Part shown: positions 1-64,000 of the stretch, one piece after another
Layout of the letters: every line of letters begins with the position of its first letter
Numbering within the stretch: the first letter of the stretch is position 1
NCBI GenBank assembly: GCA_035250975.1
Contig: DATFEP010000058.1
Span: 1 to 64,000, forward strand
Direction of reading: 5' to 3'
Source of the DNA: Nitrososphaeraceae archaeon
GTDB taxonomy: Archaea > Thermoproteota > Nitrososphaeria > Nitrososphaerales > Nitrososphaeraceae
Length of the DNA: 64,000 nt
Program-made: the position numbers and the translations under genes
The notes under the pieces: generated by a model
Database searches by the model: none
The model's input: the letters and a program-made list of their open reading frames with translations, nothing else
What the model was told of the DNA's origin: nothing

Positions 1-136
1 AGACAATGACAAAGATGACAAGAAGAAGAAAGACAATGACAAAGATGACAAGAAGAAGAAAGACAATGACAAAGATGACAAGAAGAAGAAAGACAATGAC
101 AAAGATGACAAGAAGAAGAAAGACAATGACAAAGAT
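1..136 (+). repeat. 30-bp perfect tandem repeat, about 4.5 copies visible (truncated by window edge)
   Basis: Unit agacaatgacaaagatgacaagaagaagaa repeats at 1, 31, 61, 91 with a partial copy at 121. Confidence 0.97.
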
Positions 137-139
137 TAG
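2..139 (+). CDS. 3' end of a CDS with a (DNDKDDKKKK)n charged tail, partial
   Basis: Frame +2 reads DNDKDDKKKK repeats and stops at TAG 137-139 exactly where the repeat ends, followed by a T-run near 160-167. Confidence 0.65.
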   Translation, partial: DNDKDDKKKKDNDKDDKKKKDNDKDDKKKKDNDKDDKKKKDNDKD

Positions 140-399
140 GATGGCGGAGATAATTAATATTTTTTTTCTTAAAAATATAGAATCTTTTACAGCGTACAAT
201 GTATAATTAAAATAATAATTACCTGTATCCTTTAATTCAAAACATAATGACTCTTTAATCTAATTTAAATTAATGAATAAATTTTGTTTTTGTGTATAGT
301 AAATATGTCTATAACTTGAGTTCTACTTAAGAGTTGTAGACAAAACAAGAAATTATTGTATCTAATAATAAAATTTAAAGTTCTCACATTCTCGCATTT

Positions 400-644
400 A
401 ATCCTCAATTGGGACCATATATGCAACAACATCATATCCTTAGCCAAAGCAAAATGTCTATAGCTATATCACTAGTAATAATGTCATTGCCAGCGATCCA
501 TTGGATGAGCTCATTATTCACAGTTCCATTAAATTGATTTGAACTGTATGTTCCTTGATATATGTTCCCAGAAGCAGAAGCTATTTTCATTAAATTAATA
601 ATACCAGCCAAGGATATTGATGAAATTATTAATATTATTGCCAT
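400..644 (-). pseudogene. Decayed secreted RTX-like (haemolysin-type Ca-binding repeat) protein
   Basis: Hydrophobic N-terminus, then about 9-aa periodic GTYSSNQFN/GTVNNELIQ/WIAGNDIIT/SDIAIDIL; after a frameshift it continues FG*GYDVV. Confidence 0.35.
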
Positions 645-1574
645 ATATTTTAAAAAAAATTTTTCATCGATATTATATAACTAAAAGAATTAATAATATT
701 TCGAAACATCAACATGTACTTAAAATCTGAAAAATGCAAATCATTTTTTTTGCGAATTAAAAACAGAAATTAATTTTGTATAGTTTAGATCTAATATAAA
801 ATCAAGATATGTACTAATATGTGATAAGTAATAGCACAACTACTTTTTTAAATATTCATATATAGTTTCAAAACAATTTCCAACTTTATAGACAGGAATT
901 CAAAATATAAAATAGAGAAAAGAGAAGATGTAGATTTTCAATTAATTAATGTATGATAAAAATTTTCATTGTCAAAATAACTCCTCATTTAATTTATACT
1001 TTTATACATATTATAACCGTCAAATTCGGTAAATTATATTAGATGATCAAAAATCATTCCGATAAATAAGTAAAGAGCAAATCCTAACGAGATCAATGAA
1101 AAACCAAAAGGAATTATCTTATTTTTAAATAAAGCATAGTTAAATCTTCTTGATTTATCTGTTGTCTTTGTCTGCACGTAAAATTATAGCTCTTTAAACT
1201 ATTTTTCTTTTCGAATATATTTTTAATAACATTCTTAAAATAAAATTTTATATTAGAATCTCAGAAGTGATAGCAATTGTTTTTACATACCAAAAATGGA
1301 ATATATTTCTACTTAGAAATGAGATGTTATAAAGCTTAGGATGGAATTTGAATATAATATTATAATTTAACATATGAAAGATCCTGACTAACAAAAATTC
1401 ATTTACATATACTTTTCAGAAAAAAATGTTTATTACAACTGAAAATGATATTTTTGATATTTATAAAATATATAAAAATTTAGTTAGTTACTATAGATGT
1501 AATCATATATTCGTGAAGTTTCCAAGCTTAATTTATTATAAGTATTTATTTCCACTCGGATTTAATTTATTAGA

Positions 1575-2375
1575 TTGAAATTTCTGCTTACAGAAACACA
1601 ATTAAATACCCTAATTATTAAAATCAATCGACCTGAAGTTTTAAACGCCTTGAATTTTGAGGTAGTTTCTGAAATATCTGAGACTCTTGATTCTATTTCT
1701 GCAGATGAAGAAATAAAAGCAATTATTATCACTGGTGAAGGAGAAAAGTCATTTTGTGTAGGGGGAGATCTGAAATATGTGTCTAATTTGAGCCCTAATG
1801 AAGCCGAATTATATGCGATGCATGTACATAAACTACTAAACAAAATTGAAAATTTTGATATGCCAGTGATAGCAGCAATAAACGGATATGCTCTAGGAGG
1901 AGGATGTCAATTGGCCTTAGCATGTGATCTAAGATTTGCTTCGAATAACGCCAAAATTGGGCAAACAGAGGTAACAATCGGAATTCCTCCAGGTTGGGGT
2001 GGAACTCAGAGATTGGCTAGAATTGTTGGAATCTCAAAAGCTAAAGAATTAATTTATACTGGTAGAATAATCTCAGCACATGAAGCAAAAGATATCGGCT
2101 TAGTAAATGAATTAGTTAAGTTCGAAATGAATCAATCAAATAAAAGTAAAATTGATCAGAAAAAAAAATTAAAACAAGAATCATTTATCTTTAGATGTAT
2201 TTCTTTATGTGAATTGATAACCAAAAATAATTCTTTTGCACTCAAGATAAGTAAAAGTTTGATCAATAAAGCAAGAGATGTAAATATAGAAGGTGGTCTT
2301 TTGATGGAGAGATATGGTTGTAGTCTTTGTTTTACAAAACTGAATGGGGAGAAGATTAGAGATTTATTATCTTAA
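1575..2375 (+). CDS. Enoyl-CoA hydratase/crotonase family protein
   Basis: INRPEVLNAL, FCVGGDL, AAINGYALGGG, GQTEVTIGIPPGWGGTQRLARIVG motifs. Confidence 0.92.
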   Translation: MKFLLTETQLNTLIIKINRPEVLNALNFEVVSEISETLDSISADEEIKAIIITGEGEKSFCVGGDLKYVSNLSPNEAELYAMHVHKLLNKIENFDMPVIAAINGYALGGGCQLALACDLRFASNNAKIGQTEVTIGIPPGWGGTQRLARIVGISKAKELIYTGRIISAHEAKDIGLVNELVKFEMNQSNKSKIDQKKKLKQESFIFRCISLCELITKNNSFALKISKSLINKARDVNIEGGLLMERYGCSLCFTKLNGEKIRDLLS

Positions 2376-3384
2376 CACTAGTGAAACAGAACATTCGATT
2401 CTAATGATATAGCGATGTAAGATATTATTATACTCTTTATGAATTCATTATTTCTTATAAATAAATTAAATTTAATTTAAATATCTTTTAAGCACCAAAT
2501 AGGTCTAAATTAAACATTTGACTTCGTTTCACATCACCTCTTCCGAAATATTTCAATATATTCTTTCGTCATAATCTGGCAGATTTCTAGATCATCATGG
2601 GGTGATTCGAAGTATTCTTGTTCCTATTCCTATTCAGCTTCAGGAGCTGTTCTTGTTATGCCAGTACTTCTGTTGTTGTTCCTCCTGTTGTTCCTGCTGA
2701 CAACGTTGCTGCTTCAGAAATTTTAAAAAGTATTTTTTGAATGAATATTACGTCATTTTATAAAGTTCATTGGATAATCAATTTCATTTAATCCTACATT
2801 CAATGTAATTACCGGATATGTGGAAAACATATTTTTCCTATTTTTGGTTCAGAAAATTTGATGACTCGTCTCGATATTTTCGGGTTTAATACTGTACTTT
2901 TTTTTGTTAATACTAAAATTTTTTCGAATTTTTATATCATAATAACTTCATAAATTCATTTCAATAATGCAAATATTTCAAAAATATTATTATATTTTTC
3001 TACTTTTTGTTAATTTATATTTTTTAGCAGTTAAGATCGAGTATTTAATAAGGTTTGATACGTTAGAGACAAACAAGATATTGGTATTTAGAACATGTTA
3101 AACTCATCTTACCGTTTTTAACTCAAAAATAAAATAGAGTACAAACAATGGTATCAAACTTGATTTCCAAGGCACAGGTTTAACGGTAGCAAAAATTTTA
3201 ATAATTCATGGATAACAAAAAAAAAGGAAAAGAAAATAATAAAAGAACTTGAATATAAAATAACTAGAAAATTCGGTGTAGAATTCCTAATTCTATAAAG
3301 TGTAGGTTTATTTGACTATTGACATCAATTTTTTATTTATTTTTTTCGGGATGAATAATTTTTTAAAAGAATTATAAATTGGAT

Positions 3385-4278
3385 TTATTCGTTATCCCCT
3401 TTCAATTCAAGATTTTCTATTTTATCTATCAGTTCGTTCATCTTGGCCGTGAAAGGGTGTTTTGGATGTTTCAATACAGTCATAAATTCTCTACTATCAA
3501 ATTGAATATCACAATAACACGGCACACTACTCATTACATCCATAGCAAGGTCTTTTTTCAATTTCTCGATGGTTTCAGATTGTTCATTTAGAACCACAGC
3601 ATAATTGCTCTCTGGTGTATATGAATACCCTTGAAGATTTGGGGGAAGACAATAGCCTGCAACTCTATTCAAAAGAAGATATGATTTAACTCCTAATTTC
3701 ATGAATGTGGAATAAATTTCACTAGCCATTCTTCTAGTTCCCGCTATATCTATACCATCCATTTTTAAAGAGAGTAAAATCATATCTGCAATAGCCAAAG
3801 AATTTATTGACCAATATCTTATTCCTGGGCTTGTATCAATTATGATATAGTCAATATTCTTTTTTGATGCCATTTCTTCTTTAATATGAATAAATTTTCT
3901 CAATAATTCTACTTTTGATGAGTCGCTACGTATAGCACCATCAAGTTTTGCTATCTCGTTTTTTGAAGAATTAGAGAAGGAAACAAAAAGTTTACCCATT
4001 CTTAAATTTTCATTATGGTTGAATTGCTCAGAGAAATTCTCTACTTTGTTGGTAAGATCATATACAACCTCATCAAAATCAGCTACTTCAAAAAGAAAGT
4101 CATTGATCCATTTATCCGGAGATGTGTTAAAATAAGTTTGCAGGCTCGGCGCGTAAACATCCATATCCAAAAGCAAAACGTTCAGTCCTCTACGAGTCAG
4201 TAGAGCTGCGATATTTGAACTCATAGTAGACTTTCCTGTACCACCCTTGTAGGAATGGAAGGCAATGCATTTTTTCAA
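3385..4278 (-). CDS. MinD/ParA family ATPase
   Basis: Deviant Walker A SYKGGTGKS, LLLDMD and YIIIDTSPG switch motifs. Confidence 0.9.
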   Translation of the reverse strand: MKKCIAFHSYKGGTGKSTMSSNIAALLTRRGLNVLLLDMDVYAPSLQTYFNTSPDKWINDFLFEVADFDEVVYDLTNKVENFSEQFNHNENLRMGKLFVSFSNSSKNEIAKLDGAIRSDSSKVELLRKFIHIKEEMASKKNIDYIIIDTSPGIRYWSINSLAIADMILLSLKMDGIDIAGTRRMASEIYSTFMKLGVKSYLLLNRVAGYCLPPNLQGYSYTPESNYAVVLNEQSETIEKLKKDLAMDVMSSVPCYCDIQFDSREFMTVLKHPKHPFTAKMNELIDKIENLELKGDNE

Positions 4279-4587
4279 TAAAATTGTAATTATGTCGTGT
4301 TTATTAAAATTTTCATATATTAGGATGGTTAGGAATAAATTTGACTCATAAATAGATTAGACATTTGAAAACATATTTTCCATTTTTTTCAGAATATATA
4401 AGAAAATTAGTTAGTGGCTATAGTTTGACATTATACATAAACTCGGTGGTAGATAGATTTTACTCTGTAAGATAAGATAATTAGCAAATTTGGTTAGAAA
4501 AAATAGGCTTATTGGTATACGTAATCTTATTTAATAGGTACAATCTTCTTTCAATATTGTGATGTTTGTTTTATAATCATTTTTAAA

Positions 4588-6174
4588 TTAAAATGTTACT
4601 TTTTTTGTCAAAGACTGGAACTTTTGAGGTAATTCAGAATTCCCAAAATTTTTGTCATCATATGCAGAATACATTTTTATCACCTGACCATGTTTTATCT
4701 GATGGTCTCCGATATAATGAATGATTTCTTTATATTTATGATCTAGTAGTATTAAATTTTCTGCCAGTGCTCCTTCTAACAAAATATGCCATCCATCACC
4801 TATATCCATAACTCTTCTCGCAAATATAATACCAGGACCCCAAATATTCTGATTATTGTTAATATCATTGACAATAAACACGGACCCAGACGCCAAGCCA
4901 ATTCTGATCCCAAGTTTGGAATCATCATCAAAAGCATTTTCATTGTGCTTGCGTAGTTCATTATGCAACTGGATACTTAGTTCAAGAGGAGCTTCAGGGT
5001 TTGAGATGAATCCTATTGCCATACCATCACCCGTTGCCAACACTTTTTTTTCAGTATTTTTTCGAAAAGCAGGACAGATAGATATCAAATTGTTTAGTAA
5101 TTCTATCTTCTGTATCTGCTTTCTTACAGATAACAACGGATTTGAAAGTCCTACTATATCTATAAAGAAAAAGTTTGCATTCAGAACTGTGGACTGTCCT
5201 ATGTTGGTCATTCCAGAGTCTCCATAAATTCCATGCAATTTAGCATAGACTTCTAAATGATTTTTATGAAAAGCCATATCTTGGTGAAAAACTGGATTTT
5301 CAGTAATAGGTTTCTTGCACACGCTACAGATTAGGGATACTTTCTTTGATGAAGACGGTCCTTGAAAAAGCAATCTTCCATTACCGTTAGTATTGATATT
5401 GACCCATTTTGAAGGTATTTTTTCTCCTGTGAAAGAGGCTATTCGGATCATTCTTTTACTATCTTCAGTATTTTTACCTTCGTCTATCTTCATTTCCAGT
5501 ATTGTATCAAATAAGGTACTCACTTTTTCAATAATGTTCTCATCAAGTGTTAAATTATTTACCGTAAATATGGATTTAATTCCTTTGCTTTTTAGAAAGA
5601 GAGATAATAGATTAATAAAACGTAATACGTCTTTTTCATCAAAAATTGTACATAGATGTGAAATTGAATCTAGTACTAAAACAGTATCATTACTATAACT
5701 ATCTTTACTTGTTGAACTATCAATATAGGCCAGATTTTCCTTATCTTTTGATGTTTTCAGATGATCAGGATTACGGGAGTTTTGTTCTTTATTATTTTTA
5801 CTATCTTTATCTATTTCTAAAAATCTTTGCTCGACTTCTTTAAGAGTTGAGAATAATTTATTATCTATATTTAATTTATTGTGAATATTTAAATCATCTG
5901 TATCCTCTTTTAGAAAAGGATTGACAAAAAGAGAATTAGAAAGAATTGTATCTGATTTAACATTAGGAAAGAAATTTCGAAATTGTTTTAACATAATATT
6001 GGAACTTATGTAAATCACATGGTTATTGTTAGCCAGGGATTCAGCCAAAAAAGTTTTACAATAAGTTGTCTTGCCGACAGCCCTTGGGCCTATCAGTAAG
6101 AAAAGATTATTGTCCTCTATCTCTTTATTTGATATTTTTCTTCCCAATAAGACATCAATACCAGGAATAGGCAT
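4588..6174 (-). CDS. KaiC/RAD55-type RecA-superfamily ATPase fused to a Zn-finger-like linker and a class III nucleotide cyclase domain
   Basis: N-terminal IPGIDVLL, Walker A GPRAVGKT, Walker B VLVLDS; CSVC...FHKNH linker; cyclase motifs FFFIDIVGLS, TGDGMAIGF, IRIGLASG, NIWGPGIIFARRVMD. Confidence 0.85.
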   Translation of the reverse strand: MPIPGIDVLLGRKISNKEIEDNNLFLLIGPRAVGKTTYCKTFLAESLANNNHVIYISSNIMLKQFRNFFPNVKSDTILSNSLFVNPFLKEDTDDLNIHNKLNIDNKLFSTLKEVEQRFLEIDKDSKNNKEQNSRNPDHLKTSKDKENLAYIDSSTSKDSYSNDTVLVLDSISHLCTIFDEKDVLRFINLLSLFLKSKGIKSIFTVNNLTLDENIIEKVSTLFDTILEMKIDEGKNTEDSKRMIRIASFTGEKIPSKWVNINTNGNGRLLFQGPSSSKKVSLICSVCKKPITENPVFHQDMAFHKNHLEVYAKLHGIYGDSGMTNIGQSTVLNANFFFIDIVGLSNPLLSVRKQIQKIELLNNLISICPAFRKNTEKKVLATGDGMAIGFISNPEAPLELSIQLHNELRKHNENAFDDDSKLGIRIGLASGSVFIVNDINNNQNIWGPGIIFARRVMDIGDGWHILLEGALAENLILLDHKYKEIIHYIGDHQIKHGQVIKMYSAYDDKNFGNSELPQKFQSLTKKVTF

Positions 6175-6389
6175 AATTATCAGAGATTGACCTGAATATT
6201 TATAGTTAAGTTATTAGTTTAAGAATATAATTTTGAAATAAAATTGTGGTTGCTATATTTTTTAAAGGTTTTCTCGTAGTAAAATAATTACTTTAAATCT
6301 TATATAACAGTCTCGTTCAAAAATATAATACCAGTACATCTTTTTGCAATTAGATAAAATACACACTTTATTTTCAATGTAATTAACTA

Positions 6390-6842
6390 CCGTCATCTCC
6401 TAGTGTTTTATTCAATAATTTACTATCTTTAAATCCTGCAAAGCAAATCTCTACTTCCTCTATCTAAAGTTCCTAATCTTCCTGTAAGATGGTATAACTT
6501 TTGAGGTAGTGAAACATAACTTTTTACTAGGTTCATACATCGTACATCTCTATATATGTTCCTATGATCTAGGTCAAACAAAAATCATGATAATGAATTA
6601 GTTACTTGTGTATGATTTGTAATATACAACAAGTATTAGAAATCTGTCTTTTTCTGAATTTTTGAAATGTCTTCCTCCTGAATGTATACATCTGATTCTC
6701 TTCTTTCTGGATAAATATTTTATCTAATATTTTGGATATTTTTATTCTAATTACTTGTATATTGAATCAATTTCGATAATTGCAATCCAGTAAAAGACCT
6801 GAACAATAACGGCTTTTCAGATAATATGCCGTAATTTAGCAA
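6390..6842 (-). mobile_element. Degenerate IS5-like transposase N-terminal remnant
   Basis: Manual translation across frameshifts and stops: MLNYGILSEKPLLFRSFTG...GGRHFKNSEKDRFLILVVYY...FLFDLDHRNIYRD...LPQKLYHLTGRL...EEVEICFAGFK, resembling the HTH region of IS5-type DDE transposases; ends approximate. Confidence 0.7.
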
Positions 6843-7251
6843 ATATATAAAGAATTGCCCTAGATAAGAGGAATATGGCTATAGCTTTCTAATTATGCAA
6901 AAAGATCAAGTATACAAACTATGATCTATAAATAAATTTAATAAAAATTCGTTAAAATACGCCAAAAAAATAAACCAGATTGGTATTCGCATTATTACAT
7001 CAAAACATCTTAAAAGATAATTTAGATTGCATATATTAAAGTGGAATACGATATTAAAATAGTCAGCAGCAAAATTTTTTTATAAAAATCGATGGTTCTT
7101 TTGTCACAGTTTCATGCTTTATCATTCTATCATTGTTCCTGCATCTTAAGAATTTTCTGCGCGAAACGATTTACATATAGAAATGAAAGATTTGAACGAA
7201 ATTTGGAAAAAAATAAGTAAGGAAACTTGATACCAACAATGAATAAAGCTG

Positions 7252-8016
7252 TTGTTAACTGACTATAACCAAAAAAATTGGATTATATTAATTTGTTTGA
7301 TTGTTATACAATCAACTATACTTTTGATTCTTTTGTTGCCGCTTGAACTATTCGGTCAAAACAACACACCCAAGACCATAGAAAACACAAACCCAGACAA
7401 TATGGAAACTAAGTATTCTGAAACTGAACATGATAAAGGAGTAACAATAGGAACTATAAAGGAATATGCAGAAGTAATAAGTATTTTTCTTGAAGTAATA
7501 ATTATCATACTTTTAGCGAAAACGGTAAAAGATTTCGCAGAGTTAGCTAAAGGGAGTAAATTACAAACAGAAGTAAGGTTTAGACCATGGGTAGGTCCTC
7601 ATGGTGGAATAGAATTTATGAGAAGTGATAATGATAACAAGCAGTATTTTATTAAAATAAAAAATTTTGGAGAAATACCCGCATCTAATGTTACAGCAAT
7701 TTCCATAGTAGCAGATTCGGTCCCGAAAAAAGATTTTTTGTCGACCTTAACCAAAAACAATTCTTTCGATAGTAAAAATAAAGAAAATAATATTAATAAA
7801 TTCAGTATTGGACCTCTCCTTCCCGGTATGGAGAAAAGATACTGGATTTTCATAAAAGAAGCAATGATAAAAAACGCAAAAGAAGGAACATCCGATCTAT
7901 TTATATTATTTTACTTTTCCTATGACTTTGCTGGTGGAAAAAGCGGATATGGAATGATAAGTAAATTTGATAAAAATACAGACACTTTTGTTCATATCGA
8001 TATGTGGATTGACTAG
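7252..8016 (+). CDS. Hypothetical membrane-anchored protein
   Basis: 254-aa ORF, two hydrophobic segments followed by RPWVG and a beta-rich domain. Confidence 0.75.
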   Translation: MLTDYNQKNWIILICLIVIQSTILLILLLPLELFGQNNTPKTIENTNPDNMETKYSETEHDKGVTIGTIKEYAEVISIFLEVIIIILLAKTVKDFAELAKGSKLQTEVRFRPWVGPHGGIEFMRSDNDNKQYFIKIKNFGEIPASNVTAISIVADSVPKKDFLSTLTKNNSFDSKNKENNINKFSIGPLLPGMEKRYWIFIKEAMIKNAKEGTSDLFILFYFSYDFAGGKSGYGMISKFDKNTDTFVHIDMWID

Positions 8017-8194
8017 ATGCATGAAACCATCCGTTTTTGGTAGTCTGAGATAGCCTCTTAAATTTTCCTGTAATATTGTCTTCGACAAAAGAGATAATTT
8101 CAAGATTTTAGCAGTATTTTTGATCTACTTTTTTTAAATTTCTTAAAAAAAGAATTAAATCTTGGATGTCTATAATGTCTTGACGTATTGAGAT

Positions 8195-8542
8195 ATGACC
8201 GGTAAAACTAAAAAAAATGATGAAAAAAATGATGAACAGTCACAAGACAGTCCTCTTCCTAATCCCTTTACTTCCATGATAGAATTTTGGCAAAAATATT
8301 CAACAAATTGGATGGAACAATATGGAGAATTTATAAAAGACATCCAACGGATTGGGGAGTTACAGAAAGAATCATTGAAAAATACTCAAAGGATGAGTGA
8401 ATTATATAAAGAATTAGTAGGTACCGTCGAAAATATGAATCTATTATATAAAGAATCTGTAAAAATTACAGAAAGAATGACCAGATATTGGGTAGATTAT
8501 TCAAAATCTTTCTTTCAAAAAGAAAAAGAAGGGTCCGACTAA
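8195..8542 (+). CDS. Amphipathic helical protein (phasin-like, tentative)
   Basis: 115 aa, periodic helical repeats, Trp/Phe-rich ends, no TM segment. Confidence 0.65.
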   Translation: MTGKTKKNDEKNDEQSQDSPLPNPFTSMIEFWQKYSTNWMEQYGEFIKDIQRIGELQKESLKNTQRMSELYKELVGTVENMNLLYKESVKITERMTRYWVDYSKSFFQKEKEGSD

Positions 8543-8974
8543 AATAAATTATATTTTATACAAAAGTCTTACAAAATACATGAAAAATATTGAATAAATT
8601 TTATATTCATAAGCACATCTGTTTTATAGCTTCTTTATTTATGTAGATGTGAATAGATCAAAAAAATTGTAACGTAAAATGCATAGAAATATTCATTAGA
8701 TATCATTTAGGAAAGGTATTTTCGTATGATAAAATTTATTTTTTGACCAATCTTAAATATTATATGAAAACCAAGAAACGAAATTATTAAGTATTATACC
8801 GAAATAGAGTTTTTTGACACGAAAAGTAAACGCAAATTATTTTCAATAGATTTTATTTTGTAGATCATCACATGACAAACCAATCTCTATAACAAGTAAC
8901 ATAAGTCTATTGTAGAAATCTCTATTAAATTTCTTTTAGGAACCCAAGACAGAAAAAAAATTACCGTTGTTCTT

Positions 8975-9223
8975 TTAGTCAAAGTCTTCATGTTCATTCA
9001 GCATACCAAAACTGTTGTAAAATTTACATTCTGGTATACAACCAGTAAATTGGTTACATCCAATTCCATCATAACTACCCTGACCATTATTTCTTCTGTA
9101 CCATGAGCTTTTGTGAAAATACCATTGTGATTTATATTCCTGATATCTAGCTTCTGGACTAACCTTTTTCAATACTTGGTTGTCTTCGGATATCGATAAC
9201 CTGTTCGCCACAGATAATAACAA
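8975..9223 (-). CDS. Small hypothetical protein with C-x4-C-x3-C motif
   Basis: 82-aa ORF with GCNQFTGCIPECKFY and non-random composition. Confidence 0.55.
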   Translation of the reverse strand: MLLSVANRLSISEDNQVLKKVSPEARYQEYKSQWYFHKSSWYRRNNGQGSYDGIGCNQFTGCIPECKFYNSFGMLNEHEDFD

Positions 9224-9499
9224 CAGTTTAACATTTATATGAATACAGTAAGATTAACCTGTAAAAAAATTCTCTATAATTATTCAGATAATTTAAAGAT
9301 TTAATAAATATACGACATCCTTATTTAGTCCTAGGAAAGTTTAACATATCTATCAAGTATATATCAAATCCGAAAAACTAATGTGAAAATAAATCAATAA
9401 TTGATTCTTTATTTTTTAATAATAAATTCACAATATTTGTATATTACGCTAAAAAAGACACTTATGGATAAGTATCTATCTTGTTTTTAATTTGTTGAC

Positions 9500-10165
9500 C
9501 TACCTAGTATTATTCACACTATTATATCTTTTTTCTTGTCCTATTGTTATTTCTTTTAATATTGAAATAAGCATGACGGATGCCAAAATTAAAGCTATAT
9601 TTGTTATAACGTTTGAAATTGGTTGTGATAATAGCGATCCGCCTATGAGAGGGAAAAATATCGAAAAAAGAAACAAAACCCACCAGCGTTTAACATTAGA
9701 GTTCGAATCCCTTAAAGAGAATTCATTTGAAACACTGGCAATTTGGCTAAAAGTCCAAATTTCTTTCATGATGTAATAAGGTTTCCAGAGATTAATAATA
9801 GGAATGATACAATAGCCTACGGCCTTTATTGGTGAAAATTTCAGACCATTTACCTCTAATGAATAAAGATTGCTGTAAGATCTATAGAACCAATATAGAA
9901 AGATAATAGATATCGTTAGAAATACCATTGAATATAAGGCGCCATACAAGTAGGTAAAATCTGAAGAAAAAATTGATACCTGACCAGAAGGCTTAGCCGT
10001 ATTTGAGTTTAGGCCAAGATTGCCGTCTTCTGAAGTAGTGAATAAAATAACGCTCATTGCTATAGAAATCAGATTAAATAGGATACCAATACAAAGAACA
10101 ATAGTTAAAAATCGAGAAAGTCTGTTAAGTGGAACATAGGAATGTAGTCTACTTGGATAGCTCAT
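9500..10165 (-). CDS. DUF4328-like integral membrane protein
   Basis: Multiple TM helices, WFYRSYSNL and IIPIINLWKPY motifs, RWW near C-terminus. Confidence 0.75.
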   Translation of the reverse strand: MSYPSRLHSYVPLNRLSRFLTIVLCIGILFNLISIAMSVILFTTSEDGNLGLNSNTAKPSGQVSIFSSDFTYLYGALYSMVFLTISIIFLYWFYRSYSNLYSLEVNGLKFSPIKAVGYCIIPIINLWKPYYIMKEIWTFSQIASVSNEFSLRDSNSNVKRWWVLFLFSIFFPLIGGSLLSQPISNVITNIALILASVMLISILKEITIGQEKRYNSVNNTR

Positions 10166-10766
10166 ATTTATTCTTAAAAAAATGGTAGATAAAAGCTTTT
10201 TAAAGTGATTGATGTTTGAGAAGTAGCCAATATATACTGTACATTTCTACTAAAAATATTTTTTCAACAAATATTGACTTATTCTAATTAGATTAAAATA
10301 ATTAAATTTTATATTTTTAAACGTTTAATAAAATGTGTGACTAATAAGCAATTTTAAAAGTATGAATCGATTTTGACTTTCCAAGACTTAAACTGGCAAA
10401 CGAATATATTAAAAACAAAATGTGATCTAAATAAGTATTTATATACTTCATATCGTCTGAAGGAATTTAAAAATCATATTTACGATCCTTTTATTATATT
10501 TCCTCCTAAATACCGTTGAATTTAACCTATCCAAATCAAAGGATCGGTATAGAGCTAATATGATGTAATTTCACACGTATAAGATAGAAACTAAATGAAA
10601 TATTCGTTTCCAGTTTCCTCTAGTACTACAATAGTTCTAGCATGTGTGAAATTTAAAGTTAATTTTTGAAAGCAAATGATGATCTGTTCATTTATAATAA
10701 ATCGTCGTTATGATATTCTACGATAGAATAGATCAAATTAAATAACATGTATCTTACATATCAATA

Positions 10767-11042
10767 GTGAGTTCAGATAATATGAATAAAGACAATATCT
10801 GTAAAATTCACAATACTGCATATAGAAATGGGAAAACTTTCGAGGAATGCAAAGAGGTTGCAGTTTCTGCTACAGAACATTTATCTAAAGAAATTGAAAC
10901 CAATAAGGAGATCTCATGGTCTAAAGTACTTGTATATGTAGATCATGATGAACTCATTTACAAATTAACTTTAAAATACCTTAGGCAGAAAGGGTATGAC
11001 ATTGGTAATAATAAAACACCCATAATAAAAAAGAGCAAGTAA
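10767..11042 (+). CDS. Hypothetical protein
   Basis: 91-aa ORF with protein-like composition. Confidence 0.65.
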   Translation: MSSDNMNKDNICKIHNTAYRNGKTFEECKEVAVSATEHLSKEIETNKEISWSKVLVYVDHDELIYKLTLKYLRQKGYDIGNNKTPIIKKSK

Positions 11043-11148
11043 AAAGCGAATGGAAAAATCATAAAAGATGAATTACATCGTAACAACAATAAATAATAAT
11101 AGAAGCTGTTGGCTTGGTAACAATTTTATTCACCGGACATGAAAAATA

Positions 11149-11532
11149 TTAACGACCGCTTCCAGGTAAACCTATACCTTTTAATGGTGATCGATATTCA
11201 CTCTCTTTTATTACACCCTCTTTAGTAGTTACTTTAACGTCATCGATTTGGGTATCTGGTCTTGGGTAGAAAAAGAAAAATTCTCCTGGTTTGAGAATAT
11301 TCATTTTCTGGATATCATTCTTTCCTAATATCACTTGAATACCTGTTAATGGCTGCAGACCAGTATTAGAAACCTTAACTCTGTAAAAAGTTCCTGAAAT
11401 GTCAGTTTTATCCTTAATTGCATCTATTTCTAACGCATAAGGTGGTTTATTTTGTTCCTTATAAATAAGGAACAGAATTATTAAGCAGGCTAATAAAATT
11501 GCAGATATAATCAGGTAATTGATTATTTTCAA
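11149..11532 (-). CDS. Membrane-anchored protein with small Ig/CARDB-like beta domain
   Basis: N-terminal TM helix, then VKVSNTG...LKPGE pattern. Confidence 0.7.
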   Translation of the reverse strand: MKIINYLIISAILLACLIILFLIYKEQNKPPYALEIDAIKDKTDISGTFYRVKVSNTGLQPLTGIQVILGKNDIQKMNILKPGEFFFFYPRPDTQIDDVKVTTKEGVIKESEYRSPLKGIGLPGSGR

Positions 11533-11736
11533 ATCCTAGAAAATACTAATTCCTAAAGAATATTTGAATTATTGCTTTAGGCCCAGTAACAAGAAGAAAT
11601 ATTTTTTACAAAATTGGAATATAATATTGATATTTTTTGCTTTTTGTTCTATAAATTATTCCTAATTAAATCATTTATTACATATATAAAGAGAAGATTA
11701 TCAAATTACTTTTTTATTCCTAAGCATATATAATGT

Positions 11737-11922
11737 GTGGCAATGCAAGAATGCAGCTGTAATAATTCTCATATCAATAAAGTAATGGAGGTTTTCAAGG
11801 TATCAAGCCACTTGACTATATTAAAATGTGGCAAGTGTGGGGGAAGTATTGGCGAATGGATAGATAAAGTTTCCCTACCTAAAAGATCATATCATAAAGA
11901 TACTCGACAATTATTAACATGA
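11737..11922 (+). CDS. Small Zn-ribbon protein
   Basis: CSC...CGKCGG in 61 aa. Confidence 0.6.
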   Translation: MAMQECSCNNSHINKVMEVFKVSSHLTILKCGKCGGSIGEWIDKVSLPKRSYHKDTRQLLT

Positions 11923-12201
11923 TCGTTTTTGAAAATTAATATATAATATCAAACTATAAAGAGAGATTAGATTATAAATAAAATTAAAAATTAGAGCAAA
12001 TTAGTATATTTATAGAATAATTGAATACAATATACGGAGTAGTTTTTGAAACAGCTTAAATATCCCCATCAATAATTTCTTACCATTACCAAGTCAAATA
12101 TTGTCATGACTTTGAATGAATTGATATGGATAAATTCTGTATTTCTAAAAACAAAAAGGTTAAAAAAAATAAGTAAAAGAAAATAGTGGAAAAGATTTTT
12201 G

Positions 12202-12609
12202 TCAAGTTATTCCTGTAAAACGTCCCTCTATCTCATTTAAACGAAAAGAGTATCCATCTATTTTTCGGAGATCAGAAAAATCAGAATCTGTTTTTACCTT
12301 GTCAAAAAAAGAGAAAATTTCTTCATTCTTTACTCCATGTTTTAAATCATACCTGATTCGATTACATACCTTGTCCAATCCACCGTATCTTTTGTGTAAC
12401 ATTCTTTGATATCGAGTTGGATTTTCAGGAAGACCGGTCAAATATTTTACAATAGTATTTTGCATGTTTTTGACATGCCAATCCCTCATAGGATATCTGT
12501 TTGGATTCAAAATGATCGTATTATTATAGGATGGGGGCATATATATTAGGACCTTTTTGAGTGTTATATGTGAAAAAAGATTTGGGATTACATTCAGGCA
12601 AATAATCAA
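12202..12609 (-). CDS. Hypothetical protein (true start probably an internal Met)
   Basis: 135-aa ORF; core from MPPSY or MRDWH has protein-like composition. Confidence 0.7.
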   Translation of the reverse strand: MIICLNVIPNLFSHITLKKVLIYMPPSYNNTIILNPNRYPMRDWHVKNMQNTIVKYLTGLPENPTRYQRMLHKRYGGLDKVCNRIRYDLKHGVKNEEIFSFFDKVKTDSDFSDLRKIDGYSFRLNEIEGRFTGIT

Positions 12610-12790
12610 TAAAAGATTTAATGCGAGTTGAGAAAAAGCTAATTTTTTTCAATATATACAATAGCCTCGAAGAAAATAGTAGTAGATTATGAATAACAGG
12701 TCTGACATAATATTATTCATTCCCGAGAGTAACCGGTTTCTTTTTAAAAAGTGAAGGTTGAAATATCTCAAATATTTATTATGATTAACT

Positions 12791-13150
12791 TTGAAAAATC
12801 CAAGTTTGAGAACAGAGTTCTTTGTTAGAAGTAATGAAGGATCATATGGCGGAGGAGGTTCCAACCGAAGTTATGGTAACCGCAGTTTTTCTCCATATAG
12901 AAGATATCCCCCTGCTCCAGTTGAAATAGATCAAGAATACGACGTAAAAATTGAAGCGATGAGTAGACAAGGCAATGCAGGTATTGCAAGAATCCAAGGT
13001 TTAGTTATTTTTGTAGATGGAACTAAAGTCGACGATAATGTAAGAATAAAAATTAAAAAGATAGGTAGAGGACATGCTATAGGAGAAATAGTAAGTCCTG
13101 CATTAGAACAGACTACAGAACAGACTACAGAACAGACTACAGAACAATAA
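12791..13150 (+). CDS. Single TRAM-domain RNA-binding protein
   Basis: Gly/Arg/Tyr-rich N-terminus, then PVEIDQEYDVKIEAMSRQGNAGIARIQGLVIFV; start uncertain. Confidence 0.88.
   Translation: MKNPSLRTEFFVRSNEGSYGGGGSNRSYGNRSFSPYRRYPPAPVEIDQEYDVKIEAMSRQGNAGIARIQGLVIFVDGTKVDDNVRIKIKKIGRGHAIGEIVSPALEQTTEQTTEQTTEQ
13105..13146 (+). repeat. 12-bp tandem repeat x3.5 encoding (EQTT)n
   Basis: agaacagactac repeated at 13105, 13117, 13129 plus a partial copy. Confidence 0.9.
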
Positions 13151-13555
13151 GAAGGGTAATATTTTTTTCTATTTATCCTATTTATTCAATTTTTATTTTA
13201 TTAGAAATATAATGTAAAAAAAACAAATAGTTCTTCAGTACAATAATTATTTGATCCTAGATAACTAAATATCATATCGTAACCATTCAAACAATTTTAA
13301 TTCATAAATTAATTAGTCTACGAAACATTCTAGAATTGGTTACCAGTTATAAGTACGATCAAATGTATTAAAAAGATGATATTTAGATTCTATCCTTTCA
13401 ACATGCAGACAAGTGTGGATTATATTGAAATATTGTAATATTCAAAATATTATCTAGATGGGATATTTAACCACATACGTACAAATTTGAATTATTAAAA
13501 TTTTACTTTTGACAAAGGTACATTCTATAAATATCTGACAATCCCAACAGAAGCT

Positions 13556-13834
13556 ATGAAAGAGATGGGTTATGTTATTGTAGGTCTAGCAATCTTGGGT
13601 ATGTTGGCAATTATATTATGGTTTACAAATATGCCTGAGACAATTGAAGATACCGATATTCAGATAATTATTGCATTAGGAATTGGATTATTAATAATGG
13701 TATTAGACAAACGACAAGATCTTCACTTTCATGAAATTATTCAAAACCAAAATCAAATGATATCAGAAATTCACCTCACCATCATGCAGGAAAAAATAGC
13801 AGTCGAAGAAATTAGAAAAATGCTGGACAAATAA
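13556..13834 (+). CDS. Small two-TM membrane protein with coiled-coil tail
   Basis: 92 aa, two hydrophobic helices. Confidence 0.7.
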   Translation: MKEMGYVIVGLAILGMLAIILWFTNMPETIEDTDIQIIIALGIGLLIMVLDKRQDLHFHEIIQNQNQMISEIHLTIMQEKIAVEEIRKMLDK

Positions 13835-14029
13835 AATCGTTCGTGAGCTAGGAAAAGAAAATAGTTGCATTGGAAGCATTGATTTCTTATAAATTGTTTC
13901 AATATCTTATTTTTTTAGGTCAGGTTTTCTCTTTGATCTTTTGTACATCAATTATATTTGTTTTTAGGAGAAAATTTAAGCAATATATGAATAAATGTCA
14001 TACAATTATACGCTTCCAATCATAATCAA

Positions 14030-14261
14030 CATAAAGAAAACTAATTTGTTAGAGTATCCAATGATCTGAATCGTACCTGCTGTTTTGTCATTGAAATCTC
14101 TTTCAGATTGCTTGCAAAAGTACTGTTGGTATGAATGGTATTTATCATCCCATTCTGCGTCATAAGACTGACAGCTTGGACTTAATATATTCTTCCCTCT
14201 TACCTCAAACTATGCATGAAAATCAACTGTCATAAGGAATAGATTATGTTAACGTAAACAT
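14030..14261 (-). mobile_element. Degenerate IS1595/IS1-type transposase N-terminal Zn-ribbon remnant
   Basis: Manual translation EVRGKNILSPSCQSYDAEWDDKYHSYQQYFCKQSEKRF/NDKTAGTI resembles VRWxxGxxCPxC...QRYxCKxCxxxFNDKTGTIF; stops and frameshift present; ends approximate. Confidence 0.6.
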
Positions 14262-14335
14262 GTCTTGAATGTGTGTATTAAATTTTTAAGCATGGCCGAA
14301 AGATTCATGAATAAGAGCGGGCACCATTTATTTGT

Positions 14336-14839
14336 TCATTCATATTGTTGCTGATTTTTTAGAGGCCTTTGTAGCTTTAAGAGTGACTTTCTACATTCTT
14401 TTTCCATTTCCTCTGGAGACATATCCATTATATGTGTAGCTATCGACCAAATATGACCATAAGGGTCTTTTAACTGTCCACATCTGTCCCCCCAAGGTGC
14501 GTCCATTACATGTACGATTTCCTGTGCACCAGCTAATAATGCCTGATTAAATACTTTATCTGCATCAAGAACGTAAACATATAGAGATACAGCACTTCCA
14601 CCAATAGATAACGGAGAGTAACAACCCATGTCAGGAAATTCGTCAGATAATATAATTATAGAGTCACCAAGTTTTAACTCTGCATACATTATTCTCTTTC
14701 CATCTGGTGCATAATTTCTAAAGCTTTCAACAATATTGAACGCTCGTTTGTAAAATTCTATAGCTTCATTCCCATTTTTTACGACCAAACATGGAGTTAC
14801 TGTATGATAACCCTCTCTGATAGGGCTAACCTCTATCAT
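14336..14839 (-). CDS. VOC/glyoxalase (PhnB-like) family protein
   Basis: GYHTVTPCLVV, AIEFYKRAF, WGDRCGQLKDPYGHIWSIA. Confidence 0.9.
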   Translation of the reverse strand: MIEVSPIREGYHTVTPCLVVKNGNEAIEFYKRAFNIVESFRNYAPDGKRIMYAELKLGDSIIILSDEFPDMGCYSPLSIGGSAVSLYVYVLDADKVFNQALLAGAQEIVHVMDAPWGDRCGQLKDPYGHIWSIATHIMDMSPEEMEKECRKSLLKLQRPLKNQQQYE

Positions 14840-15713
14840 CTTATAATATATTAGCTAAAGTAATATTTAAGAGAATATACAAAATGAAAGAAAATTGTGA
14901 TTAACAATCAAGACAGAGTATTTACTAGTATACCCAAATAATACAAATAATTTGTACCATCATAACACTACATAGTTATAAAAACTGGCAGACGTGAACT
15001 CTAAATCTTATTCATATTCTTATTAAAAAATTGTTTTGGCACAAGCTGAAAAAATATTATTCAGATTGCATAGAGATGTACTAATGATTAAATCGAGTGT
15101 CAATTTTATGAGATATACTTAGTAGTTATTTCGGAACCTATATGGTACTAATTATACTGATTCAACAAAGAACAATCCAAATATTTACATATGTCAATTA
15201 AACGAAGTACTTTAATTCGTAAATCCTGATAAGACATAATGCTGTAAGCGAATAGAACATAAAATAATTAAAGGCAATCAATACCATAAAATGAGAAAGA
15301 CAAGAAAAAATATGTTGAGACAAACATCCTACAAGATTAGTACTTTCGGAAAGAACAAATTCATGGTATAATATACAGGAAATTATATGCAAGATATTAA
15401 AAACTAGATTACTCTTATGTTGAATAAGTTTTATTAGGGAATTAATGATATTATTAATTCTTAGAATACCTTGTATTTATGTACATATTTTATATCGGCT
15501 TTTTAGTATCTTTTATTTTAACATCAAATTCTCATTTTATATTTATTTATATTTGTATTTTAATTTGATATGTTATTTCGTTCCAAATGGTTCCTGTTAC
15601 ATACGAATATATAAAATCGTAAAAAATATACTTTGGAAAGACATCTATTGTTTGAAATTTTGATTAAAAAATAACACAGTCAAATAAGATAACCGTTACC
15701 TTTTCAAAAAATA

Positions 15714-17741
15714 TTATCCTGTGGTCGTTTCAACATTATATTGATCAAATGTAAATTTTCTTTTTCTACCAAAAGGCTTGAAAGGTTTTCCGTTACCATG
15801 ATAAAATTTTGAAAAGAATTCAACGTAAATCAACCTAGCACCCTGAATACCTGGTTCGAATACACCAAGGACGATATTAAAAATGTGACCTATAAAGAAT
15901 ATTGATATTCCTAGAATAACATGCGGAAGTGGGTTATCTATGGTTCTAAGAAAAATATGATCAATTACGTCAGCGAGTATAATTGATGCAAGCATTATTC
16001 CTACAATTCTAGTATAGGAAAGTATATGACTAATTATGGAAGGTAATTCCATCATAGCCCTAACACCTTCACCGTAAAACATCAATCCTAACCCCCCAAG
16101 TATCAGCGCAAAATAAACAGCTCCCGTGATACTACCTGTTGGGTTTATATTTTGATGTCCTATGAGTGCCAATCCTAAAAGAGATATTCCCCAGCCAAAC
16201 GCAAGCCATCCAATTTTGCCGATTGCATGTTTTTTCTGTCCTTCCCTTAGAGCATTTATTATTCCTAGTACAAGCCCAAATGAAACCATACCCAGACCTA
16301 TATACCCACTTATTAGCAATAATTTACGTAGTCCAAATGTACTAATAGGGTCGAGCAGCGCACCGTCAGGCGGCAAGCTGAATCCAAATGTTTCATTTAG
16401 AAATGAGAATAGGTATTGATTTAAGTGAAATCCAAAATAAAGATTAAAACAGAATCCAAGTATAATTGTAAAAATACATCCAGGAATTATTGCCTTGGCT
16501 AGCTTCACCATTTGTGTAGGTCTTAAGATTGTCTTTGCAAAATTCCGTAAAAATTTTGGCATTATAGTAAAATTACGCTTACCACCTTCTACCCTTCTTA
16601 TGACCCATTTAGAGACAAGTAATATAACGATACCGTATCCTACATCACCTATCATCATACCATAAAAAAATGGAAAAATTAAGGCGAACATTATCGTTGG
16701 ATCGAACTCTCTACCAGAAGGCAAAGAGTAAAACCTAATAAATGATTCATAAACCTTCATTTTTTTTGGGGTGGCAAGAAGAGTTGGAGGATTCTCTTTA
16801 CTCTCCAAATCAGACAAAATTGTTCCCTCAGAATGTTTTTTAAAAGCTGTTTTTAGGTTTTCTATTTTTGGTTTTGGGACCCATCCTTCCAACGCAAAAG
16901 CATCTTCTGTTACTCCTAGATGATCAATGATCTCTAGTTTTCTATTTTCTATCTCAAGTTGTTCTTCTGCCCCTTTCAGAAATTTGTAATGCATTCTGGA
17001 AATTTCAGTCATCTGATTATTAATTTGATTTAATTTTGATGATAGAGTATTGCTAATATTTTTCTGATTTTGAATAATAATTTCTGGTTTGCCTTTAAGT
17101 TTTGGTACGACCTCTAAATGTACATTATGTGAATTAACCGCTGATGCCAAGGATGCCGATCTAAAGGTTGGAGTAGTAATAAGAACAAAATGTGTTACTT
17201 TGTTAGCCTCTTTAGGATATATAATGATGTCCGGACTTTCAGATTGTAATTCCTTCCTAAATTCTGGAAATTTTTCAGAGGCAACACGTCCAAAGTACGA
17301 ACGGGCGAAGGATAGATCTAAAATATTGAAATCTTCATGAAAGAAAGAAAACTCTTCAACCAGTTTGATATTGTTCTCTGCCTCTCTTTTCTGTGTGGTT
17401 AGATTATCCTTTTCCCTTTCCAGAGACGCAATTTTACTATCAATATCAAGAGACTTTAAGGTCGAAATCAATTCATTTAATGACAAAAATCCAGATTTTC
17501 CGACTATTTTTGTTGGTGGAAGAGAACCAAGTAATCCTTTAATCCTCAGTAGTTGATCAGAAATTTCATTATGAAATTCACTTTCACGTTCTCTAGCAAG
17601 AAAGGATTCTGTTGTTTTTGAAAGAGGTTCGAGGTGTATTACATTCATTTCATGTAAGATAGTAAGAATTTGTTGTCTAAATTTTTTTAGCCCTATTATA
17701 GCTACTCGAACCATAGGAACTGGTTTAAGTATCGTAGACAT
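15714..17741 (-). CDS. atpI: A/V-type ATP synthase subunit I (a)
   Basis: PPTLL, DPT..FP.FYGMMIGDVGYG, LSYTRI, ARLIYVEFFSKFYHGNGKPFKPF. Confidence 0.95.
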   Translation of the reverse strand: MSTILKPVPMVRVAIIGLKKFRQQILTILHEMNVIHLEPLSKTTESFLARERESEFHNEISDQLLRIKGLLGSLPPTKIVGKSGFLSLNELISTLKSLDIDSKIASLEREKDNLTTQKREAENNIKLVEEFSFFHEDFNILDLSFARSYFGRVASEKFPEFRKELQSESPDIIIYPKEANKVTHFVLITTPTFRSASLASAVNSHNVHLEVVPKLKGKPEIIIQNQKNISNTLSSKLNQINNQMTEISRMHYKFLKGAEEQLEIENRKLEIIDHLGVTEDAFALEGWVPKPKIENLKTAFKKHSEGTILSDLESKENPPTLLATPKKMKVYESFIRFYSLPSGREFDPTIMFALIFPFFYGMMIGDVGYGIVILLVSKWVIRRVEGGKRNFTIMPKFLRNFAKTILRPTQMVKLAKAIIPGCIFTIILGFCFNLYFGFHLNQYLFSFLNETFGFSLPPDGALLDPISTFGLRKLLLISGYIGLGMVSFGLVLGIINALREGQKKHAIGKIGWLAFGWGISLLGLALIGHQNINPTGSITGAVYFALILGGLGLMFYGEGVRAMMELPSIISHILSYTRIVGIMLASIILADVIDHIFLRTIDNPLPHVILGISIFFIGHIFNIVLGVFEPGIQGARLIYVEFFSKFYHGNGKPFKPFGRKRKFTFDQYNVETTTG

Positions 17742-17759
17742 GTTATTCTCTCATCCTAT

Positions 17760-18086
17760 TCATATCTTAGAAAGCAGGATTTCTATTATATTCATTATAT
17801 TCTGTTTGTCAGAATTGAAAGAGATTGACTTGGATTTTTTTTCTGCATCCGCTAGAATCTGCTCAGCCTCTTTAGAAGCTTCCTGCTTAGCATGTTTAAC
17901 ACTTTCTTCAACCATTTTTTTTCCTTCTATTTTTGTTTCAGAGATCACGTTTTCTAGCTCGTCTTGTAAATTTTTTATATCTTTCTCAATAGAACGTCTA
18001 TGTTTCTCAATTTCCACCTGTACTTGATCTTCCTTTTCTTTAATTCGCTTTAGTATAGATATATAATCTTGCTGGGAATCTGACAT
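17760..18086 (-). CDS. atpH: A/V-type ATP synthase subunit H (G)
   Basis: 108-aa charged coiled coil (LKRIKEKE...A..EA) directly upstream of atpI; SD-like AGGAG upstream. Confidence 0.8.
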   Translation of the reverse strand: MSDSQQDYISILKRIKEKEDQVQVEIEKHRRSIEKDIKNLQDELENVISETKIEGKKMVEESVKHAKQEASKEAEQILADAEKKSKSISFNSDKQNIMNIIEILLSKI

Positions 18087-18254
18087 ATTTAAGCTCCTAA
18101 AAATTGTTTACCTATAATGAATAACAAAACTGTTGTCCCTATGATATTTCCAATCTTAAAGGCTCTTCCAATGATATAAAATTTTTTTTGCTTGTCGTTT
18201 GCAAAATTTCCTTTAGTGTTATTATTTTTATTATTGTCTTTATTATTATAACTA

Positions 18255-18920
18255 TTATGCATGAATCTCTATTTCCTCCTTCTTTTGAATCATTTCTTCT
18301 CTTTCTCCCATTTTCCTCTTTACAGTTTTCAACATAATGAATGTATCCCGTTCCATCTCATCAAGTCTAAAAGTAATGAATTTCACTGCAGCTAATAATT
18401 TAGGAATCAAGACATTTTCTATTGCATTATATTTGCGCTTTGTTCTCTCTATTTCATAAAGCAATTTCCTCAATGCAGTTTCTTTCTCTGCTACCTCTAA
18501 AACAATTTTGTGAACCTTTTGGAAGGCTCTTATTGCTTCGTTGATAGATGCTGGGAGTTCAAGTAAATGTTCAGCAAGCAACTCTCTTTCCCCACCAGTT
18601 AGCTTGGGGATGTGAACGCCCATTATACTCTTTGATTCTATCTGTAAATTTCTCATTTGCGATATTTTCATCGCCTCATTTTCGAGTTGCATTGTACCAG
18701 CCAGCATCTCAGCCATTCTGATACTTTCATAGCCTTTTATCAGTTCAGACTGTAAACTACCTCTTAAAGCCGCTGCAGTCTTGCTTGTATTAAAGAATTC
18801 AAGAATTAAAGCTTGACGTTTTAGTTTTAGCAGATTCAAGCCTTTCTTTGCAACCAAAATTCGACGTTTTGTACGTATATATTCAAGGCGAGTTGGTCTA
18901 ATATCACTAGCGACGCCCAT
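18255..18920 (-). CDS. atpD: A/V-type ATP synthase subunit D
   Basis: IRPTRLE, GLNLLKLKR, EIERTKRKYNAIENVLIP. Confidence 0.95.
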   Translation of the reverse strand: MGVASDIRPTRLEYIRTKRRILVAKKGLNLLKLKRQALILEFFNTSKTAAALRGSLQSELIKGYESIRMAEMLAGTMQLENEAMKISQMRNLQIESKSIMGVHIPKLTGGERELLAEHLLELPASINEAIRAFQKVHKIVLEVAEKETALRKLLYEIERTKRKYNAIENVLIPKLLAAVKFITFRLDEMERDTFIMLKTVKRKMGEREEMIQKKEEIEIHA

Positions 18921-18930
18921 TATGCACCAA

Positions 18931-20334
18931 TCATGCTCCTTCTGTCCCTGTTTCTACAAGAGCCTTCTTTCTATATTTTGTAATAAATTCCGCCTTTATA
19001 CGTTTCAATTCGGATTCTGGCAGATCACTTAAGAGGTCCCACCCGATATCTAGCGTCTGTTCAATCGATCTATTTTCATTTACTCCCTGATTTACGAATT
19101 TTCGTTCAAAATTATTAGCAATTTTAACAAATTTTCTATCAGTATCACTTAATGCTTCCTCTCCGACTATTGCGGCCAATCCCCTAGCATCTTTTCCTTG
19201 GGCATATGTTGCATAGAGCTGATCAGCAAGATTTCTGTGATCTTCCCTTGTTCTACCACTACCGATCCCTTGATTCATTAATCTTGAGAGACTTGTTAGT
19301 ACATCAACTGGAGGTTGAATATTCAATCTGTTCAGATCTCTACTCAAAACTATCTGACCTTCTGTAATATATCCAGTTAGATCGGGTATAGGATGTGTAA
19401 TATCATCTGCTGGCATAGCAAGAATTGGAATTTGAGTAACAGAACCCTTTCTACCTTTAATTTTTCCTGCACGTTCATAAATTGAGGACAGATCTGTATA
19501 CATATAACCCGGGTATCCCCTTCTTCCAGGGACCTCTTCACGTGCTGCGGAAATTTCCCTTAGAGCTTCACAATAATTGGTCATGTCAGTGAGTATAACT
19601 AGCACATGCATCTCTCGTTCATAGGCTAGGAATTCTGCTGTTGTTAGGGCAAGTCTTGGAGTAAGTATACGTTCCATTGAAGGATCAGATGATAGATTTA
19701 GGAAAAGAACACTTCTACCAAGTGCTCCACTTTCTTCAAACTCATTCACGAAGAAATTAGCTTCTTCACTTGTAATACCCATTGCAGCAAATACTACAGA
19801 AAAATTTTCTGAGGTCCCAAGAACTTTGGCTTGTCTAGCAATCTGTGTTGCTAGTAAATTATGTGGCAAGCCAGCACCGGAAAAAATAGGAAGTTTCTGT
19901 CCTCTGACAAGAGTATTCATCCCATCTATATTAGACATGCCGGTCTGGATAAATTCAGACGGTTCTTCTCTAGAATAGGGATTTATTCCAGAACCTACCA
20001 AATCGTATTTTTGTTTAGATATAATCTTTGGTCCATTATCTCTTGGTTTTCCCAATCCGTCAAAAGTTCTTCCGAGCATTTCGTCAGATACAGAAATCAT
20101 GGCGGTTTCACCCAAGAATTTTGTTGAAGTTCCACTAGTACCAAGTCCATATGTTGCTCCAAATACTTGGACAACTGCCAAGCCTTGTTTTGTATCAAGT
20201 ACTTGTCCTAAACGATGTTCTCCATCTGCTAACTTTATCTCCACCATCTCTCCGTAGGCTGCATTATCAACACCTTCAACAAAAATCAAAGGACCAGCTA
20301 TCTTGGATAAGGTTTTAAACGCTACATTAGACAT
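18931..20334 (-). CDS. atpB: A/V-type ATP synthase subunit B
   Basis: [49 protein letters not shown]. Confidence 0.98.
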
Positions 20335-20336
20335 TT

Positions 20337-22103
20337 TTAAATTGTTACCTCCAGCAACAAATTATCATATTGTTGTTTCATATTTATCTTGATCTCATTA
20401 AGTAATTGTTCAACTTCTTCTTCTTTTGTCCATTTCATCTTTGATAAAAGTTTTCGTGCCTCAAGGGCACCAACCTTTGAGGATGGAACCCCTTTCTTTA
20501 TAGCTTCAGCTTCCATTCTTCCGAATTCTAATATCATAGAGAGCATCAAATTCTGTTTTTTGATAGAGGTGTAAGTATCGACTTCATCGTAAGCACTTTG
20601 CTGAAGATAGTCTTCTCGAATAGATCGTGCAGTATCCAAAATACCTTTTTCAGGTTCAGGTAATGCATCATATCCTATCAGTTGAACAATTTCTTGTAAT
20701 TCTGACTCCCTTTGTAAAATTTCTAAAGCTTCCTTCCTCTGCGGAATCCATTCAGAAGAGACATTGTTGTTGTACCAGTTAGTCATATCATCAGCATACA
20801 AGGAATAACTTGTTAGCCAGTTTATAGAGGGAAAGTGCCTTCTTGACGCTAAATTAGCATCGAGTGCCCAAAATACTCTTGTAACTCTTAAAGTATTTTG
20901 AGAAACAGGTTCAGAAAAGTCTCCTCCTGGTGGAGATACTGCACCAACTAAAGTCAGAGAACCGACCCGCTCTTCGGGAGATATTACTACTGCCTTTCCT
21001 CCCCTTTCATAAAATTCCGCTAATCTTCTTCCAAGGTAAGCTGGATATCCTTCCTCTCCAGGCATTTCTTCCAGCCTGCCTGAGATTTCTCTCAATGCTT
21101 CGGCCCACCTTGACGTACTATCAGCCATCAAGGCCACATCATATCCCATGTCTCTATAATATTCACCCATGGTAATACCGGTATAGATACTTGCTTCACG
21201 AGCTGCAACGGGCATGTTCGATGTATTTGCAACAAGAATAGTTCTCTCCATTAATGGTCTTTTTGATTTTGGATCTTCTAATTCTGGAAAGGTAGTGAGA
21301 ATCTCTGTCATTTCGTTTCCTCTTTCACCGCATCCAATGTAAACGATAACACTACTGTCTGCCCACTTTGCAAGTTGTTGTTGAGTTACTGTTTTTCCAC
21401 TTCCAAAGGGTCCTGGAATAGCTGCTGTCCCACCCTTTGCTACTGGAAAAAAGGTATCAAGAACACGCTGTCCTGTAAGCAAGGGTGACTCTGGTGGAAG
21501 TTTGCGAAGAACAGGTCTTGCCATTCTTACCATCCACCAACTTGATAAACCAATATCCTTAGTACCCGTATTTGTTTTCACTTGTGCAACATTTTCATTA
21601 ACTGTGTATTTCCCTTCTGTTATTTCGGAAAGTTGACCATTAATACCAAAGGGAATCATTATTTTGTGACTTATCAATGGCGTTTCTTGAACCTCTCCAA
21701 TTATTTCACCTGGAGAAACGTTTTCACCATTTTTCTTGATTGGGACAAAATCCCATTTCTTATGTTCGTCTAAAGCGGGAATAATATTGCCTCTGCTGAT
21801 AAAATCACCGCTTTTCTCCCTTAATACATCGAGCGGGCGTTGAATTCCATCATAAATTGACGTCAACAATCCTGGTCCAAGCTGCATTGATAGTGGTCTC
21901 TTTGTGTTGATAACTTTTTCTCCCGGTCTAAGTCCTGTAGTATCTTCGTATACTTGTATTGTGGCCTTATTACCTTCAAGACGGATAATTTCTCCGAGCA
22001 AACCCAATTCTCCAATTCTTACAACATCATACATTTTTGCAGCTTCAACATCTGTCGCTACAACAACTGGACCCGAAATTCTCGAAACAATAGCAGTTGA
22101 CAT
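20337..22103 (-). CDS. atpA: A/V-type ATP synthase subunit A (no intein)
   Basis: Walker [31 protein letters not shown]. Confidence 0.98.
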
Positions 22104-22123
22104 ACTAATATTTCACTCCTTCA

Positions 22124-22468
22124 TCAACCCATTTTAATACTTATCCCAAGTACACGTTTAGCCAACGTCGCGATCGATTCCTCCTGAACATTTCCTTTTA
22201 AGGAGGGCATAAACAAAACCAATGGTTCGATAGATGCTTCGACTCTTGTTCTAAATAAGTGTGGAAGAGAAGCACTGACAAACTGACTAGCGATTATCAA
22301 GTTAAACTTTCGAGAGAAAAAAATGCTTTCCATAGTTTTCAGAGCCTCATCTGCTTGGTTAACTATATATGTATCGTCTATCCCCAATAGGCGATAGCCC
22401 ATTACAAGTTCTCTTTCACCTATGATAGCAATTGCACCATCTGATTCTGATTTTTGTTTAGTTGACAT
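22124..22468 (-). CDS. atpF: A/V-type ATP synthase subunit F
   Basis: IAIIGERELVMGYRLLGI, KRVLGI, operon position. Confidence 0.92.
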   Translation of the reverse strand: MSTKQKSESDGAIAIIGERELVMGYRLLGIDDTYIVNQADEALKTMESIFFSRKFNLIIASQFVSASLPHLFRTRVEASIEPLVLFMPSLKGNVQEESIATLAKRVLGISIKMG

Positions 22469-22474
22469 TTTATA

Positions 22475-23542
22475 TCACTCCAAAAGTAGCATTGATTTAA
22501 TACGTTCAACGGGGATATCATAACGTTTTCCATACGCTATTCTTTTAATGTTGTCCCATTCAGATTCTGCAGTTAAGATAAAATGAAAAATTGTTCCTAT
22601 TGAGAGTGATATATTTTTCAATCTTTTTACATATGTTTTAATAATAAATTTATCCAAGGCCACCTCAAAATCTATTAGATTGTTGGTCTTGATAAAGTTA
22701 TCCAATAAATCATCTAACTTGTAGTAATCTTGTATTTTCCCTATAAATTCATTAATATTTTTTGATCCAAAAATATCAAGCAAGATATTCAATGGAATGT
22801 TCCCCCCTTCGATAAGATGTTTATTTAATAATTCTCGATCCAGATTGGAATCCCTAGCTTTTAATACATTTAAAATGTTCTTTTTATCTATTTGTGCTCT
22901 AAATAACTCTCTAATTACTCCCTCATCACCTTGAAAAAACTTTAAGGATTCAAGTAATGACTTGTAATAATATGATTGAAGATCAGCCATCATAGGACCA
23001 AGGTCGGCTGTTTTTTGATAAGCATCAAGATGTTGCATCAATATGGTTCCATATCTATACTTTATGAGTTGATTCACGACACCCTCTACGTTGGTTTGCG
23101 ACAAAATAATTTTCATTTCATCATGTGCAATATTTCCTGCTGAGATTCCTGCAGGAACATTTCTACTAGATACCAGAAAATGTTCTGTTTCCGTTATTGC
23201 ACGTCCTATTAATTTAGAAGATAAAATTAATTCTATATTATGAATATCCCACTTTAAAAGATAGGCTCTGACCGCAGCCCTTCCACTGAACGGTGTAGCT
23301 TCAAGAGCAATTTTGTTTATATCAACCATATGTCTATTGAGAGCTACTTCTAAAAGTTCTGGTGGCGAATATACAGCTGCTGCTTTTTCTATTTCTGGAC
23401 CGTAGGACGTAGGTTCAAGCATCCTAATAATTTCAGCAACATCTTTGGCCTGAGCGAGACTTAGAATAAAATCCTTAGATAGAAAGCTCATCGAGAGTGC
23501 CTGCAATCTTCCAAAAGAAGAGGAATATGATGAGGTCGTCAT
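22475..23542 (-). CDS. atpC: A/V-type ATP synthase subunit C (d)
   Basis: KWDIHNI, IDKKNI, E.EWDNIKRIAYGK; 355 aa; operon position. Confidence 0.92.
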   Translation of the reverse strand: MTTSSYSSSFGRLQALSMSFLSKDFILSLAQAKDVAEIIRMLEPTSYGPEIEKAAAVYSPPELLEVALNRHMVDINKIALEATPFSGRAAVRAYLLKWDIHNIELILSSKLIGRAITETEHFLVSSRNVPAGISAGNIAHDEMKIILSQTNVEGVVNQLIKYRYGTILMQHLDAYQKTADLGPMMADLQSYYYKSLLESLKFFQGDEGVIRELFRAQIDKKNILNVLKARDSNLDRELLNKHLIEGGNIPLNILLDIFGSKNINEFIGKIQDYYKLDDLLDNFIKTNNLIDFEVALDKFIIKTYVKRLKNISLSIGTIFHFILTAESEWDNIKRIAYGKRYDIPVERIKSMLLLE

Positions 23543-23544
23543 TA

Positions 23545-24108
23545 CTACTTTATCATTCTCTCAAGAAGAAAACTTTTTACATCATCTTCATGAGTTCTTA
23601 ACAACTCTTCAAAGGTCAGATCGATCTCTCTAGTTCCATTATTATCCTCTGCTAGAATTCCACCTATAGTATCGATAGTTGCTCCGAGTGTTACGTTCAT
23701 AGCTTTAATAGCCATACTATCATCAACATTAGAATGAATTACTACGTTCTTACCCAAATTCTTTTTTGCATGGTTGACCATCCTTTCCAGAGTTTTTTTG
23801 TATTCTGGTTTCTTGGTATAATTTTTTAATTCTTGTCTTATTGTATTAAAGGTGGAATCCATGTTTTCATTAATTGCATCAAAAAGGACCTTTTTTGCGT
23901 CTAACTTAGCCGTCTCCACTATCCTAGCCGCATCTCTTTGAGACCTTACTTTTGCTTCATTAGCATAAAACTCTTTGAGCTCTTTTATTGTAGTTTCCTT
24001 TGATATTTCAATGGCTGCTTTCTTTTCAGCAAAAGAAGTATCAATAATATCTATTTTTCTTTGTTTCCTCTCATCAATCTCTCGCATGAAAGTGAACAGG
24101 CTTGTCAT
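23545..24108 (-). CDS. atpE: A/V-type ATP synthase subunit E
   Basis: Coiled-coil N-terminus, IGGILAED..G..EIDLTFEELL. Confidence 0.88.
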   Translation of the reverse strand: MTSLFTFMREIDERKQRKIDIIDTSFAEKKAAIEISKETTIKELKEFYANEAKVRSQRDAARIVETAKLDAKKVLFDAINENMDSTFNTIRQELKNYTKKPEYKKTLERMVNHAKKNLGKNVVIHSNVDDSMAIKAMNVTLGATIDTIGGILAEDNNGTREIDLTFEELLRTHEDDVKSFLLERMIK

Positions 24109-24123
24109 CTAACAAGTCGCCAC

Positions 24124-24468
24124 TTAGAGTATTCCTAACAGTAGAATTATTCCTAGCACGAAACCAATAATCCAAAGAGTCTCAGGGATCACGAAGAAGA
24201 ATAGAACCTGTCCAAACTTTTCTGGTTTCTCTGCTATTATCCCCATTCCTGCCGCACCTATACCTTGCTGAGCATTTCCAGTACCTATAAGACCACCTGC
24301 AATTGCTATTGCTGCCGCAATTGCCAATAATGGCTTCGTCAAATCTGAACTAGCTGCTTTCGCTGTCTCTTGGGCAAACACTTGTGTAGTAGATAATGTA
24401 AAAGCAGCAATTGCCAATCCTGCAATTATAGTAATAATTGACAATTTTGAACCATTATATCTCATCAT
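24124..24468 (-). CDS. atpK: A/V-type ATP synthase proteolipid subunit K (c), single hairpin with N-terminal signal-like extension
   Basis: GTGNAQQGIGAAGMGIIAEKPEKFG...VIPETLWIIGFV with the ion-binding Glu. Confidence 0.95.
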   Translation of the reverse strand: MMRYNGSKLSIITIIAGLAIAAFTLSTTQVFAQETAKAASSDLTKPLLAIAAAIAIAGGLIGTGNAQQGIGAAGMGIIAEKPEKFGQVLFFFVIPETLWIIGFVLGIILLLGIL

Positions 24469-24493
24469 TACTAGATATGGTTAATTATATGGT

Positions 24494-24510
24494 TATATTA
24501 AGAGTTTTCT
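24494..24510 (-). promoter_or_regulatory. Putative BRE/TATA promoter of the ATP synthase operon
   Basis: Minus strand AGAAAACTC-TTAATATA, 25 nt upstream of the atpK ATG (leaderless spacing). Confidence 0.55.
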
Positions 24511-25077
24511 CCAAATTTCCTAAGAATTTGTACGCAACCTATGAAATAATAGTATTGTTTTTTCAATTAATTTCAACTAAAGTATAACAGATTGCATTTT
24601 CTAACTCCTATATCATATGGAAATTTGATAAGATATTTGACCAAAAAATACTCAATCATCTCCATGAAATAAAAAGTAATAGGTAGATTTGGAGATAACT
24701 GAGATTCAATAGATTCTTCTATTATACTTAGTATCATATAAAAAAGTCAGCTTGCTCATTGTTAAATTTTCTCTGCTCATTCTGATTTCATAAATTTCAT
24801 TAATAGTTCGACGTAATTTTCAACGCGAAGTTGATCAACCAAGAATTGATATTGGGATTTACACTACTATCAAATATACATGTTACCGATAATTTATGAA
24901 TGGTTTGTTAATTTTTTTGCTAAATATTTGAGTTTGATCTAATATTCAATAGTATACAAAAAAAATTTAATTGTTGGTTACATGGTCATTTTATGTAAAA
25001 CATTACTAAAAATTGGTTGTTCATTCGACTGCAGATTCGGTCGAATTAACAATAAATTCACAAGCATTTCCATCAAA

Positions 25078-25347
25078 TTACTTAGTCAAATTTTGCGCAG
25101 CATCTGTTTGATTAGAAGTTATATTTGCAAGAGCACTTGCAGTCGCGTTAACAATAGTTTCTGTTGTATTTCCAATAGATTCAACGAATGAAAAATTCTC
25201 CAGCGGGTTATCACCTGTCAACTTTTCCAGTTCTTCTATGCTCCCTACTGCGTTAACATCTTGGGAGGCGTTCTGTGCAAAAACGTGAGTAGTTGACGTC
25301 AGAACCACCAGACTTGCAAAGATAATCAATGTAATTCCTTGATTCAT
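25078..25347 (-). CDS. Small secreted N/T/A-rich protein
   Basis: Signal peptide ending VFAQ; several N-x-S/T sequons; GSIEELEKL motif. Confidence 0.75.
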   Translation of the reverse strand: MNQGITLIIFASLVVLTSTTHVFAQNASQDVNAVGSIEELEKLTGDNPLENFSFVESIGNTTETIVNATASALANITSNQTDAAQNLTK

Positions 25348-25834
25348 AATAAATTTCTGAATCTAATCATATATTATCTTTTATATTCATAGAAGGATCT
25401 AATAAAATTTGAATATTTTCATACATTTCGGCTTGAATTCAGGCGCTAATAATTTTGTTTCGTCGCTTTAAAAAATATATTTAAAATATTTTTTACCTAT
25501 GTTTTTAAAGCAGATCCATAATGGAAATTTTTCATTTCAGACAAGAATCATCGCGTAATAAATGATATGCCAACGTTATCCTAATTTTATAAATCAAACC
25601 GAGTTATTTCTAATCCTTGAATTTCACACGCAAACATAATTTGTAAAAGAAGGATGTTTTAATCTTTTGACACATTTTTTTCTTACCAACAAGATGGAGA
25701 AAAAAGGGTAAAGGATTAACAAAATAACGAGCAAGTACATTGTGAAAAACTTGTAAAGACGTTACCCACATATCATAATGCCGTGATTGAAAGACATTAC
25801 AATGCTAATAAAGTTTGTTAGTTAATATTATTTA

Positions 25835-26041
25835 TTGGGAATTACAGAAAAATTGGAAAACATTATAAGAATTTGCAGATATGAAGACGATGTAGATAAA
25901 AAAGTTGTGCTGTTACTTTCGATCGATAATTTGTTGCCTAACAAAAATAAATTAAAAATTCCTTCATATGTGACAAGAGACTATATCGATATGATTTTAA
26001 ATGAGCTAGAAAAGAAGATAGAATATCAAAAGTTAATATGA
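25835..26041 (+). CDS. Small hypothetical protein
   Basis: 68-aa helical ORF, TTG start. Confidence 0.55.
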   Translation: MGITEKLENIIRICRYEDDVDKKVVLLLSIDNLLPNKNKLKIPSYVTRDYIDMILNELEKKIEYQKLI

Positions 26042-26302
26042 AATATAGCATAACAATACAGTATTTCACTGTAATCGCCCTGAATTTTAATCTAGAATTA
26101 TGCTACAATCTTATGATATCCACGACTAATAATAAAAAATGATTTTTCCTGATCTAGAATTCTTGTTATATATTTTATAATTCAAAATATTTACTAAAAT
26201 ATCACTAAATTTCCTGTTTAAAACCAGTTTAGATTATTATAAACATCTTAGAAGGATAATAAACAATTTTAACAGCTATAGAGTTATTATAATGCGAATC
26301 AT

Positions 26303-26704
26303 TTGAGAGCGAAAAAAATTATGATTATAGAAGATGAATTAGATATTTTATTATTGTATAAAGACTATTTGGCAAACAAGGGGTATGAGGTAATTGGAAC
26401 CTCTACGACCGCAAATGAAATTCTGAAGGATTATGAAAATTCTCTTCCAGATATTGTTATGTTAGATTATAAATTACCAGGAAATATGAATGGTCTCGAT
26501 GCAGCTAAAATGCTCTTGCAGAAAAAGACGGATTTATCCATAATACTGGTTACTGCTTTTGATGAGGTAAAGAAGGAGATAAATAAGGATCCTTTCTTTT
26601 CTAGTAAAAAAATATCAGTACTTATTAAACCGGTTAGATTGAACTTACTTGAAAAACATATAAGAAACTTGGGGAATATTTTACCAAAAAACAAGAGCAA
26701 ATAA
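26303..26704 (+). CDS. Stand-alone response regulator receiver (CheY-like)
   Basis: IMIIEDE, PDIVMLDYKLPG, LVTAF, LIKP. Confidence 0.93.
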   Translation: MRAKKIMIIEDELDILLLYKDYLANKGYEVIGTSTTANEILKDYENSLPDIVMLDYKLPGNMNGLDAAKMLLQKKTDLSIILVTAFDEVKKEINKDPFFSSKKISVLIKPVRLNLLEKHIRNLGNILPKNKSK

Positions 26705-26829
26705 TAAAATCAGATTATGTTTTATATCTTATATGTGCACTCAATATATCTAGAATTTTATCGTATAAACATAATTATCATCAAAAAATTTATATATTTG
26801 ACTATCTCGCCGACCTAAATCTAATAGTC

Positions 26830-27177
26830 TTAGAAGACGTACACTTCTGATGCTTTCTTCTTCTCTAGGTCTACATCTATTATGAATAAACATGTTTTTA
26901 ATATATCTACAGTATACGAAAGCCTACAAATATCCAGTACATCTTTGGTATTTTTCAGCTCGTAGCTTAATTCAATTGTGGCATCTTGAATTATTGCTCT
27001 TAAAGAATACAAGTCATCAACTTTTTTACTCACAAATTTGATCCACATCAGGATTGCTTTCTCGACTGATTCATGATATTTAATATTACTTGAACTATTG
27101 TCATAGTCTTTGGTTACCTTATTTACAATTTCCCCAAAATTTATTTCAGTTGTGAGAATCATTTTAATCAAAACCAA
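26830..27177 (-). CDS. Hypothetical protein downstream of tfb
   Basis: 115-aa ORF, 33 nt after the tfb stop, same strand. Confidence 0.6.
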   Translation of the reverse strand: MVLIKMILTTEINFGEIVNKVTKDYDNSSSNIKYHESVEKAILMWIKFVSKKVDDLYSLRAIIQDATIELSYELKNTKDVLDICRLSYTVDILKTCLFIIDVDLEKKKASEVYVF

Positions 27178-27210
27178 AACAAAAGTAGTTCATTTTTAAT
27201 GTAAGACTTT

Positions 27211-28146
27211 TTACTCGTTTTTTGATAATGCATTATCTGGCAAGTGAGGGAAAATTTGCTTCACGTCAAGAAATCTTTTTCGTAGTGTTACAACACTCAT
27301 ATTTCCTGCATTTGCAATTTTTGACTGAGTTATTTTTTCCCCTTTTTCTAGACAAGCACCATATAAGGTAGCAACAGATAAAGCTGTTGGATCTTTTCCA
27401 TATGAAATGGGATCGTCGTTAATTAACGTCATCATTTCTAATGCCCTAACCATAGTTTGTCGAGTTATACCTGCTATTCCAGCAATTTTTGTCATGTGGG
27501 TGGTAGAGTCAATTAACGGTAAATTGATCGTCAGGTGTCTCAGAAGTAGACGATAACAACGCCCTGCAAATACTTTATCAGCATTAACAGAATTAGAAAT
27601 TTCACTGATTGTACGAGGAACTTTCAATTCTCTACAAACGACATATACGCAAGCAACAATGAATTCTTTAATAGAACGACCTTTTATTATTTTTAAGTCT
27701 ACTACTTTACGGTAATAATATGCTGATTTTTCGATAATAGTTTCGCTTAATGATAACTTATCTTTTATTCTCATTAGAATGCTAAATGCTTTCTTTAAAT
27801 TTCTATGATAGCTTCTGTTACTATTTGATATCTTGTTCCAATGACGTATCTTAACTGCTTTTGAGATTTGTTTAACATTTAGTTGATTACCATATGCATC
27901 TACATTTTCCTGAGAAATTGTTGTGGACAATCCTTTATCAAAAATAAGCAATGAATTTTTTTCCAAGTTTTGCGATCTATCAGCTGAAATATCATCAGTA
28001 ACAAACTGCTCGCAATTTACTACACCACATTTGGTACAAATTATCTCACTGCTAATACTGTCAAAAACTAGATTTGAATTTTTACAATTAAAGCAAATGT
28101 CTTTTGTTGTATCTGGTTTCTGTAATTTTTCTACTAATTTACTCAC
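27211..28146 (-). CDS. tfb: Transcription initiation factor IIB (TFB) paralogue
   Basis: Zn ribbon CFNC...CTKCG, DKGLSTTI, two cyclin repeats (IKGRSI, GKDP, SVVTLRKR). Confidence 0.93.
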   Translation of the reverse strand: MSKLVEKLQKPDTTKDICFNCKNSNLVFDSISSEIICTKCGVVNCEQFVTDDISADRSQNLEKNSLLIFDKGLSTTISQENVDAYGNQLNVKQISKAVKIRHWNKISNSNRSYHRNLKKAFSILMRIKDKLSLSETIIEKSAYYYRKVVDLKIIKGRSIKEFIVACVYVVCRELKVPRTISEISNSVNADKVFAGRCYRLLLRHLTINLPLIDSTTHMTKIAGIAGITRQTMVRALEMMTLINDDPISYGKDPTALSVATLYGACLEKGEKITQSKIANAGNMSVVTLRKRFLDVKQIFPHLPDNALSKNE

Positions 28147-28274
28147 AGATGGAACTTATTTTTGGAATTAATAAAGGATAGGTTTACATAGTACGAAAAA
28201 AATTATAATAATTACAAATAACTACAAACGAACACAAAGAAACACAATTATAAGCGCTTAGCGTTCTCAATATA

Positions 28275-28796
28275 GTGAAATCTGTTACACGGTCCTTTAG
28301 ACTTGAAGATTCTCTATCTAAGATTCTAGATGAAGAAGCCGACAGAATGGGAATTTCAATCAATGCATTAGTTAATATAATTATTAAGCAATATTTGGAT
28401 TTCACGCGCTACTTGTCCAAAATAGACATGGTTATCATCAACAGAGAGCTCTTGAGGGTTTTGTTAGAATCCTTAGAAGAGAAGGAGATCTATGATATTG
28501 CAATTTTATTTGGAAGCAGTATACCAAAAGATACAATATTATTTTGGAAAAAAGAACTAACCAATCATACCGTCTTTGAATACCTTGAAAAAATCGTATG
28601 TAGATATGGTTTGTTAGGAACTTATGATGAGATGTTCCAAAATGACATAAAAACAATTGTTATACGGCACAGACTTGGAAAAAAGGGTTCGGTCTTTTTC
28701 AACGGTTATTTGAAATCTACATTGAAAAATACCTTAGGATTAGATACTTCAGTAGAATTGACCGAATCATCTGTGAAAATTCAAATTAAAATATAG
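28275..28796 (+). CDS. Ribbon-helix-helix protein with C-terminal putative ligand-binding domain
   Basis: TRSFRLEDSLSKILDEEADRMGISINALVNIIIKQY is an RHH pattern; divergent from tfb. Confidence 0.8.
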   Translation: MKSVTRSFRLEDSLSKILDEEADRMGISINALVNIIIKQYLDFTRYLSKIDMVIINRELLRVLLESLEEKEIYDIAILFGSSIPKDTILFWKKELTNHTVFEYLEKIVCRYGLLGTYDEMFQNDIKTIVIRHRLGKKGSVFFNGYLKSTLKNTLGLDTSVELTESSVKIQIKI

Positions 28797-29199
28797 TGAA
28801 TATTAGAGAAGTTTAATCCGAAAGTGCAATTGATTCTTATACATCTACAATAAAAGAAGATAAATCAAAATAGCACCAATGAAAGAAGCACTAATCTTAG
28901 TTCGAAAGTCTAATACTACTAGCTATCATGGAAATTTTGTCTCTAATTGAATTTTTAACAAACGATATTTGGTTTTATGACCGCATGTTTAATACTGTAA
29001 GTCTTATTACAGATTATGAGAATTATGAAAAATTTTTGCGAGGTCGACTTGGACAAGATGAAGATGTAAAATCATAATTTAGAACTTGATTAGTGCAATA
29101 GAGGATATTGAAATTAAATGGCAAAGATAAAATGATATGTTGCTAGATCGGTTTCATTTGCAGCTAATAATCATTTCAAAAATTAAGTATATGTACAGA

Positions 29200-29427
29200 T
29201 CATAAATCATATTTCATCCATTTGTTTTCAACTATCATATTTTCAAAATCTCTTTTACTGCTGAAGTGTTCTTCTATAGCATCAGCATCATCCTGAATAG
29301 AGTACAGAGAATAACCTGGAAAGTGCTCTACTATAATTGTGGAATCAGATTTCATATCCATAAAAATCTCTAAAGTACTCTTAGCATTTTCTTTAATCAA
29401 GTGCTCGCTCATTTTATAACTTTCCAT
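29200..29427 (-). CDS. Small hypothetical protein
   Basis: 75-aa acidic ORF; GGTGG SD-like motif at the start. Confidence 0.55.
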   Translation of the reverse strand: MESYKMSEHLIKENAKSTLEIFMDMKSDSTIIVEHFPGYSLYSIQDDADAIEEHFSSKRDFENMIVENKWMKYDL

Positions 29428-29821
29428 CCACCATCATCATTATTAAGGCAGCAAGGTAGAAAAACAATTTGGATCATTAGTAATTAAAAATTTCTAATAC
29501 CAGAGTAAATGTGTCGAATTTGATGTTACTATAAATGTTAAATTGACCCCAAGATAAATATGAATTATTCGAAAATACGTGTTATAGTGATGTGTTTAGA
29601 ATTATACCTTCAGAATCTTATCTGTAAATAAGGAAAAAATTATTATTTTATTTATATTACATACTCTCCTCTGATTTGACTTCCAGATAATTATTATGTA
29701 AAAATTTGACTTGTGGCACCAAACTCAAACTGCAGTTTCATTTTATTGTGAGTCTTAATAAAATTTGAACTGTAAAATGACGATTAAATAATTATATTTT
29801 GACAGTGTTTATATTAGTAAA

Positions 29822-30223
29822 TTGATAAATGAACATATGCAAAAACCAAGAGTTTTCATAGTTCAGGAAGATGAAGATGCCAACATAATATTATCTGGGA
29901 TGTTATGTTTAAAGGGTATTGAGGCACTCAAGTTCACCACAGGAGAAGATTGCATTAAAAAAATAAGAGAATTCAAAGGAAAGGTGGATGTAGTAATAAT
30001 TAGTGGCGATATCGCGTCCGATAGATATCTAAAGATTGTATTAACCATTAAACAGATAAATAATAATATCAAAATCTTGGTGATTGCTGAGGAAGATTCT
30101 GAAAAGACTAGACTCTTGGGTTACGGAGCAGATGAATTTACCTTAAAACCAATGAGTCCCGAGAATGTGGCAGATAAGGTATTTATGTTAATTTCAAGGG
30201 AAGCTATACTGGATAACAGGTAG
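29822..30223 (+). CDS. Atypical (pseudo-)receiver domain protein
   Basis: Receiver pattern (VFIVQED, VDVVII, GADEFTLKP) with Ser at the phosphoacceptor Asp position. Confidence 0.82.
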   Translation: MINEHMQKPRVFIVQEDEDANIILSGMLCLKGIEALKFTTGEDCIKKIREFKGKVDVVIISGDIASDRYLKIVLTIKQINNNIKILVIAEEDSEKTRLLGYGADEFTLKPMSPENVADKVFMLISREAILDNR

Positions 30224-30499
30224 CAATCGTACACTAACATGCGACAGCACGTTTTTCTTTCTATTATTTATTTTTGGACTAGAAGTTGTTTGAAGAGATT
30301 CAATAGTTTAGATATTTTAGTAGGTCTGAGATAGGTTTATTGCAGTAACTTTTTTAATCCAATAATGAACGTATAATTTAAAATGGTCTAAATAAGCAGA
30401 TTAAAATGTGTTGAAAAATAAGTATTTAGGTACAGGCTCTTTTGTATTTATTTATTATTTTTGCTTCTATATTAAGTATTATGTATATTATATAATGGA

Positions 30500-31003
30500 A
30501 TGAAAAATCTGTCTAAATATGTAATAATGGCTGCTGGATTAGTTGCAATTTCAATACTGGTTCCCAACGTCCAGGCACAAAACAATACTGAATTTTCATC
30601 AAGCCAAGGTCAATCTCAGACTGCATCCAATGAAACGATGTCTTTAATGTCATTAAATATAGGAGAACTCAAAGACTCGCTTGTGAATGCAAAAGATGCT
30701 GTTTCAACAGGAAATTTTGAAAATGCATTGACAGAAGTCACAAATGTCGAAAATCAACTATTACTTGTTAAAGGAGAACAACCACCATTTGTAAGTGATA
30801 TCCAGGCTATAAAAGAATCGATAGCAAATTCTGATGCTCCAAAGACACTTGATGGAATAACAAATGTTCAAATTGAACTATTAAAAGCCGAGACTGATAT
30901 GATGAAAGCAAACCAAGGAAACCCCCAAATGATGATGGGTCAAAATGCTAATAATGATGACAACCAGCAGAATGATGACGACGATAATGAAGACAAAAAC
31001 TAG
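30500..31003 (+). CDS. Secreted helical protein with internal repeat and N/D-rich tail
   Basis: Signal peptide ending VQAQ; duplicated AL/TL...TNV..LL helix; T-rich terminator-like run follows. Confidence 0.8.
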   Translation: MKNLSKYVIMAAGLVAISILVPNVQAQNNTEFSSSQGQSQTASNETMSLMSLNIGELKDSLVNAKDAVSTGNFENALTEVTNVENQLLLVKGEQPPFVSDIQAIKESIANSDAPKTLDGITNVQIELLKAETDMMKANQGNPQMMMGQNANNDDNQQNDDDDNEDKN

Positions 31004-31346
31004 CAAAAATATTAACTAATCTTCACCTATTTTTTTCAAACCTTCTTTACTATCATTGCATTGTAATTAATATATATTATTTAAGAATAACTTGAATTAT
31101 AAACATTACAATTTTATTAATATTTAGTTTTAAAAAAATAAGAGTTGACTTAATTACCAATCGATAAGTTAAGAAAGATTAATTAATTTAATAAATTCTG
31201 AATTTGTATCGGGTTTTCATTTACATTTGAGGTTTTCCCAAGATTCGTATCTTAATCGATATAGTTAATATTCAATATGTGTATTTACTCGTATACGTTA
31301 TAATATACTTACAAATTTTAATATATTATGTATTACTATAAACATT

Positions 31347-31655
31347 ATGGAAAGTATCCATAATATTTATTGCTATGATCCCATAGGTAAGATTGCTAGA
31401 CTAATAGGGGGAAAAAGTATTGGAAAGGTAAAAAAAATATTAGATAAAAATATAATTACACAAAGAGACAATGGTGAAATATTTTATTTACCAAATAAGA
31501 GCGTTTACGGATTTGATGGAATGAATTTTTGGTTTATGTTATCAGAACGTGACCTATTTGAATATAAAATCAATGGGGTTTTTGATGTTCAATATTTTTC
31601 TTCATCTGCTAATCCAACTAACTACTTTATAAACAATAAATGGATGGTCAATTGA
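31347..31655 (+). CDS. PRC-barrel-like small beta protein
   Basis: IGKVKKI...FYLP...VYGFDG..WF.LSE pattern, similar to the N-terminus of 33145-33612. Confidence 0.6.
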   Translation: MESIHNIYCYDPIGKIARLIGGKSIGKVKKILDKNIITQRDNGEIFYLPNKSVYGFDGMNFWFMLSERDLFEYKINGVFDVQYFSSSANPTNYFINNKWMVN

Positions 31656-32064
31656 TGTGTGTGGAATTGCAGGTAAATTCCGAAATTTAGTTCAGCTATC
31701 AACGATATCTTGACCTGCTTAATAATTTAGCAATAGTTATACCAGCGCATGTATTTTTAATCGATATGTCAACATTAAATCCTGTTTTTGATCAATTGCA
31801 AGAATAACAAGCTCAGAAACTAGATAGATTGAAGCTTTTAAACTAACGAACGTATCTGATTAAACATCTGCCATCGAATCACTTCAAGGATGGATAGAAT
31901 TATTTGTCAATATATTGCAACATAATATTGCAACGAAGTAGAATTTTAATAAAATAACTACTATGATCTTCCTCTATGAGTTGATCATTCAATTAAATGA
32001 TGATCGAGATTAAAATTCTAGATTAGTTCTAAGATAGATCCCGATCGAGTTTGGTAATGATTTG

Positions 32065-32208
32065 TCAGCCGCCTCCTGCTCCCTCGCCTCCTCCTGTAGA
32101 TTCAACTTCGAACGGTTCAAATTCCTTTTTAATTTCTTGTAGGCTTTGATTTTTTAAATCCTCTTCGGTTTTTTTCTTTTCAATCTTTTTTTTAGGTTTT
32201 TTGCTCAT
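32065..32208 (-). CDS. 47-aa protein with basic N-terminus and Gly-rich C-terminus (not in ORF track)
   Basis: MSKKPKKKIEKKKTEEDLKNQSLQEIKKEFEPFEVESTGGGEGAGGG*; TTATAA box 22 nt upstream. Confidence 0.65.
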   Translation of the reverse strand: MSKKPKKKIEKKKTEEDLKNQSLQEIKKEFEPFEVESTGGGEGAGGG

Positions 32209-32929
32209 AAAAAATAATGTTTTTCATTTTTTATAAGCATTATCCAATCATTACCTCTTAAATCTTTTGACAAGGTTTTAGTCCTATTTAAAATAATGAA
32301 AAATGCCACGTGATAAATAGTAAGTGTGGATACATATTATTGATAGAATTGATTGGTTAGAAATAGATAGAATCTCAGGTATTATTTCTAATTCTTGTTT
32401 TTTCGGGTTCCGAATAAAATCATTTTAAAAATAATCTTTATAAAATCTCTAATGGGTAAATTTAGACTTTTTGCTGAAATTAAATATATTTTATTGTGTG
32501 TGAACAGGATAAGGTCAGGTCATTTTGTAATCCTAGGATAATATAATCACTTATCATTTATATTAAATAAATTAATATTCAAATCATTTGTCGTCTGCTG
32601 ACAGAGAATTGAATCTTTTTAATCTATTTAAAACCGGCTTCGAGAAAGAAATTTAACCATAAATACTCTACAATACTATCTATTTTATTTTTGATTTATT
32701 TATTTATTTTTTCTTTTTTTATTTTTGATGCCTATTAAACCGCTTTTCTAAAAATCTATTCATAATATGGTAACTATAATAAAATGCAAATAATGATAGA
32801 TATTTCTATATATTGCACGATAAGTCATTGAATGGCACTAGTTCGAATTATTGATTATCTGTCTTCTTAAACATTCCTCAATATTTAACTTCGTAAAACC
32901 GTTTTATACTATAAAGTATAGATCTAACT

Positions 32930-33148
32930 ATGAGTGAAAATATTGAATTAGACAATAATACATACAATATTTTAATATCTTTAGGACATGACGCGAATTT
33001 TCTATATGATACTATTAATAAATATCGTGATGATGCAAAAAAATCCAATAGAGATGATTTGGTAAATCTATGGGAAGAAATAAAAAAAGATAGACTAAGA
33101 CATTTACATATATTGAAAGAGGCATTAGAGAAAGAGATACATAAATGA
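32930..33148 (+). CDS. Small two-helix (half) ferritin-like protein
   Basis: YNIL..L...KYRDDA...LWEEIKKDRLRHLHILKEAL with DxxH; overlaps next gene by 4 nt. Confidence 0.7.
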   Translation: MSENIELDNNTYNILISLGHDANFLYDTINKYRDDAKKSNRDDLVNLWEEIKKDRLRHLHILKEALEKEIHK

Positions 33149-33612
33149 TTCATATTATTAAAGGGTTGCAAACAATTACTTTAGATGATAAAAATATTGG
33201 TAAGGTAAAAGGCATAGATAAAAAAAATAGGAACTACTTTATTGTCTTTAAAAAAGGTCTTTTTAATGATGAGGAATTTCATATACCTATTGAGGCTATA
33301 ATTCGAAAAGCAAAACTCGATAATAAGATTTTTTTAAATTTGAAAGAATCACAACTAAAACATGGGCACGAATTACTAAAAAAACATAAACCATCAGATC
33401 TCGTAAAAGGAAAATCATATCCAACATTTGCTAATCCTTTCGAAAAAGAGATAATTCGATATGAAGCATTTCCTACATCTAAAACTACAAAGGAAGTTAA
33501 AAAGGAGATGCCAAGTAAATTTTTGTGTGATAGCTGTTCCGAAGAGTTTAAAAATGGTCAAAATTTAGAACAGCACAGATTGGAAAAGCATTTTGGCCCC
33601 GTTGGTATATAA
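33145..33612 (+). CDS. PRC-barrel-like protein with C-terminal C2H2 zinc finger
   Basis: TLDDKNIGKVKGI...KKGLF...FHIP; CDSC..F.....LEQHRLEKH. Confidence 0.78.
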   Translation: MIHIIKGLQTITLDDKNIGKVKGIDKKNRNYFIVFKKGLFNDEEFHIPIEAIIRKAKLDNKIFLNLKESQLKHGHELLKKHKPSDLVKGKSYPTFANPFEKEIIRYEAFPTSKTTKEVKKEMPSKFLCDSCSEEFKNGQNLEQHRLEKHFGPVGI

Positions 33613-34515
33613 TATATTCAATAATTACATTTTAGGTTTTTAGATGTACGAGTGTTCTTCTTCTAACGTAAAGTCTGTTTCTATTTTATTAGGCGTCCAA
33701 TCTTTTGACTCTAGAACGGACAAACTAAAATATTAGTAGCTTTCACTATTATTATTTAATTACTCGGGATTTGTTTTGAGGCAAAAAGTGATATTTATTG
33801 GTTGTAGAGGTATAAAATAAAAGTTAAAAATCAGTGGTGATAGGACAGCCGGATGCATTACTTTATACCTTTTATTTTATATTTCTTGGTCTTAACGTTC
33901 CTTGTAGTTCATACACTTCTGAATGTTATAAGTATTAAAAAAAGAATTTTTGTAGAATAATATTCATAGATTTTTGTCCAAAATCGGGAACATGATGGAA
34001 AGAGAGTTGGTAAATTGCTGACAGACCAAAGAAAAATTTGGTGAAGATCTACTCAATAGTGTTATAGATCTATTTCAAGATTCTCATTATGTATGTCATA
34101 GCTTTCAGAACAAAGAATAACTGGGCTACTTTAAGCGGTTATGGTCCTATTGGCGACATGAAGGATATGAAATGTATTTACAATATCCATACAGATCACT
34201 AGAATTATTCTGATCATTACGATCATGATTATTACATTACAATGATTTCTTTATCATCTTTATTCCTGTTAACTGCAGTTGGTTTATGTGTGGCTATCTT
34301 TTATGGGGACATGGGATCTTTTCCTCTATAATAATTTTTTTTCTTTCATATTAAATAAGAATACTCATTTTATTATATACCCATTACATGCATACTGATT
34401 ATATTTTTAATTTAACTACGGTAAGCTGAATGAAAGTTTAAGCGATTACTCTAGCCTCTTAATTAGTTTTTGTTAATGGTTATAAACGATATTGTATCAT
34501 TAATAAGTAGATATA

Positions 34516-35001
34516 ATGGCAGCTAAAACCATAATAGAACAAAAAATTGGAGAAGCAATAGGTTTAGAGAAAGCAGCTCAAAAAGCAGTTGAAGAACTAA
34601 AAGCAAAAGGATTGATAAAAGCAGAGCATGAAAAAAAACTAATGACTATGAAGAAAGAGGCAAATGAGCAACAGATTAAGATGGAAGGACTCATCCAGAA
34701 TATCGCTGAGAGCGAGGGATTAGATTTAGATAATATCAGTTCCGTTACTGAGGAAACGGCTGAAAAAGCATCCAAGATAATGGATACTTATTTGGGGGAA
34801 TCACCAGACGAGCAAGAAGCATTAGAATTTTTATGTTTAGCAGAAGGAGCAGAGGTTACTCATTACGAGGTTCTGTCTTCTATTGCAAAAGATATAAAGA
34901 GCAGAAAATTTGCGACAACCGTTAGGTCCATACTGAAAGAAGAAACAAACCATTTGAATTTATGTACGAAATTAGCCAAGCAAAATATTAGCAGGCAGTA
35001 A
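34516..35001 (+). CDS. Ferritin-like four-helix protein (DUF892/YciF-like)
   Basis: E..GLEK, AEGAEVTHYEVL, ILKEETNH di-iron-type ligands. Confidence 0.8.
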   Translation: MAAKTIIEQKIGEAIGLEKAAQKAVEELKAKGLIKAEHEKKLMTMKKEANEQQIKMEGLIQNIAESEGLDLDNISSVTEETAEKASKIMDTYLGESPDEQEALEFLCLAEGAEVTHYEVLSSIAKDIKSRKFATTVRSILKEETNHLNLCTKLAKQNISRQ

Positions 35002-35029
35002 GAAAACCCATTATACATTTATTTTAAAT

Positions 35030-35803
35030 TTATTTTAATTTACATAGGGGTGGCAGTTCATGCTTATGCTGATTTTTTTCAATAAGTAACTTTACTTTTA
35101 AAATTTTTCTTTTAGTAATATTAGGGCTCGGAGATATAGAAGGTTTTGAGTTTTTATTTTCTAAGAATTGCAAAATCTTGTCAATTTCTTCATATTCTAG
35201 ACCTAATTCTTTCTCGGCAGTCTGACCCTTCCACAGACGAGCACTACTTCTTTTATTGATTATTTTGATAGGAATCGGCAAATATTCAGCAAGGGACCTT
35301 ACCTCCGTTTTGTAAAGGTCCCCAATAGGAAATAGATCAACAGCTCCATCTCCGTATTTTGTATAATACCCTAGCATGATTTCACTTTTATCTCCTGTAC
35401 CTAAAACCAAGCTGTGCTTTACAGTTGCATAATAGTAAAGGACTGACATTCTTAGCCTCACTAAAAGATTTGCGACTGCCAATTTATTTTTGGGAAGATT
35501 TTTGGCTAACTCTTTTTTGATCTTTTTTAGCTGTATTACTTTATAATTTATTTTTAAATTCTTTGCTAATTTAATAGCGTCCTTTGTATCATCTTCTGGA
35601 GTGACGGAAGAATCTGGAAGAATTAATCCAAATACCTTTTTGTTTCCTAAGGCTTCCACTGCTAATACTACGACCAGAGATGAGTCTATTCCACCGCTCA
35701 AACCTACAACTATGCCCTTTGATTTTCTTTTTTGTACTTCTTCTCTTATAAAATTCACTATCGTATTAATCACAGCAATATGATCATTTTTATCCTTAAA
35801 CAA
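35030..35803 (-). CDS. nadE: NH3-dependent NAD+ synthetase
   Basis: GLSGGIDSS, RLRM, GYYTKYGDG, DLYKTEV, SARLWKGQTAE. Confidence 0.95.
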   Translation of the reverse strand: MFKDKNDHIAVINTIVNFIREEVQKRKSKGIVVGLSGGIDSSLVVVLAVEALGNKKVFGLILPDSSVTPEDDTKDAIKLAKNLKINYKVIQLKKIKKELAKNLPKNKLAVANLLVRLRMSVLYYYATVKHSLVLGTGDKSEIMLGYYTKYGDGAVDLFPIGDLYKTEVRSLAEYLPIPIKIINKRSSARLWKGQTAEKELGLEYEEIDKILQFLENKNSKPSISPSPNITKRKILKVKLLIEKNQHKHELPPLCKLK

Positions 35804-35989
35804 TTTAATACTGATAAGCTCTTATTTCTTATATACATATTAGTCAGTTCACGTCTCAATTACTTACATTTAAAAAAATACCTTTAATTCAATAATCTAT
35901 TAAGTTATTAAAATGACATATTTGTCTTGTTTTTACTTATGTTTAATCCATATATATTTTGTTTAGAATATTATTAGTCATAATACAAC

Positions 35990-36547
35990 AGAAAAAATCA
36001 AATAAACTAAAATATGAACAAATGGGGGGAAAACCCAGTAGAATTACCTCATTCGTAAGCAAAACAAATAGTAGAACAGTTGAATGGAAATCTTACAACT
36101 TTTTATCTGATTTTTTTCAAATAATAAGCATCTCTGGTTAGTTGAAGGGACTGACTGGAAGCATATACATCTGGCATTAGAATAATATTCAAATTCTATT
36201 TCCGCACAAGCAGACTCCAATTCTGAGAGAATCGTAGCCATTGGAGGCATACCGACATCAGATCCATCTAAATTTGAAGGGATTTCAAGAGTAAAATTTG
36301 AAGTAGAAGATAACATAAATTTAAGATCAATGCTAGACCATGATTTAGAAACAGAGGAAAAGGTCATTAGAGAAATCCGAGAAAAAATTAAGTTACTACT
36401 GAAAACCAAGACTATGCCACGGAGCATATCTTGAAAGCTATTTTTGTTAGACAAGAGGAGATAGCGCACGAATTAGATCGTTATCTGAAAAATGAAAGTT
36501 TCGAAGTAATTACGGAATGTAAATGTCCTGAGTTTAATCCGTCATAA
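35990..36547 (+). pseudogene. dps: Dps/DpsA-type DNA-protection ferritin, disrupted
   Basis: Manual translation ENPVELPHS*AKQIVEQLN...KHLWLVEGTDWKHIHLALE*...ERIVAIGGIP...MLDHDLETE...DYATEHILKAIFVRQEEIAHELDRYL; stops at 36056 and 36183 plus two frameshifts; start approximate. Confidence 0.85.
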
Positions 36548-36685
36548 CAATAAGGGAGAACAAAGAGATAAAACGCCTTATTATGGGATTCATTTACTTC
36601 AGTTTATAATTATGTGGTGTAGACACATATTTACACTACAATTAAGTACATAATCAGATTTATAGTTTATTGTACAAATAGAATT

Positions 36686-37159
36686 ATGAAAGAGAAAAGT
36701 TACTTATGTATAAAAGCGTCGAACGTGAATACGATTAGCTATTCAATAGCAATTATAACATCTTTAGCTTTGACGAGCCCAATATTATTCCCTCTTGTTT
36801 TAGCACAGGAAACACAGATAGACCTTACTGCCCCAGAAGCATCTACTCCTTATGGAGGAGAAAAAAGAGGAACCTTATTGATTTCTACACAAGATAATAA
36901 TCTAAACTTGCAGGCCGAAATTGATGTAGCTGCATCCCAAGATAGAGTATATGAAGGATGGTTAGAAGATGCCAGTGGATCAGGGTACAAATTGAGCTTA
37001 GGTGAATTTGACAATAATGAATTAAATTTTACTCAGAAAATGGTCAATCCATATACCTACTCCCAATTCGTGATAACCGAGGAACCAAATGACGATGTGG
37101 ACCCACTTGGATCTGACGTAGCTGCAGGAGCAAAATTAGAAAGTCCTTTTGGACAATAA
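36686..37159 (+). CDS. Secreted protein with RskA C-terminal-like (anti-sigma-K type) beta domain
   Basis: Signal peptide ending VLAQ; VYEGWL, LSLGEF, FVITEEP motifs. Confidence 0.7.
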   Translation: MKEKSYLCIKASNVNTISYSIAIITSLALTSPILFPLVLAQETQIDLTAPEASTPYGGEKRGTLLISTQDNNLNLQAEIDVAASQDRVYEGWLEDASGSGYKLSLGEFDNNELNFTQKMVNPYTYSQFVITEEPNDDVDPLGSDVAAGAKLESPFGQ

Positions 37160-38052
37160 AATTTTATTTTTTTTATAAATATTGCCCTTTGAGGCATAAT
37201 GAATAATTAACAATATTATATACATTTTTATTATATCGTATACCCAATTTTAAGGAATCCTTAAATATCTGACAATTTTCCTCTCAAATCTTGCTTGATT
37301 TAATTATACTAATTCTTGCATTGACTTCATTGTGGTTATATTATTACTTATTTATATGCTTATTTGGAGAGCTTTATCACATGTTATTGTATGTCATTTT
37401 TACAATAAAGATAGAAATTAACGTATTAATGTCAACAATGATCCCAACAAAGAAGAATAGAAGTAGTTTTAGGTATCTTTTAAAAACAAATGTACTACCA
37501 AATGATTTTTACGATCGATAATTAGATTCAATATAACGAAAAACTGTTTGCTATCATATGCCGATTAAAATAATTATTAATTCTGCGGTGAAGGTTCAAG
37601 ATTAGAATAACAACCAGCCCAGGATACGAAAAAGTCAAAGAGAATTATATTTTAACTCATTATTTACCTATTATTGTGTGAATTAATTAAGTTGTTGATT
37701 TTAATTCAAAAGTGTAATTAATTTTCCTTTTCTATTATTCTCGTAATCTTGTAGTTAAAACAATATGTCTCAACCACAAATCAAAACGTTCGAAAATTAC
37801 AGAATATAATTATAACTCTTTTTACAATAAAAAATGAATCAAGTTAGTCAGACACACAGTTTCCAGTAGATCTAATGATTATATCAGCTAAAGATATTAG
37901 AATTATTTGGTATTAAAAATAAGAATGACGTATTATTAAATTACATGACTAAATTAAAAGATATAACAATTAGACAATTTAGATTTATTTTACATACTTT
38001 AGTATCAAAAAAATATAAAAAATAAATGTTAGGAAGGATAATCTATTTTACT

Positions 38053-38340
38053 CTATTTTCCTAAATCTTTCATACCTTCGCCTATATCGGATAAGACTTC
38101 TCCTGTACCCTTAGCAAGTCCTTTAGCGGCTTCTCCAGTTTTATCTAATATTTCTGAACCAACTTCAGATGCATTCTCTCCCGCTTCTTCTGCCGTTTTA
38201 TTAATTGATTGTGCGGTATCTTTAACAGTTTGATTTGTTTCTTCGGAAATTCCAAAAACTGGAATTACGACCGATCCTACTAAAGCTGACAGTACAAATG
38301 TGAGAGAGAGTAATATTCCGTTTTGAAGATGATTTGTCAA
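38053..38340 (-). CDS. Secreted LEA/hydrophilin-like helical protein
   Basis: Signal peptide, then roughly 11-mer A/G/E/K/T repeats. Confidence 0.7.
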   Translation of the reverse strand: MTNHLQNGILLSLTFVLSALVGSVVIPVFGISEETNQTVKDTAQSINKTAEEAGENASEVGSEILDKTGEAAKGLAKGTGEVLSDIGEGMKDLGK

Positions 38341-38531
38341 TCTAATGGTGCCTCTTTTGTCTTTTCTTTTTCGTATTCAGTTTCTAAATCTCTATCATGA
38401 TCTTGTATTTTTTTACCTACCGCCTTTAATCCAGCCTTTATTTTATCTCCTGCACCTTCATCCGAATCGCTATAATCAGTTTCGCTATCTGTATCTACTT
38501 TATACTCTGTTTCTTTTTTTATTTCTACCAT
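38337..38531 (-). CDS. Small highly charged hydrophilin-like protein
   Basis: 64 aa D/E/K-rich, ETEY repeated, GDKIKAGLKAVGKK; 4-nt overlap with next gene. Confidence 0.7.
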   Translation of the reverse strand: MVEIKKETEYKVDTDSETDYSDSDEGAGDKIKAGLKAVGKKIQDHDRDLETEYEKEKTKEAPLD

Positions 38532-38675
38532 TATATTATACTACACATTAAACTATATTAACATCATCCTTCTTTTTTAAAAAATGACTTAATATTGAGA
38601 TTTATTCATATAATCCTAAAATGCCTAAATTTGGTCAACAAAATATATTAGCATGATCATTTATTATATTGTTAA

Positions 38676-38846
38676 ATGGTTTCTTTAGAAAGTGGTATTG
38701 CTCTAATAATAGTGGGAATTATTGTATTATTTCTAAACCGACTGCTACCTTCACTCCCCGCTCGTATCATGTATGTGATAGGTTCGATCCTTCTTGTCAT
38801 TGGAATAATACTAGTTATCGTCTATTTAGTATATGCGGTAGTATAG
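38676..38846 (+). CDS. 56-aa two-TM membrane protein (not in ORF track)
   Basis: MVSLESGIALIIVGIIVLFLNRLLPSLPARIMYVIGSILLVIGIILVIVYLVYAVV*; T-run terminator-like sequence follows. Confidence 0.7.
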   Translation: MVSLESGIALIIVGIIVLFLNRLLPSLPARIMYVIGSILLVIGIILVIVYLVYAVV

Positions 38847-39228
38847 GAGCTTCTATAATTTTTTTTATTTCGTGCCCCGATTTTCCTATCTTACAATATA
38901 ATAGTTACCTAGATAATTTGCCACTATTGTTTTATAATGGATTTTCATTTATCTTAATATTTTTTAATTTATAACTATCTCGTCAAAAATAAGGATAGAA
39001 AATCGGAAGGTTACAAAAATAATTTGTCAAAATCACGAAGTTTTAACTGTTATTACAAGTATAGTCAATTGAAATTAGAATTGAAAATATCGAACATACA
39101 TTTCTATTTATCTCAAATCTGTCCATTTTAACATTTAAATTCTGCTTGAAGTTATTGGTTTAACAAAGACAGCTATGTTATTTGCCTTTACTTTTAACAT
39201 TCCTTATACTTTTTGTATCTTAAAATGA

Positions 39229-39732
39229 TTATTTATTCATAATAAAGCTTATCTGTCCATTAATCTCTAGATAAGATAATCGTACATCGGATAGGTCATC
39301 CGTACCGTGCAATCGCATGTGCGATTCGAACTCATTCTTCGCAATTTTAGCTTTTTCTAATGAACCTTCTAGAAACTTTCCATTCTTAACCAACAAAATA
39401 GGTTCAGGCGTGATCATTTTATTGAATATCTTGCTTTTCGTAGTTAAGTAATCATAAAGCTTAAACATTCCTATAACAATTAGAACTGCGGTAAAAGCGT
39501 GTGGTATTGATATCTCTGAAATCATTGGATCTCCTATTGCAGAACCAAGTCCCAACAGTATTATTAGTTCCGTAGTAGTAAGTTGACCTAATCCCTTGTT
39601 ACCTAGAAGTTTTATCGCAAATAAAATAAATATGGTTATAATTGCTGTCCTAAAAATTATTGATGAAATAATTACATTGTCCGTCTTAAATGCATCCGAT
39701 ATTATTCCTAATGAGAATAATTCTACCAACAT
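39229..39732 (-). CDS. DUF421 (YetF-like) membrane protein
   Basis: KLLGNKGLGQLT..E...LGSAIGDPM, P.LLVKNG, YLEINGQIS. Confidence 0.88.
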   Translation of the reverse strand: MLVELFSLGIISDAFKTDNVIISSIIFRTAIITIFILFAIKLLGNKGLGQLTTTELIILLGLGSAIGDPMISEISIPHAFTAVLIVIGMFKLYDYLTTKSKIFNKMITPEPILLVKNGKFLEGSLEKAKIAKNEFESHMRLHGTDDLSDVRLSYLEINGQISFIMNK

Positions 39733-40407
39733 ATTTTTATTATAACTAAACCAGGCTCATATAGTTAATGTCTAATTGAATTATTAGAAGGAACTGATTG
39801 TTGAATAAATTCTTTCGAATAAGTTAAAAATAAATGAAAAATTAATATCAAGAGATAAACCTGATTAAAATATTATTTACTCCCATACGATAACTATTTG
39901 CTACTATATACTGCCAAAAATTAAACCAATTGTAAGATTCATCGAAGGAATTATCCGACTTGACTATGTGTCAACGCTGAAAAATTAGAAGATAAACAGA
40001 AAATATTACAATTTCGGTATTAAACAATTGTTGTTCTTGTAGTACATATTAAAATCAGTGTATAAAATTAGTATTACTTTTTATTACTTTGTTGGTAAAA
40101 TCACAAGATTGGAGATGAATTTATTAATACAAATACCTCTAAAAAGGTTTTGACTTCGAAGTCTTAAAGAACTATATTCCTTCCTAAATAAAAATTAGAA
40201 ATTACTAGACATAAAACTCGCCTATAAATCCTTTTTAAAAATATTTTTTAATACAGACGTTATCGGCAAACATCTTGAATTGAAAAAATTAGACAATCCT
40301 TTGAGATGCAATAAATTAAGGGTATCAAACTAATAAACCAAAATATTTAGTATCGACATTGAGAAGTAACATTATTTAAATTATGATGTGATTATAATAA
40401 ATAGCTG

Positions 40408-40971
40408 ATGACCTTAATTGGGGATTTTTATAGATGGTTTAGTAGCAAGATTTCTTCTCGTCCTACCAATTTTAGCTGGGTCATAAAAGATCAATTAGCG
40501 GGAAGTGGATTGCCACTAACATTTAAGCAGTTTCAATGGATAGAAAGTGAAGGTATCCAAACTATTATAACATTAAGAGAGATTTCATTGCCCCCGAAAT
40601 GGTTTGACACTTTAGAAAATTTAAACAACAATAACAAGTTAGACCGTATAAAAAATTCTCAAGAAAATAAAATGAATTATTTACATCTATACGTAGAAGA
40701 TTATAAAGTACCATCAATTCAAAAGATGGATTCCACCGTTGAATTTATTGAAAATGAAATCAAAGTGAAGAGACCCGTAATGGTTCATTGTGCAGCAGGT
40801 AGGGGAAGGACGGGTACAATACTGGCAGCTTATCTATTAAAAAAAGAAAAACTGTCGCCGGAACAAGCAATCAAAAAGATCAGAGAAATTAGACCTGGCT
40901 CAATCCAAACAAAAATACAAGAAAAATCTATATACGAATACTCAAGTTATATAAATTCGCCAAAAAACTAA
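40408..40971 (+). CDS. Dual-specificity protein phosphatase family protein
   Basis: NFSWV, VEDYKVP, CX5R loop VHCAAGRGRTG, IREIRPGSIQT. Confidence 0.93.
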   Translation: MTLIGDFYRWFSSKISSRPTNFSWVIKDQLAGSGLPLTFKQFQWIESEGIQTIITLREISLPPKWFDTLENLNNNNKLDRIKNSQENKMNYLHLYVEDYKVPSIQKMDSTVEFIENEIKVKRPVMVHCAAGRGRTGTILAAYLLKKEKLSPEQAIKKIREIRPGSIQTKIQEKSIYEYSSYINSPKN

Positions 40972-41071
40972 GACATTGGTGGATCACTTTGATTATTGCA
41001 TATCATTATTATTCTGCTTGTAGTATATACAAATATATGATTATTAATTAATATCTTAGATACATATTAAA

Positions 41072-41461
41072 ATGAATTTTGATCAACTAGATGAATGCAT
41101 TTATTCAGTAAAGCAGGCAAGAAATGCTAGCAAAGAGGGGAAATTAAAAAAACTAGAAGGAAAAATTATAGATTTTATATTAAGTGAAAATTTCATTTTT
41201 CCTGTGGAAAAAAAAGTTCTAATAAATGACAATAGTGCTTCTTTTGTATACAAAGGTAATAAAACATTCACGAACACGTTTGAATTTCTGAGTGAACTGC
41301 TTGAATTAGAAATTCCTTTTCATTTGAATGGCTGTAAATTTGGTCCGTCAGAAATCATAGTTGCGGCGACCAATGAAGAAAATGCAAAGAGCAAATTAGA
41401 AGAAAATACTCATCTCCTCCAAAACATGGTTAAATCAAAAATAATGAAAGGAAAAAAATGA
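41072..41461 (+). CDS. Hypothetical protein
   Basis: 129-aa ORF between the phosphatase and the kinase. Confidence 0.75.
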   Translation: MNFDQLDECIYSVKQARNASKEGKLKKLEGKIIDFILSENFIFPVEKKVLINDNSASFVYKGNKTFTNTFEFLSELLELEIPFHLNGCKFGPSEIIVAATNEENAKSKLEENTHLLQNMVKSKIMKGKK

Positions 41462-41614
41462 AATGGCTAATATACAATATGATAAGCAATATAAAATAGG
41501 ACAAAAATTGGCAAAAAGACAGTAGGGATAAAAATGAAATTTTTCAAGATTAACGAGCTCAAAAGTATTATAAGCGACTAGATGAATAATTGTTGAAAGT
41601 GGTTATTTGGTTAT

Positions 41615-42583
41615 TTGAAGAATTTGGAAATTAGTAGAATAATTATTATAAATCCTAGTTCTCAGAGTGGACGTACTGGAAAAAATAAGGAGATCCTTTT
41701 TAATGCTCTAACGGAATCATTTAAAAATTCCAAAATAATTTTCACAAAGAAACCAGGTGATGGTAAAAAATTGGCCAGGCAGTACTTGAACAAAGGATAC
41801 AAAGAGATTCTTGCTGTTGGAGGTGATGGAACCATAAACGAGGTAGGTAACGGGTTTTTTGAAATTATTAATGGAGACAAACCAGATCTGATAAAAAATA
41901 TAAATCCTAAGGCAATATTTTCTATACTGCCTGCTGGAACGAGAAATGTCTTTGCAAATTCACTTGGTCTGCCACAAGAGTTTGAACAATGTGTTGATTC
42001 ATTAAGTAAATTAAAACCAAAAAAAATTGATGTCATCACAGCTATTGTTACTAACCCCATTTCAAAAAAACCTACAAGACCTCGAATTTGTTTTAATGCC
42101 GTAGAGATCGGGGCGGCAGCTGAAATAATACAAAGATCAAAGAAAATCAGAAGTAAAATAAACAGCAGATTAATATCGACTATAACAGGTATTATTTCAA
42201 CCGTACCGACTTATACAAGCAATATGTTCGAGATCACAATTGACGATAAAATAACTATAAATCAAAATGTTACAATTTGTATTATTGCAAATGGAAAATA
42301 TTTAGGGGGACAAATTAAAGTCGCACCTCAGTCAAGTATTTCAGATGGTTATTTAGATGTAATACTTCTTTTAGATTCTGGAAGTTTGATGATGTTAGAC
42401 GGGATCGTCCGGATGAAAAGTGGCAATTATTTTGAAAAAGATAACATTCTGTATTTTAAAGCCAAGAAAATCCATATAAAATCTAAAGAAAGAAGTGTAA
42501 GCATTAGTGTTGATGGTGAACCAATAGGAATTCTTCCAGCGACTTTTCAAATTTTGCACAAGAAATTATTAATGAAGTTTTAG
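41615..42583 (+). CDS. Diacylglycerol kinase (YegS/DAGK-cat) family lipid kinase
   Basis: IINPSS, VGGDGTINEV, LPAGTRN, ANGKYLGG, DGYLDV, VDGE. Confidence 0.92.
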   Translation: MKNLEISRIIIINPSSQSGRTGKNKEILFNALTESFKNSKIIFTKKPGDGKKLARQYLNKGYKEILAVGGDGTINEVGNGFFEIINGDKPDLIKNINPKAIFSILPAGTRNVFANSLGLPQEFEQCVDSLSKLKPKKIDVITAIVTNPISKKPTRPRICFNAVEIGAAAEIIQRSKKIRSKINSRLISTITGIISTVPTYTSNMFEITIDDKITINQNVTICIIANGKYLGGQIKVAPQSSISDGYLDVILLLDSGSLMMLDGIVRMKSGNYFEKDNILYFKAKKIHIKSKERSVSISVDGEPIGILPATFQILHKKLLMKF

Positions 42584-42728
42584 TAGCTAAGAATTTGTAA
42601 TTACAGAATATGTATAATTATAGTATGTCAGTTATTATTTAGATTATGTATATGTGAAATTCTAATATGAAGTATATATTACATTTGCAATGAATAAATA
42701 TTGTCACATAAGCTTATCCTTTTATCTT

Positions 42729-43007
42729 TTAATTTTCTAGAACAGATTTAATATGAAACTTTATTCCGCAAAATGGACAGTATGAAATTGGAAGTTCGTA
42801 CAATTCTAAATTATTCTCTCCAGCATATCCTAAAGTATCGATAAGGTATATTTTTAAGTCTTTTACATCATAATTGGAAACACCGATCAGATTTTTTTTT
42901 AAAGCCTGTTTAAACAAAGGGCAGCATGTTGTTAATAATTTTTTTTCTCTTAATAAATCTCCATCATATTTGATAAGAATTAACATTTCAATTGTATTGG
43001 TTTCCAA
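42729..43007 (-). CDS. Small Cys-rich hypothetical protein
   Basis: TCC...ISYCPFCG; start uncertain. Confidence 0.65.
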   Translation of the reverse strand: METNTIEMLILIKYDGDLLREKKLLTTCCPLFKQALKKNLIGVSNYDVKDLKIYLIDTLGYAGENNLELYELPISYCPFCGIKFHIKSVLEN

Positions 43008-43356
43008 ATTCTCTGACTAAATTATATACAACATCTATATTAGGTCTTTCTGTATATATTGATTCCAATTAAGTAGAAACCACTATTCGAAATTAGGCTT
43101 CTTGGAAATTCCTGTGGATATGAATCTAATAGTTATTCAAATACCGCGATGCGTCAGCTAATTTAGTTTGTGTATTTTTTTCTTCATTTTTTTAACATCA
43201 TATCAAGAGAAATATAGATAATAGCATCAGCTATCACATTAGATCCTTACAAACACTAAATCTAGGTGAACTCATATTTTTTTGTCAAGATTATATTTTT
43301 ATATTGATGAAAGTAGACAATAAAATAATTAAATGCTAGATATTACTAATCAATTA

Positions 43357-44718
43357 TCAATTTGTTCTTATTTCACCAAGCTTAACACCAAGAATGCGAA
43401 AAATATCGAAAATAACAAGACGTAATGATGAAATACCTGTCCTAAAAGGATAAGCACCATATCCTACATGTGTTAATGGATTCACCCATTCAAAAAGAAG
43501 ATTATCATTATTTGAATTACTTAAAAAAAGTTTTGATATCATTTTTTCGCATTCGTCTATTTGATTAAATCTGATCCTTGTCATCAGTTCAATACCAGTA
43601 ATCCATGGCCAAAACGTGTGATTGTGATAATTATAGGGCTTGTGAATATAGGGGCCAGTTTTTAACAAAGGCTTCTCCGTTATAGTGGGAATTCGATTCC
43701 AAATTTTTCTTTTTACTGAGTGAAGCATCTTATTGCATTTTAATAGATTTTCTTTACTGATGGTACACCATTTATTAAATTCAGTAGCATCAAAGTTATA
43801 CAATAAATTGGATTTGCTCAAAAAATTATCATTAACCAGTGCAAATGGATAAAGAAGGGAATCTTGAGTCACCATATTTTCAACATAATAAGTTTCATTA
43901 TCACGAATTTTATCTACGTAACATTCTTGTTTATCAGACCAAAGTTGTTTCTCAATTGATGCAATAGAATTTTGTGCTATTCTGTCTAATTTTTTCGCAT
44001 CTTCAAACTTCCCTAAGCAGTTTAGGAGGAGTACAAAACTTTTCAAAGCTAATATCCAACAAGCTTGACTATATACAATTTTTCCATCCCTTAAAGCAGT
44101 ATCCATCCAATCTTCATTTGGATTTTGTTCCAGTATGCCATCATTATCAATATCTTTTGTCGCGAGATAGTCTATTGCCTTAAATATCTTAGGGATCAGT
44201 TCAACCGTCAATTGAGAAAATTCTGTCTTTAGATAACTTTCATGGTTCACAGGCTTTATATCAAAACTATAATCATTTTTGATGGAATTGATATGTTTAT
44301 AAATGAGTGCAAGAATCCATGAAGAGGTATATATCATTAGTGCGGTAGAATCTATATCAGGTTCAGTAGCATAAATTTCTGAAAATGAAGAATATATAGT
44401 AGTTGGTAAGGCGCCATAATACTTTTTGATTGAATCGGGGTCACATCTGATAGGAGTGAAATTATTGGTAGGAGATCCTCGGCCATAAATCAATCTAGAA
44501 GTATTATAATCGATTTGGTTTGACCAAATATACCTTAGTTCTTCAATTGTTTGGGAAATATATCCGGAAATAAATTGATCTTTTAAAATATATGAGGCAT
44601 CTCGCATCCATGTTGCAGTATAGTATCCTCCTGGTTCAGAACTTTTGCTAATATATTGAGTAGTATTTGTCACAAACATATCTAATGTTTCCACATGTTT
44701 CAAGAGTCCAATTGCCAT
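43357..44718 (-). CDS. Six-hairpin glycoside hydrolase (amylo-alpha-1,6-glucosidase-like)
   Basis: WMRDAS, DIDSTAL, DIDNDGILEQ...DWMD, YHNHTFWPW. Confidence 0.82.
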   Translation of the reverse strand: MAIGLLKHVETLDMFVTNTTQYISKSSEPGGYYTATWMRDASYILKDQFISGYISQTIEELRYIWSNQIDYNTSRLIYGRGSPTNNFTPIRCDPDSIKKYYGALPTTIYSSFSEIYATEPDIDSTALMIYTSSWILALIYKHINSIKNDYSFDIKPVNHESYLKTEFSQLTVELIPKIFKAIDYLATKDIDNDGILEQNPNEDWMDTALRDGKIVYSQACWILALKSFVLLLNCLGKFEDAKKLDRIAQNSIASIEKQLWSDKQECYVDKIRDNETYYVENMVTQDSLLYPFALVNDNFLSKSNLLYNFDATEFNKWCTISKENLLKCNKMLHSVKRKIWNRIPTITEKPLLKTGPYIHKPYNYHNHTFWPWITGIELMTRIRFNQIDECEKMISKLFLSNSNNDNLLFEWVNPLTHVGYGAYPFRTGISSLRLVIFDIFRILGVKLGEIRTN

Positions 44719-45396
44719 CAGGAATGATCGCCAATCAGATGGATTTCGATTTATAAATGCTTTTGGTAGAATAATACTATAAGTTGGATATTTTCAATTA
44801 AAATAGATCATTTATAAAATCAAATTAACAATCGTTGTTAAGGTATCTAAATTGAGAAGTCTGAAACTACCTCAATCAATGAATATTTGTAATAATAAAG
44901 TAAAATTATCGACATTATTCGAAAGTATACAATTTGAAATTGATAATTAGATACAATCAATGAAATAATCGCGGGACTGAATAGATATGGTCTTGATTTA
45001 TCAATGACCCGAAAATATCATTGTTTTAATAAGATAACAAACAATCGTGACTCAAAAAGGAAAATTTCAATTCCCAATATATCATCTAATTTATTCCACA
45101 ATACAATTTTTGAATAGAGATTACAATTCACAAGATTTTAATAAAATTAGACAAAATAATATAAAATTAATATAGATATTTAAAATTGAAAGAGGTTACT
45201 GAAGTAGTTATTATTCTGAAATATATTAAAAGTATCGACTTCGACATAAGTAATCGCGTTACCTATTATAATAATAATTTAGTTTGTACGAAATTGCATG
45301 TAAATTTAACTAGTGACTATCGATAAGCAATAATGAATGTTATGTTACTGCCTATAAATTTATTAATTAGATTCAAAGCTCGTTGTTAATGCAGGT

Positions 45397-46686
45397 TCAT
45401 TTCTTGTAATCGTTTTGTAATTTGCTATTTTTAGTATCAACCGGCAACGTTGGATAGACATAGACTTCTCCTAATATTCGTTCTATTATATCCCTAACAT
45501 TTCTCTTAAAATTCTTTTTGGAAAATATTTCTACGGATCTACTTATATCTACTCTTACTTTATGAGGTACATCCATATTCTTGGCAATTATAGATGCGGC
45601 TTCCGTTTCATTTCTATAGCGTAAATGTGGAGGAACGAATTCAGTATTTCCTCCAATAAATGGTACAATAGGGATCAATCCACTGCTCATTCCTTCAACT
45701 ATCGATATTCCAAAAGGCTCCAATTTTGTTGGATGTAGCAAGAATTTACAATTATTCATTATACTTATTAGATCCGTAAGGTGAGTGTTCTTAAATAGTT
45801 TAACTTTTTTATCTAATCCCATAACGTATTTGGCTTTTTCCAAACTTAGATAATAATCATAATTGTCTTCTGATAGGTTTCCTACAATTACCATTTCAAA
45901 ATCGACTTTCATGTCCTTTAAAATATTTGCAATTTTAAGGGCACTTTCTATCTCTTTATCTGGACTATACCTAGCTATAACAATTATTCTGTTTTCTCTA
46001 TCTTTGGAATAAGATGTATTTTCACGAAAATACTGAACATCTACAGGGGGATAAAGTACAGAGAATACTCTATCTCCATAAATATTTTCAATTGCTTTTT
46101 TGCTGAAGTAAGAATTTGTCAATACAAGAGTATTTTTCATCATCTGATTAAAGTTGCTTAAAGCACAGGAAATAATTTTTTCGAACGGTAAATTTCCATA
46201 TTCTTTTTTAACTTCTGGAAAATAATGTCTTAGTATTTTTTTTAGATAATTAGAATAAGAATTATTTTTTACTAGCTGTGGAACCAATGGATAGTGACAG
46301 TATGTTATCATTTTTGTTTTTGACCGATTATCCACATTTTCTGAACCGTACTTAAAATAAGGAAAAATATCTCCATGAGCGTTTATAATTAGATCGTATT
46401 CATTTTCGCTATTTTCATAATTTGACTTTTGTAACGGGAATTTTGGATTCCATTTTATAGATGATCCTAATATATCCTTCAAATTTACAACATTTATATC
46501 TCTTATCAATGGACTGTAGCTATTTCCAAATGATTTCCTAATCCATTCCCAGTCAGGACATGTTATGGTCTCTAGGTCAATAATAAAACCCATTTCTTGT
46601 AATGCTTCAATCAAAGTAAAGGTGAAACGTTCGCTGCCTCCACCGGCATTTAAATCCTCATGGATTATTTTTGCGAATCTTTTCAT
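45397..46686 (-). CDS. GT4 family glycosyltransferase
   Basis: GGGSER, YCHYP, TNSYFS, LYPPVD, RYSPDK, EPFGISIVEGMSSG. Confidence 0.92.
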   Translation of the reverse strand: MKRFAKIIHEDLNAGGGSERFTFTLIEALQEMGFIIDLETITCPDWEWIRKSFGNSYSPLIRDINVVNLKDILGSSIKWNPKFPLQKSNYENSENEYDLIINAHGDIFPYFKYGSENVDNRSKTKMITYCHYPLVPQLVKNNSYSNYLKKILRHYFPEVKKEYGNLPFEKIISCALSNFNQMMKNTLVLTNSYFSKKAIENIYGDRVFSVLYPPVDVQYFRENTSYSKDRENRIIVIARYSPDKEIESALKIANILKDMKVDFEMVIVGNLSEDNYDYYLSLEKAKYVMGLDKKVKLFKNTHLTDLISIMNNCKFLLHPTKLEPFGISIVEGMSSGLIPIVPFIGGNTEFVPPHLRYRNETEAASIIAKNMDVPHKVRVDISRSVEIFSKKNFKRNVRDIIERILGEVYVYPTLPVDTKNSKLQNDYKK

Positions 46687-47233
46687 ACTATTAAATATAC
46701 TTCATCCTTTATTACCAGATTATAAAGTAAGATTTGCTGGTTGCATTCTTTTTTCAATTTAAAATTTAATATCGTATCTATATTATTAATCATTTAACTG
46801 GTAATATTTTAGCATATATTTTCTTAACTTGGTACGTTCTTTTGATCTTCATTACACTTATATCTTTTAAAAGCAGATAAGATCTCTTGAGTTTTTATTT
46901 GTATAATAAATTGTAGTACCATCTGTACTCCTTGATGTGAATAATCTTTAAAAATATTTATGAAAATATAGCTGACGACTTTGTCATGTAATTGATTTTC
47001 TATCTTAAATTTTTATTGTGTTCAACATCTACATAAGAGTTTTAGTTTATATGTAAAGTATGACTCCGAATTTACATCAAATAAGGAATCATACTACCTT
47101 TATTCAAAATTTTTTTTTTGTAATTATCTGATTACTAGTTACTAAAGATCGATATGACATTAATTATTTATCCTTATTGAAGCTTGTATAGAAAACAGTT
47201 AATTAATTTGATGATGATATTATAAATATAGAG

Positions 47234-47374
47234 ATGAAAGCAGTAAAAACATATTATGAATGTAAAATGTGCGAGAATTTCTTCGATTGTCTTGGAGATT
47301 TGCAAAGACATCTCTTGTTAAATCATCTTTTAAAAATAGACTGTAAGAAAAAACTGTTTAATAAATTTTTTTAA
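47234..47374 (+). CDS. 46-aa C2H2 zinc-finger protein (not in ORF track)
   Basis: MKAVKTYYECKMCENFFDCLGDLQRHLLLNHL...: C-x2-C-x3-F-x5-L-x2-H-x4-H. Confidence 0.6.
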   Translation: MKAVKTYYECKMCENFFDCLGDLQRHLLLNHLLKIDCKKKLFNKFF

Positions 47375-47427
47375 TAATTAAATTATTTGGCTATAATTAA
47401 TTTATAGTTTAACATACATATATAATT

Positions 47428-47820
47428 ATGAAAAAAATTGCAAATTTAGGCATATCTTTCCTTATCTTGATGTTAGGGATTGCAACTGTTGGAATAAATA
47501 CAGTAATAGCTCAGGCACAAAACGGAACTAACGCAGATTCTAGTCCATACATTACAGGCGAACCAGGAATAGGCAGCGTAGAGGAGTTGAATAAGGTGTT
47601 GGGAAATAACACTGAAATGTTGACTAACGGGTCCAGTCTTAAAAATGACAATACATCTATTTTCCAGCAATTAGGTCAAGAAACTAATGAATCAGCTGTA
47701 AGTAGCAATCAATCAGCTGTAAGTAGCAATCAATCAGGCAATGGAGAAGGAAACAACGTAAATCAAACTGATAATCCAATTTCAAAAATAGGGGAAGCAA
47801 TAGGTGGTCTATTTAAATAA
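47428..47820 (+). CDS. Secreted N/S-rich protein
   Basis: Signal peptide ending AQAQ, many N-x-S/T sequons, GSVEELNK motif, amphipathic C-terminus. Confidence 0.8.
   Translation: MKKIANLGISFLILMLGIATVGINTVIAQAQNGTNADSSPYITGEPGIGSVEELNKVLGNNTEMLTNGSSLKNDNTSIFQQLGQETNESAVSSNQSAVSSNQSGNGEGNNVNQTDNPISKIGEAIGGLFK
47690..47737 (+). repeat. 21-bp tandem duplication (SAVSSNQ x2)
   Basis: aatcagctgtaagtagcaatc at 47690 and 47711. Confidence 0.9.
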
Positions 47821-48536
47821 TTTTTTATACTTTTTTATTAGTGGTGATTGATTTACTTGGGGATATAGATTATAATTCAGTTAGAAACAGTGCATATACG
47901 TTCAAGTCTTGGTAGAAGTATATAAAATTTAGTAATGCGAACAAGTTCGAATATGATTTAATTTAACTGACTCAAAATAGCGTATTGCACATATGTAACT
48001 GATATGTATTATAGATATAATAGTCTAATAATACATGCTACAAGGTGAGTAATACGTATCTGAATTATAGAACTGACGCTTAACATGATTAATCAAAAAA
48101 ACATACAAAGATATAACAGGAAAAGCTAAGAAATTAGGACAAGATAGTCTGAAGTTATGAATAAGTAAAAGATATATTTTCATTGAAAAAATTTAAAAAA
48201 CTACCAAATGATGCAGCTTCGTATTCTAGTTTAAGTTACTTTTAGAATTCTACTTAAAGAACTAATTTATCAATTGAGGATAACTAACTGTTCAAGAAAA
48301 AATATGAAGTTATTAATATCAAATAAAAAGAATCATATATTTATTAACTGTAATTAAGGTTGTATTATAGATCATAATAGTTCTGACATAACATTCTGTC
48401 AATCATAAATGAATCAACTTGTTTGTTGAAGGAAATGCAAAGAATCAATATCAAAATTAATATGAAACACCTTTACTAAAGTTCTAATTAAAAATATTCA
48501 AACTTATAGAAATAGATGTTTTTAAAAAAAAAGAAA

Positions 48537-48683
48537 TCATTGAACGCCAGTTGGTTCCTGTTCTTTTTTGTGTTCTAATTTGATATGCTGTTCTTTCTCT
48601 TGCGGAGTTGCAAATAATATGTTACAAACATCACATTTCAATGAATAGTTATTAGAGTTTTGTTGTGAACTATCGTTGTTCAT
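48537..48683 (-). CDS. 48-aa C2H2 zinc-finger protein (not in ORF track)
   Basis: MNNDSSQQNSNNYSLKCDVCNILFATPQEKEQHIKLEHKKEQEPTGVQ*. Confidence 0.7.
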   Translation of the reverse strand: MNNDSSQQNSNNYSLKCDVCNILFATPQEKEQHIKLEHKKEQEPTGVQ

Positions 48684-48802
48684 ATAATATACTAGCACAA
48701 TATCGAATAAATTAATTACAGTATTCTAACCCAGTAGCACATTTTCCAAATTATCTAGAATTAAATACAATTACTAAATATGATTTTATCCTTATAATAA
48801 TA

Positions 48803-49504
48803 TTGAAAGGAATTATTTTTGATCTTGATGGAGTTCTAGTAGATTCAATGCCATTTCATTATCGAGCTTGGAAAAAAGCATTTAAAGAAATAGCATCGAT
48901 TGATGTTGATAAAAAACTGATCTATTCTTTAGAAGGTATGCCTGGAAAACAATTGATTAAAAAAGTATTTCAATTAAAAGAATTTACGAATAATTCGAAA
49001 ATCGAACAAATAAACAGGAAGAAAAAAGAATTATTTCTTGGGGACTTAAATTTTAAATGCTTTCCTTCGGTTAAAACAATGATCAACAATCTTCGTTGTA
49101 CAAAGGGTTTGGTCACTGGTTCTACAAAAAAAGAAACAGATTTGATATTAAAAAAAATTTTAACGAATAGTAAATTTGAGCAGATAATAACAGGAGATAA
49201 CGTTAAGAAAGGTAAACCCGACCCACAAGCATTTAATCTCTTTTTGAGGAAAACTGGCTTGAAACCAGAAGAAGTTATAGTTGTAGAAAATTCTCCGCTA
49301 GGAGTACAAGCCGCAAGGAATTCTAAAATGAGATGTATTTTAACCTTAAATAATAGTCCCCTAGATTCATCTGAATTCAAAAATTTTATTGATGAAGAAA
49401 ATATTTTTGAAAACACGCATTCCGTTTATAATTATTTAAGAAGTTGGTGTAATAACGAAAATAGTAAAAAAATATCTCATATTAAAGCCAAATTTAGCTC
49501 TTAA
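48803..49504 (+). CDS. HAD-superfamily phosphatase (beta-phosphoglucomutase-like)
   Basis: FDLDGVLVDS, VTGS, GKPDP, VVENSPLG. Confidence 0.9.
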   Translation: MKGIIFDLDGVLVDSMPFHYRAWKKAFKEIASIDVDKKLIYSLEGMPGKQLIKKVFQLKEFTNNSKIEQINRKKKELFLGDLNFKCFPSVKTMINNLRCTKGLVTGSTKKETDLILKKILTNSKFEQIITGDNVKKGKPDPQAFNLFLRKTGLKPEEVIVVENSPLGVQAARNSKMRCILTLNNSPLDSSEFKNFIDEENIFENTHSVYNYLRSWCNNENSKKISHIKAKFSS

Positions 49505-49554
49505 TTTTTTGGACAATAATAACAAAATTATATATAATATATAATAATTAAAAA

Positions 49555-50127
49555 GGTTGGAACGATTAGTAGATAAATTGTGTAGGAAAGTATTATTCAA
49601 TTATAGATTCCAATCTCTATACAAAACCGCAAAGTACGATAGCGATTTATGTGGCTGGAATGGGTAAACAATCAGCCCGACTAGCTGTATCAGAGGCACA
49701 TGGATTCATTACCACAGAACAGAATATTATAGATGAAAATCTTTTTTCAGAAATAAAAAATATACTAGCTGCTTCGGGATCATAGAAATTTTGAGAAGAT
49801 ATTATCTTTGCCCGCATCCTACGACGAGGACAGGCAGATGGCGGTTAAATCTATTCAATTTTGGAAGGGTGTACAAATACCAGCATTTTTGAAGTCGATA
49901 TACATGATCCAAGAGAAATAGAAAAAAATGGAAACTAGTAGGAGATGATTACATGGAAAAAATTTTCTAGTATTTATTACTTTAGATGAAGGAATAAAAA
50001 AATTGGAAAAATATGTGGAATTAGGCTTTAGTGAAATTGTACTCATTAATTGAGCCCCAATCCATCAAATTTGTTATTTTCAATTTCAGATAAAATAAAT
50101 CCAATATTCAACAACAAGCAAATTTAG
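49555..50127 (+). pseudogene. Fragment of LLM-class F420-dependent oxidoreductase (G6PDH-like)
   Basis: GKYYSIIDSNLYTKPQSTIAIYVAGMGKQSARLA...GFIT; PASYDED...SIQFWKG; DIHDPREIEKNG; N-terminal half absent, stops and frameshifts; ends approximate. Confidence 0.7.
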
Positions 50128-50242
50128 AACCAATATTTTAGTCATTTTATCTATTGATAGCCTCAAAATTTCTTTTGGTTACCTGCTTCTTATTAGCAAT
50201 CTATTTCCAAAAATACTAAAATGAACTATCAATTTTAGATCA

Positions 50243-50647
50243 TTATTGTTTATTGTTAAGAATGGCACTGCCACGTATTTGGTAAACTAATGTGCCTACC
50301 AATATCGAAATACTTACAATAGTCACTACGAAGAAGACATTGGCTACTTGAACCACCTGTTCCCCAACAACTGCAACAAGTATCGCATAAACCACTACAA
50401 TAAATCCAATTAATGAGAATAACCCTAAGATGATAAGTCTCAAATTGCTTACCCCTTTCAAATAGCCTTTATCAAATTCATTACTTTCTAATTTTTCCTG
50501 TAAACTATTTACCTTTTTAAAAAAACCACCTTCCTTTGATTCTGATTTTTTTTCATTATTTTCTGCTATTGTATCTTCTGCTATTGTATCTTTCTGATTT
50601 TGTTCACTTATGGAAGGACTATTTGCAGGAACAGATTCTTTTTCCAT
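50243..50647 (-). CDS. Membrane protein with charged N-terminus and two C-terminal TM helices
   Basis: 134 aa; DTIAE duplicated. Confidence 0.75.
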   Translation of the reverse strand: MEKESVPANSPSISEQNQKDTIAEDTIAENNEKKSESKEGGFFKKVNSLQEKLESNEFDKGYLKGVSNLRLIILGLFSLIGFIVVVYAILVAVVGEQVVQVANVFFVVTIVSISILVGTLVYQIRGSAILNNKQ

Positions 50648-50927
50648 AAAGAAAATAATACAACATTCTATTTATACAGAATAACAGATTAATGCGAATT
50701 ACTTGAAATAATCCATATTTCAAGAATTTTATTGTTAGGTCAAATAATCATATGTACTAATTTGATAAGGACTAAATGTTGGAATAATTGAAAGCCATAA
50801 TTAGGCAGATATGATTTTATTTATATCAGTATATTGCCTGACGATTTTACAACTAAGCTAGATTTGCATGTTAACGTGGCATAGATATAACATGCACCAG
50901 ACGATGAACGAAAACTGATCATGTATC

Positions 50928-51086
50928 TTAACCAATAAGCTGATCTACTTCGAATTCTTCTATATTTTTTTCTGATTTGTTGTAATCTTTGACGGAATTA
51001 ACATAATCTAGTGCTTTTTTTTCTGTTGAAAAAATTCCGTCAATGGTTATTCTATCAGATTCGTTCCATATTACCCATACTTTCAT
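50928..51086 (-). CDS. 52-aa hypothetical protein (not in ORF track)
   Basis: MKVWVIWNESDRITIDGIFSTEKKALDYV...IEEFEVDQLIG*; TTAAAT box upstream. Confidence 0.65.
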   Translation of the reverse strand: MKVWVIWNESDRITIDGIFSTEKKALDYVNSVKDYNKSEKNIEEFEVDQLIG

Positions 51087-51850
51087 AAAATATAATGAAC
51101 ATAATCGAATTTAAGCATGTTTTTGTTTCATAGTAATGAATGCTACTACTGTGTGATAATATCATGGTTTTATAGAAAATATGAAAATATGCTAGAATAA
51201 TCTATTGATTTATAATTCTGTCAGCATTATTTTATAGCGCTAAGTACTATTTCCCTGCTCTCCAGCGCTAGAACTTTGCATATGATATGTTCTGCAAATA
51301 GTTTTTTATATAGATAGAATGTTCTTAACTATATTTCTTGATTGTAGATAGAGTTGTTGTATTTAGATTTTTTTCTACTTTTTCTAATTACCCTGTATCA
51401 GTATAGATATGTTATCCCATGTTGATATAACTATTCATTTATTTTCTTTTATCTTTGCACATAATTTTCGTTGATATGCGCTTCCCCATGTAACTCGAAA
51501 TGAAATTTTTTTGAAATCACAAGACATCTAGTTAAAAAAATTTTTTCTTCATGTGGACGATGTTCATGATTTACAATTTAAGTTTTTAACTTTTAAAATG
51601 TTACTTACCAAAAATCATTCATGTACCACATACACACTATAGGAAATATATTCAACTAATGTACGAAATTATTTAGTACAATTAATGTAAAAGTTAGAAG
51701 CAATTTACCAGGGGCAGAGAAATTCTATTCTTTTTAATATATGCCGTATAACATTAAAAACAAAATAAAAAATCTTAAGGAATTTGAGATAATTTCTTTA
51801 TAATTTCGATCTGTTCAAAAGCTGTCTGAAGCTTTTTTATCCATTCACAT

Positions 51851-52078
51851 TTAATTCATCAACCTTTCCAAAAAAGACTTTCCCATCTTTGAAACTTTCA
51901 TTAATCCTTCATCGTCAATAAATAAAAATCCTTTCTCTAACAGAAAATCAGAATAAAATTTAAATTTAGAATGAGATAAAGCAAATTTACTTATTATATG
52001 AGATCTTCTTTTTCCATCGATACAAGCCTCAAGAATTGAAAAAATGATACTGATTTTACTTTTATATTTATGACTCAT
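51851..52078 (-). CDS. Small winged-helix transcriptional regulator
   Basis: KSKISIIFSILEA...HIISKFALSH...Y...LLEKGFL...VSKMG..FL. Confidence 0.8.
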   Translation of the reverse strand: MSHKYKSKISIIFSILEACIDGKRRSHIISKFALSHSKFKFYSDFLLEKGFLFIDDEGLMKVSKMGKSFLERLMN

Positions 52079-52402
52079 AGTAATATATGTACATAAACAT
52101 TTATAATTGTTGAAATACCAATGTCAGGATGTTAGATTATAAACATCTTTTGATATATCTCCATGTAAATACTATAGATGATAATTTTCAAGCATTTTAT
52201 CAAGGGATTACATCAGGACATTTGAGCTAATACGTTCTAACAAGTAGTTTCTAATATCAAGATCCAATTTTTTGTTTTAAAACACAAGGATCTTATTTGT
52301 GAAATCTGTAAATAATGGTTGCCATCCCGTAATCATTACACTAGCTCTTTTACCCTATTATTTTGTAATTATAATGCTAATAAACAATATCGTCTATTTA
52401 AT

Positions 52403-52555
52403 ATTGACCACAAGCGGTCGATCTTTTTCTGTCCACATGAGCTAAAACGCTCCTCGCTCGTGTGGACAGCCTAATAAAGAATAACGTCCTGTTAACATTG
52501 CTGCAAAAGGACCATCGAAGAAAACCATAGACCTCGCCCAGAGAGATTACCTGGC
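52403..52555 (+). ncRNA. Candidate structured non-coding element (four hairpins)
   Basis: GC-richer intergenic island; 14-bp stem 52429-52442/52456-52469 and 7-bp stem 52403-52409/52416-52422, each with one U-G wobble on the + strand. Confidence 0.4.
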
Positions 52556-52665
52556 ACTAAAATATAATCTTATTAAATAATGAAGATTATATTATATTAC
52601 CAATGATCAGCACCGACTAAGTTCATACTAGTTGATGATCGATATTATGGATCCTCAACTTTCTT

Positions 52666-54558
52666 TTATGATTTTATTTCCAAAGAAAATCCAAATTCTG
52701 CTCCTTTTCCATCTTTGTTATTCATGCCCCATATTCTTCCACCATGAGCTTCAACAATACTTTTTGCAATATATAAGCCAAGTCCAGTCCCAGAAATTGA
52801 TTTGGAAGCAAATTTCTGAAAGAGCCTAGGTAGAATGTCGGAATGTATTCCATGACCTGTATCCTTTATCCTTACAACAGCAAATTCTTTATTTTGTTCT
52901 TTGTCATGTTCTTTTTCTATTGTTGTTATAACAGTTCCTTCTTGTGTAAACTTTACTGCATTTGTTAATAAATTATTGACCACTTGATAGATCCTTACCT
53001 TGTCAGCAAACACCATGATAGGTTCTTTCGGCTGCAGAAAAATAAGATTTATTTTATGATTTCTTACTGATTCTATACCTACTGTTAAATCATTTATTAC
53101 GTTATTTACTTTTTCATTCAAGTCAAATTTAGACCTATCAAGTTTTAAAGTTCCAGCTTCAATTCTTGTAACATCTAATATATCTTCAATGAGTATAGAC
53201 AATCTCTTTGCATTTCTTTTCAGTGGTCCAAGATATTTTTTAAAATTTTCAGGAAAAGTGTCTATCATTTCGATATATCCTGTTACCGATTGAGTAGGTG
53301 TTCTTAATTCATGGGCTGCTATGTTAATAAATTCTTTTTGCAGTATGTCATGTTGTTTTAATCGCTCATTACTTTTTTCTAATAATAAGATTGTATTTTT
53401 TAGGTCAGCCGTTTTTTTTGCTACTACTTTTTTCAAGGTATTATTGAATAATCCTTGCATAACAACGAGAATAATTACTATACTTACAGTTAAAATTAGC
53501 GATCCCATGGTAAAGTTTTGTTGCTGTGAAATAAGATCATTAACTTCATGAGCGAAAACATGGGGTATAGAAAGTACAACGTAAAATACATTTTGATCAT
53601 CAATACGCACGGGAGTGTATGATATTGTCGACATATTTCCATTTTTATCGATTAAATCTGTATTACCTGATTTTCCAGATAGTACCAAGTCTTTTATTTT
53701 AGGTAAAAGTATAGAGTTAGGAGGATCATATTGACTTTGGGTAAGTTTCCCGTTTATTTTGCCATCCTGTAAAAGGTTGTAAAATTTTTCGCTGGAAGAA
53801 TAAATTAGTTTGCCATCCCTGTCAAGAATAGATACTGACGGATTATTTTTTAATGAAATTTGATTCTTCATTAGTTCGCCCATTTTAGATATATCTATTG
53901 CCGCATATGTTGTACCTATGAAATTTTTTTGAGATGTTGCTTCTTCATCTTGCTGGGTTCTTACCATTTCATAAAGATCTTTGGTTGTGTAACTATAACT
54001 AAAATCTAATAGAGTGGTATTTGTGGAAGTTAAAAAAATTGGATACGAAAGAAACATTGTGGACACGTTTAATAAAGAAGGTATAAATGGTGTAAAATAC
54101 GTTCCTGATGTGGATCTTATCTGTTCAAAATATTTGCTGAATGCAACCTTAGAACCCAAAAATTTATTATAGATATCCTTATCATGAAAATTAGTTGACC
54201 ATTTTATATTTCCTATTTCATCGCTCCAACCATAGTAAGAAGTCAATGACTTCGTAGCGCCTTGTGAAGCTTCCAAGATTGTTATTGAGGTTAATTTATT
54301 TCCTTTTAGTGCAGGAGTATTGCTCAACAGATTGAGCTGGTTAGAAATATCTTCTAACCGATATGTTAAAGCTTCTGCTAATTGCTTCGTCTGACTGTCT
54401 ATATTTGTTTTAATATTTTGTACTGCAATAGTGTCTATCCTAACAGAATTATTTAGAAAGAAGGAATAGGTAGAAATGGATGTAAACAGCAACATCATGG
54501 TAATTACTACAATAAGGGATCGAACAGAGGAGACCGATTTAAGAAAAGAAAAAGTCAT
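52666..54558 (-). CDS. Membrane sensor histidine kinase with extracellular Cache-like domain
   Basis: Two TMs; H-box AAHELRTP, N-box NLLTNAVKF, DTGHGI, GTGLGLYI. Confidence 0.95.
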   Translation of the reverse strand: MTFSFLKSVSSVRSLIVVITMMLLFTSISTYSFFLNNSVRIDTIAVQNIKTNIDSQTKQLAEALTYRLEDISNQLNLLSNTPALKGNKLTSITILEASQGATKSLTSYYGWSDEIGNIKWSTNFHDKDIYNKFLGSKVAFSKYFEQIRSTSGTYFTPFIPSLLNVSTMFLSYPIFLTSTNTTLLDFSYSYTTKDLYEMVRTQQDEEATSQKNFIGTTYAAIDISKMGELMKNQISLKNNPSVSILDRDGKLIYSSSEKFYNLLQDGKINGKLTQSQYDPPNSILLPKIKDLVLSGKSGNTDLIDKNGNMSTISYTPVRIDDQNVFYVVLSIPHVFAHEVNDLISQQQNFTMGSLILTVSIVIILVVMQGLFNNTLKKVVAKKTADLKNTILLLEKSNERLKQHDILQKEFINIAAHELRTPTQSVTGYIEMIDTFPENFKKYLGPLKRNAKRLSILIEDILDVTRIEAGTLKLDRSKFDLNEKVNNVINDLTVGIESVRNHKINLIFLQPKEPIMVFADKVRIYQVVNNLLTNAVKFTQEGTVITTIEKEHDKEQNKEFAVVRIKDTGHGIHSDILPRLFQKFASKSISGTGLGLYIAKSIVEAHGGRIWGMNNKDGKGAEFGFSLEIKS

Positions 54559-55476
54559 AATGAATTTAAAAAGTTGGTATTATTAAATAGTTTGTGGTAT
54601 AATTTTCATAATCTCTATCGATCATTGAATTTCAGCCAAGCTAAAAAAAAGAATCATCACGTTATAAGAATGAATTTGATAGAATTGGATGCTTTACTAA
54701 TATAGTGATTGTCATTGATTTTGGTGATTTCATTTTTTATATTTTTAACAAACTCACACATTAAAATCACCTTCGTTTTTTAATGATGCCTTCTTATAGT
54801 AATCTAATAATAAAATATATCTTTAAACCGATATTACGACATTATGAATTCAGTTCTCCAAATTTCTATTTATGATATATAAAAAGTATCTTGAAATCAT
54901 TTTGTTATGTGCTGCTACGAATTGAGTGAGAAATGTTAGTTTACTCCAATTCGTATAAAATTGATGATTTATAGTTTATAAATTCGTTCTATGTAAATAA
55001 TAGTTATTATTATTTCAAATATACTTTTTTGTCCATAACTTAGTTAAGTAATAAAGAATATTAGTAAACGGATGTCTCTAACAAAACCGATCGATCAAAG
55101 TAAAAAGTACCTAAAAATTTCAAAAGCGACATCAGGATATCTGGAGGTAGATCTATTTAAGAATGCTGATTTAAATAAAGGTTATTTCCGTAATAATTGT
55201 TTGTACTTTTACTTATATAATGATTGTAAAATCGAGATTTTGCATCTTAAACCATTATTCAATAATATAAAAAGCCTCGCAGATTTCAGGTGATGTATAT
55301 GGATAAAAGACGGATGGATAAGGGTTTAAGATATCTCTTACTAACCTAAAAAATTACTGAAATAGGCCCGATCATTTTTTTTGTCAAAAAATTGATGAGA
55401 ACTATTGTTTTCTAAGAAAATGAATATAATAAAGAATGTCTAAATAGGAGTACCACATATTATATAAGGATTTCAA

Positions 55477-55896
55477 ATGAAACCACTAGAAAATAATAAT
55501 CAAGTTATTTTGATGGTGGATGATGAGGTAGATATCTTGGAACTATTCGGAGAGTTTCTGAGATCAGAAGGTTATAATGTACAACTTTTTACAGAACCCA
55601 GTGAACTATTAAAATATTTTTACGATAATCCTAACTGCTCGGTTATAATAACAGATTATAAAATGCCTGAAATGGGAGGAATAGATTTGATAAAAAAAAT
55701 TAGAGAAATTGATAAAGAGTTTAAAATAAAATTAATATTAATTAGTGCATATTTAGAGGACGGAATCACTAGCAGATATAGTGCCAATGAATTAGAAAAT
55801 CTGAAAATTGATAAAATCCTAGAGAAACCGTTAAAGATTACAGAATTAACAAGTATAGTAAAAAAATTGATTGAAATTGAAGCATCAGCAGTGTAG
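55477..55896 (+). CDS. Stand-alone response regulator receiver
   Basis: MVDDE, IITDYKMPEMGG, LISAY, LEKP. Confidence 0.93.
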   Translation: MKPLENNNQVILMVDDEVDILELFGEFLRSEGYNVQLFTEPSELLKYFYDNPNCSVIITDYKMPEMGGIDLIKKIREIDKEFKIKLILISAYLEDGITSRYSANELENLKIDKILEKPLKITELTSIVKKLIEIEASAV

Positions 55897-55978
55897 TCAC
55901 TGCATTAATAAAAATACGACAAATGACAATTATTACATGAATTTTGTTGTTTATATCAGTCAATTTTTTTTGTTTATA

Positions 55979-56047
55979 TCTAGCTCATTTTTAATGGTAT
56001 TTCTAGCTCATTTTTAATGGTATTTCTAGCTCATTTTTAATGGTATT
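55979..56047 (+). repeat. 23-bp perfect tandem repeat x3, intergenic
   Basis: tctagctcatttttaatggtatt at 55979, 56002, 56025 with no spacers. Confidence 0.95.
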
Positions 56048-56744
56048 TTCCATCAAACCCCAATTAAAAACCGTATATATATACCAAAAGCTCTGTCCCT
56101 CTATCACCTTACCATAGTTGGCAGGACATTTAGAAAGATACTGTAATAGATACTCTGTATTTTTTAGATAAAAAAATTGAATGTAAGTATGTTATTCTCA
56201 AATTAGTTTTCAAGATAAAACAATAAAATTTTACGTAAAGATAGAATCAATCTCATTAAAAGAAATAGTTGCAAGATTTATGTTGTCTCTGTCTATTGTA
56301 TTCCCTTTATTCAATTAATGGTTTTTTGTGATACAAATAGCATAAATACAATGTCCAGGATTACATCCTCACACATATCACATTTTGAAATAAAATATGA
56401 TGGGTTAATACTGCTTTTTGTTTGACTTTGATTGATTCATAGAATATTTATTAAAAATTACTGATAGAACCTCATCTAATAGATATAAACAACAAAAAAT
56501 TGACTGATATAAACAACAAAATTCATGCAATAGTGACGACAAAAATCTTCTTTATGATTTCTTCGTAAAACCAGTTTCATAAACATTCAAGTATACAATA
56601 AGACCAAATAGAAAGACCAGATTCAATATACATTGAGCGATTTATTAAATGTTGAAATAACAAAGGACAGATGTCATTGAACTAGATGACATCAACAGAA
56701 GTACTCGAAACGAGGTGTAATACATGTGGTGGGATAATATAGTT

Positions 56745-59561
56745 TTATAGAACATGCGAGGCTTTTTCTAAAATTTCATTCAAATTTTGTTTATTTTCCA
56801 TCAAGTTGCTCCATGGGTTATGTGTATTACTTTCTAATATATCAGGAACATTGAGAAGCATAAAATCTGTTGGATCCACATCTAATAGATCCACCCAATT
56901 AACAGGAAAAGACACTGCAGCAGATTCTACAGGACGTGCGGAAAAAATTGATGCTATGGTTTTTCCTTTACTATTTTGATTATAATCAAAGAATACCTTG
57001 CCATTCCTTTTTGATGTGTCCCATTCCATAGTAATTTTGTTGGGGTAGCGTCTGGACATACTGCTGCCTATTACTCGTGCAAATGATCGCGTCTGATCAT
57101 AAGTATACAAATTATCTATAGGAACCAAAATGTGTAATCCTGTTTTGCCCGAAGTTTTCACATAGGATTGTATTTTCAGCTCATCAAATAATTCTTTTAG
57201 ACCTAATGCCACCTCAGCTGTTGCTTTAAACCCTTTAAGACTATATTCTGGTTCTTTCTGATTTGTTACATTATCTTGCACGTTTAAAAATATATAAGGA
57301 TCTAAATCAAAAATAATAAAATCAGGGAAATTTAAACTACATTTTTCGGGGTATAATAATGCATTATCTTCCTCTACACCTTCATCAAAGTCGGTAATTC
57401 TACTATACCATGGGTGAATCTCTATACAGCCTAAATTAGCTAACCAAAGGAGTGTTTCTTTGTTATTACATAAAACATAGTTAATAACACCTTCATCTTC
57501 GGATTTAGAATAAATTTTCACTGTCTGTACAAAGGAGGGTTTATTTTGATCCCAATTTTTCTGATAAAATGATTTTCCTTTGATTCCATCTGGATATCTA
57601 CTTAGGCTTAGGGGTCTATCTTTAAGATAAGGTAAAATATATTTACTGATTTTATCATAGTATTCAATCAAATCTTTTTTTGTAAATTGTCGATGGGTTG
57701 ATGTTTTATTCCAATAAACCTTATCAAGATTTGAGAAATAAGAATAAGCATGATTATTAAAGTCATTATGACTGTTATTCGCCGTATTCATAATGTTAAC
57801 CTTCGCATTCTGATTGGATCTTTCTTTTATCCTTGTGTCGATTACTTTTTTCGTATATCTTTCTTTTTCTATAAAACATTCTTCAGGTTTTTTATCTTCT
57901 CTGAGTCTCAAAAAGATAGGAGACTTCATTATATTATCTCTTGTCCAATCACTAAATTTTATTTCTGCAACAATTTCTGGTTTTACCCAGATAGGTTCTC
58001 GGTTAGTATACGGAACATAATCAATGGCACATTTTTCTGTTCGTAGATTTTGAACTTTTTCATATATTTGTGCTAAACTTATAGAATCAAATCCACTTCC
58101 TGTATGTCCAACAAACTGAAATTGACCTTCAATATCTCTAACTGCGAGTAAAAGTGATCCAAAGTATTTTTCTCGTGTTCCTTCACCTTTATTATAACCT
58201 ATAATTACGCAATCTTGAGTTCTAATATGTTTTATTTTTAACCAATCGCTAGATCGTTTACCTTGTACGTATTTACTTGATTTATTTTTTGCTACCAGTC
58301 CTTCTAATCCCATACTTTTCGTAGTTTTATAAACTTCCTCGCCAATTTCTTCAATGAAATCCGAAATTTTGATCCTGGTGTTTTCGTTGACGATCTGAGA
58401 CAAAATTTTTCGTCTTTGCAAAAAAGACAGATTCTGGACGTTTGTTCCATCAAGATAAAGAATATCAAAGAGATAATAAGTTCCCGGGATCTGTCTAGAT
58501 AGGTTTTCAATATCCTTTTCATGGTCAAGATTCATTCTTCTTTGATGGTTCTGAAAACTGGGTAGTCCCGTTTTGTTATCCAGTACGACAATTTCACCAT
58601 CCAAAACTGCTGATTTACATCTTACAACCGACTGTGTCAAAGATTTTATGGAAACAGGCGATTTTAATGCTCTTACTATTTCTGGATATCTATGAGTAAT
58701 TATATTACCACTTCGTGATTGTAATTGAACTATTTCTTTTGTATTGTCAATAAACATGATAGAACGGACCCCATCCCATTTGATTTCAAAGACCCATTCT
58801 TTATTGTTAAAAGGACGGTTTACTAATGTAGATAACATTGGTTTAATCGTTGAAAAGTTATGTAACTGATTGTTACGATTAGCTAACATTTTTTGATAGG
58901 GTCCCCCTGATTTTACCCTTATTTTAAAAGGTAATTTTTTACTCTGAAATGTCTCTTTTTGTTGTTGTACATCTTTCTGTTTCCGTTTATCTTGCTTCTT
59001 TTTCTTTGTTTTTAATATTCCGGACAAAACAGATCCTGATTTAGTCATAGTTAAATCTTCATTAGGTTCGAACACATCTGGGGCTTTCATTAGAAGCCAG
59101 TGCCTTCCTTCCTTTTCATTCTGTAGATTCATTCTTACTAGATAAAATTTTCCCTTTAATTTCTGACCTGATAGAACAAAAGTAATTTTCCCTTTTTTGA
59201 ATTGTTCCGATATATCCGATTCTGATATGAAGGTTCCCCTATCCCAAACAGTTACAGATCCGCCTCCATATTCTCCTTCGGGGATCAAGCCTTCAAAGTG
59301 CAAATAATCCAGTGGATGGTCTTCTGTTAGAACTGCCAGTCTTTTTATTTTTGGGTCGACTGAAATCTCTTTTGGTACTGCCCAAGATTTTAATACACCT
59401 TCTAATTTATCTTCAAGTCTAAAATCATAATGTAATCTACTAGCGTTGTGTTTTTGTACCACAAATCTAGAAGCTTTATTGTATTCATATTTTTTTTGAT
59501 ATCCCTTCGGTTCAGATGTTCTATGAAAATTTCTTTTTTCATTATATTTTTCTAATATTAT
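56745..59561 (-). CDS. ligD: NHEJ DNA ligase D with phosphoesterase, ligase and primase-polymerase domains
   Basis: PE: QKHNASRLHYDFRLE, SWAVPK; ligase: EIKWDG, LDGE, EGLVAK, WLKIK; Pol: RYPDG, FDLDP, KTSGKTGLH, DYNQN; frame stays open upstream of the track start (59462) through LEKYNEKRNF...EP; start codon uncertain. Confidence 0.95.
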   Translation of the reverse strand: MILEKYNEKRNFHRTSEPKGYQKKYEYNKASRFVVQKHNASRLHYDFRLEDKLEGVLKSWAVPKEISVDPKIKRLAVLTEDHPLDYLHFEGLIPEGEYGGGSVTVWDRGTFISESDISEQFKKGKITFVLSGQKLKGKFYLVRMNLQNEKEGRHWLLMKAPDVFEPNEDLTMTKSGSVLSGILKTKKKKQDKRKQKDVQQQKETFQSKKLPFKIRVKSGGPYQKMLANRNNQLHNFSTIKPMLSTLVNRPFNNKEWVFEIKWDGVRSIMFIDNTKEIVQLQSRSGNIITHRYPEIVRALKSPVSIKSLTQSVVRCKSAVLDGEIVVLDNKTGLPSFQNHQRRMNLDHEKDIENLSRQIPGTYYLFDILYLDGTNVQNLSFLQRRKILSQIVNENTRIKISDFIEEIGEEVYKTTKSMGLEGLVAKNKSSKYVQGKRSSDWLKIKHIRTQDCVIIGYNKGEGTREKYFGSLLLAVRDIEGQFQFVGHTGSGFDSISLAQIYEKVQNLRTEKCAIDYVPYTNREPIWVKPEIVAEIKFSDWTRDNIMKSPIFLRLREDKKPEECFIEKERYTKKVIDTRIKERSNQNAKVNIMNTANNSHNDFNNHAYSYFSNLDKVYWNKTSTHRQFTKKDLIEYYDKISKYILPYLKDRPLSLSRYPDGIKGKSFYQKNWDQNKPSFVQTVKIYSKSEDEGVINYVLCNNKETLLWLANLGCIEIHPWYSRITDFDEGVEEDNALLYPEKCSLNFPDFIIFDLDPYIFLNVQDNVTNQKEPEYSLKGFKATAEVALGLKELFDELKIQSYVKTSGKTGLHILVPIDNLYTYDQTRSFARVIGSSMSRRYPNKITMEWDTSKRNGKVFFDYNQNSKGKTIASIFSARPVESAAVSFPVNWVDLLDVDPTDFMLLNVPDILESNTHNPWSNLMENKQNLNEILEKASHVL

Positions 59562-59992
59562 TTTACATCACCAGTAAAACCATAGAAAAACGAACATTGC
59601 AATCAAATTACAACAACTAACAACAATAAGGAAGGAATAGAATAAATAATAAAATTTATTATAATCGGAATTGCGAGCTGTCGTCGTATGGTGAATTCGT
59701 TGACTAATGTTTTAAAGTTCGAGATGATCATAACTGTTAATTGATTTCTCTTGTATTTCCTCATTATATCTTGGATCTCGCAATACGATTCGTTGGTTAT
59801 TTCCTTTATATTATCTCTCTTATCAAAATACAATTTTGAACAATATGTCATGGATATTGGTGACATCTTTCGGTAACATTATTGGAAGTGTTACAATTCG
59901 ATTTCATTATGCTCACATATATTATTTTTTGCAAACGATTAATTGTATTAATATTTTACCATATGCCTATTCTTTTCATTCACTTGTTTAAT

Positions 59993-60823
59993 TTAATTTG
60001 CTTTTGACTTCTGTTTTACATTGATACTAGCTTTAAGAGCCTCAACTAGATCGGTAGTTTCTTGTATTTTTTCTTCTCTCGTAGCCTTAAATTTCTGTCC
60101 CTTTGATTTTGTTGCTATTAATTTTTCTAATTCTCTGATATAGACATCCGAATATTTACCTATATCAAATTGGTCATTTGTCAGGTTTTCGACCAGAGTC
60201 TTTCCTAAACTTAATTCTCTTTCCTCAACTTTAGGTTGTTTATCAGTAGAAATGCCCTGGATTTCATCCATTGGCCTTATTTCATCAAGATACTTTAGCT
60301 GATGCATCACAAGACCTCTCTGATATGGTCTTAAAGCAACAAGGTGTTCCTTATCTTTTAAGACAACCTTGCCTATCGCAATTTTATTGGTTTCATTTAG
60401 TATTTTAACAAATAAAGAATATGCTTTATTGGTCATTTGTGACGAATTTGCCTTGTTCTTCTTATTCCTTCCATCGTCAGGACCGATGTAATAATTTTTT
60501 TCTATATACAGTGGATCCAAATCGTCAGAGTTTATAAATTCATTGATATCTATAGTATGAGTTGTTTTTAACTTAATTTTTTCTAAATCTTCCTTTTCCA
60601 AAATTACATAATTATCTTTTGAAATTTCATATCCTTTTTTTATTTCGCTCCATGGAACTTCTCGTTCCTCCACAGGACACCATTTCTTGTACCTAATTCT
60701 GTGTCCCTTGTCATCTAGTTGGTTAAAAGAGGAGTATTCGTTTTGTGTAGCTACAAAAACCTGAACAGGTATATTTACTAGCCCAAAAGATATACTTCCT
60801 CTCCATAGATTTCTGCTAGCCAT
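59993..60823 (-). CDS. ku: Prokaryotic Ku protein
   Basis: WRGSISFGLVNIPV, IKKGYE, DLVEALKAS. Confidence 0.96.
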   Translation of the reverse strand: MASRNLWRGSISFGLVNIPVQVFVATQNEYSSFNQLDDKGHRIRYKKWCPVEEREVPWSEIKKGYEISKDNYVILEKEDLEKIKLKTTHTIDINEFINSDDLDPLYIEKNYYIGPDDGRNKKNKANSSQMTNKAYSLFVKILNETNKIAIGKVVLKDKEHLVALRPYQRGLVMHQLKYLDEIRPMDEIQGISTDKQPKVEERELSLGKTLVENLTNDQFDIGKYSDVYIRELEKLIATKSKGQKFKATREEKIQETTDLVEALKASINVKQKSKAN

Positions 60824-61103
60824 TATAATTATATATAAGCTACAAACTTTAAAAGGCTATTAAAGAGGTTCCTGTGAAGACCTGTTCATTTGTTAATCTT
60901 GATTTAATGAAAGGGTAGAATATATCAGAAATTGCTAAAAAATATTTCTATAGTTATACTTTGGTTTATATATCTCATAGACTTTTTTGCATAAAATAAT
61001 CTAATTTGAATAACTATTAAACAGCTAGCTAGAAATCTTGTTCACGAATTTATTATTTATCAGTTGTAACGGTTATCTAAATTGATGATTAAATTACATT
61101 AGA

Positions 61104-62861
61104 ATGCAAAAAATTACTAGCAGAAATAGATCTCCTTCCTCCGTTGACAAATCAGGTAAATTCGATAGCCATCTCTCGAATAGAGAGATAGGAAAAACAA
61201 TTGCCTCGGATAAATTTCCGAATACAATAGATGATTTTTGGTTCGTGATTAACCCTAATGTAATTATCAATCCTTTTGATTTTGTTTCTGTAGAAAATAC
61301 ATATAAAACCAAGACTATAGGAATTGTAAAGCACTTACAATCATCGTTTATAAGGAGTAATTATAATGATTTCGAGAAAGTACAGAATCATAAGAAGGAA
61401 CAAAATAGATATCCTTTTGTTATTGATTCAGGCTTTGAATCAAAAGCAGCAGTACTTGCAAGCGTTTCAATAATGGCAAATACAATAGCTGAATTGGAAA
61501 ATAGAAAAATTGCCATCAATTTTCCAGTGGAAGCAGGTAAACCTGTAAAATATGCTAAAAAAGATGAAATAATATTTGCCTTAGGAACCCCTAAAATGAA
61601 TAATCCGATACCGGTAGGGATAATAAACAGTACAGATGGATTACAAGTTCCTATCTCATTGGATATATCATATGTTGCAGGTCCTGATACTGCACATGTA
61701 AATGCCTCAGGAATATCTGGAAATAGAAAGACAAGTTACCTGCTTTTTCTTCTATTTTCGACATATCAAACGTTAAAAAAACATGGTAATGTTTCGGTAA
61801 TTATTTTTAACACAAAGGAGGATGACCTGCTACATATACATGAAAACAATCGAAAAATTAAGAATTCAACAAAATTGTTGTTTGATCTCCTTGGTTTAAA
61901 GACAGAGCCATTTAAAAACGTCACTTATTTTCTTCCCAGAGGACGAGACGGAAAACCTAATTCTAACCATATACCCAAGAACCATAAAACATTTTCATAC
62001 GAATTGAAGGATATTTATGACAGATTAGATTTGTTGTTTCCTGAAATTTTTGATCCAAAATATAACTTGACCTCAATTACAGATTACATTTCAGAGTCAT
62101 GGCCGATTCAAATAAGCTCTAAAGAAAACATCAAGAATTGGACAGATTTAAGTGAATTTATAGGATATCCAGAATACATTGTCAGTCACAAATCCTCACT
62201 TCTGAGATTTTTGGGACATTTACAAAGATTTAGAAAATCTTCTTTATTTATAGATAAAAAAGTAACGAGTACTTACCTAGGAAAAGAAATACGAAACATT
62301 AGTACCAGTCAAGTATTTGTTGTGGATATCGCAAAAATTTCTTCGTTATGTGAACAAGAATTTGTAGTAGGAGATGTCATGAAAGCTATAGACGAAATAT
62401 ATTCATCAGGATCTACTGAGTTTTATGACCAATACCCAGATGAGCATATTAAAAGCAATCAAAGGAAAAAAAAGAAAAAACAAATTAACGAGAAACCAAA
62501 ATATGTGCTTATTTTTATAGATGAAATTAATAGATTTATGCCGAAATCCTTCAATGATAGAATTAATGCAGTCCAAGATCAGGTTATGAAAACTCTCATT
62601 GCAGGAAAATCACGAGGTACGATATTATTTTCAGCTCAGCAATTTAAGAGCCAAACAGATTACCGACTCCATGAAAATATTGGATTACACGTAGTAGCAA
62701 AACTTGGCGATCCGGAATTATCCAAAGATCCTTATTCAATGATTGATAAAAGGACCAAGAAAAATATCAGTAGACTAAATAAAGGAGAATTAGTTATGAT
62801 CCATCCATCCTTTAGACATCCAATAAAAATTTCATTTCCTCCACAAATTCTCAAGAAATGA
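61104..62861 (+). CDS. HerA/FtsK-like ATPase with N-terminal barrel domain
   Basis: HVNASGISGNRKTSY (Walker A-like), IIFNTK, IFIDEIN (Walker B), GTILFSAQQF, HP.F..P. Confidence 0.8.
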   Translation: MQKITSRNRSPSSVDKSGKFDSHLSNREIGKTIASDKFPNTIDDFWFVINPNVIINPFDFVSVENTYKTKTIGIVKHLQSSFIRSNYNDFEKVQNHKKEQNRYPFVIDSGFESKAAVLASVSIMANTIAELENRKIAINFPVEAGKPVKYAKKDEIIFALGTPKMNNPIPVGIINSTDGLQVPISLDISYVAGPDTAHVNASGISGNRKTSYLLFLLFSTYQTLKKHGNVSVIIFNTKEDDLLHIHENNRKIKNSTKLLFDLLGLKTEPFKNVTYFLPRGRDGKPNSNHIPKNHKTFSYELKDIYDRLDLLFPEIFDPKYNLTSITDYISESWPIQISSKENIKNWTDLSEFIGYPEYIVSHKSSLLRFLGHLQRFRKSSLFIDKKVTSTYLGKEIRNISTSQVFVVDIAKISSLCEQEFVVGDVMKAIDEIYSSGSTEFYDQYPDEHIKSNQRKKKKKQINEKPKYVLIFIDEINRFMPKSFNDRINAVQDQVMKTLIAGKSRGTILFSAQQFKSQTDYRLHENIGLHVVAKLGDPELSKDPYSMIDKRTKKNISRLNKGELVMIHPSFRHPIKISFPPQILKK

Positions 62862-63258
62862 TTTTATTTTTGAATTATGATTTCCAATATACATCATTAT
62901 TTCTATTAATAAAATAATTTATTTATTAAAAATTAATATTCAGTACAGATATAAAAAAAAATATTATGATGGCTATAAAGAAATAATATCAGTGAATTCA
63001 ACTAACAGATTAGATCTTTAAGTTATTTATTTGCCTATATTAGTATTCATATTAATATTAGCTATGAGTATTTTTATATTAGATTTCATTCATCAGAATA
63101 TAAAATTGGATAAAATATTTTACTTACTAATTATTTACTCTTAAAAAAGATGGGTTTTTGTAATTTGAACTTAAATATTACTTTGTACTAAAGTTACACC
63201 AAAAAAGTTTTAAAAGTCTATCTCTATATCATTCAATTTGTTAATAATTGTTTTCAAA

Positions 63259-63474
63259 TTATTTGAATTCACTTGATAGATTACGCAATTTAAAATTTTT
63301 AATTCGATTTATCTCGTTATCGAACCATTCTTCCACCTCTGAAGGATTCTCCCTAATTCTGGATTTTATATATTGTAATTGATCAATTCTATTGCTTTTT
63401 AATCCTTCTGCAAGAGGAGTATAAAATGAAATAACAGATTCTACTATTTTTTGGGTAAATATGTTATTGAACAT
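63259..63474 (-). CDS. Small hypothetical protein
   Basis: 71-aa helical ORF preceded by SD-like GGAAGGA. Confidence 0.55.
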   Translation of the reverse strand: MFNNIFTQKIVESVISFYTPLAEGLKSNRIDQLQYIKSRIRENPSEVEEWFDNEINRIKNFKLRNLSSEFK

Positions 63475-63623
63475 TTATTGTCCTTCCTTGCTGTCATTTG
63501 AACTATCTTTTTTATAAACGGGATAATTAGTCATAATATTATCTGTACAACATCCTTTAATAACCTCACATAAAATTAGCTGTAATTTCAAAAAAAAGTG
63601 TCTAAAATAAAACGTAGGTTTAC

Positions 63624-63704
63624 TTATATTATTCCGAACAAAAATCTTAGAAGTAAAACTAGAACGATTATTCCGACAACAATTGATATTATGGTCCAAA
63701 TCAT
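63624..63704 (-). CDS. 26-aa single-TM peptide (not in ORF track)
   Basis: MIWTIISIVVGIIVLVLLLRFLFGII*; TTATAT box about 22 nt upstream. Confidence 0.45.
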   Translation of the reverse strand: MIWTIISIVVGIIVLVLLLRFLFGII

Positions 63705-64000
63705 AACTATATTAACACATCATAGAATATAATGATTCATACCTATTTCTCGGAAAATAATTAGTTGACTACTGCCTCTTTTTGTATTCCACTTGAATTA
63801 AAAGCAAATGCAAAACAACCAGGTTGTATTTATCAAACTAAAATATTCATACAGCTAATTCAATATTTATATGAAAGAATACCCATAACTTAGCCATAAG
63901 TTTTAAACCCTATTAAAATATAATTTCTATGACATTACCATCGTACAGAATGTCGGAAGGATCCTTCAAATGGTTTCCGGAATGTGCCAATTGAAGGATT

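What the first reader, a model, noticed from the sequence alone, without database searches (positions are those of the whole stretch)
3385..6174. KaiC/RAD55 ATPase-Zn finger-class III cyclase fusion paired with a MinD/ParA ATPase: candidate archaeal cyclic-nucleotide signalling module
Seen: one 528-aa protein joins a RecA-fold KaiC/RAD55-type ATPase (GPRAVGKT, VLVLDS), a CxxC...HxxH linker and a class III cyclase with both metal-binding Asp (IDIVG, TGDG); a MinD/ParA ATPase follows 309 nt downstream on the same strand. Established: single-domain KaiC-like ATPases are proposed signalling hubs in archaea, and MinD/ParA proteins position cargo. Inference: ATPase nucleotide state or oligomerisation could gate cyclase dimerisation, with MinD localising or reading out the signal. 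I know of no characterised protein with this architecture.
Basis: partly seen in the sequence, partly recalled or inferred. Interest (0 to 1): 0.8.

Follow-up and report, generated by a model that had tools for sequence, protein, structure and literature searches.

The report
KaiC-cyclase fusion with ParA partner
Soil ammonia-oxidising archaea of one family nearly all carry a gene pair: one protein joins an ATP-binding switch, a zinc knuckle and a cyclic-nucleotide-synthase-like domain, and its neighbour is a ParA/MinD-type ATPase; the pair is a real, conserved, uncharacterised signalling module built from known parts.

Summary
ORF 4588-6174(-) encodes a 528-aa protein with three parts. The first is a KaiC/RecA-fold domain (VIA Z 20.8). 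The second is an invariant CxxC...HxxH knuckle. The third is a class III cyclase-fold domain (Z 19-20; family profile vs the adenylyl cyclase Ma1120, E 5e-15). A ParA/MinD-fold ATPase, 3385-4278(-), follows after 309 nt.

The fusion is not a one-off. It matched in 104 of 121 genomes and 18 of 18 genera of the family. It was not found full-length in 16 genomes of other families of the order.

The ParA/MinD-like gene is linked in 34 of 41 loci examined. In other genera it lies directly upstream in operon-like order; in the window's genus the order is rearranged. In one genus the fusion and its linked paralogue are missing together.

The KaiC-like domain keeps Walker A and B but has no catalytic Glu. 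The cyclase keeps both metal Asp and the Arg residues, but the base-specifying Lys/Asp are Leu/Asn and the canonical Asn is Ile, all invariant. So the product is open.

My best reading is an ATP-gated, ParA-coupled nucleotidyl cyclase module. Automatic annotation already names the architecture, and I found no paper on it. Novelty: new variant of known kinds. Interest: moderate.

The parts
4588..6174 (-). Gene for the 528-aa fusion protein (KaiC-like domain, Zn knuckle, class III cyclase-fold domain); the end coordinate 4588 includes the stop codon
   Evidence: ORF list; translation; Pfam. More than 1000 homologues of about 500 aa. Model pLDDT 78.
5365..6174 (-). KaiC/RecA-fold domain, residues 1-270. 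Walker A G34-K35-T36 and Walker B D169-S170 are present. There is no acidic residue at 57-61 after strand 2.
   Evidence: PF06745 at E 1.7e-9. A1 profile vs PDB: KaiC at 2.4e-12, PH0284 and FlaH. VIA: KaiC Z 20.8, rmsd 3.3 A over 211 residues; PH0284 Z 19.9. Residue counts.
5194..5364 (-). Linker with a Cys2-His2 knuckle, residues 271-327 (C283, C286, H303, H306), ending in a helix (304-316) that leads into the cyclase domain
   Evidence: All four ligands are invariant in 36 of 36 sequences. The model shows two short strands then a helix; pLDDT is 46-73 per 10-residue block, lowest at 271-280 and 311-327. Metal binding is inferred, not tested.
4615..5193 (-). Class III nucleotidyl-cyclase-fold domain, residues 328-520. 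Metal Asp D339 and D383; Arg R424 and R454. Non-canonical L379, N443 and I450.
   Evidence: PF00211 at 22.2 bits vs cut-off 21.9. A2 profile vs Ma1120 at E 5.3e-15. VIA: OaPAC Z 19.9, rmsd 2.2 A over 178 residues; Ma1120 Z 19.2, rmsd 1.9 A. This is the most conserved part: 68% mean identity against 37% for the KaiC-like part.
4279..4587 (.). 309-nt spacer between the two genes. A TATA-like TTTAATAA ends 22 nt upstream of the TTG start of the ParA/MinD-like gene.
   Evidence: Sequence read. The related genome G016 has about 1.65 kb inserted here. The promoter role is inferred from position only, in an AT-rich genome.
3385..4278 (-). Gene for the 297-aa ParA/MinD-type deviant-Walker-A ATPase. 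K11 and K16 lie in KGGTGKS; D38 and D40 are present; Walker B is D148. Conserved C210, C254, C256 and H274.
   Evidence: Pfam and NCBIfam. Alignment A3 of 22 sequences. A3 profile vs PDB: Soj at 4.3e-12 and MinD at 1.3e-10. Model pLDDT 80.7, pTM 0.85. Foldseek: archaeal MinD and Soj at TMt 0.73-0.79.

Best explanation
This is a conserved two-gene cytoplasmic signalling module of the family Nitrososphaeraceae. NCBI names the close homologues that way; the genome itself is unnamed.

Gene 1 encodes a nucleotidyl cyclase of the class III fold. Its regulatory N-terminus is a KaiC/ArlH-like RecA-fold domain that binds ATP but probably hydrolyses it poorly. The two are joined by a rigid Cys2-His2 knuckle and a helix. 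Gene 2 encodes a ParA/MinD-type ATPase that is the fusion's dedicated partner.

Proposed mechanism (inferred). ATP-dependent self-association of the KaiC-like domains brings cyclase domains together into the head-to-tail dimers that class III cyclases need for activity. The ParA/MinD-type ATPase, in its ATP-bound dimer state, either holds the assembly at a place in the cell or acts as its on/off regulator. The fusion takes the partner role that ParB plays for the paralogous ParA in the same genome.

The cyclase is most likely catalytically active, because the two-metal site and the phosphate-binding Arg residues are invariant and this is the most conserved domain. Its base pocket is non-canonical (Leu/Asn instead of Lys/Asp), so the nucleotide made cannot be named.

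Shown: the architecture, the folds, the residue conservation, the family-wide distribution, the conserved linkage and the joint absence. Inferred: ATP gating, physical binding of the two proteins, catalytic activity and the product.
For: Architecture and folds.

Invariant residues: Walker A and B, the Zn ligands, D339, D383, R424 and R454 are invariant in 36 of 36 sequences. The cyclase domain is the most constrained part, at 68% mean identity against 37% for the KaiC-like domain. That argues for a retained active site.

Precedent for activity without the canonical Asn: Ma1120, the best-scoring match of the cyclase-domain family profile (A2) among solved structures, is an active adenylyl cyclase with Ala at that position, and putting Asn there lowers activity (PMC4215837, passages read; alignment).

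Distribution: 23 of 24 other genomes of the genus matched. In the family, 104 of 121 genomes and 18 of 18 genera matched at E<=1e-40. All three parts were present in 20 of 20 loci from 17 other genera.

Linkage: a ParA/MinD-like gene is adjacent in 17 of 21 loci of the own genus and in 17 of 20 loci of other genera. In 14 of those 20 it lies directly upstream on the same strand with a gap of 0-97 nt. No third gene is conserved with the pair; the next non-shadow ORF cluster is in 11 of 21 loci of the own genus and 6 of 20 elsewhere. The linkage survives four different orientations.

Joint absence: in genus g18, five fusion-negative genomes (three of them 98-99% complete) each have only two ParA-like hits. 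Five fusion-positive genomes each have a hit adjacent to the fusion, and in all five it is the best-scoring hit.

Partner logic: the paralogous ParA-like gene of this genome sits in an HK-REC-ParA-ParB row, whereas no ParB-like gene lies on the window's contig.

RNA libraries: contigs from 4 soil metatranscriptome runs of 4 studies, 95-99% alike, lie on both genes (3402-4265 and 4654-6164).
Against: No activity, binding or localisation was measured.

The base-specifying Lys and Asp of adenylyl cyclases are Leu379 and Asn443, and the canonical transition-state Asn is Ile450. A pseudo-enzyme or an unusual reaction therefore cannot be excluded.

The Pfam cyclase score of the window protein is only 0.3 bits above the cut-off.

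The KaiC-like domain lacks the catalytic Glu, so 'ATPase state' may not cycle at all.

Linkage is missing in 7 of 41 loci. Of these, 5 have no ParA/MinD-like gene within the flanks held (3-7 kb per side): L015, L016, L055, L058 and L059. In one of them the orthologue lies on another contig. The other 2 (L013, L020) are cut by contig ends.

In the window's genus the genes are mostly divergent, or 309 nt to 2 kb apart, so co-transcription is not general.

In a tree of the ParA-like proteins the fusion-linked ones are not one clade; the ParB-linked paralogues nest among them.

The genomes are related, so loci and genomes are not independent counts.

RNA-library contigs cannot prove transcription, as the tool itself notes.
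Confidence: 0.5

Rival explanations
1. The cyclase-fold domain is a non-catalytic (pseudo-enzyme) nucleotide-binding or dimerisation domain. The module's output then runs through the KaiC-like and ParA-like NTPases, for instance as a nucleotide-sensing scaffold, and no second messenger is made.
For: Three of the six canonical class III active-site positions are non-canonical and fixed: L379, N443 and I450. The Pfam score is marginal. No CAP-type cNMP-binding domain was found in the own genome or in 3 other genomes of the genus (0 of 4). None was found in the sampled genomes of genera g20, g21 and g22 either, although these do carry the fusion.
Against: Both metal-binding Asp and both Arg residues are invariant in the 36 fusion homologues and in the 20 cyclase-domain relatives of A2. 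The domain is the most conserved part of the protein. Ma1120 shows that the Asn is dispensable. cNMP receptors other than CAP-type domains were not searched for.
Confidence: 0.2
2. The fusion is an ordinary cAMP- or cGMP-forming cyclase. The ParA/MinD-like neighbour has an unrelated housekeeping role in partition or positioning and merely shares a locus.
For: The genome holds 9 further PF00211 matches, so cAMP signalling is plausible here. ParA-like paralogues with a ParB partner exist. In the window the genes are 309 nt apart, with a possible own promoter.
Against: Linkage holds in 34 of 41 loci across 18 genera and four orientations, and no other neighbour is conserved. The two genes are absent together in genus g18. 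No ParB-like gene lies on the window's contig. The base-specifying residues are not those of adenylyl or guanylyl cyclases. Seven other cyclase-domain ORFs of this genome read by eye do carry a Lys at the -4 position and an Asn-x3-Arg pair.
Confidence: 0.1
3. The pair is an anti-virus defence system of the cyclic-nucleotide type, in which a cyclase makes an alarm signal.
For: There are weak PADLOC matches: mad8 at E 2.7e-5 to the KaiC-like part and PDC-M28B at E 1.4e-10 to the ParA-like protein. Cyclase-fold enzymes are used in some defence systems (recalled, not tested here).
Against: It is near-universal and mostly single-copy within one family, with identity that follows taxonomy. That is the pattern of a core gene rather than of a patchy defence island. 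No effector gene is conserved beside it. The PADLOC hits are to generic P-loop folds.
Confidence: 0.04

Closest known systems
Single-domain archaeal KaiC-like ATPases (ArlH/FlaH, PH0284, PH0186) and cyanobacterial KaiC
   Same: Same RecA-type fold: VIA Z 19.9-20.8 over residues 1-276, PF06745 above its cut-off. It has Walker A, Walker B and the N-terminal IPG...L motif.
   Different: It has no acidic catalytic residue after strand 2. It scores far below the NCBIfam equivalog cut-offs: ArlH 31.1 vs 215 bits, KaiC 31.9 vs 408 bits. It carries a 30-residue low-confidence insert at 131-161. It is fused to a cyclase.
Class III adenylyl cyclases Ma1120 (M. avium) and Rv1900c (M. tuberculosis)
   Same: Same fold: Ma1120 Z 19.2 at rmsd 1.9 A and TMt 0.81 for both. 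The A2 profile gives E 5.3e-15 and 1.7e-9. Both metal Asp and the transition-state Arg are kept. Like Ma1120, it has no Asn at the canonical position.
   Different: Ma1120 K101 and D157 correspond to Leu379 and Asn443 here, and A167 to Arg453. The N-terminal regulatory domain is KaiC-like. The product is unknown.
Cyclase fused to a STAND-type P-loop NTPase and TPR repeats (seen here in bacterial relatives P0222, P0238, P0251)
   Same: The same cyclase subfamily (35-45% identity to residues about 330-520) is joined in one polypeptide to a P-loop NTPase thought to act as a switch.
   Different: There the NTPase is AAA_16 or NB-ARC and lies C-terminal to the cyclase. Here it is RecA/KaiC-type and N-terminal, with a Zn knuckle between and a ParA partner gene.
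ParA/MinD-type ATPases with a dedicated partner (Soj-Spo0J, MinD-MinE, McdA-McdB, FleN-FleQ)
   Same: It has a deviant Walker A with the signature Lys, the MinD/Soj fold (TMt 0.73-0.79), and a conserved adjacent partner gene. Its paralogue in the same genome pairs with a ParB.
   Different: The partner is a KaiC-cyclase fusion, not ParB, MinE or McdB. No conserved C-terminal extension follows the last helix. Conserved Cys and His residues lie in the PCYCDIQF region. It scores below the minD_arch and ParA_partition cut-offs.

Membership tests
KaiC/RecA-like ATPase superfamily (Pfam PF06745) | Profile match above the curated cut-off | tested here: met
   37.8 bits vs cut-off 26.6, E 1.7e-9. A1 profile vs KaiC in PDB, E 2.4e-12.
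KaiC/RecA-like ATPase superfamily (Pfam PF06745) | RecA-type core fold | tested here: met
   VIA Z 20.8, rmsd 3.3 A, 211 residues aligned to KaiC. PH0284 Z 19.9, rmsd 2.7 A.
KaiC/RecA-like ATPase superfamily (Pfam PF06745) | Walker A GxxxxGK[ST] and Walker B hhhhD | tested here: met
   G34, K35, D169 and S170 are invariant in 36 of 36; T36 in 35 of 36.
KaiC/RecA-like ATPase superfamily (Pfam PF06745) | Catalytic Glu at the end of strand 2 (position recalled from KaiC and RecA) | tested here: not met
   Positions 57-61 after strand 52-56 hold S/N, S, N/T/S, a hydrophobic residue and T (33 of 36; I or M in 3). None is acidic in 36 of 36. The equivalence of positions rests on the model's secondary structure, not on a residue-level structural alignment.
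KaiC/RecA-like ATPase superfamily (Pfam PF06745) | Hexameric ring; autophosphorylation | not testable with these tools
   No multimer model or assay was available.
ArlH/FlaH (archaellum protein; NCBIfam NF052589) | Equivalog score cut-off | tested here: not met
   31.1 bits vs cut-off 215. The JGI label 'archaellum biogenesis ATPase FlaH' is a fold-level name only.
Class III nucleotidyl cyclase (Pfam PF00211) | Profile match and fold | tested here: met
   22.2 bits vs cut-off 21.9. A2 profile vs Ma1120, E 5.3e-15. Z 19.2-19.9.
Class III nucleotidyl cyclase (Pfam PF00211) | Two metal-binding Asp | tested here: met
   D339 and D383 are invariant in 36 of 36 and in 20 of 20 wider relatives.
Class III nucleotidyl cyclase (Pfam PF00211) | Transition-state Arg | tested here: met
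   R454 aligns with Ma1120 R168 and is invariant.
Class III nucleotidyl cyclase (Pfam PF00211) | Transition-state Asn | tested here: not met
   I450 in 36 of 36. It aligns with A164 of the active cyclase Ma1120. An Asn is present at this position in six more distant members of the subfamily.
Class III nucleotidyl cyclase (Pfam PF00211) | Base-specifying pair (Lys/Asp for ATP; Glu with Cys, Ser or Gly for GTP) | tested here: not met
   L379 and N443 align with Ma1120 K101 and D157. Both are invariant in 36 of 36.
Class III nucleotidyl cyclase (Pfam PF00211) | Cyclase activity; head-to-tail dimer | not testable with these tools
   No assay was possible.
ParA/MinD (deviant Walker A) ATPases | KGGxGK[ST] with the signature Lys, plus profile match and fold | tested here: met
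   K11 to K16 are invariant in 22 of 22. AAA_31 74.5 bits, ParA 57.1 bits and CbiA 44.6 bits are all above their cut-offs. MinD and Soj TMt 0.73-0.79.
MinD proper (NCBIfam minD_arch TIGR01969; minD_bact) | Curated score cut-off | tested here: not met
   43.3 bits vs cut-off 201.75; 31.9 bits vs cut-off 212.9.
MinD proper (NCBIfam minD_arch TIGR01969; minD_bact) | C-terminal amphipathic membrane-targeting helix | tested here: inconclusive
   The alignment ends at or just after the last core helix and shows no conserved extension. No helix-amphipathicity analysis was done.
ParA partition ATPase (NCBIfam NF041546) | Curated cut-off and an adjacent ParB | tested here: not met
   59.3 bits vs cut-off 180. 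ParB-like genes occur only on contigs C87 and C2, not on the window's contig. The paralogue on C87 does have a ParB neighbour.

The most novel reading that the evidence does not exclude
The module is a ParA-coupled second-messenger system. A KaiC-like ATP switch and a ParA/MinD-type ATPase together control a cyclase whose fixed Leu/Asn base pocket makes a nucleotide signal other than cAMP or cGMP. That signal is read by a receptor that is not a CAP-type domain. This would fit the genera, including the window's, that carry the fusion but showed no PF00027 domain. The ParA-type protein would itself be the spatial output or the receptor.
Probability: 0.15. Interest if true: 0.8.

Novelty: new variant of a known kind. 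Interest (0 to 1): 0.5.

Why it matters
Signal transduction in ammonia-oxidising archaea is almost unstudied. Nitrososphaeraceae dominate archaeal nitrification in soils. This gene pair matched in 104 of 121 sampled genomes of the family. It was not found full-length in the 16 sampled genomes of other families of the order. It is therefore a candidate lineage-defining regulator of soil forms.

It offers a concrete, testable case for the proposal that KaiC-like domains act as archaeal signalling hubs. It would also be a case of a ParA/MinD-type ATPase whose dedicated partner is a signalling enzyme rather than a DNA-binding or division protein. The fixed, non-canonical base pocket makes the product worth determining.

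If the protein turns out to be an ordinary adenylyl cyclase, the finding reduces to one more regulatory-domain combination among the many known for class III cyclases.

Tried and rejected
Complex prediction of fusion plus ParA/MinD-like protein, full length, with alignments A1 and A3: no verdict. The score was 0.01 against a mark of 0.32 and the controls were not run. This says nothing for or against binding.

Single-sequence search of the cyclase domain against PDB: only Cas10 at E 0.3 and Rv1900c at E 1.7. It was superseded by the profile search.

The first 90 residues alone against PDB: only generic P-loop matches (ABCE1, ORC4). This gave no residue-level alignment to KaiC, so the 'no catalytic Glu' statement rests on the model's strand positions together.

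PADLOC: only weak, generic hits. I took these as not supporting a defence role.

Rfam on window 1-12000: no match.

The sigma-70 and terminator scan: 19 promoter-like sites against 26.2 expected. It is uninformative for an archaeon.

RNA-library contigs: none lay on the spacer 4279-4587 or on the flanks 3000-3401 and 6165-7000.

Tree of the ParA-like proteins (39 rows, none dropped): I hoped the fusion-linked proteins would form one clade apart from the ParB-linked paralogues. They do not (3 label changes). No outgroup was included and no root was tested.

Search for a third conserved gene: none. The ORF clusters numbered 2 and 3 (both calls) and 8 and 10 are antisense shadows inside the two genes.

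Literature: Makarova, Galperin and Koonin 2017 (mBio 8:e01959-17) is not held under its DOI or its PMC id. It may describe this architecture, and I could not check. Searches returned no paper on a KaiC-cyclase fusion or on its ParA link; I judged this from the listings plus the passages read. One search found none of its terms in PMC2447327. My recollection that Rv0386 uses Gln/Asn for substrate selection could therefore not be confirmed and is not used as evidence. Supplementary files were not consulted.

Unpublished genomes G073 and G111 are counted in the tally, where both matched. G073 is also counted, with no PF00027 match. No locus was fetched from either genome, and no other claim rests on them.


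Full report
WHAT IS THERE. On the minus strand, ORF 4588-6174 encodes 528 aa and ORF 3385-4278 encodes 297 aa. They are 309 nt apart.

Pfam assigns the N-terminal half of the long protein to KaiC (PF06745, E 1.7e-9). It assigns residues 334-474 to the class III cyclase domain (PF00211) at only 22.2 bits against a cut-off of 21.9. The short protein matches AAA_31, ParA and CbiA. In NCBIfam it matches a 'KGGVGR-variant' AAA model, ParA_partition and minD_arch, all below their curated cut-offs.

SECURING THE DOMAIN CALLS. A search of 5.8 billion proteins returned more than 1000 homologues, mostly 490-530 aa. Where a name is given, NCBI calls them Nitrososphaeraceae archaeon, and JGI calls them 'archaellum biogenesis ATPase FlaH/class 3 adenylate cyclase' or 'KaiC/GvpD/RAD55 family RecA-like ATPase/class 3 adenylate cyclase'.

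An alignment of 36 of them (A1, 42-98% identity) gave an AlphaFold2 model with mean pLDDT 78. Foldseek and VIA-align place residues 1-276 on KaiC (Z 20.8, rmsd 3.3 A, 211 residues), PH0284 (Z 19.9) and FlaH. They place residues 325-511 on class III cyclases: OaPAC at Z 19.9 and rmsd 2.2 A, Ma1120 at Z 19.2 and rmsd 1.9 A.

A profile of 20 cyclase-domain relatives (A2) hits Ma1120 at E 5.3e-15 and 42 cyclase chains at E<=0.01. The cyclase assignment is therefore sound despite the marginal Pfam score.

RESIDUES. All of the following are invariant in 36 of 36 sequences.
- KaiC-like domain: G34 and K35 (T36 in 35 of 36); D169 and S170.
- Knuckle: C283, C286, H303 and H306.
- Cyclase domain: D339, L379, D383, R424, N443, I450, R453, R454, K494 and H495.

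The model has strand 2 at residues 52-56. The five residues after it (57-61) are never acidic. In KaiC and RecA the catalytic Glu sits there; that position is recalled, and I could not obtain a residue-level structural alignment (one search gave only generic P-loop hits). I therefore read the N-domain as an ATP-binding, probably hydrolysis-poor switch. I recall ArlH/FlaH being described as a weak ATPase of this kind; that too is recalled, not checked here.

For the cyclase, the HMMER alignment to Ma1120 can be combined with the Ma1120 mutagenesis paper (PMC4215837, passages read). This gives K101 to L379, D157 to N443, A164 to I450, A167 to R453 and R168 to R454. The two-metal site and the Arg residues are thus kept, while the adenine-specifying pair is replaced by Leu/Asn. 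The canonical Asn is absent, exactly as in the active enzyme Ma1120, where restoring Asn lowers activity. Lack of Asn is therefore no argument for inactivity, and the substrate base cannot be inferred.

The cyclase domain is the most conserved part: 68% mean identity to the window protein, against 51.5% for the knuckle region and 36.6% for the KaiC-like domain.

DISTRIBUTION. In 41 genomes sampled around the window's genome, 23 of 24 other genomes of the genus matched. Of the 16 genomes of other families of the order, 2 matched, and only over the C-terminal domain.

In a family-wide draw, 104 of 121 genomes matched at E<=1e-40. Among genomes at least 90% complete the figure is 73 of 81, and 18 of 18 genera matched. 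This tally includes two unpublished genomes, G073 and G111.

In 20 loci fetched from 17 other genera, the KaiC-like part and the knuckle-cyclase part were both found, adjacent and on one strand, in 20 of 20. In L066 both genes are split.

A full HMMER scan of 1.84 billion cluster representatives found 2824 proteins at E<=0.001, but only 79 at E<=1e-30. Of the 150 listed, about two dozen match beyond the cyclase domain (counted by eye). The rest share only the cyclase domain. In a sample of 10 of these, that domain is combined with a methyltransferase, FHA plus protein kinase, AAA_16 or NB-ARC plus TPR, or a cupredoxin.

So the cyclase subfamily is widespread. In the genomes searched here, full-length matches came only from this family, and the database homologues that carry an organism name are called Nitrososphaeraceae.

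THE PARTNER GENE. The short protein has the deviant Walker A with the signature Lys (K11, K16), D38 and D40, and Walker B D148, all invariant in 22 of 22. Its model (pLDDT 80.7, pTM 0.85) matches archaeal MinD, Soj, FlhG, McdA and FleN about equally (TMt 0.66-0.79). Its profile hits Soj at 4.3e-12 and MinD at 1.3e-10.

It cannot be filed as MinD or as ParA proper, because the NCBIfam cut-offs are not reached. Its paralogue on contig C87 (about 49-52% identity by the two searches) sits in a row of histidine kinase, receiver, ParA-like and ParB (ParB_N plus HTH_ParB) genes. No ParB-like gene lies on the window's contig.

LINKAGE. In the window's genus I examined 21 loci: the window and L013-L032.
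- 17 have a ParA/MinD-like ORF next to the fusion.
  - 12 are divergent, with 209-708 nt between starts by tblastn ends.
  - 2 are as in the window, with the fusion upstream.
  - 3 are second copies, in three other arrangements.
- L020 shows the start of such a gene at the contig end.
- L013 ends 954 nt after the fusion. Its orthologue starts another contig.
- L015 and L016 have none within 5-7 kb. For one of them the orthologue is on another contig.

In the other genera, 17 of 20 loci are linked.
- In 14 the ParA/MinD-like gene lies directly upstream on the same strand, with 0-97 nt between the longest ORFs.
- In 2 it lies upstream with about 350-365 nt between.
- In 1 it lies 2.07 kb downstream.
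- In 3 there is none within 3-6 kb.

No other gene is conserved with the pair. The likely ancestral state is thus an operon ordered ParA-like then fusion, and the window shows a derived order.

In genus g18, five genomes without the fusion each have two ParA-like hits (best 45-48% identity). Five genomes with the fusion each have a hit of 48-54% identity that lies beside the fusion. These genomes are kin, so this may be a single loss. Still, the two genes go together.

In the tree of 39 ParA-like proteins the linked ones are not one clade; the ParB-linked paralogues nest inside. This is neutral to mildly against a long separate history. It is consistent with partner switching within one ParA-like family.

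EXPRESSION HINTS. Contigs from four soil metatranscriptome libraries of four studies, 95-99% alike, lie on 3402-4265 and on 4654-6164. The tool warns that DNA can be present in such libraries, so I take this only as compatible with expression.

CONTEXT IN THE GENOME. The genome (94.6% complete) has 10 PF00211 matches. Pfam confirmed the domain in four that I scanned, one of them with a C-terminal receiver. Read by eye in the translations, seven of the nine other ORFs carry a Lys at the -4 position and an Asn-x3-Arg pair. Two more look like cyclase-receiver fusions and two look cupredoxin-fused. The 225-aa ORF on C90 resembles the window's divergent subfamily.

No CAP-type cNMP-binding domain (PF00027) was found in the genome. 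In the family it was found in 24 of 41 genomes and 10 of 14 genera, but in 0 of 4 genomes of the window's genus and in none of the sampled g20, g21 and g22 genomes. All of those genera carry the fusion.

A paper on soil nitrifiers lists class III adenylate cyclases among the clusters conserved in Nitrososphaeraceae (PMC13577086, passages read). It does not describe this architecture.

HOW IT MOST LIKELY WORKS. Class III cyclases are active only as head-to-tail dimers (established knowledge). KaiC-like domains self-associate around bound ATP (established for KaiC; recalled for ArlH). I therefore propose that ATP binding to the N-domain drives assembly, which pairs the cyclase domains through the rigid knuckle-helix linker. 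The ParA/MinD-type ATPase would bind the assembly in its ATP-dimer state, either to place it or to switch it, with the fusion in the role that ParB has for the paralogue. All of this paragraph is inference. What is shown is the anatomy, the conservation and the genetic coupling.

COMPARISON AND NOVELTY. Each part belongs to a known superfamily. The combination, KaiC-like plus Zn knuckle plus class III cyclase with a dedicated ParA/MinD-type partner, is labelled by pipelines. It is not described in any paper my searches reached. The main survey of archaeal KaiC-like proteins could not be read (it is cited in PMC5847659). I rate it a new variant of known kinds, of moderate interest. It is a good, tractable target rather than a surprise.

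Noticed in passing
window 4365-4387; L014:5124-6775 (G016): Relative to the window, G016 carries about 1.65 kb inserted in the fusion/ParA-like spacer. About 23 nt of the window are shared by both flanking alignments, which may be a duplicated target. In G019 the assembly breaks here. Parts of the insert match contigs C31, C87 and C12 of the window's genome at 69-75% identity, so it looks like a repeated, possibly mobile, non-coding element.
   Followed up: partly
G000 contig C87:59836-65451 (L067): A row on one strand of histidine kinase, receiver domain, ParA-like paralogue (about 49-52% identity to the window's) and ParB (ParB_N + HTH_ParB), followed by a 465-aa membrane-like protein with no Pfam match. 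The ParB neighbour recurs beside the paralogue in G012 and G016. It looks like a ParAB pair wired to a two-component system.
   Followed up: partly
window 3385-4278 (residues C210, C254, C256, H274): The ParA/MinD-like family has invariant Cys and His residues, including the motif PCYCDIQF, in the C-terminal part of the fold where I recall ParA/MinD proteins carrying an IPxD-type motif. This could be a metal or redox site.
   Followed up: no
own genome, contigs C42, C28, C20, C23, C31, C36, C2, C44, C90: There are nine further class III cyclase-domain ORFs. Two have a cupredoxin-like N-terminus and three have a C-terminal receiver domain (one confirmed by Pfam, the rest read by eye). No CAP-type cNMP-binding domain was found in this genome or in 3 other genomes of the genus.
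   Followed up: partly
window 6175-7251: A 1,077-nt stretch upstream of the fusion has no ORF of 60 aa or more; the longest is 50 aa. There is no Rfam match.
   Followed up: partly
window 1-206: The window opens with a tandem repeat that translates to repeated MTKMTRRRKT units on one strand and repeated hydrophobic units on the other.
   Followed up: no
L066 (G054:C46): Both the ParA/MinD-like gene and the fusion are split into two reading frames here. These could be pseudogenes or assembly errors, in a 5-Mb genome that is 81% complete.
   Followed up: no
relatives: e.g. G019:C26:49664-50239, G014:C165:5780-6358; protein P0147: Many genomes of the family also hold a protein of about 400 aa whose N-terminal domain is the same divergent cyclase subfamily (45-53% identity to residues about 325-518). 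It has no KaiC-like part, and its C-terminal half has no Pfam match.
   Followed up: partly
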